This document shows positions 1 to 34,175 of a stretch of DNA of 34,175 nucleotides, one piece after another. Location of the stretch: the NCBI GenBank assembly GCA_049472355.1, contig JBLIRP010000039.1, positions 1 to 34,175 of the forward strand. Reading direction: 5' to 3'. The translations under genes were made by a program, and so were the position numbers. The notes beneath the pieces were generated by a model. That model did not search any database, was not told the origin of the DNA, and saw only the letters and a program-made list of their open reading frames with translations. The number at the start of each line of letters is the position of its first letter. Positions within the stretch are counted from its first letter, which is position 1. This stretch comes from a bacterium (lineage in GTDB: Bacteria > SZUA-182 > DTGQ01 > JAFGSM01).

Positions 1-662
1 ATTTCGCCGTCATACAGGTGATCCCTGTAATCAAGGGTATAGGGATAGGGTGGGAAGTAGGGGGAGTGCGGGTCGTAGTAGTGGAGCCACAGAAAAAATT
101 TGTCACCCTGATTTCGTTTCAGAAAGCGAAGCCCGATCCTGGTGACCTGACCTGCGTTCCTCTCGTTGAAGAGTACACTGGCCCGCTTCTTGCCCGGGGT
201 GAAATTATCATCATAAAAATCAAAACCCTGGTCCAGTCCGAAGATGGAATCGAGGACAAAGGCCCCCACACAGGCCCCTGTCCGGTATCCGTTTTCCTGC
301 ATGACCTCTGCCAGGGTAAGGATCTCCGGACTCAGGTAAAAGTTTCCATTGTTCCTGACCCCATGCTGCGCGGGATAGAGGCCGGTCATGATGGAGGTAT
401 GGGAGGGCAAGGTGATGGGCACGGGGGTGATGGCCTGGGTGAAGACCGCCCCTTCGGAGGCCAGTCGATCGATTACGGGAGTTTTCACCCTGCTGTATCC
501 GTAACATCCCAGATGATCGGCACGAAGCGTATCAATGGTGATAATGAGAAGGTTGTAGTCGAGCGGCTTGGACCTGGAGCCCATTGCCATGGCCCCTGAT
601 CCGAAGGAGAGGCAGAGGGCGGCAACCACGAGAAACAGGGGAAGCGCGCCCGGGCGTCTCAT
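1..662 (-). CDS. Sulfatase/alkaline-phosphatase superfamily protein, N-terminal part (runs off the window edge); paralogue of 659-2872
   Basis: Not in the ORF track; translated by hand from ATG at 662, which overlaps the upstream TGA (ATGA): MRRPGALPLFLVVAALCLSFGSGAMA...NLLIITIDTLRADHLGCYGY...TPVPITLPSHTSIMTGLYP...FFLWLHYYDPH...YDGE. No stop before base 1. Confidence 0.92.
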   Translation of the reverse strand, partial: MRRPGALPLFLVVAALCLSFGSGAMAMGSRSKPLDYNLLIITIDTLRADHLGCYGYSRVKTPVIDRLASEGAVFTQAITPVPITLPSHTSIMTGLYPAQHGVRNNGNFYLSPEILTLAEVMQENGYRTGACVGAFVLDSIFGLDQGFDFYDDNFTPGKKRASVLFNERNAGQVTRIGLRFLKRNQGDKFFLWLHYYDPHSPYFPPYPYTLDYRDHLYDGE

Positions 663-2872
663 TTCTTTTCGTCTTTTTCTACCATGGGATGGAGCCTCAC
701 CAGCATCTGCCGCGCCTGGACAAAATCGGGCTTTATATCGAGGGCGGCCTGGAATTCATCGATGGCATCCCTGAGGTTATTCCGTTTGTAATGGATGAAT
801 CCCAGATTAAAATGGGCTTCGGCACTCATGGGATCATGCTCTATTGCCTGTTTAAAGGCATGTATGGCATCATCGAGCCTGTCCTGTTGAAAATAGACAA
901 GACCGAGAAAATAGTGGGCGCGGCTGAAATCCGGCCTTATGGCGATCGCCTTGTTCAGCATATCCAGGGCATCGGGAAGGCGCTGGGTCGCCTGATACAC
1001 GGAGCCCAGACTGAGCAGGGCCATGGTGTCGTTCGGGTCCTTTTGCAGTACGGCGTTTGCCTCGGACACGGCCCTGTCAAAATCCCCCAATCTCTGGTAG
1101 ACCACCGAGAGGTAGTTATGGGCGCTCGTGTCATCGGGATCAAGCTCCAGGACCTTCTGGAAGAAATCCCGGGCATGTGACCACTCCCCTTGCTGAAAAT
1201 GATAAAGGGCCGTGTTGGTGTATGCCTCCTTGCACCGGGGGTTGAACTCGAGGGCCTTCTTGAAGGTGGCAAGCCCCTCCTCGTAGCGGCCCGCCTTCAT
1301 ATAGCTCACCCCGAGTTGAATGTAGATCCGCAGGTTCTCCGACTCCAGCTCAAGGGCCCTTTCAAATGCCTCGATGGATTTGGCATCCTCTCCCATTGCC
1401 TCGTAGATATGGCCCAGGGTGACATAGGCATCGGTATTTTCGGGGTGGATGTCCAATACCTTTTTAAAGAGGGGCAATGCCTTATCATAGTGCGCCTCGG
1501 CGAAATAGGCGGCGCCCCTGTCGATATACTCCAGGACCTTGATCATGTCCTTGGGATCGGGATATTCCTTCCTCTCTTCACCGCTGGTGGGCGTCCACAC
1601 GTATCCCAGGCTCCTCATCTTCTCCATGGTCTCCTTATCCATCGCCACCTGCTGCGAGGGGGCCTCGCCTTCCGGGTCGATTTCCTGGACCACCTTTGCA
1701 AATCGCTGGGACATGACCTGGGCCTGTTCCTTCTCCTTCTTGAAGAGGTTTGACTTCTCCTCAGGGTCCTTGTCCAGACGATAGAGTTCCTGCGTGGGGG
1801 CCTCGATGTACTTCCATGTCTCGTTCCTCAATCCCTTGAGAGGACTCCAGTTATGGGTGGACTTCGGATAAAACGTTTCGCAGTAAAGGTCGAGTTCCCG
1901 TGCGGGCCCCTTACCCAGCATCATTGGGGATAGTGAAACACCCTCCATATGTTCGGGTATCTTGTATCCGATCATCTCCAGGATCGTGGGGGTGATGTCG
2001 ATCAACCGAACGAGGCGGGGGATGCGTTTTCCGGCAGGGAGCATGCGCGGGCAACTGATGATCATGGGCACCCATATGGTCGAGTCGTAGATGAAAATCC
2101 CGTGGGTCTTTTCATGGTGGTCCCCGAGGCCCTCCCCGTGATCGCCGGCGAACAGGATCAGGGTGTTATCGGTCAGCCCGAGGCTGTCCATTCTGTCGAA
2201 CAGTTTCCCAAGCCAGTAATCGGCGTATGCGATCTCCCCGTCATAGGGGTTCTTTCTGTAGGCACCATCGTAGGGGGGAGGAGGCGCCCAGGCATCGTGG
2301 GGATCGAAGTAGTGAACCCACAGGAAAAAGCCCTTCTCCCCTACCCCGTCCAGCCATTTCATGGCCGTCCTGGTGACGGTTTCCGCACGCCTTTCCTTCT
2401 GTTGCAGCTTCGGCTCCACATCGGTCTCCAGGTCGTCATTGTAGGTGTCGAATCCCTGGTCAAGGCCGAAGCGTCGGTCAAGTACATAGGCGGACACGAA
2501 GGCGGCGGTTGTGTACCCGCGCTCCTTGAGCATTTCCGGGAGGGTTACCACTGAATCCGGCAGTGCATAGGTGGCATTGTTCCGAATGCCGTGCGAGGGG
2601 GGATAGAGCCCCGTGAGCATGGAGGAATGGGAGGGGAAGGTTATCGGCACCGGGGTGAATGCCTTCTCAAAGAGACACCCCCTTTTTGCCAGGCGATCGA
2701 TGTTCGGCGTTTTAACCTTCTTGTATCCGTAACATGCGATGTGATCGGCGCGGGTGGTATCGAAGGTCACCAGGAGGATATTCAATCGCGGGGGCTTTTC
2801 CGCCCCCGCGATTGAACATATAAGAAGAAAAAAAAGGGGGACGATGATAACGCGTCTTACCTTGTCCATCAT
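659..2872 (-). CDS. Exported sulfatase-like hydrolase/transferase with C-terminal TPR array
   Basis: Signal peptide; NILLVTFDTTRADH, TPVPITFPSH, HYFDPH and GDHGE motifs; roughly the last 290 aa are TPR repeats (e.g. AYVTLGHIYEAMGE, AHFNLGFIHYKRNN). ATG at 2872 overlaps the upstream stop, with GAAGGAG upstream. Confidence 0.92.
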   Translation of the reverse strand: MMDKVRRVIIVPLFFLLICSIAGAEKPPRLNILLVTFDTTRADHIACYGYKKVKTPNIDRLAKRGCLFEKAFTPVPITFPSHSSMLTGLYPPSHGIRNNATYALPDSVVTLPEMLKERGYTTAAFVSAYVLDRRFGLDQGFDTYNDDLETDVEPKLQQKERRAETVTRTAMKWLDGVGEKGFFLWVHYFDPHDAWAPPPPYDGAYRKNPYDGEIAYADYWLGKLFDRMDSLGLTDNTLILFAGDHGEGLGDHHEKTHGIFIYDSTIWVPMIISCPRMLPAGKRIPRLVRLIDITPTILEMIGYKIPEHMEGVSLSPMMLGKGPARELDLYCETFYPKSTHNWSPLKGLRNETWKYIEAPTQELYRLDKDPEEKSNLFKKEKEQAQVMSQRFAKVVQEIDPEGEAPSQQVAMDKETMEKMRSLGYVWTPTSGEERKEYPDPKDMIKVLEYIDRGAAYFAEAHYDKALPLFKKVLDIHPENTDAYVTLGHIYEAMGEDAKSIEAFERALELESENLRIYIQLGVSYMKAGRYEEGLATFKKALEFNPRCKEAYTNTALYHFQQGEWSHARDFFQKVLELDPDDTSAHNYLSVVYQRLGDFDRAVSEANAVLQKDPNDTMALLSLGSVYQATQRLPDALDMLNKAIAIRPDFSRAHYFLGLVYFQQDRLDDAIHAFKQAIEHDPMSAEAHFNLGFIHYKRNNLRDAIDEFQAALDIKPDFVQARQMLVRLHPMVEKDEKK

Positions 2873-3249
2873 CAAAACATATACTCCTTCATAAATGGAA
2901 TTATGGCCTGTCGCGGGGCGATATTGTAGGAAGAGGCATAATTGGCGACCAGAGCCCCGTAATAATCCGCCAGCGGGTCATGGGCATACAGGAACGGGGT
3001 AGTCTGGGCCATGTCAAAAAATTTGAGGGCGTAAACCAGATAGCTATACGATCCGAGTGCAGGCATATAACAATAAGGATACCCTGAGAACCGGGAGAGG
3101 TTCATGAGAGAAAAAGGGGTATATCCCGGAAAACCGTACCCCCACAGTGAATACTGGGCTGAGGCAACACCGCTGAATAAAAATGCCAGTACGCCTGCGA
3201 TCATAACAATACAAAGGCCCATCACACAAAACCTCGTCAATCGTGTCAT
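2872..3249 (-). CDS. Small secreted Tyr/aromatic-rich hypothetical protein
   Basis: GGGGGGA SD; signal peptide ending ASA|QY; Tyr/Phe/Pro-rich mature part; stop overlaps the sulfatase start. Confidence 0.75.
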   Translation of the reverse strand: MTRLTRFCVMGLCIVMIAGVLAFLFSGVASAQYSLWGYGFPGYTPFSLMNLSRFSGYPYCYMPALGSYSYLVYALKFFDMAQTTPFLYAHDPLADYYGALVANYASSYNIAPRQAIIPFMKEYMF

Positions 3250-3675
3250 GATGCTATCCCCCCCTTTGCTATTCTCTCCCTTTTCCTGCCTAAAATCAAG
3301 GAGGAATGAAGGGAGACGACGATTTCAACGGTGACATTATATTGTCGTGATATTGTCGTGGTCAGACCATTTCGGAGCGATAAGGGGAGGCCTTTTGAAG
3401 CTTCTGCACAAAACAGGGCACATGACATTGCAGGTCTTAACTGAAATAGATCCCTACAACGTGTCCGTGGCAGTCTCAAAGACTCCAAAAGGCCTGCCCA
3501 TGTGATAAGGTCAGTATGTTTATTCACACCTTTGGACCAAAGGCATCACCTCCGCATCCATCTTTGTGATCCCTGATTGGGCATAATTACCCGCTCGTTG
3601 CGACGGGGATCATTCATCTCCGGATCAAGATTTCAATAACCAATGTAATGGCTCTCACTCCTGTCTGAATCAAAA

Positions 3676-4251
3676 TTACCATGACGTAGCGGCCAGAACC
3701 CCCGGTGTCCCGTACACATCATAATAGGTCAGAAGCGAAAAGGGATCCACGCCCAGGGCATTGCCATACCCGAGCAGATAGTACTGATTGCTCAATTCAA
3801 AGAGATACAAGGCAAGCGAGAGCGGCGGCGGTTTAAGTATGGACCAGCCTAACGGCAATGCGATCGGAACCGGTGCACCTGATATCGGATCCAGCAAGTC
3901 AGGGGGTGGAAATGGCTTCAATCCGAAAAACACATCATAGTAGACAACCCCTCCGGGCGAATTATATAAAAGCCATGGATTTACGTACCCCATGGGCAAC
4001 TCGAATCCATTGGGATTGAATAGATACGTCGGCTGAACCGGCAGTATGGTACTGCTGGTCACCTCGCTCAACAAGGGCGTGGGAAGGCCGGTGAGCGGAT
4101 CGGGCGGGGAATAGACCGGAGACCACAGGGGCCACAGCAGATTATAGGGGGGCATGATCGCCCAATCTTGTGCCTGGGCCGGTGTGCCTTTGATTAACAA
4201 AAAGACCATCATCATGGTCAAGATCAGGAATAACCATCTTTTTCTCATCAT
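3676..4251 (-). CDS. Array paralogue P9 (subtype B), secreted Pro/aromatic-rich protein of unknown family
   Basis: AAGGAG SD; signal peptide AQA|QDW; PPYNLLWPLWSP, TILPVQP, YNSPGG, YLLGYGNALGVDP. Confidence 0.9.
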   Translation of the reverse strand: MMRKRWLFLILTMMMVFLLIKGTPAQAQDWAIMPPYNLLWPLWSPVYSPPDPLTGLPTPLLSEVTSSTILPVQPTYLFNPNGFELPMGYVNPWLLYNSPGGVVYYDVFFGLKPFPPPDLLDPISGAPVPIALPLGWSILKPPPLSLALYLFELSNQYYLLGYGNALGVDPFSLLTYYDVYGTPGVLAATSW

Positions 4252-4310
4252 TGTTCATCTCCTTAAACATAGATTAAGTCCGATTCAATTTCCATCAAAT
4301 CAATATGGAT

Positions 4311-4889
4311 CTAATATACGCCCACAGTGAGTGGGGGTATTCCCCAGAATTCTGCCGGTGTGAGCAGATTCGCAAGCGGCACCCCATAGATATTGGAATA
4401 CACCAGGTTTCCCAGGATGAAATGATAGGCATTGATCTCCTCAAACTCGATGGGCCCTAAAAGTGAATAGGCAAGGGGCAGGGGAATCGGTGACGGGGCA
4501 CCGGTCAAAGGACTCAACATGTAATCCGGAGGAAATGGTCTCATACCGTAGTATTGATCCCAGATCATGAGGCCGCCGCCGAGGGCCAGAGGGGCATTAT
4601 AGGCCAGCCATGGCAGCGGTCCGTTATTCGCCTCCGGAGAGGCCGGGTCCCATATCATGGCCGGCTGAACCGGAAGTATCGTCATTCGGGTCAGGGCGTT
4701 GACCAGGGGGGTCGGCAGGCCGGTAATCGGATCCGGCGGAGACAGCGCCGGAGACCACAATGGCCACAATACGTTATAAGGCGGCAAGGCTGTCCAGTAG
4801 TCTGCCTGTGCATAGGTGAAAAACACCAGGCCCACCAGAACGGTCAGAATCATGATCAAAAATACATTCCATCTTTTTCTATGCATCAT
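4311..4889 (-). CDS. Array paralogue P8 (subtype A)
   Basis: AAGGGAG SD; AQA|DYW; PPYNVLWPLWSP, YNAPLALGGG, YSNIYGVPL. Confidence 0.9.
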   Translation of the reverse strand: MMHRKRWNVFLIMILTVLVGLVFFTYAQADYWTALPPYNVLWPLWSPALSPPDPITGLPTPLVNALTRMTILPVQPAMIWDPASPEANNGPLPWLAYNAPLALGGGLMIWDQYYGMRPFPPDYMLSPLTGAPSPIPLPLAYSLLGPIEFEEINAYHFILGNLVYSNIYGVPLANLLTPAEFWGIPPLTVGVY

Positions 4890-4977
4890 TATTCTCCCTT
4901 CAATTCAATGATCTCTTCCCTGAATCGGGGATTATTTCATTCATTCATTCAACGGAGTCCCTCCCAAGATAAACACC

Positions 4978-5562
4978 TTACAAAATAATGGGTGTCGTCG
5001 GGACACCGGTACGCAGCACTGGTCCCCAGATATCAAAGGGCTGTAACAGGCTCAGGAATTCCAGGCCGCTGAGTCCGAAGGTAAGGGCGTAGTAGATGTT
5101 CGCCATGGGCACGTAATATTCCCATTCCCCTGATGCATAGGGTGCCAACAGGGTGGGTGCCAATGGCAGAGGAATCGGTGCGGGTGCACCGGTCAGAGGA
5201 TCCAGCATATAGCTTGGCGGCCAGGGATTGATGCCATACGCTTCATGATAATACAACAGCCCTGAGCCGAAGGCAGCGGGCGTATTATAGAGAAGATAGG
5301 GCACCGGTTGGCACGGGTCCCAAACCAGACCGGGCTGGACCGGAAGTACCGTATTCCTGGTCAATGAACTGACCAGGGGTGTGGTGAGGCCCGTGACCGG
5401 ATCAATGGGTGACAATCCGGGAGACCAGAGGGGCCACAAGACATTATAGGGTGGCATGATGGTCCAGTACTGGGCCTGAATACTGATGGCACAAACAAGA
5501 CACAATGCCGCCATAAAGGTCATCATGAGTATAAGGCTTCTGCAGTGCTTTGACATATTCAT
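4978..5562 (-). CDS. Array paralogue P7 (subtype C)
   Basis: GGAGGG SD at 5567-5572 favours ATG 5562 or 5556 over the TTG at 5574; IQA|QYW; YNTPAAFGSG, YALTFGLSG. Confidence 0.9.
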   Translation of the reverse strand: MNMSKHCRSLILMMTFMAALCLVCAISIQAQYWTIMPPYNVLWPLWSPGLSPIDPVTGLTTPLVSSLTRNTVLPVQPGLVWDPCQPVPYLLYNTPAAFGSGLLYYHEAYGINPWPPSYMLDPLTGAPAPIPLPLAPTLLAPYASGEWEYYVPMANIYYALTFGLSGLEFLSLLQPFDIWGPVLRTGVPTTPIIL

Positions 5563-5626
5563 TTGTCCCTCCAAACCTCATTTCATTTCAATAAAACCAG
5601 CTCTCATTAACCAAAGGCAGATATTG

Positions 5627-5713
5627 ATCATCCACCGATCACCTCCCGGTAGTAACAATAATTGTTTTTCCATTGCAAAGAGAATGGTATGTATCATCCA
5701 TCGATCACCTCCC
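5627..5713 (-). repeat. Two 21-bp direct repeats (5627-5647, 5693-5713), each a perfect extended SD plus a start codon
   Basis: Minus strand GGGAGGTGATCG(A/G)TGGATGAT twice, one mismatch, 66-nt period. Confidence 0.8.
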
Positions 5714-5840
5714 CGAAGTCATAATGGTTGGTTTCCCGTGTGAATCGATTGAATGGCCATGGATCGGATATCGAACGTATGAACGTATTGTCGAATAGTT
5801 GCACGCGGGAAATGCCGCTGTTCCCTCACAGGGAACATAA

Positions 5841-6248
5841 TCAGCGCAGGATTATGGAGACCTCGATGAGCCGAATGTGTTGGGATGGAATATCTTCTAA
5901 GAATGCAATGGCTCTCTGGTAGGTATTTAATCCGACAAATTTGAGGTGCCCGGAAGGGTCAAACAGGCTTGCACATGACCTCAAAACGGCCGGAGGGGAA
6001 AGGAATGCATAATGTCTTCTTGATTCATTCTCATTGTTCAAATTCTCCAGGATATCAATAAAGTTCCTTGGTGCTGCGCCTGCATGATGATGGGGTATAT
6101 CTGATACAAAGATGCTGAGAAGATGACCGCTCAGATCAAGAAATTCGCATATCCCGATGTGCGTACAACGCACGTATTCAGGTGCATCGAAGGCACTCAT
6201 GAAAAAGAAAAGGCACACCAGGCATAGTACGAGGCATTTGCGACTCAT
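5841..6248 (-). CDS. Hypothetical ~135-aa protein with Cys-rich hydrophobic N-terminus
   Basis: ORF 5841-6308; likely ATG 6248 after AGGTGGG; MSRKCLVLCLVCLFFFMSAF...; no recognisable domain. Confidence 0.5.
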   Translation of the reverse strand: MSRKCLVLCLVCLFFFMSAFDAPEYVRCTHIGICEFLDLSGHLLSIFVSDIPHHHAGAAPRNFIDILENLNNENESRRHYAFLSPPAVLRSCASLFDPSGHLKFVGLNTYQRAIAFLEDIPSQHIRLIEVSIILR

Positions 6249-6744
6249 AGCATATCCCACCTGATTGGTATTTCGTGCCGGAGTCACGATTATTGTTGAC
6301 TCTTGCAAAATTGATCAAGGGTAATAAACCCTTACCATACGTATTACACGTGCAAAAGGGAAAGTGAGTAAAGCAGCAATGCCAAAATAACAGGAGAGCG
6401 GAGTTGTGAAAAGCAAATCGAAAAGGGCCGAGTGATTCAAACAGAACCCGTCTCAGCAGGAAAGGGGAGAGTAAAAGGACCGTATGCGTTGATGTTGAAG
6501 AGAACTGACCAGCAGGTGCCCCTTATCGCACGTTTGTCGAGCCGGAGCGATTAACTGAGTTCCCCTTCGGTCTCTTGTATGATGATTCTTTTATTACAGG
6601 ATGTCTGTGAGGCCGGAGCGGTTGTCATGCCATTATCTTGATACGGCATTGACCGCTCCTCTCATGAATGAAGTTGCTCCTCCTTCATAAAGGTGGATGC
6701 AGTGCTATCCGCTATAGAAACACTATATTCTTTTCTTACTTATA

Positions 6745-6773
6745 ATTATAAAAAATTTATTATACAGAGTCAA
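6745..6773 (-). promoter_or_regulatory. Sigma70-type promoter for the distal part of the array
   Basis: Minus strand TTGACT (6773-6768), 17-nt spacer, TATAAT (6750-6745), in an AT-rich tract. Confidence 0.75.
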
Positions 6774-6833
6774 GATTCTTTCTCATATATAATATATAGA
6801 CATCTTAAAAAAAGGAAGGATCCATTGGAATGG

Positions 6834-6876
6834 ATCGAAGTCCTGCGAGGGGATAGTCCCCTCGCAGGACTTCGAT
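6834..6876. terminator. Perfect 20-bp inverted repeat just downstream of P6 (terminator or 3' stabiliser)
   Basis: ATCGAAGTCCTGCGAGGGGA-tag-TCCCCTCGCAGGACTTCGAT; followed on the minus strand by a second small hairpin and a T run. Confidence 0.7.
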
Positions 6877-6909
6877 AGTCGTTCCCGGCCCCCCCTCTGC
6901 CGCCATTGT

Positions 6910-7488
6910 TCACAGAATCGGCAGGCCGAAGGCCTGTGCCGCGGTGACCAGTGATGAGGGATTGATTCCCAGGTTATACCCATAGGCAAGCATATAATAG
7001 AGATTGCCCAAATCATACAGGTAAGTGGCCTGGACGATGCCGAGTACGGCGGATGCCGTACTGAGCAGGGAGTAACCGGGCAGCAGGGTAATGGGAGCAG
7101 GCACCCCGGTAACCGAATCGAGGTAGCTTGCCGGGGGCCAGGGATTTATCCCGTAGAGCGTGTCGAAGAATACCAAACCGGTGGGGCCGTTATACAGGAG
7201 CCACGGCGGTATCGTCCCCAACATGGCCCACCCGAGTTTCGGCAGGGTGGGATCCCAGGCCATGACAGGCTGCACCGGGAGCACCGTGCTGCTGGTAAGC
7301 TGGGTCACCAGGGGAGTGGGAACGCCTGTAATAGGGTTCGGCGGTGAGTAGAACGGGGTGTAAAGGGGCCACAGGACATTGTACGGCGGCATGGCCACCC
7401 AGTTCTGTGCCGTGGCTCCCTGAATACTCACCAGGACTATGACGACAGCAACAGGTATGAGCACATACCATCTCTTTTGTGTAAGCAT
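6910..7488 (-). CDS. Array paralogue P6 (subtype B)
   Basis: AGGAGGA SD at 7497-7503 favours ATG 7488; ATA|QNW; YNGPTG, YMLAYGYNLGINP. Confidence 0.9.
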   Translation of the reverse strand: MLTQKRWYVLIPVAVVIVLVSIQGATAQNWVAMPPYNVLWPLYTPFYSPPNPITGVPTPLVTQLTSSTVLPVQPVMAWDPTLPKLGWAMLGTIPPWLLYNGPTGLVFFDTLYGINPWPPASYLDSVTGVPAPITLLPGYSLLSTASAVLGIVQATYLYDLGNLYYMLAYGYNLGINPSSLVTAAQAFGLPIL

Positions 7489-7522
7489 GGGCATTATCCT
7501 CCTTCTCCGCATAGTAGGCCTA

Positions 7523-8101
7523 TCAGATGGGCGGAAGGCCCCAGATCTGCGACGGAGTCAACAGATTGAGGAAGTCCGCCCCTGTTATCCCATAGTTGAG
7601 GGCATAGTTGACATTGGCAGTGGGAATAATCCACTCGAGTTCGGTCGTTGATGTGGGCAGCAGGAGCGAATAGGTTGTGAGAAGGGAGATAGGGGCAGGT
7701 GCACCGGTTATAGGATCCTGGAGATATGCCGGCGGGAATGGATTCATGCCGTAAATCTTGTCGAAAAACGCCATTCCGCCTCCGAATGCGAGAGGAATAT
7801 TATAGAGTGCCCAGATGTACCCCGAGGCATTCGAAGGGGAAGGGTCCCATACCACCATCGGCTGAACGGGGAGTATGGTATTCCTGGTAAGCGCAGGGAG
7901 CAGAGGGGTGGGTATACCTGCCGCATTCGGCGGTGACAGGACCGGGGACCAGAGGGGCCACAGCAGATTATAGGGGGGTATGGCAGCCCAGTTCTGGGCC
8001 CCCACCGTGGGGGTCATGAGCAGACCCAAGGCGGCCACGATAATACACATGACCAGTACGATAGAGGGAATAACGGGCAAGCATTTTCTCCTTTTATACA
8101 T
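7523..8101 (-). CDS. Array paralogue P5 (subtype C)
   Basis: AAGGAGG SD; VGA|QNW; YNIPLAFGGG, YALNYGITG. Confidence 0.9.
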   Translation of the reverse strand: MYKRRKCLPVIPSIVLVMCIIVAALGLLMTPTVGAQNWAAIPPYNLLWPLWSPVLSPPNAAGIPTPLLPALTRNTILPVQPMVVWDPSPSNASGYIWALYNIPLAFGGGMAFFDKIYGMNPFPPAYLQDPITGAPAPISLLTTYSLLLPTSTTELEWIIPTANVNYALNYGITGADFLNLLTPSQIWGLPPI

Positions 8102-8193
8102 ACGTAGACCTCCTTTTATGCCGAAAACATATCAACCATCGGCTCTCGGCAGCACAGGTCGGCTTTCATACGCATACACCATTTCCCCACGTG

Positions 8194-8763
8194 CTAAAAC
8201 ACCGCAGGAGGCAATGCGGAAAAGGGCGTATATCCCCAGATGTCTGCACTCGTTAAAAACGGTGTTGACGGCAATCCATATTGAGCGATGTACGTGAGAT
8301 TGGCCAAGGGTATAAAGTATTCAAATCCCTTCAAGGCAACGGGCAGATAGACGGACCAACCCAGAGGAAGTGCTATGGGATTTGGAGTACCGGTGACGGA
8401 ATCGAGCAAATAGGATGGGGGAAACGGATTGAGGCCATAGGTTATGTCAAAAAAAAGCATGCCGCCTCCAAGGGCCAAAGGGGTATTATAGAGGGCCCAC
8501 GGCAATGACCTATATGGATCCTTCACCAGGCCCGGCTGAACCGGTAATAGTGTATTACTTGTCAGGGAACTGATAAGAGGGGTCGCAAGCCCGGTGGCAG
8601 GATCAACGGGAGAAAGCGCCGGAGACCATAGCGGCCACATGAGATTGTAAGGCGGCAGTGCGGCCCAATACTGCGCATGCATGAGATCCGGCACGATCAT
8701 GCCTGCTATAACCAGTATGAGGAAGGCACATAGCAGGATTACCTTTTTCCTTTCTTTGTACAT
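8194..8763 (-). CDS. Array paralogue P4 (subtype A)
   Basis: GAGGTGA SD; MHA|QYW; YNTPLALGGG; ends LPPAVF like P1. Confidence 0.9.
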   Translation of the reverse strand: MYKERKKVILLCAFLILVIAGMIVPDLMHAQYWAALPPYNLMWPLWSPALSPVDPATGLATPLISSLTSNTLLPVQPGLVKDPYRSLPWALYNTPLALGGGMLFFDITYGLNPFPPSYLLDSVTGTPNPIALPLGWSVYLPVALKGFEYFIPLANLTYIAQYGLPSTPFLTSADIWGYTPFSALPPAVF

Positions 8764-8940
8764 AACTCACCTCATGCTATTGACTATGATGATTCATATC
8801 ATAGGATTATGTTCTTCTAAAAACCAGTCGACACGTTCATGATTCACCACTATACTACATAGATTCACACCCCCTTCGTGGAATGATTTGTTTATCTCCC
8901 ATTCTTAACCATCTATCCTTTTGAACTAAAGGGAAATCGC

Positions 8941-9513
8941 TTAAATCGCCGGAAAACCCCATAATTGTGCTGTAGTCAACAGATTGAGGTATTCCGGCCC
9001 TGTCAAGCCATACGTAAGTGCATATATCGCATTGGCAAGCGGAATAAAGAATGCCTCGCCGCCGCCTTGCGCACCCGTTACAGGCAAGAGGCCGTATGTG
9101 ACGGTAAAGGTAATCGGATTGGGGACGCCGGCAACGGAATCATAGAGATTCGGCGGAGGCCAGGAATTGAGTCCATACAGCCGATCAAAGTAGAGTAATC
9201 CTGAGCCGAAGGCGACGGGTGTATTGTAGAGGGCCCAGATGCTGGTGGTAGGATCCCATGCTATACACGGCTGAACCGGAAGGATGGTGTTCCTGGTGAG
9301 TTCGGTGACAATGGGTGTTGTGCCGCGGAGCACAAGGGGATCCCAATTGAAATCGGTAACCAGGGGTGGTGACCACAGCGGCCAGAGGACATTGTATGGC
9401 GGCATAAGTGCCCAGTTCTGGGCGCGTGCTGCCGGACTCATGAGCGATCCGAGGATGCTCAAGGCCATAACGGTAAGAAGCAGAAGAAAGAAACCTTTCC
9501 TTTTTCTAATCAT
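8941..9513 (-). CDS. Array paralogue P3 (subtype C)
   Basis: AAGGAGGAG SD; ARA|QNW; YNTPVAFGSG, YALTYGLTG. Confidence 0.9.
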   Translation of the reverse strand: MIRKRKGFFLLLLTVMALSILGSLMSPAARAQNWALMPPYNVLWPLWSPPLVTDFNWDPLVLRGTTPIVTELTRNTILPVQPCIAWDPTTSIWALYNTPVAFGSGLLYFDRLYGLNSWPPPNLYDSVAGVPNPITFTVTYGLLPVTGAQGGGEAFFIPLANAIYALTYGLTGPEYLNLLTTAQLWGFPAI

Positions 9514-9616
9514 GAGCGAATCTCCTCCTTTGAAACATACCTAATATAAGGATCTTGTATGAGCTTATGAGAACCCAATCTTTCGCTCAAAATCATTCCA
9601 TCCGGAAAAAGCCTCC

Positions 9617-10189
9617 TTATATCGGGGGAAGTCCCCACAAATCCCCGTACGTCAGCAATGAGGAAGGGCTAACGCCGAGGGAGTTGCCGTAAGCAAGCAG
9701 GTACGACAGATTTGCCAGATCGACCAGGTACTGGTATTCAACCGATATCCTCCAGGTGAACACGGGATATGTGCTCCACCCTGCCGGCAAGGCCAGAGGA
9801 ACGGGCGCCCCGGTGACGGAATCGAGCAGAGAGGATGGCGGCCAGGGATTCAGCCCGTACCACAGGTCGAAAAATTGCACGCCCACGGGTGAGTTGTAAA
9901 ACATATAGGGAAATACATCACCCATCGGCGACACAATGGGGGTGAGGGGATTAAGACCGAGGGCGGGTTGCACAGGAAGTATCGTACTACGGGAAAGCTC
10001 GGTGATCAGAGGGGTGGGCACCCCCGTAATCGGATCAGGTGGAGAAAGCACGGGAGACCACAGCGGCCAGAGTATATTATACGGGGGTAATGCCGCCCAG
10101 GTTTGTGCGGAAGCCACTGGGGTGATGAGCAGGCAGCCTGCAATCGCAATGGCCACTATAACGATCAAGAACTTTATTTTCCTAATCAT
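9617..10189 (-). CDS. Array paralogue P2 (subtype B)
   Basis: AAAGGAGGG SD favours ATG 10189 (MIRKIK); ASA|QTW; YNSPVG, YLLAYGNSLGVSP. Confidence 0.9.
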   Translation of the reverse strand: MIRKIKFLIVIVAIAIAGCLLITPVASAQTWAALPPYNILWPLWSPVLSPPDPITGVPTPLITELSRSTILPVQPALGLNPLTPIVSPMGDVFPYMFYNSPVGVQFFDLWYGLNPWPPSSLLDSVTGAPVPLALPAGWSTYPVFTWRISVEYQYLVDLANLSYLLAYGNSLGVSPSSLLTYGDLWGLPPI

Positions 10190-10208
10190 AGAACTCATCC
10201 CTCCTTTA

Positions 10209-10787
10209 CTAAAAAACGCTTGGCGGTAAAAGGGCAAGCGGCGTCAGTCCCCAGATATCTACAGCAGTCAACAGGCTGGTGAGAGGCACTCCGTATATAT
10301 TCGAATAATATGTATTGGCCAAGGGCAGATACCACTGCAGGTTCTTTAGATCGGTCGGCAACAGGAGCGACCATCCGAGGGGCAGGGCAATGGGGTTCGG
10401 AACACCGGTTGCGGAATCTACCAAATAGCTGGGAGGCCATTGATTCAAGCCATAAAAGACATCATAGAATAACAACTGATTCCCAAGCGCGGCCGGCGTA
10501 TTGTAGAGCAGCCAGGGGATTCCGGCACCACTCGGTTGAACAGGGTCCCATGCCATAACGGGCTGGATCGGGAGGATGGTATTCCTGGTGATCGCGTTTA
10601 CCAGGGGTGTGGCAAGACCGGTCACCGGATCAATGGGAGACAGGATGTCCGACCAGAGCGGCCAGAGGACATTGTAAGGGGGAAGGGCTGCCCAGTACTG
10701 GGCATGGACAAGGGAAAACCCCATCCCTATGACGATGAAGATAATAAGGGCACATAACACAATCGAATCATGTCTTCCTTTGTACAT
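10209..10787 (-). CDS. Array paralogue P1 (subtype A), first gene of the array
   Basis: GAGAGGTGA SD; VHA|QYW; YNTPAALGNQ, YSNIYGVPL; ends LPPSVF. Confidence 0.9.
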   Translation of the reverse strand: MYKGRHDSIVLCALIIFIVIGMGFSLVHAQYWAALPPYNVLWPLWSDILSPIDPVTGLATPLVNAITRNTILPIQPVMAWDPVQPSGAGIPWLLYNTPAALGNQLLFYDVFYGLNQWPPSYLVDSATGVPNPIALPLGWSLLLPTDLKNLQWYLPLANTYYSNIYGVPLTSLLTAVDIWGLTPLALLPPSVF

Positions 10788-11336
10788 AATTCACCTCTCA
10801 TAACTACCCCATTATCGTTATGTGGATCGAAACCTGATCGTTTAACCAAAAACGACCATCGTGCGCGCACTTACATCAATACACCCCTTTCTACAAAGAA
10901 ATCTGAATGAACTGGAAGGAAAAACATGGACAAGCCAATGCGTCGAATAGATCTCACCTCCTCACAAAAAGGATCTGAGGATATGCGTTATCCTCTATAC
11001 TTTGGACGTATCTATACATTCACACGTGCAGGTTTGACACGGCATACAAAGGAGCAGATACGAATTTTTACAAATCCCTCTATTACGGGAGCCCGCAATA
11101 AAAGATCACGCGCGATACATAAGGATTAAAGAAAGGACTGGATGCTGGCTGGAAATTGGAGGACGGAATGTGCGCAAGCGGTCAGATTATGCAAATGTTT
11201 TTCCGCACAGGAAAAGGACATTGAAACGCCTGCAAGACGATTGGACAATGAACAGGATTTATTTGAAAAAAAATCAAGGCCCCTTTTTTTGAATAGGCAT
11301 CAACCCCTTACTAAGGAGATAAATAATTATATCCAA

Positions 11337-11365
11337 ATTCTAATTCAATTATGTTCAAAAGTCAA
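11337..11365 (-). promoter_or_regulatory. Sigma70-type promoter upstream of the array
   Basis: Minus strand TTGACT (11365-11360), 17-nt spacer, TAGAAT (11342-11337), with very AT-rich upstream DNA. Confidence 0.65.
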
Positions 11366-11545
11366 TAGTAATTATTTGTATTAATAAGTTATTGTAGTCT
11401 AATTTTTTTGAAATATTTTTATGTTTGATATTATTTAGAAGATATAAATAAAGCCATGATAAGAATATTCTGATAGTTTAATCAATCAATCTGGCACCAC
11501 TATTTATTAACTCTTTGTAATCTCTATTTTTTTCTTGCCAGGGAA

Positions 11546-11574
11546 TTGACTCCTTCCCCCGGGTGTTTTACAAT
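11546..11574 (+). promoter_or_regulatory. Sigma70-type promoter of the GT2 operon
   Basis: TTGACT-N17-TACAAT, 45 nt before ATG 11620. Confidence 0.7.
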
Positions 11575-11619
11575 GGCATAACTATTTCATCGTTTGGTTT
11601 TCTGAAATGCTGAGGCATC

Positions 11620-12555
11620 ATGGATAAACAACCGAAGGTCAGTTGCATCATCCCGACATACAACCGCGCATCATGTCTCTCCCAGGCCATCGATTCGGTG
11701 CTGGCCCAGGATTATGAAGACCTCGATCTGCTCGTTGTCGATGATGGCTCTACCGACCATACCTCCTCCATCCTGGAGGGATACGGACAAAGGATCCATG
11801 CCTTTCACCAGCCCCACAAGGGGGTCAGTGCGGCAAGAAATCTGGGGCTTGAGAAGTCCAAAGGCGAATACATCGCCTATCTCGATTCCGATGATGTGTG
11901 GTTGCCACGGAAGATATCCATCCAGGCCCGGTTCCTTGACCGGAATCCCGACTATCCCCTCTGCTACACCGAGGAGATCTGGTATCGAAACGGCATACGG
12001 GTCAATCCGGGAAAGAGACATCGAAAATATTCCGGCCGTATCTTCACCCAGTGTCTTCCCCTGTGTATCATCAGTCCCTCATCAGCCATGATGCGCAAAA
12101 AGATCCTGGAAGAGGCAAGCGGATTTGACGAAGACCTGCCTGCGGCGGAGGACTATGCCCTCTGGCTTCGGATCACCGCCTGCCATCCGGTATACCTTGT
12201 TCCCATGCCACTGATCGTGAAAAGGGGTGGGCATCCGGACCAGCTCTCCCGTTCGGTCGCCCACATTGATCGTTACAGAATCAAGGCACTTACAAAGATA
12301 CTCACCAGGGGAAAACCTACTTCGGCGCTATGGCACCAGGCATGGAGAGAGCTCCGTGCAAAATGCCGAATCTACGGCGAAGGCTGCCATAGGCATGGCC
12401 GCCGGGATGAGGCGGCCTTCATCCTCGCCCTGCCCGAGACAATCCTCAAACGCTCAGGGCAGCAAAGGGATTGCTCGGCCGCGCCTCCCTCTCAACCCGA
12501 CCATACCGCGGGTATCACACAACCCGCAGACTGCCCTGCAATGATGGTCTCCTGA
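11620..12555 (+). CDS. Glycosyltransferase family 2 (GT-A fold)
   Basis: VSCIIPTYNR, VVDDGSTD, GVSAARNLG, IAYLDSDD, EDYALWLR. Confidence 0.93.
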   Translation: MDKQPKVSCIIPTYNRASCLSQAIDSVLAQDYEDLDLLVVDDGSTDHTSSILEGYGQRIHAFHQPHKGVSAARNLGLEKSKGEYIAYLDSDDVWLPRKISIQARFLDRNPDYPLCYTEEIWYRNGIRVNPGKRHRKYSGRIFTQCLPLCIISPSSAMMRKKILEEASGFDEDLPAAEDYALWLRITACHPVYLVPMPLIVKRGGHPDQLSRSVAHIDRYRIKALTKILTRGKPTSALWHQAWRELRAKCRIYGEGCHRHGRRDEAAFILALPETILKRSGQQRDCSAAPPSQPDHTAGITQPADCPAMMVS

Positions 12556-12577
12556 TGCCCGATAGGGAGGAAATCGT

Positions 12578-13567
12578 ATGACCGGAAACAGTGCCGATAA
12601 ATCGGTGCGCTGCACCCTCGAATCCCTTGATATATCGCGGATCGATGTGAACAACAGGGAGTTCGGCCTTCATTTCTTCCGAAACCCTTCCCCCTCGCTC
12701 GTTGAGTCCGTAAAACAGTTCGGCATTATCTACCCCCCTCTCGTGCGCGCCGCTGGCAGTGGCTTCCAAATCCTGGACGGATTTCTGCGCATCGAGGCCG
12801 CCCGATTGTGCAACACAAAGGTGATCCAGTGCAGCGTGTGCGATGAAAACCTCGATCATCAGCACCTTGCCCGGTTTCTCCTGTCCATCGCCCTTTCGGG
12901 GGGCCTGCCCCACATACTGGACAGGGCGGTCATCGTACAGAAAATGACCGCGATCCTCCCACAGGATCGCGTGGTCAGGGACATTCTTCCCCTCCTCGGC
13001 CTGCAGCCTAACACGAAGGTGCTCCAAAGGCTCGTGCCCCTTTCCAGGCTGGACGAAGAAATGGGCAGGGCACTGCTCGATCAAAGGATCAATCATGACA
13101 TGGCGCTTCGGCTCATGGAACTTGAACCTGAGGTGCGATCCCGCATCACCACCCTGTTTCTTTATTTCCGGTATAGTCAGTCCAAGCAGTTCGAGATTCT
13201 GGACAATCTCCTGGACATCGCAGAAAGGGAACAGGTATCCCCGGTTCAAGTCCTTGAGGAGGTGGGATGGAACGGAGAAGGCCCGGAACCGCCCGAAGAA
13301 AACAGGGTTGCCGCCGGAGAGGCATTGCGAAACGAACTCAGGGATCGCCGGTACCCCACAATGACGGGCCTGGAGAGGTCATGGAGGACGAGAATCAAAT
13401 CCCTCCGCCTGCCCCCCTCCATCTCCCTCACGCCCCCCTCTTCCTTTGAGGGGAGTACCTACCGGATCAGTTTCGCCTTCAAGACCCTGGAAGAATACAA
13501 GGCACTACTCTCCAGGCTGAAGGACATGGGTGAACAGGATGAGTGGACGCAACTGCTCCCCGGTTAG
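12578..13567 (+). CDS. ParB/Srx N-terminal domain protein
   Basis: LVESVKQFGIIYPPLVR...FQILDGFLRIEAAR matches the ParB/Srx boxes; GGGAGG SD. Confidence 0.75.
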   Translation: MTGNSADKSVRCTLESLDISRIDVNNREFGLHFFRNPSPSLVESVKQFGIIYPPLVRAAGSGFQILDGFLRIEAARLCNTKVIQCSVCDENLDHQHLARFLLSIALSGGLPHILDRAVIVQKMTAILPQDRVVRDILPLLGLQPNTKVLQRLVPLSRLDEEMGRALLDQRINHDMALRLMELEPEVRSRITTLFLYFRYSQSKQFEILDNLLDIAEREQVSPVQVLEEVGWNGEGPEPPEENRVAAGEALRNELRDRRYPTMTGLERSWRTRIKSLRLPPSISLTPPSSFEGSTYRISFAFKTLEEYKALLSRLKDMGEQDEWTQLLPG

Positions 13568-14645
13568 GTATCCGATCAATCGGTTGATTGTCGAGCAGGG
13601 GACCGAAGGGGACAGGATCACCCGCAATGTCCTGGATGCCCTCCCCTCCCTGATCCCCGAATATATCGAATACGAACGGATCAAATCACTCGATGCGGAC
13701 CGGCACACCATCATCGTAACGCACAATCGAGGGAAATTCCTGAAGCGCTGTCCCGGCACCAAGGAATACCTGTGCTGTCTGTATGGCTTCCTGAATGTGG
13801 GTCTCAACTGTCCCATCGACTGCACCTATTGCATACTCCAGGTGTACCTGAACACCAATGCATTGGTGCTGTTCAGCAATCATACGGATATGCTCGCCGA
13901 ACTCGGAGCGGAACTCATCGCCGAGCCTTCCCTTGTTCGGATCGGGACCGGAGAGCTGACGGACAGCCTTGCGCTCGATCCCCTGACCGGCCTCAGTCCG
14001 CTCCTGATCGACTTCTTCTCCGGGCAGAGGCAGGCATTCCTGGAATTGAAAACCAAATCCGACCATGTGGAGCACCTCCTGCATCTCGATCACAGGGGAC
14101 AGACGATCATCTCGTGGTCACTCAATCCGCAATCGGTGGCAGAAAGCGAGGAGGGACTTGCGGCACCTGTTCAGGCACGTATCACCGCAGCCAAGCGGTG
14201 CCTGGAGCATGGCTATAGGATCGGATTCCACTTCGATCCTATCATCCTGTACAAGGGATGGGAGTCCGGCTATGAATCGCTCATAGACCTTCTCTTCTCG
14301 CATATTCCTCCCCACTCCATAACATGGATCAGCATGGGATGCTTCCGTTTCATACCACCGCTTAAAGGGATCATACGCCAGCGGTTTCCTGCAAGCAGGA
14401 TCACCTATGAGGAATTCATCCCCGGCCTGGACAAAAAGATGCGCTATCCGCAACCGGTGCGGATACACATCTATTCATCCCTTGCAGGTTGGATCAGAAA
14501 GAGGTCACCCGAGGCATTCATCTATCTGTGCATGGAATCCCCTGAGGTATGGAAGGCGGCGCTCGGTGAGGCGCCCGGCGACAACGAGGTCCTGAAGTCG
14601 TGGCTCGATGAGCGGTGTAAAAAAGCGCCGATAATAGAAAAGTAA
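13539..14645 (+). CDS. Spore-photoproduct-lyase-like radical SAM protein
   Basis: CPIDCTYC (CxxxCxxC), LELKTKSD, SWSLNP, GFHFDPII, YLCMES. Start uncertain (13530 or 13539). Confidence 0.85.
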   Translation: MSGRNCSPVRYPINRLIVEQGTEGDRITRNVLDALPSLIPEYIEYERIKSLDADRHTIIVTHNRGKFLKRCPGTKEYLCCLYGFLNVGLNCPIDCTYCILQVYLNTNALVLFSNHTDMLAELGAELIAEPSLVRIGTGELTDSLALDPLTGLSPLLIDFFSGQRQAFLELKTKSDHVEHLLHLDHRGQTIISWSLNPQSVAESEEGLAAPVQARITAAKRCLEHGYRIGFHFDPIILYKGWESGYESLIDLLFSHIPPHSITWISMGCFRFIPPLKGIIRQRFPASRITYEEFIPGLDKKMRYPQPVRIHIYSSLAGWIRKRSPEAFIYLCMESPEVWKAALGEAPGDNEVLKSWLDERCKKAPIIEK

Positions 14646-14758
14646 CCCATGCTTTCGTAATTACCCAAACATTAATTGTTCAATAGCCTGCGCAATGAGG
14701 AAGGGGGGTATTGATCAATCACATAAACCCGCATGACCACCACGAAAGGAACGATGCA

Positions 14759-15196
14759 ATGAAAAAGGTTATCCTCATACTCATCTCCATCATGTTCGTC
14801 TGGGCATCCGCGGCGTGTGCCGGCGATGCGGATGCCATCCTGGGGGAGTGGTACACGGAGGGCGAAAGGGCTGTGGTCGAGATGTATCGATGTGCGGACC
14901 ATTATTGCGGGAAAATCGTATGGCTCAAGGAGCCGAAAAATGCGGACGGGAGCGACAAGATGGACATCCACAATCCTGACCCGTCCAAGAAGCGGTGCCC
15001 GGTGGTGGGCATCAACATCGTCCGGGATTTCGAGTATAAAGAAAAGAATAAGTGGGGTGATGGAGAGATCTATGATCCGGACAATGGAAAGAGCTATTCG
15101 TGCAAGATGGCCCTTGATGGTGACACCCTGAAGGTGCGGGGATACATTGGGATCTCCCTGCTGGGGAGGACCACCCGGTGGACCCGCAAACTTTGA
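14759..15196 (+). CDS. DUF2147-family exported protein
   Basis: Signal peptide; ILGEWYT, CGKIVWLKEP, GEIYDPDNGKSY, LKVRGYIGISLLGRTTRWTR. Confidence 0.88.
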   Translation: MKKVILILISIMFVWASAACAGDADAILGEWYTEGERAVVEMYRCADHYCGKIVWLKEPKNADGSDKMDIHNPDPSKKRCPVVGINIVRDFEYKEKNKWGDGEIYDPDNGKSYSCKMALDGDTLKVRGYIGISLLGRTTRWTRKL

Positions 15197-15289
15197 CCGG
15201 GCTGGGAATCCCGGGTCCGTTCCGAAATCCGCATCCAGCTCATCTTCTTCGCCGATCCGGGGGAATCCGGCTCCTTCCCTGACCCCTCA

Positions 15290-16891
15290 TCAGGAGTCAT
15301 GACCACTTGCAGGTTCCGGAAGAAAGTCCTTGTAGGAGAGGGTGGGGAAGACATTATCCTGTCTTTCGATCCGCAGGAGCCCTTCCTCGTCGATGGCATT
15401 ATTTTCAATCTGATGAATGAGCCTCCAGAACCGTCCGATATGCTCCTTGATCCTGCGGGTAGCGTATTCGGTAAGGGTTTGATTGTGCAGGATAAATGTC
15501 CAGTCGCTGCTCTGGGCCAGAAGGAGTTCCCGTCCCGCCTGGTTGAGGGCCCTCTCTTCCAGGTCGCTCCGTAGGTCCTGACGGGCCATGTCCTCCATCT
15601 TCTCACCCGCCTTGAACAGATGAGGATATACCCATCCATTCCTCTCGTTCAGCCACACCTCGTGATACCCCTTCCACCCCCAGCTCCCCCCCGGAGGCTG
15701 GGCGTGCTGTACCGGGAAACCGAGGGCCATGAAAGCGCCCGGTGTAATCGGGGCAAAAAATTCCCTGCATTCCGACAGTTTTCGAAACAGGGCATCCACC
15801 CACAAAGGCCCCTCGAACCACCAGTGTCCGAAGAGTTCCGCATCATAAAAGGCGCACACAACAGGGGGAAACGGCATGGACAGAAAGAGGTCCCTGGCAT
15901 GCCGCATTCGATGGGCCAAAAAATCGTCCGCATGGATGGAAACCTTGCGTGCGGCACTGTCAGGATCATATATCTGATGTTCCCCCCCGCGTTGTTCTAT
16001 CCGATGGTATTTCATGCCTGTATGGCAGCGCACGCCCCCGGGAAGATACGGCCTCAGGTAATCCAGGTCCAGATCATATCCTATGTCCCTGTAAAAATCC
16101 CGGTAATCGTAATCACCCGGATAGCCGTCCAGGGAACTCCACACCTCTTTCGCGGAATGAACATCCCTGCCGAATGCGACCATTCCCGAAGGGCAGACAA
16201 CCGGGGCATAGGTCCCGAACTCGGGGGACGGAGCGGAATCGCATACGGTGTGGGTGTCGAGGAAGGTGTATTCGATCCCCGCACGGAGAAGGATCCGATC
16301 GAGGCCGGGGAAATAGCCGCACTCGGGAAGCCACAGCCCGGCGGGAGAGATCCCGAAAAGCCTGCGATATTCCTTCACTGCTACCGCGATCTGTGCCCTG
16401 ATCCCTGATGCCGTCGGCCTCAAAAGGGGAAGATAGGCATGGGTGGCGGCACAGGTGATGATTTCCAGTATCCCTTCATCCTGATAGGATTTAAATACAT
16501 GAATGAGGTCCCCGCTGCATCGTTCGTCAAAGGTCTTCAGTGCGCTTCGATAGTACGATCGGTACATACCTGCAAGGGAAGAGAGTTCGGGTATTTTGGT
16601 GGTGCGCTTGATCTCCTTGCCGGCCAGATCGATCTGGAATCGAAGATAGGAGCGAAGCCGTTCAATGAGCAATGGATTTTCCAACTGTGCAAGGAGCGTC
16701 GGGCTCAGCGAAAGGGTGATCCCCAACGGCACACCATCGCGGACCAGTCGATCGAATACCTGGATGAGCCGTATATAGCAATCGATCAGCGCCTCATACA
16801 GCCATCGCTGTTCAAGCGTATCCTCGGCGCCGGGATCAAGCACATAGGGCATATGTGCATGCAGAAGCAGGAGAAAATAGGACGTATTCAC
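15290..16891 (-). CDS. GH57 1,4-alpha-glucan branching enzyme (DUF1957 domain)
   Basis: LHAHMPYV, GLWLPECGY, YDAELFGHWWFEG, RELLLAQSSDW. Confidence 0.92.
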   Translation of the reverse strand: MNTSYFLLLLHAHMPYVLDPGAEDTLEQRWLYEALIDCYIRLIQVFDRLVRDGVPLGITLSLSPTLLAQLENPLLIERLRSYLRFQIDLAGKEIKRTTKIPELSSLAGMYRSYYRSALKTFDERCSGDLIHVFKSYQDEGILEIITCAATHAYLPLLRPTASGIRAQIAVAVKEYRRLFGISPAGLWLPECGYFPGLDRILLRAGIEYTFLDTHTVCDSAPSPEFGTYAPVVCPSGMVAFGRDVHSAKEVWSSLDGYPGDYDYRDFYRDIGYDLDLDYLRPYLPGGVRCHTGMKYHRIEQRGGEHQIYDPDSAARKVSIHADDFLAHRMRHARDLFLSMPFPPVVCAFYDAELFGHWWFEGPLWVDALFRKLSECREFFAPITPGAFMALGFPVQHAQPPGGSWGWKGYHEVWLNERNGWVYPHLFKAGEKMEDMARQDLRSDLEERALNQAGRELLLAQSSDWTFILHNQTLTEYATRRIKEHIGRFWRLIHQIENNAIDEEGLLRIERQDNVFPTLSYKDFLPEPASGHDS

Positions 16892-16893
16892 CG

Positions 16894-17649
16894 TTACCGG
16901 TCGGGATCGAGAGTGGATGGCGGGAAAGACATCGCCGATGAAGGGCTGGAGTGCCTCTCCGAAGGGGAGGGATTGAACAGGTGCTCGCCGAAAAGGCCGA
17001 AAAGTCGCAGTGTCCTGAGTGCCTCCTCCGAATAATACCGTTCGAGCAGGGATCTCCAGGGAGGAAGTCCGGGGATTGACTCCGTTTTTTCGGGAAGATC
17101 ACGATAGTATTCGATCACATCCCTTTCCGTTATGTATTCCATGAGATGCTGCCTCTGGTCTTCACCCTCATGCTTCATCTCCTCCTGTGAGGGAGGCTGC
17201 TCTGTGCGGGCATCCTCCGCCGATGCCTGCACCGCCACCGGTTCACCTGCAATATCCAGCTTGTTGGAAAAACAGATGGAAATGAAGGCCCCGGTCTCCG
17301 GATCCGCATACCCCAATTCCGCGCGGCACATGGTCACCGGCTTCTCCATGGCAACAAACCAGGTATTGATCAACCCCTCGACGGAGACATCATAGCAAAT
17401 CGCCGGTGTTTCGGCAGGTGAATCCTTGAAAAGGCAGTATATTCGAAGAAATAATTCAGGATCTTCGACAACATCCCCCCCCATCAGGTCGGGTACACCT
17501 TCAGGGATTATCTGCCACAGCACATGGAGATGGGAAGGGTCCACTTCGAGAAGGTAGAGATAATTTTCCCCATAATGCATGGGGAAAAATGCTATGTCTT
17601 CTTCCGGCATAAGATTCTCCTTTTTTTCAATTTTAAGGTGCTCCACCAA
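16894..17649 (-). CDS. DUF4912-like protein
   Basis: PMHYGENYLYLLEVDPSHLHVLWQI, ...WFV...AELGY, Ser-rich C-terminus; sits directly upstream of the GH57 branching enzyme, the usual context for this family. Start uncertain. Confidence 0.75.
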   Translation of the reverse strand: MVEHLKIEKKENLMPEEDIAFFPMHYGENYLYLLEVDPSHLHVLWQIIPEGVPDLMGGDVVEDPELFLRIYCLFKDSPAETPAICYDVSVEGLINTWFVAMEKPVTMCRAELGYADPETGAFISICFSNKLDIAGEPVAVQASAEDARTEQPPSQEEMKHEGEDQRQHLMEYITERDVIEYYRDLPEKTESIPGLPPWRSLLERYYSEEALRTLRLFGLFGEHLFNPSPSERHSSPSSAMSFPPSTLDPDR

Positions 17650-17672
17650 TCAGGGGTGGACAACGGGCCACA

Positions 17673-18878
17673 CTATGCCAGAATATCCGCAATCTGTTTT
17701 AACATGATCCTGGCCGGCTTCGTCTGATCATAGACCTTCGAGACCCAGGCATCTCCCCAAAAAAGGTAGCAGCTTGTTTCAGCTCTAAGCAACCATTCAT
17801 GGGCTTGATTCAAAAGGCCCTCCACATGTTCCGGATCATTCACTTCGTCCCTGCTGTCCCCTACCGCTCTTTCCATGCGATGAAAGATTCGACTCACCTC
17901 ACGGATCTCCTCCAATGCCTTCTGCTGTCCGGGAGATTGCGACCATTGAGAGAAATCAAATCCGCTTGTCCGGGCGACGTTCCACGCCCCGGTCTGCACA
18001 ACAACGTAATCCCTGGGGGGATTGTCATTGATATAGTCGCTCAGGCGAACCGGCTGCAGGGGAAAGGCGCCCTCCCGCACCCGTTTCATGCAGGGGGCAA
18101 AAAAGTGCCCCCAAAAACCGTGATCCTCGTCCATCTGACGGAACCAGCCGCCGTTTTCTCCGTCGGACCAGGTCGTCACCAGAACCGACCCCTCCGCTGA
18201 AGCGGTCTTGTGGGTGACCTCATTCTCAAACCATACGGGGTCCATCCCGCTTTCCTGGGCATTGCTCACATCACGGTCGCGAGGCACCACCACGATCTCG
18301 TACCCTTCGTGTCGCGCCAGGTGCGGTGTATACACCTTCGATGCATCCCATGTCTCCTTGCCCTTATCCCCCTCTTCAGGATGCACATGGACGCCGTCAA
18401 CAACGACATATTCATACCCTGTCTGCCTGAGGGAGGGAATCATCTCCATGCTGAAGGCCAATTCCGAAGGCCAGAAGCCGATCGGCTGTACGCCGAATGT
18501 CTCCTTTATCATCATCCGGCCCCGTTCGAGATGGGCATTCCAGTCCTCCTTCGGTATGAGCGGGAACACAGGATGATAGTACCCCATTCCGATGACCTCG
18601 ATCTGCTCCGTGCTCCGGTACTGCTGCAGAACCTCCTCCATATCACACATCTCCCGGACTTCCCTTTGGATGTCCGGATCGGTGAGCTGCTCGAGCAGGA
18701 CACCGGAGAAGCCGATATTCAGATGGGCTACATCGGCAAAATTGCGCACGAATCTCTCGGGCCGTGCATAGCACATGATGATCTGCCTGGCCTCCCACAT
18801 GTCGTGTTCGAGCAGGAGCCGGAGATTCTCCGGAGGCTGATGCATATGGAGCCCCAGGGCATGAGAGATTTCCTTCAT
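17673..18878 (-). CDS. Glycoside hydrolase family 57
   Basis: LHMHQP, GYYHPVFP, GFWPSELAF, SDGENGGWF, AETSCYLFW; ATG 18878 overlaps the GT4 stop (ATGA). Confidence 0.88.
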   Translation of the reverse strand: MKEISHALGLHMHQPPENLRLLLEHDMWEARQIIMCYARPERFVRNFADVAHLNIGFSGVLLEQLTDPDIQREVREMCDMEEVLQQYRSTEQIEVIGMGYYHPVFPLIPKEDWNAHLERGRMMIKETFGVQPIGFWPSELAFSMEMIPSLRQTGYEYVVVDGVHVHPEEGDKGKETWDASKVYTPHLARHEGYEIVVVPRDRDVSNAQESGMDPVWFENEVTHKTASAEGSVLVTTWSDGENGGWFRQMDEDHGFWGHFFAPCMKRVREGAFPLQPVRLSDYINDNPPRDYVVVQTGAWNVARTSGFDFSQWSQSPGQQKALEEIREVSRIFHRMERAVGDSRDEVNDPEHVEGLLNQAHEWLLRAETSCYLFWGDAWVSKVYDQTKPARIMLKQIADILA

Positions 18879-20032
18879 TTCTGGTATACCTTCAGGACCT
18901 GGTCTGAGATGCTGTTCCACGAAAACGCGGTCTCGGCGGCGATCCTGCCGTTCCTTCCCATCCAACGCGCATGGTCCATCTCTGCGAGGAGGGAACCGAT
19001 ACCCCAGGCGATGGATCCGGGATAGTCATAGATCTTCAATCCGGTTACATCGTGCCAGACGAATTCAGCAGGCCCGCCGTTGCTGGTGGCCACCACCGGC
19101 TTCCCTGCGCTCCAGGCCTCCAGTATCACAATACCGAACGGTTCGTTACGGCTCGGCACGCACACGAGATCACATGCCTTGAAGAGTTCCTTGAGCTCCT
19201 GTCCGTTTTTGAATCCCAAAAAATGGACGGCATGGGAGATGCCCAGTGCATGGGCCCTTCGCTCCAATCCCATCCTCATATCCCCGTCACCGGCCATAAC
19301 AAATTTTGCATGAGGGTAATGCTGCAACACATAGGGTATCGACTCTATCAAGAGATCCGGCCCCTTTTGATGAACGATGCGGCCTGCGAACAGGATGGTG
19401 GGATCGAGGGGACCTATTCCATAACGCTTTTTTATCTCACCCGGATCGATATCCCCGTCGAAGTTATGGACATTGACACCATTGTATACAACATCCACCT
19501 TCCAATCAGGAAGACTATACATCCATAGAATTTCATTCTTGAGCGCCTGGGAAACCGCGATGACCCGGTCTGCACAAAACGTCCCGTGCCGCTCATGATC
19601 ACGGATGATGGCGGATTGGCCGCCGTAAAAATTGTTTCCACATCTGCCGTACTCGGTCGAATGTATGGTGAGGACCGATCGTTTCCCCCTTCCCGCCTTA
19701 ATCCATACGGCTGCATTGGATGCCAGCCAGTCATGGGCATGGAGGATATCGAAAGACCCGACGTGGTCTTCGGTTTGGAAGAAGTGGTAGACGAAGGAGC
19801 GGCACATCTCGTTGATCTCTTCAACAAAATTCCGGTTCAGATTGAATGCGCACCGGTGGTAGTGAACGCCGTGGATTACCTCGTATTGAAGCTGGTTCGC
19901 TGCTATTCTGGTAAACACATGGACTTCGTGCCCCTTTCTCTCCATTGCTGCAGCAAGTTCAGTAACGTGGTTACCTACCCCCCCGACACTTATGGAGTGG
20001 AGAGTCTCCCAGGAAAACATGGCAATTCTCAT
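18875..20032 (-). CDS. Glycosyltransferase family 4 (GT-B fold, probable alpha-glucan synthesis)
   Basis: MRIAMFSWE, GGVGNHV, HAHDW, GRIVHQKG, PSRNEPFGIVILEAW. Confidence 0.92.
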   Translation of the reverse strand: MRIAMFSWETLHSISVGGVGNHVTELAAAMERKGHEVHVFTRIAANQLQYEVIHGVHYHRCAFNLNRNFVEEINEMCRSFVYHFFQTEDHVGSFDILHAHDWLASNAAVWIKAGRGKRSVLTIHSTEYGRCGNNFYGGQSAIIRDHERHGTFCADRVIAVSQALKNEILWMYSLPDWKVDVVYNGVNVHNFDGDIDPGEIKKRYGIGPLDPTILFAGRIVHQKGPDLLIESIPYVLQHYPHAKFVMAGDGDMRMGLERRAHALGISHAVHFLGFKNGQELKELFKACDLVCVPSRNEPFGIVILEAWSAGKPVVATSNGGPAEFVWHDVTGLKIYDYPGSIAWGIGSLLAEMDHARWMGRNGRIAAETAFSWNSISDQVLKVYQK

Positions 20033-20257
20033 GGTCTCCCCTTTCACTGAGGCGAAATTGTAGAGGCAAATGCATTATGAAGTGATTGAAATGATTCTAA
20101 TCTATACATGAGGGATTGTCAATTATAAACCCATACGCCGCATTGCACGTACCACGATTTTATGCTAAGGTGAAATCGGTTGTATATCATAGGGAGCGAT
20201 GCCGAGGCAGCGCAGGCCCCGTGATCGATGGAATCCACCCTGTTGCTTTGACTGAAA

Positions 20258-20821
20258 ATGGATGAGATAAAAACCGACGTGGTTGAATTCTTTCTCTTTG
20301 CCTCCCCCCGTCCCCTCACCATTGCCGAGATATCCGGCATGGCGGGGGACATGGACCACGATCAGGTACAACAGGCAATTGCCGTGTTGCAGGATAAATT
20401 CTATGGCCCGGACCGGGCCCTCCAGATCTGCGAAGTAGGAGGCGGGTACCAGATCTGCACCAGGCCGGAATTACATTCATGGCTCAAACGCATCACCCAT
20501 TACCAGGTGCGACGCCGACTTACGCGTGCGGCACTTGAGGTACTTGCCGTCATCGCCTATAAACAGCCGATCACCAGATACGAAATAGACGAGATACGTG
20601 GAGTAAACAGCGGCTTTGTCCTCAAGGGCCTCTTGAACAAAAAATTGATCCGCATTGTCGGGAGGAAGGAGTGCCTCGGGCGTCCCATCGTCTATGGAAC
20701 GGGCAATGAATTCTTGAGCTACTTCGGCCTGAACGACCTCGGGCAATTACCCAAAGACTACGAATTGAAAGAGATTCTGGCCCATGAGGAATCAGAAGTC
20801 AGAAACGATGAGGCTCAATAA
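20258..20821 (+). CDS. scpB: SMC-Scp complex subunit ScpB
   Basis: EVGGGYQICTRPE, LTRAALEVLAVIAYKQPITRYEIDEIRGVNS, GRPIVYGT. Confidence 0.95.
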   Translation: MDEIKTDVVEFFLFASPRPLTIAEISGMAGDMDHDQVQQAIAVLQDKFYGPDRALQICEVGGGYQICTRPELHSWLKRITHYQVRRRLTRAALEVLAVIAYKQPITRYEIDEIRGVNSGFVLKGLLNKKLIRIVGRKECLGRPIVYGTGNEFLSYFGLNDLGQLPKDYELKEILAHEESEVRNDEAQ

Positions 20822-21521
20822 ATATCTCTCCACCCAAGGAATCGGATCGCGCAGATACTGCGAGTCGCTCATACAAAAGGGCGGGGTTCTGGTGAACGGT
20901 GAAGTTGCCCATGTAGGTATGAAAATCGACCCCCAGCGGGACCGAATCCACCTCGTCCACGGAGACACCATCAGCCGCCATCCTCCCCGGAATCGTTACC
21001 TTGCACTTTACAAGCCGAGGGGTTTTCTGACGACCATGGCTGATCCCCTGGGCCGCCCCACAATTCTGGAACTTCTCCCGCCTCTTAGGGAGCGCATATA
21101 TCCGATCGGACGTTTGGATTTTCACTCGGAGGGTCTGATCCTGATTACCAATGACGGGGATCTTGCCTTTCGTCTGAGCCACCCCGGATCAATGATACCA
21201 AAGACCTATCTGGTAAAGGTGAAGGGCAAACCCTCTTCACGGTGCCTTGATCAACTAAAAAAAGGTATCCGCCTGAGTGACGGGGTAAGCTCCTTTGATT
21301 CCATAATGGAAATAAAATCCCGGACTCGCACGAATACATGGCTCAAGGTGACCATCCATACAGGAAAAAACCGTATCATCAGGAGGATGTTTCTCTCTGT
21401 CGGTCATCCGGTCATCAGTCTCACCAGGGTGAGTATTGCCGGTGTCACCCTGGAGGGGCTTGCACCCGGGGAATGGCGGCATCTCACCCGCAAGGAGATG
21501 GAGGTGCTGAAGGGATCGTAG
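20808..21521 (+). CDS. rluB: S4-domain RsuA/RluB-family pseudouridine synthase
   Basis: MRLNKYL..GIGSRR, YKPRG, YPIGRLDFHSEGL, GKNRIIRRM; follows scpB. Confidence 0.88.
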   Translation: MRLNKYLSTQGIGSRRYCESLIQKGGVLVNGEVAHVGMKIDPQRDRIHLVHGDTISRHPPRNRYLALYKPRGFLTTMADPLGRPTILELLPPLRERIYPIGRLDFHSEGLILITNDGDLAFRLSHPGSMIPKTYLVKVKGKPSSRCLDQLKKGIRLSDGVSSFDSIMEIKSRTRTNTWLKVTIHTGKNRIIRRMFLSVGHPVISLTRVSIAGVTLEGLAPGEWRHLTRKEMEVLKGS

Positions 21522-21605
21522 GAAAACCTCTTTTTGACCTTCGCGATCCGGATCGTTTCAACCGCACCAGAAACGCCGGGGAAAAGGGGAAATTGAGACG
21601 ATGGT

Positions 21606-21668
21606 CGGGAGGGCTATTGACACGGGAGGGCTATTTACATTGACAAAGGCGCACCTATATGTTATTCT
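21606..21668 (+). promoter_or_regulatory. Sigma70 promoter preceded by a 13-bp direct repeat
   Basis: CGGGAGGGCTATT at 21606 and 21623; TTGACA (21640), 17-nt spacer, TATTCT (21663) with extended TG. Confidence 0.6.
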
Positions 21669-21814
21669 TTTTTCTCAAATTGTTACCGAGATCGATGCAG
21701 CATGACAAAAATGGGTGTCGAGTGCAACCATTAAACTTGCCTGTGCGGTTTCGTATGGATGACAATTGAGACACTCATTTTCCCTTGTTCGTTTAACATG
21801 AGAGGGGTACCAAT

Positions 21815-22789
21815 ATGAAAAGATTACACAGAGGTACAGGGTATTCATGGCGGACGATAGTGGCTCGATCATTTCTCTCAATCATTCTCGCCTTCATCAT
21901 AGGGTTGACTTGGTCCTGCATAGCCCAGGCAGCAGTGTCCCCAAAGACCATGTCCATAAAGTACAAATCCGGGAAGGTCTCCGCTGTGCTGAAGGGTGTT
22001 CCCGCTAAAGAGGTGTACGAATATCTTGCAGAAAAGACAGGGGTTGAATTCGTTGGCCTCAATGAAATAACCGGAACCATTGAAGATCTTGAATTTAATG
22101 ACCTTACCCTTGAAGAGGCCATTCGCGCACTGGGTAAAAACAGCATCCTGATCTTTCGAAAGGAAGGTCCTCAGGATGAGGAAATGACCATCAAGAAGGT
22201 CATTTTTGTTGCCCATCAGCAAGAGGAACAACCAACACCACCACCCACCCCGGTGCAGCCCCCTCCACCACGGGAATTGACGCCCCCTGCTCCACCCGCA
22301 CCGCCTGCTCCACCAAGGCCTCCGGCACCTCCCAAGGCCCCTGAAGCACCCCCTGCAACCCCCGTCACCCCTCCCAGCGTCCGTCAGCCCGAGCCCCCCC
22401 CGCCCCCCCCGGTGCAAAGGCCAACCCCGCCCCCGGTACAAAGGCCAACCCCGCCCCCAGTGGTAACACCCGCACCCAAACCCAAGCCAAAGGATGCAAA
22501 TCTCGAAAAGGGGCTCAAATATTACGAGGAAAAGCGCTGGGACCTGGTAATAAAATATCTTAAGTTGTACCTGCAAAAGAATCCCGGGGATCAGGAAATC
22601 CAGCAGAAGCTCGACCAAGCGAATAAAAATTCCGACGAGGCGATCCGGCTTTACAAATTGGGTAAGACGGCTCAGGGCTCCGGCAATTTCTCCGAGGCAT
22701 ACGGGCATTACAAGGCAGCCTACGAACTCTATCCCCTCCTGTACGACGCCTGGGAGAGAATGCGAGCGATGCAGAAAAAGATACAGTGA
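21815..22789 (+). CDS. Exported protein: secretin-N0/STN-like domain, Pro-rich linker, TPR-like C-terminus
   Basis: Signal peptide; GVPAKEVYEYLAEKTGV...FNDLTLEEAIRAL; long poly-Pro linker with PPPVQRPT twice; helical TPR-like end. The domain call is by eye. Confidence 0.7.
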   Translation: MKRLHRGTGYSWRTIVARSFLSIILAFIIGLTWSCIAQAAVSPKTMSIKYKSGKVSAVLKGVPAKEVYEYLAEKTGVEFVGLNEITGTIEDLEFNDLTLEEAIRALGKNSILIFRKEGPQDEEMTIKKVIFVAHQQEEQPTPPPTPVQPPPPRELTPPAPPAPPAPPRPPAPPKAPEAPPATPVTPPSVRQPEPPPPPPVQRPTPPPVQRPTPPPVVTPAPKPKPKDANLEKGLKYYEEKRWDLVIKYLKLYLQKNPGDQEIQQKLDQANKNSDEAIRLYKLGKTAQGSGNFSEAYGHYKAAYELYPLLYDAWERMRAMQKKIQ

Positions 22790-23712
22790 ACCCCCACCAT
22801 ATCCTGATCATAGATGATGACCCCGTCAATAGAGAGGTCTACCGGGATCTTTTTCACATCCACGGATTTGAAACCAGGTATTCTACCGCGCCTTCTGAAG
22901 CCCTGGCACTCCTGGCTGATCGGGATTTTGGTGCGGTCATTATTGACCTCAGGATACCTTCTCAATCCATTATCGAGCTTGCATCCAAAATAAAATCATC
23001 CAATCCATTCTGCTGCACACTTATACTCACCGATGACGCATCCGCATCCTTTATCAAGAACGTCCTCAGGATCGGGGCTGAGGCTTGCCTCATCAAGCCG
23101 TTCATTCCCTTTCTCCTCCTGGAGACCTTGAAAAGAGGGATCGAAAGGGTGCGCCTCCTGCAGGAAAATGAACGTCTGAACAATGAATTCTCTTCTCTGA
23201 AGGGAGCCTACGGGATGCTCAAGGACTATTGCAGCCGATTGGAGTCAGGGCTCACCTGCGACCCCGCAAGCGGCCTGTTACACCCCAGGGCATTCATCGA
23301 ACGGCTCAAATATGAGGTAAGCAGGGCTCAACGACATGAGCATTGGCTCTCACTCACCCTCGTCCGCACAGGGATTAAAGCCGATAATGCACGGAATAGG
23401 AACGGGATTATGTGCCTGGTGGACCTTTTCAAAAAGGCTATCCGTACAGGGGATATTTTGGCACACCATGGGGCAGGCCTTGCCGTCATCATGCCCGAAA
23501 CCGACCTGGAAGGGGTTCATACATTCAGAAAACGAATAACGGAACGGATTGTTACCGGGAGCGGAAACGGAGAGGAACCTGCATCCCCTATGATGATCGA
23601 TGGTCTTGCCTTCGGCACCTCAACCTATCCGATTGATTCCCATCTCCCCAAACGCCTCGTTCGCATTGCAGCCTCCCGGTTACATACTGAACCGGTCTTG
23701 GTGAGACACTGA
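22786..23712 (+). CDS. Response regulator with degenerate GGDEF domain
   Basis: REC domain (IIDDD, IIDLRIP, LIKPF), coiled coil, then DPASGLLH...EVSRAQRH...IRTGDILAHHGAGLAVIMPET; GTGA overlap with the previous gene. Confidence 0.85.
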   Translation: MNPHHILIIDDDPVNREVYRDLFHIHGFETRYSTAPSEALALLADRDFGAVIIDLRIPSQSIIELASKIKSSNPFCCTLILTDDASASFIKNVLRIGAEACLIKPFIPFLLLETLKRGIERVRLLQENERLNNEFSSLKGAYGMLKDYCSRLESGLTCDPASGLLHPRAFIERLKYEVSRAQRHEHWLSLTLVRTGIKADNARNRNGIMCLVDLFKKAIRTGDILAHHGAGLAVIMPETDLEGVHTFRKRITERIVTGSGNGEEPASPMMIDGLAFGTSTYPIDSHLPKRLVRIAASRLHTEPVLVRH

Positions 23713-23746
23713 CTGATCCGGGCATCAGCACCCCGTAGACAGGTCT

Positions 23747-23793
23747 AACCAAACTTTGTCAGGCGGAGCGAAGCGCAGCTACTATGCTACCCT
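23747..23793 (+). repeat. Dispersed 47-bp intergenic repeat, copy 1
   Basis: 44/47 identical to 28588-28634; core AACCAAACTTTGTCAGGCGGAGCGAAGCG. Confidence 0.85.
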
Positions 23794-24307
23794 CCAGGTT
23801 ACCTTTAAGGCCCGGTTCAGGAACCGCCCCAACAAAACCGTCTTCGGCCGGAGCCAATCGCACCATGCAGCGCCAAATTGAGCAAGTAATCCAGCATATG
23901 TGATAATTTTTATTGCATATCATAAATTTTTTACTTCTCTGTATCATAAAACATCCACCGAGCAGTACGCTCAGCAAATCAGAGGTATCGACGTTTCCTT
24001 GTTTTCAAACGTGTTTCATGGTATCGAAAACAGGGATAGAGCCTATGGTGCCTGATTCGACTGGATCAGGTCCCTGGAATAGTTATTGCAGAGGAAATTT
24101 AGTGCCACGAGTTTTGATTACCTGGAATTCCCACTGTATGTCAAACTCCTTTGCTTCTGATAGAGGTAAATACCCCGCAGGCAAAAGGATAAAAGGGGAC
24201 GTGAAAGGAGGTGAGGGTTAGGGTAGTCATCCATTGTCTTTGCCTCGTTTTTTCTCATGTCTTTTCAATCTACAAAAATTTTTTGGTAAGGGTTATATAG
24301 GAGGTTA

Positions 24308-24619
24308 ATGGAAATGAGAAAGAGCGGAATTATCTCTTGTCTTATCGTCGTGCTTCTCATTGCTCTGTGCTTCTCCCTCATCGGACAGGCCAACGCCTAT
24401 TACGGGCTGTATGGCGGACTGTACGGCGGACTCTATGGGGGCCTCTACGGTGGACTGTACGGCGGCCTCTACGGTGGACTGTACGGAGGACTCTACGGCG
24501 GGCTGTACGGAGGACTCTACGGCGGGCTGTACGGAGGACTCTACGGAGGACTCTATGGAGGACTGTATGGAGGACTCTATGGAGGACTCTACGGCGGGCT
24601 GTACGGCGGCTGGTGGTAA
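24308..24619 (+). CDS. Secreted Gly/Leu/Tyr repeat protein: signal peptide + YYG(LYGG)17WW
   Basis: GGAGG SD; signal peptide ending ANA; all variation among the 17 repeat units is at third codon positions in this frame. Confidence 0.9.
   Translation: MEMRKSGIISCLIVVLLIALCFSLIGQANAYYGLYGGLYGGLYGGLYGGLYGGLYGGLYGGLYGGLYGGLYGGLYGGLYGGLYGGLYGGLYGGLYGGLYGGWW
24407..24610 (+). repeat. 17 x 12-bp coding tandem repeat (CTS TAY GGN GGN)
   Basis: Counted directly from the sequence. Confidence 0.95.
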
Positions 24620-24650
24620 GGGCACAATCAGCGCATAATGATCATTCAAA

Positions 24651-24690
24651 AACGAAGAAAGGCCTGAATCCATTCAGGCCTTTCTTCGTT
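24651..24690. terminator. Perfect 19-bp inverted repeat between the convergent LYGG gene and lon
   Basis: AACGAAGAAAGGCCTGAAT-cc-ATTCAGGCCTTTCTTCGTT; the right arm contains the lon stop codon. Confidence 0.75.
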
Positions 24691-27106
24691 CATCATTACT
24701 CAACGCCGAATCAATCGCCTCATCAACACGTTCTATGTAGGAAAACTTGATTCCCTTCAGGAGTTCCCTCGGGATCTCCTTGACATCCAGGCGATTCTGT
24801 GCAGGGAGAAGCACCCTTTTTATCCCTTCCCTTTTTGCGGCAAGCACCTTCTCACGAATTCCACCGACCGGGAGAACCAATCCGGAGAGCGTCACCTCCC
24901 CGGTCATGGCAATGTCCTTGTTCACCGGCCGTCCGGTCAGGGCGGATGTAATCGCAGTCGCAATTGCAACCCCCGCCGAAGGACCATCCTTCGGTATGGC
25001 GCCTGCGGGGATATGGACGTGAAGATCCATCTTTTCGAAGAATTCCTTTTCAATGTCGTATCTTTCCGAAACCGACCGTACAAACGAAAGGGCCGCCTTG
25101 ACCGACTCCTGCATGACCTCGCCGAGTTGCCCGGTAATTTCGAGCCCCTTTTTGCCGGGCATCTTGATGATCTCTATGAAAAGTATCTCTCCGCCGCTTT
25201 CGGTCCATGCCAGCCCGGTGGCAACGCCGGGGACCGAGGTCCTTCGTGCGGTCTCATGGAATACCTTCTTGGGGCCGAGAAATCGCGACACGTTTTTCGA
25301 GGTTACCCGGGCACGCTCCTGTTCATCGGTGGCGACCTTATAGGCCACCTTACGGCAAATCCGGGCAATTTGCCGCTCCAGGTTCCTCACCCCCGCCTCC
25401 TGGGTATAGTGCGAGATGATTGTTTCGATACCCTTGTCCTCGAACACGAGTTGACCCGATTTGAGCCCGTGGGCATCAAGCTGCTTGGGGACGAGGTACC
25501 GTTTGGCGATGGCCACCTTTTCCTCGTTGATATATCCCGGAAGAAACATCACCTCCATCCGGTCCCTGAGGGCAGGCTGGATCGGCTGGATGAGGTTCCC
25601 CGTAGCAATGAATATCACCTGGGAGAGGTCGAAGGGAAGGTCGAGATAGTGATCGATAAAGGACCTGTTCTGCTCGGGATCCAGTACCTCGAGAAGTGCG
25701 GACGAGGGATCACCGCGAAAATCAGCCCCCACCTTGTCGATCTCGTCCAGCATGAATATGGGGTTCTTGGTGCCCGCCCGTTTGATGCTCTGGATGATCC
25801 TTCCCGGGAGTGCCCCCACATAGGTGCGCCGGTGTCCCCGGATCGCAGCCTCATCATGAACCCCTCCCAAGGACATGCGTATGAATTTCCTCCCCAAGGC
25901 ACGGGCGATCGACTGACCGAGGGAGGTCTTGCCCACCCCGGGAGGACCTATGAAGCAGAGTATCTGTCCCTTTGCATCCTGCTTTAGTTTGCGAACGGCA
26001 AGGTACTCGACGATGCGCTCCTTCACCTCGTCAAGTCCGTAATGGTCTGCATCCAGGATGCTTCGTGCCTTTTTCAGATCCAGGTCATCAACGGTCGCCT
26101 CCATCCAGGGGAGGTCCAGTATCCACTCCAGGTAGGTGCGAATGACATAGTATTCCGGCGCAGCGCTCGGCATGCCTTCCATCCGCTTCAGTTCCTTATC
26201 CGCGACCTCCCTGGCCTCCTCCGGGAGATTCTTCTTGGCGATGCGGTCCATAAGCTCGATGACTTCAGACTCCTGAGAGCTTGCCTCACCGAGTTCCTTT
26301 TTGATGGCCTTCATCTGTTCCCTCAGGAAATACTCCCTCTGTGTCTTTGAAAGCTCTCCGGCGACCTCGGACTCGATCTTTCCCCCGATCTCGAGGATCT
26401 TCTCCTCCTTGTTGAGGATGGCCAGCAGGGTCTCCATCTTCTTCTCGAAGTCATCGATGGTCAAGATCCGCTGCTTCTGCTCCGGCTTCATATTCGTTAC
26501 CGAGGTGATCATATAGACGAGTGAAAAGGGATCGGAGATGTTCTCAACGGCAACGGCGATTTCATCGGGAAGGTAGGATGCAAGGCCAACCACCCCTTTG
26601 AACTTTTCGATGATCGCCCTTCTGAGGGCTTCCACACGGTCCGTCGCTGAAAAGGTCTCATCGAGGATCTCCACCCGCGCCATAAAGTAGCCGTCACTTT
26701 TATAGATCGCCTGCGCCTTAATCCGTTTCAATCCCTGGACCATCACCCGAAGCGTCTGATCCGGCATTCTCAACATCTTCAATATGCCCACGGCGGTGCC
26801 GATGGGATGGACGTCCTCCAGATCAAGCTCTTCCTTTTCTTCATGGCCCGATTTCAGGAGAAAGGCCGCCAGGATATTCGCCCCATCCATGGCCTTTTGA
26901 ACGCCGAGAATCGACCGCTTCTTGCCGATCACCAGAGGGGCCACCATGGAAGGGAAAATCACCGTATTAATGAGGGGCTGAAGGGGCAGGTCCGCTGGTA
27001 TATGCTCAAATCGCCCCCCTTGCCCTGTCTCGATATCCAGCAACTCCTCGGTTTCGTCTCCCTTGATTGCTATACTCGATTTTCCTTTACCATCATCCTT
27101 TTGCAA
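24674..27106 (-). CDS. lon: ATP-dependent protease La
   Basis: LON N-domain, GPPGVGKTS, GHRRTYVGALPG, LDEIDK, PKDGPSAG, GGIREK; TTG start after GGAGGA. Confidence 0.97.
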   Translation of the reverse strand: MQKDDGKGKSSIAIKGDETEELLDIETGQGGRFEHIPADLPLQPLINTVIFPSMVAPLVIGKKRSILGVQKAMDGANILAAFLLKSGHEEKEELDLEDVHPIGTAVGILKMLRMPDQTLRVMVQGLKRIKAQAIYKSDGYFMARVEILDETFSATDRVEALRRAIIEKFKGVVGLASYLPDEIAVAVENISDPFSLVYMITSVTNMKPEQKQRILTIDDFEKKMETLLAILNKEEKILEIGGKIESEVAGELSKTQREYFLREQMKAIKKELGEASSQESEVIELMDRIAKKNLPEEAREVADKELKRMEGMPSAAPEYYVIRTYLEWILDLPWMEATVDDLDLKKARSILDADHYGLDEVKERIVEYLAVRKLKQDAKGQILCFIGPPGVGKTSLGQSIARALGRKFIRMSLGGVHDEAAIRGHRRTYVGALPGRIIQSIKRAGTKNPIFMLDEIDKVGADFRGDPSSALLEVLDPEQNRSFIDHYLDLPFDLSQVIFIATGNLIQPIQPALRDRMEVMFLPGYINEEKVAIAKRYLVPKQLDAHGLKSGQLVFEDKGIETIISHYTQEAGVRNLERQIARICRKVAYKVATDEQERARVTSKNVSRFLGPKKVFHETARRTSVPGVATGLAWTESGGEILFIEIIKMPGKKGLEITGQLGEVMQESVKAALSFVRSVSERYDIEKEFFEKMDLHVHIPAGAIPKDGPSAGVAIATAITSALTGRPVNKDIAMTGEVTLSGLVLPVGGIREKVLAAKREGIKRVLLPAQNRLDVKEIPRELLKGIKFSYIERVDEAIDSALSNDERRKA

Positions 27107-27109
27107 TGG

Positions 27110-27484
27110 TTATGTCCTCCCCATAATTTTTCTCTTTGGGACATGGATAGTCAGGATCCCTTTATCACACCGGGCATCAATCTCTGTCTCCACAACAGGG
27201 GTATCAAACCGAATATATCGATAAAAATTCCCGTATTCCATCTCCAACTGACAACAGATATAGCTCCGCGTCTGGGGGCATCTCTTCCGGGTCCCGCTGA
27301 TGCTTAAAACCCCCTCCTCGAACACCACCCTTAGTTGCTCCTTGTCTATGCCTGCCACTTCCATCTCTATCACAAACTCATCCTCGGATTCAAACACATT
27401 GACAGGGGGTTGCCAATCCTGATTCCCCTGGAGATGGAAAAGTGTGTACAAAATGTCAGTCACATTACTTCTCCTCTCTTGCAT
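27110..27484 (-). CDS. Hsp20/alpha-crystallin small heat-shock protein
   Basis: WQPPVNVFE, EMEYGNFYRYI, GILTIHVPK. Confidence 0.9.
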   Translation of the reverse strand: MQERRSNVTDILYTLFHLQGNQDWQPPVNVFESEDEFVIEMEVAGIDKEQLRVVFEEGVLSISGTRKRCPQTRSYICCQLEMEYGNFYRYIRFDTPVVETEIDARCDKGILTIHVPKRKIMGRT

Positions 27485-27710
27485 TAGAATTCCCTCTTGT
27501 CAAGGTGACAATGAAGGGAATCCCCAACCACCCGACAATAAGCCCAATGATCAGAGGAACCAGAATGACGAGGGCCTTTGATGTGTGAATACTCCAGAAA
27601 AACAGCTTGATGCCCACCTCCTGCGTATTCTGGAGGGTGAATATGACCAGGAGTAAAAGGAGCCCTATGATGAGCAGAAGCTTGACAACGATCCTCGTAT
27701 TTCTCTCCAT
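27465..27710 (-). CDS. LapA/DUF1049-family small membrane protein
   Basis: Two hydrophobic segments flanking IFTLQNTQEVGIKLFFW; GAGGAGGA SD before ATG 27710. Confidence 0.8.
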   Translation of the reverse strand: MERNTRIVVKLLLIIGLLLLLVIFTLQNTQEVGIKLFFWSIHTSKALVILVPLIIGLIVGWLGIPFIVTLTRGNSNAREEK

Positions 27711-27899
27711 GTGATTCCTCCTCACACCTCGTTGCATTAAGAGGCCTGTGCAGTGAAAAAAACGTTACCATAATAAAAATGGTTTATACAAATTATTATA
27801 TGAAATTTTTCAACTAATTATCTTCTTTTTATCAACCTTCGTCCTGCGTTGTGATTGAAAAAACAGGGTGTTATTATGATTTGATCAAAAAACATCCGT

Positions 27900-28370
27900 T
27901 TAATATCTGAGCGTAGCCGTAATCCTCTTCGGGAAAAGGAGGAGGTCCAGGCCGGTACAGGCATCCGGCACGCAGATATCCGCAGCCTTCAAGGCAGCCG
28001 CGCAGGTGCCCTCCTTTCCCATCACCGCAATGCCCACGCAGGCCCTTTCAAGCATCTGGACATCATTTGCGCCATTACCCATTGCGACAGTGTGCTCGCA
28101 CCCCATCCGTTCCAACAGGATCCTCTTACGATCGGCCTCCTCGCCCGCGGGTATCTTCCGGATGTTCACCGGCAATCCCTTACATCTCGTTTCCACGAGC
28201 CCGAAGGTATCAGCGGTAATAATGTATATGTTGACCAGGTGCGACAATTCCACAAGACGTTCATCGACTCCATCCAGGAGATCTCCGTCCAGGGCGATCG
28301 TTCCATTAAAATCCAGAATCAGGTTGTCGATCTCTACGGTCTTGAATCCGGGAATCCCTATGCGAATCAT
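27900..28370 (-). CDS. HAD-family hydrolase (soluble P-type ATPase-like)
   Basis: LDFNGTIA, ITADTFG, GNGANDVQML; AGGAGAGG SD before ATG 28370. Confidence 0.88.
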   Translation of the reverse strand: MIRIGIPGFKTVEIDNLILDFNGTIALDGDLLDGVDERLVELSHLVNIYIITADTFGLVETRCKGLPVNIRKIPAGEEADRKRILLERMGCEHTVAMGNGANDVQMLERACVGIAVMGKEGTCAAALKAADICVPDACTGLDLLLFPKRITATLRY

Positions 28371-28587
28371 ACCCTCTCCTTTTGTGCGGCAAGCGAATGT
28401 GCATGGACAAGGCAGCCGTAGCACCCTGCAACGGGCTGCGGCAGGATCGGTGGAGTCTCTAACGCTTTCATGGTAATATGTTACTATTATACTGTACAAG
28501 TTCAATCATTGAAAGATAAGCAATCACATCACATTTTCATGACCCATAACTGCTCCATACAATGTGGATGGGAAAGGGGGATGCCCC

Positions 28588-28634
28588 AACCAAACTTTGT
28601 CAGGCGGAGCGAAGCGGAGCTACCATGCTGCCCT
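28588..28634 (+). repeat. Dispersed 47-bp intergenic repeat, copy 2
   Basis: Matches 23747-23793; the sequence at 28585-28600 recurs with one mismatch at 28669-28684. Confidence 0.85.
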
Positions 28635-28684
28635 TTCCGTTATGATAGAGGGTCTGCAACTAAACTATCCCAACCAAACCTTGT

Positions 28685-29653
28685 ATGATGACTGACCAGG
28701 ACAACAGCAGAACGACATGGACGGTGACCTCCGATCAGGCAGGGACGCGGCTGGACGTATACCTTACCCGCCTCCCCTTCAATATGTCTCGAAGTCACTG
28801 GAAGCGCTTGATCGAAAAGGGATTCATAACAATTGAGGGGCATGCGACCCATCCAAGCTATGCGGTGAGGACCGGGGATATCCTGGAGATCACCATTCCC
28901 CCTCCTGAACCGTCCACCATGGAACCGGAGGCAATGCACCTCGACATCATTTATGAGGATGACGCCCTTCTGGTGCTGAATAAACCGGTGGGCATGGTGG
29001 TCCATCCGGGGGCCGGACATTCACGACACACCCTGGCCAACGCAGTCCTGCATCACTGTCCCGATTTGACAGGGATCGGCGGCACAAGGAGGCCGGGGAT
29101 CGTCCATAGGCTTGACAAGGACACCTCGGGACTCCTTGTTGTGGCCAAGACCGAATTCGCTCACCATTCCCTGTGCGCCCAGATAAAGGAAAGACAGGTT
29201 AAACGCTTGTACCTGGCGCTTGTGCATGGTATCTTCGATCAGAACGAAGGGAGGATACGCACCCTCATCGGCCGGCATCCCGTGCATCGGCAGAGGATGT
29301 CCATTCATGTTCGCGTGGGCAGGGAGGCAATCACCGATTGGCGGGTAAAGGAACGGTTCGCACAGTTCACCCTCGTCGAGGTCCGCCTGCACACCGGGCG
29401 CACCCACCAGATCAGGGTGCACATGTCCCACCTCAACCATCCGGTGGTCGGCGACAGGGTATATGGACGAGGGAGGCTTCCCGCGGAATGTCCCCAAGGG
29501 CTCAGGGAAGCGATCACCGCCCTGCCCGGCCAGGCCCTTCACGCGTTCTCTTTATGCTTTCGTCATCCCCTGACCGGTGAGACGATGGAATTCTCAGTCC
29601 CCCTTCCCCCTTCCATGCAGGGCATTCTGGATATCCTGCGCAGCACCGGATAG
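28685..29653 (+). CDS. rluD: RluA/RluD-family pseudouridine synthase
   Basis: S4 domain (RLDVYL), NKPVGMVVHP, GIVHRLDKDTSG, TGRTHQIRVH. Confidence 0.92.
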   Translation: MMTDQDNSRTTWTVTSDQAGTRLDVYLTRLPFNMSRSHWKRLIEKGFITIEGHATHPSYAVRTGDILEITIPPPEPSTMEPEAMHLDIIYEDDALLVLNKPVGMVVHPGAGHSRHTLANAVLHHCPDLTGIGGTRRPGIVHRLDKDTSGLLVVAKTEFAHHSLCAQIKERQVKRLYLALVHGIFDQNEGRIRTLIGRHPVHRQRMSIHVRVGREAITDWRVKERFAQFTLVEVRLHTGRTHQIRVHMSHLNHPVVGDRVYGRGRLPAECPQGLREAITALPGQALHAFSLCFRHPLTGETMEFSVPLPPSMQGILDILRSTG

Positions 29654-29822
29654 CGATTAATCCTTCCTTCCAAGCAGGCGAGCCGCAGCAATTCTCATTT
29701 TGATGGTGCATCGTCGTGGGCGGACATGTTTACGGAGCGATAGAGGGAGGTCCACAATGAGAACGGCGGAGGTGAGCCAACCCCGCTTTACTCACCCCCG
29801 GTCCTGTGCTAAAGTAGGTGCC

Positions 29823-30314
29823 GTGTATACAGCAGGAATCATAACCATCAGCGACAAGGGGGCAGCGGGCCGGAGGGAGGATCGAAGCGGCCCAGCGCTC
29901 AAGGAGGCCCTGGAGGCGGCCGGCATCTCTGTGGCGTTCATGAGGATCGTTCCGGACGATGTTGACCGCATCAGGGAGGCCCTCCTCGAATTGTGCGATA
30001 TGCACAAGCTCGACCTCGTCCTCACCACAGGAGGCACCGGGCTTTCTCCGAGGGACGTCACCCCGGAGGCAACGTGCACGGTGATCGAAAGGCAGGCCCC
30101 GGGGTTTTCAGAGGCGATCAGGTCGGAGGGGCTCAAGGTGACACCCCATGCAATGATCTCCAGGGGGATGAGCGGTGTTCGCGCAGGCACGCTGATTATC
30201 AACCTGCCGGGGAGTCCCAAAGGGGCACGGGAGGGCCTCGGGGCCGTACTCCCTGCCATTCCTCATGCCCTCTCCAAGCTCAAAGGCGACCCTGCCGAGT
30301 GTTGCCGGGAATAA
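29823..30314 (+). CDS. mog: Molybdopterin adenylyltransferase (MogA/MoaB family)
   Basis: ITISDKG, REDRSGP, TTGGTGLSPRDVTPEAT, INLPGSPKG; GTG start inferred. Confidence 0.9.
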   Translation: MYTAGIITISDKGAAGRREDRSGPALKEALEAAGISVAFMRIVPDDVDRIREALLELCDMHKLDLVLTTGGTGLSPRDVTPEATCTVIERQAPGFSEAIRSEGLKVTPHAMISRGMSGVRAGTLIINLPGSPKGAREGLGAVLPAIPHALSKLKGDPAECCRE

Positions 30315-30322
30315 CCATCCCC

Positions 30323-31294
30323 ATGCCATTCAAGGATATTATAGGCCATGAACGGGTCATCAACCTGCTCAGGCAATTGATGAGGCAGGAGCGAATCCCT
30401 CATGCCGTCCTGTTTGCAGGACCCGAGGGGATCGGGAAACGGCTGACTGCCTGCGGACTTGCAAAGGCCCTCCTCTGCCGACAATTGACCGATGACTACT
30501 GTGATCAATGTCCTTCATGCCGCAGCATAATCCAGGGGAACCATCCGGATGTGGCGGTCATCAAACCGGAGAACAATTCCATCAAGATCGAACAGCTGCG
30601 GGAATGGCAAAGGGAATTGGAATCAAAGAGCTATGCGGGGTCCTGGAGGATTACGATCATCGACCAGGCCGAGAAAATCACCCTCGGTGCGGCCAATTCA
30701 ATTCTCAAGATCCTGGAGGAGCCGCCGGAGAATACCCTTATCTGCCTGATAGCGGTGGAGCCGAGAAATATCCTGCCCACCATCCTCTCCCGCTGCCAGA
30801 CCGTGAGGTTCCAGCCCCTTTCACGGACCGATTTCATCCGGATCGTGCAGGAAAAAGGTGGATTGAACGAGGCCCAGGCGGGTCTCATGTATAACCTTTC
30901 CAAAGGTCAACTCTCACGAGCCCTCAATGTGGACGTTGCCGCCTTCTCCACCCTGCGGGGACAGTGGAGAGATCGTATGATTCCTCCCATGCACGAGGAA
31001 GCATGGCACCAACTTGATCAGGCATCGCTTGCGGAGGGCCTGGAAATTATCGTCCACTGGTGGAGGGATCTCCTGCTCATCCGGATGGGAATCGAAGGGC
31101 CATGGATCACCAATCAGGACAGCCTGCAGGAGTTGCAACGGGAGGCGGCGCATCTTTCACCAGGCATCATTCGTTCCAGGATCGATCTCATTCTCCGGAC
31201 CATGGAGGCGATCGACAGGAATGCCAATATACGCATGCTGATTGATTCCTTTCTGATGGAATGGAACAATGGGCCTGTCCTCCAGCATCCGTAA
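30323..31294 (+). CDS. holB: DNA polymerase III subunit delta'
   Basis: FKDIIGHE, GPEGIGK, Zn motif C..CDQCPSC, NHPDV, LKILEEPP, LPTILSRC. Confidence 0.93.
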   Translation: MPFKDIIGHERVINLLRQLMRQERIPHAVLFAGPEGIGKRLTACGLAKALLCRQLTDDYCDQCPSCRSIIQGNHPDVAVIKPENNSIKIEQLREWQRELESKSYAGSWRITIIDQAEKITLGAANSILKILEEPPENTLICLIAVEPRNILPTILSRCQTVRFQPLSRTDFIRIVQEKGGLNEAQAGLMYNLSKGQLSRALNVDVAAFSTLRGQWRDRMIPPMHEEAWHQLDQASLAEGLEIIVHWWRDLLLIRMGIEGPWITNQDSLQELQREAAHLSPGIIRSRIDLILRTMEAIDRNANIRMLIDSFLMEWNNGPVLQHP

Positions 31295-31454
31295 TCCTCC
31301 CTGAAGAAATGATGCCGGAGATGTGTATTGATTCACGAGTGCTACAATGAGATAATACGAGAGGTCTGCCGATTAAAATGGTAGGGCGGTTTCCTTCACT
31401 GAACTACATGCTCGATTACAGCCAAGGCGAATAAACCCTCGCAATAGGCGACGG

Positions 31455-32306
31455 ATGAAGAATAGTTCTCAGATGATTGACATTGTTGGTATCAAGTTTG
31501 AAAAAACCGGCAAGATCCACGACTACAATCCAAATGGTCTGGAGTTGAAGCTCTACGACTGGTGCATTGTCGAGATCGACAAGGGACTTGAATTCGGGTG
31601 CGTTGCCCGAACCCTCCAGCATATGCCCAAAAAACCAACCAAGAAACCACTCAAGAAGGTCATTCGCGTGGCGACGAACCAGGACCTCGAACAAATCATG
31701 CGCAACAGGGAGATCGGACAGCGGGCCAAGTCGATCTGCAACCGGAAGATCCAGGAGCGTAACCTCCCCATGAAGCTCATCAGGGTCAATTACACCTTCG
31801 ACGGAAATAAGGCCATATTCTATTTCACCGCCGAGGGGAGGATCGACTTCCGCGACCTGGTCAAGGATCTGGCGAACGAATTCAAAACACGCATTGAGAT
31901 GCGGCAGATAGGGGTCAGGGATGAGGCCAAGATTATCGGGGGGCTGGGATGCTGCGGACGTGAGCTATGCTGTACCCAGTTCCTGAGGGATTTTGATCCG
32001 GTGTCCATCAAGATGGCCAAGGACCAGAACCTGACCCTCAACCCGAACAAGATATCGGGTATCTGCGGGCGCCTTATGTGTTGCCTGAGTTTTGAACATA
32101 CCACCTACCTGGAGATGAAGACAAAATTGCCCAGAACCGGGGAGCGTGCAGAGTTCAACGGTGAGGAGGGAAAGGTCTCCGGCCTGGATGTACTCAATGA
32201 GACAATCTATGTGGAGCTTCCGGAGGCACGGATCGTCAAGATCAAATCCCCTGTGTTCAAGAATGGCAGGTGGATGGCCCCTGATCGCGGGGGCAAGGAG
32301 CGGTAG
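31455..32306 (+). CDS. ricT: PSP1/RicT (YaaT) family protein
   Basis: FYFTAEGRIDFRDLVKDLA, RQIGVRDEAK, CGRELCC, KISGICGRLMCCL; follows holB. Start may be 31473. Confidence 0.92.
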   Translation: MKNSSQMIDIVGIKFEKTGKIHDYNPNGLELKLYDWCIVEIDKGLEFGCVARTLQHMPKKPTKKPLKKVIRVATNQDLEQIMRNREIGQRAKSICNRKIQERNLPMKLIRVNYTFDGNKAIFYFTAEGRIDFRDLVKDLANEFKTRIEMRQIGVRDEAKIIGGLGCCGRELCCTQFLRDFDPVSIKMAKDQNLTLNPNKISGICGRLMCCLSFEHTTYLEMKTKLPRTGERAEFNGEEGKVSGLDVLNETIYVELPEARIVKIKSPVFKNGRWMAPDRGGKER

Positions 32307-33135
32307 CCAGCCTATCGAACAGGACATTGCTCAGACAGGCAAAATCCTCCAGCCGCAGCACCTCGGCCCTCACCCTTCGTTCACATCCTATCCCCTGAAC
32401 GATCTCCTCTATATCAAGGGAATCGAATTGCGGATCAAGCCTCAAGGCATTGACGAGCGTCTTACGCCGATGCCTGAATCCCGACTGGATAATGCGAAAA
32501 AGGAGCTGTTCGTCTTTCACCTCAACGGGCGGACTCGACCGTGGTCTGAGACGAATGACGCTCGATTCGACGCGAGGTCTCGGTTTGAAAACACTCGGGG
32601 GGATATCGAACAGATAGTCAGCCTCGGCGCGGTATTCCACGATCAGGCTCAAATACCCGTAAGCCTTCCCCGGTGGTCCGGCGACAATCCGTTCCGCCAC
32701 CTCCTTCTGGACCATGAAAACCATTCTGTCCACACGTGTTCCCAGGGAAAGGAGACGCTGAATGAGGGCGGTGGCCAGATAGTAGGGGAGATTTCCGAGG
32801 ACCACCGGTGGTCGGGACAGGTCCGAGCAGAGCCCGGTGAAATCCACCCTCATCACATCCGCATGCAGGATGGTAACCCGTTCGCTGATGCCCGCAATGC
32901 GATCGTGCAAGGATCGAACCAGTCCCTCATCCAGCTCAATCGCAATAACCCTGGATACGAGGGTGCTCAAGGGAATGGTCAGGGCCCCGAATCCTGCGCC
33001 TATCTCGATGACCTCCTCTTCCGGGCTCAGCCCTGCGCATTCCAGGATTCTTCGGGAGCAGGAGGCATCCACCAGGAAGTGCTGACCCCTCGGCTGACGG
33101 GTGGTGAATCTCCTGCCGGCAGCACTACGCCCCAT
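32257..33135 (-). CDS. rsmA: 16S rRNA dimethyladenosine transferase
   Basis: GQHFL, IEIGAGFGALT, GNLPYY, MVQKEVAER, FKPRPRVESS; start inferred near the pdxA stop. Confidence 0.93.
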   Translation of the reverse strand: MGRSAAGRRFTTRQPRGQHFLVDASCSRRILECAGLSPEEEVIEIGAGFGALTIPLSTLVSRVIAIELDEGLVRSLHDRIAGISERVTILHADVMRVDFTGLCSDLSRPPVVLGNLPYYLATALIQRLLSLGTRVDRMVFMVQKEVAERIVAGPPGKAYGYLSLIVEYRAEADYLFDIPPSVFKPRPRVESSVIRLRPRSSPPVEVKDEQLLFRIIQSGFRHRRKTLVNALRLDPQFDSLDIEEIVQGIGCERRVRAEVLRLEDFACLSNVLFDRLATAPCPRDQGPSTCHS

Positions 33136-34132
33136 GTTCCGCATTCCACCTTCGATGAACGAGGTCCCTGGCCATTCCGATGGCCTCACGAAGGCTGGAG
33201 GGATCCGCCTTTCCCTTCCATGCGATGTCATACCCCGTGCCATGATCAACGGAGGTCCTGATGATGGGCAATCCCAGGGTGCAGTTCACCCCCTTGCCGA
33301 ATGAAATCATCTTCAGCGGGATGAGGCCCTGATCATGGTACATGACCACCACCGCGTCAAATCTGCCGTCCTTGGCAAAGTGAAAAAGGGTATCGGAGGG
33401 ATGGGGACCGCTCACGGTCATTCCCTTGCTGCGCGCCATGTCAATGGCAGGACGTATGTGCGTCTCTTCCTCGCTCCCGAAGAGCCCCCCCTCACCCCCG
33501 TGGGGATTCAGGGCGGCCACCGCCAGTTTCGGCGGATATCCCAGGTATCGTATCCACCACTCATGGCTGATCTCGAGGATGTCATAAATCCGCTCCCTGG
33601 TGATGAGCCGGGGCACCTCTGCCAGGGCGCAGTGGGTGGTCACCAAGATGACCCTCAACGATCCCCCCGCCAGCATCATGGCAAAGCGCTTTGTATTGGT
33701 CAGCTCCGCGAGATACTCCGTGTGACCGGGATAGGGATATCCACCCATATGGATGGCCTCCTTTGATATAGGCGCGGTAATGACCGCCGCCACCCTGCCT
33801 TCCATCGCCAATTCCACCGCGGTGCGGATAAAGAGAATGGACGCCTTCCCCCCTTCCGCAGTAGGGCCCCGTTCGCCGAGATCTCCGGTAGGCAGATCCG
33901 ATGCACAGTGGAGCACCGGTATCTCCGGCCGGGAGGGATCAACCTCATCCACCGACGCAACCGAATAAAAGGCCTTTCCGGGTGCAAAGCGTTCCTGCGC
34001 CCGCTGAAGGATCGGGTAATCGCCCACCACCATGAGGTCGCCGGTTTCCTCCTCCTCATGGATGGCCTTGACGACTACCTCCGGGCCTATGCCCAAGGGA
34101 TCTCCCATGGTAATGGCCATGGTATTTCTCAT
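33125..34132 (-). CDS. pdxA: 4-hydroxythreonine-4-phosphate dehydrogenase
   Basis: ITMGDPLGIGPEV, YPGHTEYLA, LNPHGGE, MYHDQGLIP, RTSVDHGT. Confidence 0.95.
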   Translation of the reverse strand: MRNTMAITMGDPLGIGPEVVVKAIHEEEETGDLMVVGDYPILQRAQERFAPGKAFYSVASVDEVDPSRPEIPVLHCASDLPTGDLGERGPTAEGGKASILFIRTAVELAMEGRVAAVITAPISKEAIHMGGYPYPGHTEYLAELTNTKRFAMMLAGGSLRVILVTTHCALAEVPRLITRERIYDILEISHEWWIRYLGYPPKLAVAALNPHGGEGGLFGSEEETHIRPAIDMARSKGMTVSGPHPSDTLFHFAKDGRFDAVVVMYHDQGLIPLKMISFGKGVNCTLGLPIIRTSVDHGTGYDIAWKGKADPSSLREAIGMARDLVHRRWNAEHGA

Positions 34133-34175
34133 TGCGGTTATCCTTTGCCGACCATGACGCAACGAAAAAATATAA

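Follow-up and report, generated by a model that had tools for sequence, protein, structure and literature searches.

Modules that act in threes are known from the anchors of S-layer proteins. SLH and CWB2, as described for Gram-positive cell walls, hold three repeats in one chain and are mainly helical (PMC4973711, PMC8559796), and the three CWB2 (PF04122) repeats are reported to differ in length and not to be interchangeable (PMC4973711). S-layer proteins, in the published account, are abundant, and their lattices are built from Ig-like, β-roll, β-helix, and coiled-coil folds (PMC8559796).

As far as those sources cover the SLH and CWB2 anchors, the family described here resembles them in that three unlike copies of one module would act together (here as a predicted complex), in the fusion of the module to many passengers, and in its large complement of paralogs per genome; it differs in being spread over three separate genes, in its proline-rich fold, and in belonging to an organism whose genome encodes BamA and LpxC. 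With S-layer proteins, whose anchors are often trimers or pseudo-trimers in the same account (PMC8559796), it shares export and lineage-specificity; its model matched no solved chain. Streptomyces chaplins and BslA likewise come as several exported hydrophobic paralogs per genome in short and long forms, whereas the present family has a compact globular domain of 160 aa and no sortase anchor. We know of no fixed one-of-each cassettes among the chaplins.

A nine-gene array of three one-of-each triplets

The window, i.e., the whole 34,175-nt stretch of DNA analyzed, comes from an uncultured bacterium. ORF calling recovers nine related minus-strand ORFs of 189–194 aa, along with a neighboring gene of a different family:

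10209..10787, minus strand: P1, subtype A, cassette I, 192 aa, signal peptide and 163-aa domain; chain 1 of the modeled complex
9617..10189, minus strand: P2, subtype B, cassette I, 190 aa; scored partner in the modeled complex
8941..9513, minus strand: P3, subtype C, cassette I, 190 aa; chain 2 of the modeled complex
8194..8763, minus strand: P4, subtype A, cassette II, 189 aa
7523..8101, minus strand: P5, subtype C, cassette II, 192 aa
6910..7488, minus strand: P6, subtype B, cassette II, 192 aa counted from the ATG with a ribosome-binding site
4978..5562, minus strand: P7, subtype C, cassette III, 194 aa
4311..4889, minus strand: P8, subtype A, cassette III, 192 aa
3676..4251, minus strand: P9, subtype B, cassette III, 191 aa
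2872..3249, minus strand: 125-aa exported Tyr/Gly-rich protein of another unnamed family (ORF and homologs)

A Shine-Dalgarno-like site precedes all nine genes, each of which encodes one domain behind a Sec signal ending in A-x-A (judged by eye), with Gln as the mature N-terminus in eight of the nine. The sequence-only reading had placed these genes in the transcription order ABC|ACB|CAB, and the ORFs and alignment bear out both their starts and their order. The gaps from P1 to P9 measure 19, 103, 177, 92, 34, 1347, 88, and 59 nt, so that the triplet borders do coincide, as had been claimed, with the two largest of them (177 and 1347 nt; chance 1 in 28). Of the 1680 possible orderings of AAABBBCCC, 12.9% give one-of-each composition in three consecutive triplets (p=0.129); the pattern in the window is thus by itself within chance, and the support for triplets comes from other loci. 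Homologs of the 125-aa Tyr/Gly-rich protein flank family genes in four relatives (G008, G009, G011, G012).

Composition, distribution, and searches for relatives of the family

P1–P9 are 16% Leu and 16% Pro with 5.9% charged residues (family median 6.1%). The family is found in one bacterial order only, with 10–70 matches per genome, and the source genome has 35. Export (signals by eye), hydrophobicity, low charge, and the presence of several paralogs are all traits shared with coat proteins of the chaplin and BslA type. Some family domains are fused to β-helix, PKD, LVIVD, or Pro/Thr-stalk passengers, i.e., those of a surface type; three tandem domains in one protein were not seen among 18 longer homologs, a sample that speaks only weakly for absence.

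No Pfam match was obtained for any of the nine proteins at E up to 1, including the profiles of SLH (PF00395), CWB2, and the chaplin and BslA domains. NCBIfam gave none for the four of the nine that were scanned, and PDB sequences, again including chaplin and BslA domains, none at E up to 10. A confident monomer model returned no Foldseek match in the PDB at E up to 0.001, its best VIA-align Z over 48,161 chains was 2.6, with no solved chain matched, and BFVD had no matches; SLH and CWB2 folds are not among the matches listed by Foldseek or VIA-align. The absence of a fold match does not by itself show a new fold. An Rfam scan across 2800–11700 yielded one chance match. The nearest ESM Atlas clusters belong to the PE-PPE domain (PF08237; 0.88, 129/256 features), an identity that we reject given a score below the 0.9 lead level and no Pfam match; PE-PPE is a domain of Actinomycetota, and the resemblance is probably driven by composition. 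Analogies with gas vesicles, sulfur globules, and cannulae were dropped as they produced no match at all. The literature searched outside subscription journals, that on heterotrimeric S-layer anchors and on coats of hydrophobic paralogs included, holds no description of the family.

Subtypes A, B, and C

All motifs quoted in the sequence-only reading are present in the alignment, including YSNIYGVPL in P1 and P8. As subtype diagnostics they serve inside the window, but the ALG/AFG site and the V(F/Y) end fail outside it; F occurs at the former in two of nine A representatives and is missing from four of ten C representatives. The robust markers lie in the loop at the helix end, namely YG-x-P in A, YG-x-x-G in C, and YG-x-x-LG-x-x-P in B, which is further marked by the loss of a four-residue loop and an invariant Met (11/11), and keeps an Asp/Glu in 10 of 11 sequences. 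Subtype A has the fewest private fixed residues.

Identity is 56–60% inside a subtype versus 50% inside a cassette, and none of the triplets survives the AU test as a clade (p=0.007, 0.001, and 0.008). Of the three clades that had been expected to cross the triplets, B is firm (support 97/97 in the nine-gene tree, 100/98 and 99/97 in wider trees) and grouping by position is ruled out, but A and C, which the trees neither establish nor reject as clades, stand only as motif classes. None of 51 solitary genes falls inside the B clade; a C-like type, D, occurs solitary in three rows and nests within C (82/90) in one wider tree and outside it in another. The A, B, and C genes of cassette III and of a further cassette, VI, are sisters in every subtype (100/99 each). 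C27 is 83% identical to P3 over the first 60 columns and 52–54% thereafter, pointing to recombination that stays within subtype C.

Cassettes in related genomes

Eleven of the 13 complete gene runs, distributed over seven genomes, parse as one-of-each triplets, against a shuffled mean of 1.67 and none of 20,000 shuffles reaching 11, a test that overstates significance because the 13 runs descend from about nine related cassette lineages. Among truncated runs with A, B, or C genes, eight of nine fit the same pattern. Cassettes occur in three orders (ABC, CAB, and ACB) with composition unchanged, and up to eight were seen in one genome. The earlier inference that gene order is shuffled with stoichiometry kept, and the proposed criterion that homologous loci come in multiples of three, hold for these 11 runs and break down in genus g5, with one A to two B genes in its arrays: D-A-B-C-B in G008 and G011, and A-B-C-B at a contig end in G009. 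No A, B, or C gene was found in three genomes (G007, G010, and G012; 95, 91, and 76% complete), and the majority of family members lie outside A/B/C cassettes, either solitary or in non-ABC arrays.

A C-A-B run on contig C52 was rejected as an independent cassette: it is 89% identical to positions 573–6865 of the window over 6.3 kb, flanks included, and so is probably a second allele or strain. Synonymous/non-synonymous codon changes against this copy number 25/5 in P7, 36/17 in P8, and 34/7 in P9.

Predicted structure of the complex

The P1 monomer is modeled as a compact globule (pLDDT 91.8) of a proline-rich fold with little regular structure; the B monomer model, from a 24-row alignment, is poor (pLDDT 61). 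The predicted complex of P1, P3, and P2 scores 0.86 versus 0.64 for the best of three controls, and so reaches the scoring mark, in line with the earlier proposal of an ABC oligomer. Among 157 solved complexes 116 attain that mark, as do 2 among 215 mismatched pairs, figures that are only roughly valid for a three-chain job with its own alignments; near relatives of a genuine partner can attain it as well (10 of 12 colicin pairs), and the subunits here are about 50% identical. At least 89% of the contacts are shared between runs, with a partner pLDDT of at least 86. No like complex was found by sequence or fold search, and a high score owed to memorization by the predictor is therefore unlikely.

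The predicted A–B–C contacts join the C-terminal helices, the site of the subtype motifs. In the model, Leu137 and Ala138 of B lie against Ala131, Ala134, and Tyr144 of C; these positions are fixed within each subtype and would set the subunit order. The interface residues as listed, among which the A–C face is missing, show no significant excess of subtype-specific columns (Fisher p=0.33, 0.075, and 0.092).

The 1347-nt gap and a leader-like ORF

The gap between P6 and P7 contains a conserved ORF preceded by sites that resemble a terminator and a promoter:

6819..6865, minus strand: two hairpins after P6, the second terminator-like (sequence; terminator scan 6836–6819)
6745..6773, minus strand: sigma-70-like promoter match TTGACT-17-TATAAT (11/12), before the leader ORF and cassette III
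5841..6248, minus strand: 135-aa leader-like ORF with an N-terminal hydrophobic segment, DAPEY-x2-C-x-H-x4-C-EFL, and a C-terminal I-x-x-S-[VI]-I-x-[SR]

The hairpins likely mark the end of a P1–P6 unit. The promoter match is unchanged in two near copies, and is to be read as a consensus match only, since the scan found 12 sites where 12.9 were expected. Contigs from RNA libraries of three studies cover P1–P6, with DNA carry-over possible; those of two studies end at 6890–6902, a weak hint, and contigs also run across the 177-nt border, which speaks weakly against separate units for triplets 1 and 2. In the four RNA runs compared, out of 10 listed, the flanks (2500–3500 and 11260–12600) and most of P7–P9 have little or no such cover. 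This does not rank expression; the runs were found by their match to this stretch.

The ORF resembles CutF, CruR (DUF2946), and CzcI (PMC9426467, PMC9973294) in being a short operon-heading ORF with a hydrophobic N-terminus, a Cys motif, a conserved C-terminal end, a poorly conserved middle, and a 69–535-nt spacer. In our alignment the D, C, and EFL are invariant in all nine sequences and the second Cys is kept in seven. It differs from those systems, as there described, in having no Pfam match (DUF2946 and CzcI profiles hit none of nine homologs at E up to 10) and in lacking a RAPP-like, proline-rich arrest motif at its C-termini, which end I-x-x-S-[VI]-I-x-S; CzcI, by the same account, is likewise without a proline motif (PMC9973294). 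Its ESM features lead to CzcI/DUF8440 (0.94, with only 108 of 256 features shared), yet across the order its homologs head operons of structural-looking, exported, low-charge Tyr/Gly/Pro-rich proteins, not metal transport or detoxification genes.

A model for the cassettes and its alternatives

We lean slightly toward reading the triplets as a whole as encoding heterotrimers that serve as the units of a hydrophobic coat outside the cytoplasm. The products of an ABC triplet probably form a heterotrimer; that these proteins serve as a hydrophobic coat is reasonably likely. Each triplet would be a cassette for a heterotrimer in which three divergent versions of a single 160-residue exported domain combine 1:1:1. 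The predicted packing of B on A and on C involves the C-terminal helices as well as head-to-tail contacts, the hairpin of A (80–86) resting on the tail of B and that of B on the tail of C; a C-to-A contact may close a pseudo-threefold ring, the scored faces being those of B with A and with C. The trimers may also be obligate and exist as three separate variants, as the sequence-only reading had it. Nearly uncharged and rich in proline and aromatic residues, they would leave the cytoplasm of a two-membrane cell through Sec and may form a hydrophobic coat of the surface or envelope alongside many single-gene paralogs, presumed homotrimers, some of which would display the β-helix, PKD, LVIVD, or Pro/Thr-stalk passengers. 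The cassettes would have multiplied through tandem duplication and differential loss, giving the three orders, with recombination inside a subtype, and the upstream leader ORF probably couples expression to an export or metal signal.

The fixed unit might instead be a B–C pair, with any A or other paralog taking the third seat, so that one A could serve two B–C pairs and cassettes could mix. We consider this unlikely, even though the control that keeps B and C and replaces A still scores 0.64, the 25 lowest-error contacts listed are all B–C, and B:C is 1:1 in all 13 complete runs when D is counted as C, with A short in g5; P1 and P4 are also the closest pair in the window (62% identity), and A has the fewest private fixed residues. 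Against this, 11 of the 13 runs keep an A of their own, cassettes III and VI are sisters in the A subtype as in the others, and the score rises by 0.22 when A is added. Rather less credence goes to homotrimers or randomly mixed trimers, with the triplets as a relic of the duplication of an ancestral three-gene block, retained for dosage or surface diversity: duplicated blocks would preserve gene order, yet one-of-each composition persists across three orders, none of the 51 solitary genes is a B, subtype-fixed residues are opposed in the model, and the recombination in C27 is confined to subtype C. Linkage alone could nonetheless explain the co-inheritance, and the chance-level pattern in the window, the g5 exception, and the many members outside ABC arrays fit this explanation.

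Improbable, in our view, is a heterotrimer without a coat role, acting under control of the leader as a filament subunit or as a module of the periplasm or outer membrane that binds a ligand or metal. The C-x-H-x4-C motif and CzcI likeness of the leader and the conserved Met and Asp/Glu of B would suit such a role, and the head-to-tail contact could propagate as a helix too; but A, B, and C share no conserved metal-ligand set, so little charge is unusual in a soluble binding protein, the copy number and passenger fusions suit a structural role, and the leader homologs do not head transporters. Returning to the heterotrimeric coat, an extended version, in which ordered heterotrimers of an undescribed proline-rich fold from interchangeable ABC cassettes, dozens of co-polymerizing single-gene paralogs displaying passengers, and a new exported leader-peptide switch sensing export or metal would make up a new class of coat, is doubtful.

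Implications

What would be new here is the family, its fold, and its cassette logic; the putative surface-coat job itself is of a familiar kind. The central claim is directly testable because all three subunits are small and co-expressible. If true, the family would provide a natural series leading from a presumed homotrimer, encoded by solitary genes, to an ordered A/B/C heterotrimer, repeated in about nine cassette lineages, and with it a tractable model for how paralogs acquire a fixed subunit order. It would also represent the first envelope structure from this uncultured bacterial order, together with a new leader-peptide family, and would offer designers of self-assembling hydrophobic materials a new fold that already includes a display site.

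Nine exported paralogs in three cassettes

On the minus strand from 3676 to 10787, nine ORFs of 189-194 aa (P1-P9 in transcription order) encode proteins alignable over their whole length, with 31 invariant columns, mature domains of 41-62% pairwise identity, and signal peptides recognized by visual inspection from a basic N-terminus, a hydrophobic core, and A-x-A. The sequence-only reading had divided them into motif subtypes A (P1, P4, P8), B (P2, P6, P9), and C (P3, P5, P7); every motif it quoted is found in our alignment, the subtype order ABC|ACB|CAB was borne out, and the two largest of the intergenic gaps (P1 to P9: 19, 103, 177, 92, 34, 1347, 88, and 59 nt) do separate P3 from P4 and P6 from P7. 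The observation on this array is thus confirmed, and the triplet order of the window taken alone has p=0.129 (216/1680 orderings). Contigs from four RNA libraries (three studies) span parts of P1-P6 and bridge P5-P6, P4-P5, P2-P3, and the 177-nt P3-P4 gap (X1 8265-9068, X2 8516-9151), indicating presence only; they may derive from DNA, and a bridging contig is no proof of a single transcript.

Another contig of this genome, C52, carries an 89% identical second version of 573-6865 (6.3 kb), beginning at the hairpin after P6, and a near-identical public array (L001) joins window-like P1-P6 to C52-like P7-P9, suggestive of a second allele or of a bubble in the assembly. The 95 synonymous against 29 non-synonymous codon changes between P7-P9 and their near copies on C52 indicate that these genes are under selection.

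Subtypes and cassettes in related genomes

The nine-protein IQ-TREE recovers B at 97/97 and A at 40/32, with C non-monophyletic; in AU tests none of the three position-based groupings survives as a clade (p 0.007, 0.001, 0.008), and a C clade is not rejected (p 0.35). Among 35 array members B (100/98) and C (89/89) are recovered and A is a grade, and with one representative per cassette plus five outside rows B stands at 99/97, with A and C not resolved (A not rejected, p 0.46). Judged by these supports and tests, B forms a clade, with A and C standing as motif classes within an A+C group; of the three subtype clades expected to cross the triplets, B and the rejection of position-based clades held, but A and C are neither established nor rejected as clades. 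Mean identity is 56-60% inside a subtype versus 50% inside a cassette. The proposed ALG versus AFG distinction fails outside the window, and the lasting markers, judged across 30 representatives, are for B the lack of a four-residue loop behind YNxP, an additional loop bearing Met (11/11), Asp/Glu ahead of the helix Asn (10/11), and LG..P behind the helix (11/11); for C Ala-Leu (10/10), Gly (9/10), and Phe/Tyr-Leu; and for A the shortest loop of the three.

Genes in 20 regions around the top-scoring family matches were labeled by motif, four labels being altered after the trees were seen (the first genes of genomes G008 and G011 to D, two others to X). Thirteen of the 26 runs of adjacent genes were counted, omitting 10 cut by a contig or locus end, two without A/B/C genes, and C52, whose identity to the window extends over flanks. 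One-of-each triplets account for 11 of the 13 (ABCCAB twice, CAB four times, ACBABC, CABABC plus X, ABC twice, and ABCACB); shuffled runs give a mean of 1.67 and a maximum of 7, with 0/20,000 shuffles reaching 11, a statistic that overstates the case since the runs were contributed by seven genomes related to one another, with about nine lineages of cassette. The expected multiples of three thus hold in these 11 runs, but not in genus g5, where G008 and G011 have DABCB and G009 an end-cut ABCB, the latter being the exception among nine end-cut runs with A/B/C genes, of which eight are compatible with triplets; the g5 runs are probably one event. The D type has a C-like tail and falls inside C in one tree (82/90) and outside it in a 174-row FastTree; counted as C, it turns the two DABCB runs into CABCB, whose gene count is again not divisible by three, with B:C then 1:1 in 13/13. 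In the FastTree the B clade holds 0/51 solitary genes, and three solitary genes are D-type. In 20 more regions, including top matches of G007 (5/15 fetched), G010 (14/21), and G012 (2/10, one from the first 20 regions), all 35 further members score best against the non-ABC profile, and so no A/B/C cassettes were found among the top matches examined in these three genera.

A tandem ABCABC followed by differential loss could yield the orders ABC, CAB, ACB, and ABCB. Within the first 60 columns the C gene on contig C27 shares 83% identity with P3, falling to 52-54% beyond; against its cassette orthologs the values for these segments are 59-63% and 69-83%, pointing to recombination within one subtype. 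An array of four non-ABC members on another contig of the window's genome (C116:57265-59818, plus strand), whose conserved counterparts in loci L019, L035, and L030 have four or three genes, could represent a second cassette type for a hetero-oligomer.

A predicted A-B-C complex

The AlphaFold2 model of mature P1 (148 alignment rows; pLDDT 91.8, pTM 0.85) has short strands, a single helix (124-136), and a large share of irregular, proline-rich chain; neither Foldseek nor VIA-align (best Z 2.6) gave a fold match. The complex of P1 (A), P3 (C), and P2 (B, the scored partner), from subtype alignments of 57, 46, and 24 rows, scored 0.86 versus 0.64 for the best of three controls, which itself retains B and C; the benchmark mark, reached by 116/157 solved complexes and 2/215 mismatched pairs, applies only roughly here. 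Contact agreement between runs was at least 89% and partner pLDDT at least 86. Near relatives of genuine partners pass this test too, so homotrimers and mixes may do so as well. Binding of B to A and C is supported by the model, not demonstrated. The predicted interface is built from residues 120-135 of A, 117-145 of C, and 122-147 of B; on one side A region 80-92 meets the B tail, and on the other the B hairpin 80-86 lies on C tail 149-151. The lowest-error contacts join B137/138 to C131, C134, and C144, each of these positions being fixed in its subtype. Across the listed interface as a whole, subtype-specific columns are not significantly enriched (p 0.08-0.33). From the reported contacts of B with A and with C we infer a pseudo-threefold ring, its C-to-A closure only by extension. 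The claim of an ABC hetero-oligomer as functional unit finds support in the complex score, and we regard an A-B-C heterotrimer as likely, but this stops short of 'obligate' and of strict threes, g5 being a counter-lineage.

A leader-like ORF family and neighboring genes

The 1347-nt gap between P6 and P7 contains:
3' of P6, minus strand: two hairpins
6773-6745, minus strand: promoter-like site, 3' of the hairpins and ahead of the leader-like ORF
5841-6248, minus strand: 135-aa leader-like ORF with homologs across the order

The homologs (in 11/13 genomes of the order; no Pfam family match) have in common DAPEY-x2-C-x-H-x4-[C/D]-EFL and, at the C-terminus, I-x-x-S-[VI]-I-x-S; they constitute a new leader-like family (DAPEY-C-x-H-x4-C-EFL ... 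ISVIxS). Among the best 30 loci of 50 matches, a P1-P9 family gene is the first or second downstream ORF in 14 (nine of which built the profile, and two nearly duplicate the window), 10 precede further exported Tyr/Gly/Pro-rich proteins as judged by eye, two precede unrelated genes, and four have too little flank. No leader ORF was detected upstream of P1, the contig carrying a single match. In layout the ORF resembles the CutF, CruR, and CzcI leaders, as described in PMC9426467 and PMC9973294 and also raised by an ESM lead, but it lacks RAPP. Between it and P7 (5600-5720, minus strand) lie two copies of GGGAGGTGATCG-(A/G)TGGATGAT, kept in C52 and L001, each a strong ribosome-binding site preceding a 15-20 codon frame.

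This leader family (the window ORF and L134-L163) heads operons of exported low-charge proteins in 11/13 genomes of the order, with a tandem pair at G011:C22. Gly/Tyr-rich proteins following the leader in L150 and L159 resemble an exported 103-aa protein of the window (24308-24619, plus strand; GLYG repeats almost throughout, no Pfam or NCBIfam match), possibly another component of the coat considered below. An exported 125-aa Tyr/Gly-rich protein (2872-3249, minus strand) with a conserved, helical-looking C-terminal motif has homologs adjoining family genes in G008, G009, G011, and G012; directly downstream is a Sulfatase-TPR gene (659-2875, minus strand), and sulfatase-like genes also lie behind arrays in L101 and L106 (by eye). 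The exported product of 21815-22789 (plus strand) has an N-terminal part that is secretin N-domain-like by eye, with no Pfam match there, a Pro-rich linker, and a C-terminal TPR.

Distribution and likely role

The family profile matched 838 of 8000 scored proteins and 100 representatives among 1.84 billion, named, where annotated, 'hypothetical protein'. The family is present in 12/12 other genomes of the order, with 10-70 matches per genome against 35 in that of the window, and matched 0/28 genomes outside it. Public records carrying it are titled unclassified 'bacterium' or Pseudomonadota MAGs, one accession range being sediment MAGs according to PMC13280167. The window's genome encodes BamA and LpxC, hence two membranes with LPS. 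Our literature searches found no paper describing the family. Nearest in logic to the cassettes are the CWB2 and SLH pseudo-trimers of three non-identical repeats, as PMC4973711 and PMC8559796 present them, those of CWB2 not being swappable (PMC4973711); P1-P9 are not members of either by sequence.

Leu and Pro each make up 16% of the mature P1-P9 chains, aromatic residues 14%, and charged residues 5.9% (family median charged 6.1%). In composition chaplins and BslA come closest, but by sequence P1-P9 belong to neither. Gln directly follows the signal cleavage site in 132/174 family rows and would allow an N-terminal pyroglutamate, as in the Q-rule of Bacteroidota. Long proteins carry the domain, in most cases at the N-terminus, together with beta-helix, PKD, LVIVD, FG-GAP, and BACON domains (Pfam hits in 3/16 scanned) or Pro/Thr-rich stalks, and a 4581-codon frame of the window's genome (G000:C72:21176-34921, minus strand) combines beta-helix-like repeats with two internal family domains. 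The many copies per genome, the scarcity of charge, the export, and the fusions to passengers make us lean towards a structural role for the family, as an envelope component or surface coat.

Follow-up and report, generated by a model that had tools for sequence, protein, structure and literature searches.

The window analyzed here, a bacterial DNA stretch of 34,175 nucleotides (GenBank assembly GCA_049472355.1, contig JBLIRP010000039.1), carries a gene whose predicted mature product consists almost entirely of seventeen perfect LYGG units. The gene encodes the purest member of a large family of Gly/Tyr-rich, predicted secreted proteins that, among the genomes searched, is restricted to one uncultured bacterial order. 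Our best reading, in which we place about even confidence, is that the product is inducible and assembles with itself noncovalently, as an envelope or matrix protein in which the tract additionally serves to tether cargo. The chain likely self-associates with the similar tracts of dozens of paralogues, and the protective coat or matrix so formed would lie outside the inner membrane.

The open reading frame at 24308–24619 on the forward strand translates into 103 amino acids, comprising residues 1 to 30 (ending in QANA), YYG, seventeen unbroken LYGG units (residues 34–101), WW, and a stop. The mature chain of 73 residues (G35 Y19 L17 W2) has a mass of 7.4 kDa and no charged side chain, is 48% Gly, 26% Tyr, and 29% aromatic, and includes 18 XYG motifs in the form of LYG or YYG sites. 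A first-pass annotation of the window had described this same architecture, made only of G, L, Y, and W after a signal peptide, and the translation agrees, with the signal peptide called by eye. Note that signal-peptide calls throughout were made by eye and with a crude hydrophobicity rule. The strong Shine–Dalgarno sequence mentioned in that annotation is present as AGGAGG, but it lies only 3 nt before the annotated ATG at 24308 and 9 nt before the ATG at 24314, a spacing that favors the second codon. Because the orthologue in the related genome G002 is laid out alike and the Atlas record of the protein begins at residue 3, this spacing leads us to conclude that the true start is probably ATG 24314, which yields a protein of 101 amino acids with a 28-residue signal peptide. 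The A-N-A cleavage context recurs in homologues. The gene is flanked by a response regulator gene and by a convergent lon gene, and the hairpin noticed downstream proved to be a perfect 18-bp stem that was left uncalled by a terminator scan. The elements of the gene and its 3′ flank are as follows.

24299–24304, forward strand: ribosome-binding site AGGAGG, read from the sequence, 9 nt before ATG 24314
24314–24397, forward strand: predicted Sec signal peptide, called by eye, with a basic N-region, a hydrophobic core, and an A-N-A cleavage site; 28 residues (30 if counted from 24308)
24398–24406, forward strand: mature N terminus YYG, common to the family (YY begins 18 of the 82 low-charge secreted proteins defined below)
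24407–24610, forward strand: (LYGG)17 tract, with 10 DNA unit types, all synonymous
24611–24619, forward strand: C-terminal Trp-Trp and stop codon, read from the sequence
24651–24690, unstranded: perfect 18-bp hairpin in the sequence, likely a terminator common to the convergent lon gene (fold of −29.4 kcal/mol for 24641–24700)

The repeat is under protein-level selection. Its 17 units are encoded by 10 distinct 12-mers, and variation is confined to the four third codon positions. With 29% of single changes being synonymous, the chance that all changes would be so is 1.8e-4 if a lower bound of 7 changes is taken and 1.3e-6 for a spanning tree of 11 changes, and in the remaining open frames across the repeat the unit does not stay constant. 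The syntenic orthologue in G002, which sits between lon and the same response regulator (46% identical), holds 17 consecutive LYGG units of 7 DNA unit types, none of which is common to the window gene. The first-pass annotation had favored selection on the protein over recent slippage; its first part holds, given the wholly synonymous changes and the recoded orthologue, but the repeat is not free of slippage, as a 44-nt exact duplication with a 24-nt offset runs over units 7–10.

Independent records also bear on whether the gene is real. A contig from a DNA run of a separate study covers positions 23746–24475, and contigs from one of two RNA runs (a library that may contain DNA) cover 24188–24475 and 24517–24636, in each case with 0 differences. 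A check of the repeat number had been called for at the outset, and its flanks and parts indeed match these independent contigs, but no record listed bridges all 17 units. One RNA contig begins at 24188, which is 15 nt before the second Shine–Dalgarno-like element discussed below, although contig ends cannot show transcript starts. The runs with at least one-fifth of the words are labeled as marine sediment, mangrove, estuary, soil, an unspecified metagenome, or a coded organism name, and this habitat evidence excludes runs with a small share of the words.

In the sister genome G001, approximately 460 nt are gone from the promoter into the repeat, including the promoter end, the leader, the start, and most of the repeats, and the neighboring gene is 86% identical. 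What is left of the gene there is the following.

L091:1797–1880 (G001, contig C6): remnant comprising the last five units and WW, read from the sequence

A contig from run X3 carries the same junction letters as this deletion and is too short to accommodate the intact form. Accordingly, the deletion is probably genuine, with the reservation that G001 may itself derive from X3. Because the allele is also present in this independently assembled run, this member of the family appears to be individually dispensable. Searches with the neighbor gene as the query did not recover the orthologous locus in G003, G004, or G005. The loss in G001 might be taken to mean that the gene is artefactual, or a decaying repeat with no function, particularly as chance does generate short noncoding (LYGG)n repeats in DNA, as at 7 of 25 metagenome loci. 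We regard this possibility as scarcely credible in view of the exclusively synonymous changes, the fully recoded orthologue, the conserved promoter and leader elements, and the matching independent contigs. An assembly artefact, which the first-pass annotation had named as a finding that would refute it, is largely ruled out by the contigs, the synonymous changes, and the recoded orthologue.

Two other features of this part of the window were observed. A short element at 23740–23790 is represented at the equivalent position in G001 by several tandem copies, and DNA runs show high depth and loose ends over it; it resembles an REP-like or miniature mobile repeat. In addition, the gene at 21815–22789 on the forward strand encodes a TPR protein that is predicted to be secreted and has a long Pro-rich linker, 51 nt of which are absent in related strains.

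To place the protein among its relatives, we turned to its source genome (G000; 3.49 Mb, 87.5% complete). A window of 30 amino acids with at least 5 Tyr and at least 9 Gly is present in 56 of the 34,520 stop-to-stop frames, and 53 of these 56 have an N-terminal hydrophobic stretch by the crude rule (two of the other three start at a contig edge). A crude gene caller yielded 2552 genes, 729 of which bear a signal, and 83 of the latter encode mature chains with less than 8% charged residues, compared with a genome median of 24%. Removal of one small membrane protein left a low-charge secreted set of 82, including 29 proteins with at least 30% Gly plus Tyr and 27 PPYN proteins. The last residue is hydrophobic in 68 of these 82 proteins versus 189 of the 647 other signal-bearing proteins. 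The 29 Gly/Tyr genes are spread over 21 contigs, and 20 of them have no such gene as a neighbor. Thus, the description of the LYGG gene as standing alone is accurate for its locus but not for the genome, which holds a family of 56 tract open reading frames.

The family has a narrow range. Protein matches were obtained in all 13 genomes of the order (3–29 in each), in 0 of 7 sister-order genomes, and in 1 of 11 others, where the match is weak. This outside-class match (G021, E 4.9e-4) was rejected, as the excised region lacks a tract open reading frame. A (LYGG)x4.7 DNA pattern search over 185,579 species returned 18 loci, 17 of which encode signal-plus-tract proteins in six bacterial assemblies; the 18th is a 31-residue frame in Paenibacillus. 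The search for a signal peptide followed by (LYGG)n that the first-pass annotation had proposed therefore recovers this build at 17 of 18 loci. The 21 homologues from protein collections are mostly of the same build, with 3 being unrelated frames, and 25 metagenome pattern loci comprise 15 of the family type, 7 short or unrelated frames, and 3 left unclassified. Two pattern loci on viral contigs were set aside as perfect DNA repeats with no signal peptide. Among homologues, the length and register of the tract vary freely (LYG, LYGGG, MYGG, and SSLYGG), with single-residue indels.

The protein has no evident catalytic or ligand site. Searches of Pfam (E up to 0.1) and NCBIfam gave no family for it, and the Atlas provided no usable feature match, only low-scoring structure rows and a model with a pTM of 0.22. 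An exact-sequence query of the protein collection retrieved nothing for either start. A sequence match in the PDB to a rhoptry neck protein was dismissed as low-complexity, compositional likeness. No published description of this family was found in the literature searched, which omits most subscription papers.

We also examined the DNA upstream of the gene, which holds three elements.

23899–23924, unstranded: weak candidate sigma-54 activator site in the sequence, an imperfect inverted repeat (TGTGATA...TATCATA) kept in G001, approximately 150 bp upstream of the −24/−12 site
24075–24089, forward strand: sigma-54-type −24/−12 promoter site TGG-N8-TTGC, also present in the G002 orthologue at a comparable distance
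24203–24213, forward strand: extended Shine–Dalgarno-like element without a start codon at normal spacing, in a predicted 5′ leader, kept in G002 and approximately 100 nt upstream of the gene

We take the TGG-N8-TTGC at 24075–24089 to be the sigma-54 −24/−12 consensus. When counts were limited to genes whose upstream space measures 120 nt or more, such a site preceded 13 of 68 low-charge secreted genes and 75 of 1690 other genes (reverse strand, 0 of 68 and 37), though paralogues and kin are not independent and the enrichment contrasts and P values for both upstream elements are accordingly overstated. It likewise precedes 18 of 42 tract open reading frames in the loci of relatives, with 1 on the reverse strand. 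An rpoN gene is present in 11 of the 13 genomes of the order, and 18 genes contain an activator-like motif. A scan for sigma-70 promoters produced 3 sites versus 1.2 expected, which is unconvincing, and an Rfam search over 23600–24800 returned only hairpin-level chance matches.

The second Shine–Dalgarno-like element takes the form of a strand-specific extended anti-Shine–Dalgarno match, AGG[AG]GGTG. It is found upstream of 18 of the 68 low-charge secreted genes versus 40 of the 1690 others (reverse strand, 0 of 68), and 13 of those 18 elements lack a start codon at normal spacing. Relatives carry it before 19 of 42 open reading frames (reverse strand, 0), in a list that includes two false rows. 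A start-less Shine–Dalgarno sequence approximately 100–130 nt upstream of a gene is reminiscent of the STAB-SD of the Bacillus thuringiensis cry3A mRNA, an element that blocks RNase J1 on a transcript whose product is made in bulk (PMC4113751). However, RNase J was found in 0 of the 13 genomes of the order (versus 4 of 7 sister genomes), and therefore the mechanism cannot be the same.

The tract also behaves as a module. Some family members are pure tract, others are fused to avidin-like barrel or protease-inhibitor domains, and in some a conserved QIPFLQIAP segment is joined to the tract; the tract can stand on either side of its partner. One cargo domain of 120 amino acids was modeled as an eight-stranded barrel (pLDDT 90.7), for which the best Foldseek match is streptavidin (E 1.3e-3, TM 0.68) and VIA-align gave a designed barrel (Z 14.4, rmsd 2.2, 107 aligned). 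The tract precedes the barrel in 23 of 28 copies. A Pfam scan of 18 tract proteins of the source genome identified alpha-2-macroglobulin, nine Kazal repeats, chagasin I42 (three proteins), Cthe_2159, a polysaccharide deacetylase whose tract is only marginal, and a weak LVIVD repeat; 10 of the 18 have no family. We infer that the five cargoes of protease-inhibitor type suit a protective layer, a fold or family as such showing no function. No exporter or enzyme family recurs among 201 neighbors of low-charge genes, nor does a dedicated chaperone. The barrel family itself (G000:C63:8371–9501 and other copies, alignment A1) is low in charge, numbers 89 representatives at E up to 1e-10, and has no Pfam match. 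Separately, the tract proteins of relatives at L006, L019, L037, and L114 end in a single-CxxCH domain, the motif of which suggests a putative heme-binding cargo.

The assembling envelope or matrix protein that we favor could operate as follows. Sigma-54 would turn on many genes of the family under a specific condition, and Sec export with signal cleavage would free a 7.4-kDa chain without charged side chains. Through stacked Tyr residues and Leu contacts, with Gly as the flexible spacer, the chain would then condense into an amorphous network with beta-sheet patches, wherein pure members would act as bulk filler and fused members would dock avidin-like barrels and protease inhibitors via the same tract. 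The Pro-rich PPYN proteins may be a folded component. Homologues differ freely in the register of their tracts, an argument that the polymer is amorphous and not registered. The cell is a diderm; its genome encodes BamA, penicillin-binding proteins, and GspD, a type II secretin present at full length in 10 of 13 genomes of the order, and the layer may lie in the periplasm or at the surface. One argument against a coat is that a charge-free chain would have to escape aggregation during its export, with no dedicated chaperone or exporter recurring next to the genes.

Several animal materials offer parallels. In squid suckerins, the M2 modules include GGLY and form amorphous material with beta patches of stacked Tyr, and coacervation of histidine-rich beak proteins is driven, via Tyr stacking, by four tandem GHGLY units (PMC11931252). 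The LYGG tract reads as tandem GGLY, a named M2 unit. In contrast to suckerins, however, the chain lacks the crystalline M1 module of Ala, Thr, Ser, and His, the Pro borders, and the His pH switch; the likeness is compositional only, there is no evidence of homology, and convergence is assumed. Chorion, cuticle, and lamprin proteins are secreted Gly-repeat chains of tough extracellular structures, and PMC4944945 treats such proteins as animal. In comparison, the LYGG protein has no folded chorion or chitin-binding core, and no cross-linking oxidase was found. Overall, the protein would work like known Gly/Tyr-rich structural proteins but belongs to none of these groups.

Animal Gly/Tyr coats are often cross-linked by dityrosine, and with 26% Tyr the LYGG chain might likewise be covalently joined into a hardened coat, as the first-pass annotation had suggested. 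We judge this to be a slim prospect because no multicopper oxidase, catalase-peroxidase, DyP, CCP/MauG, P450, or COX1 was found in the source genome, which is 87.5% complete, in searches whose controls matched. Searches for tyrosinase and animal-type peroxidase were blank, as were their controls, and nonenzymatic or radical-SAM routes to dityrosine are possible. Of the earlier proposal of a structural coat, then, a structural envelope or matrix protein is still the best reading, but the dityrosine part is poorly supported.

The chain might instead form an ordered cross-beta amyloid akin to a curli-like biofilm fiber. Curli-type amyloids have repeats with Gln/Asn ladders. The perfect four-residue period of the tract would agree with an ordered fiber, as would the suckerin peptide GLYGGYGV, which forms beta-sheet (PMC11931252). 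However, the mature chain is 48% Gly and has no Gln or Asn, the single-residue indels in homologue tracts would break a fixed register, and the Atlas model is of low confidence (pTM 0.22). Moreover, CsgG matches in the order are partial and weak, with the best in the source genome spanning 44–97 of 210 positions. An amyloid is thus improbable.

The closest bacterial precedent is the sulfur-globule protein, and by analogy the exported hydrophobic chain could wrap a periplasmic inclusion of sulfur or another hydrophobic deposit instead of coating the cell; nothing indicates that it passes the outer membrane. According to PMC10386293, Sgp proteins are exported by the Sec system, and they are repetitive, keratin-like, and extremely hydrophobic; a genome may encode up to six. 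SgpA/B/C/D of Allochromatium vinosum (PF17228) resemble the LYGG protein in being small, predicted Sec-exported, hydrophobic, repetitive, and paralogous, whereas the LYGG family lacks regularly spaced Pro and has dozens of paralogues and cargo fusions. The protein has no Pfam SGP match, and a genome-wide search with the SGP profile gave 0 of 31, although its controls were blank too. Furthermore, none of the 13 genomes of the order yielded dsrA, soxB exceeded the cut-off in 0 of 21 genomes, and COX1 was not found. Protease-inhibitor and carbohydrate-binding cargo would also fit a surface better. We therefore consider an inclusion-wrapping role to be rather unlikely, if the least so of the alternatives to a self-assembling coat or matrix.

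Returning to that coat or matrix, the window contains a second set of genes that may contribute to it.

3676–10787, reverse strand: nine tandem secreted, Pro-rich, low-charge PPYN paralogues, read from the sequence; a separate family and a possible partner in the same structure

The PPYN array protein has matches in 13 of 13 genomes of the order (34 in the source genome and 10–66 in each genome of the order) and in 0 of 18 outside. The first-pass annotation had linked the LYGG protein to this array, and the identical range (13 of 13 genomes) and the common upstream element bear this out. Start-less Shine–Dalgarno elements accompany the array at 10962 and 8875. No sigma-54 site was found upstream of the PPYN array in the window, and so co-regulation would rest only on the weaker Shine–Dalgarno-like element. 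Among five predicted PPYN models, one reached a pLDDT of 85.6 and the rest 65–69; a PDB comparison returned no structural match for the best model (best Z 2.4), though a new fold is not thereby proved. Where the array ends, positions 2872–3249 on the reverse strand encode a small secreted Tyr-rich protein that belongs to no Pfam or NCBIfam family, and a paralogue ends a second array on contig C52.

A broader proposal, which we offer as doubtful, is that the order spends approximately 3% of its genes on sigma-54-induced, self-assembling armor on the squid-suckerin principle, composed of a Gly/Tyr/Leu matrix and a PPYN scaffold, with the tract as a portable condensation tag for barrels and inhibitors. 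Known means by which bacteria retain exported proteins are lipid anchors, sortases, SLH domains, and amyloid. If one aromatic, Gly-rich tract served at once as material and as address, the principle would be a different one, amounting to extracellular protein sorting by a low-complexity tail. The family would give bacteria a counterpart of animal materials like sucker teeth, and a suckerin-type repeat used across an order as both material and tag is unexpected to specialists. As a natural and minimal sequence built from four residue types, (LYGG)17 can be synthesized for tests of condensation, cargo capture, and material properties, and the family supplies markers for an uncultured sediment lineage along with a first hypothesis about its envelope.

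Finally, the LYG motifs could be substrates for a radical-SAM splicease, an enzyme that excises tyramine to leave a ketoamide, in which case the protein would be a repeated-core precursor or be modified before export. The motif recognized by spliceases is XYG, with LYG and MYG among its forms, and PlpX is leader-independent (PMC11414181, PMC11626197). Like the spliceotide precursors PlpA, PcpA, RhaA, and RasA of PlpX-type spliceases, the LYGG protein has LYG motifs and a related enzyme in its genome. This enzyme scores 248 bits to TIGR03913 and 290 to TIGR04103, both below the cut-off; 10 of the order's 13 genomes carry it, compared with none of 18 outside. In contrast to those precursors, the LYGG protein carries a signal peptide in place of a leader, has YG followed by G and not by V or I, and is encoded with no maturase or transporter nearby, the splicease-like genes being on other contigs. 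The enzyme instead adjoins its own precursor-like open reading frames, which have a conserved FFExLExRxSTQ leader, absent from the LYGG protein, and no signal peptide. Their YG is followed by V or I at 44 of 74 sites (some frames being counted twice owing to overlapping loci), versus 7 of 591 in the secreted set. The enzyme was not found in G008, a genome that is 96% complete and has 16 tract matches. The repeated-core peptide precursor had been entertained from the start as a weaker alternative; its XYG motif is present, but the leader, the motif context, and an adjacent enzyme are absent, and splicease processing of the LYGG protein is accordingly very unlikely.

The splicease-like genes form a cluster of their own. 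At G000:C83:5387–10080 (L047) and G000:C91:23102–24772 (L048), an intramembrane-protease-like gene and an SPFH-radical-SAM fusion accompany the splicease-related radical-SAM enzyme, which is 67–97% identical across the 10 genomes of the order that carry it. The Trp/Ser/Gly-rich precursors of the same cluster bear the FFExLExRxSTQ leader and several XYG[VI] motifs, and orthologues are present in L056–L071. Judged by its gene content, this cluster looks like an undescribed spliceotide-type system.
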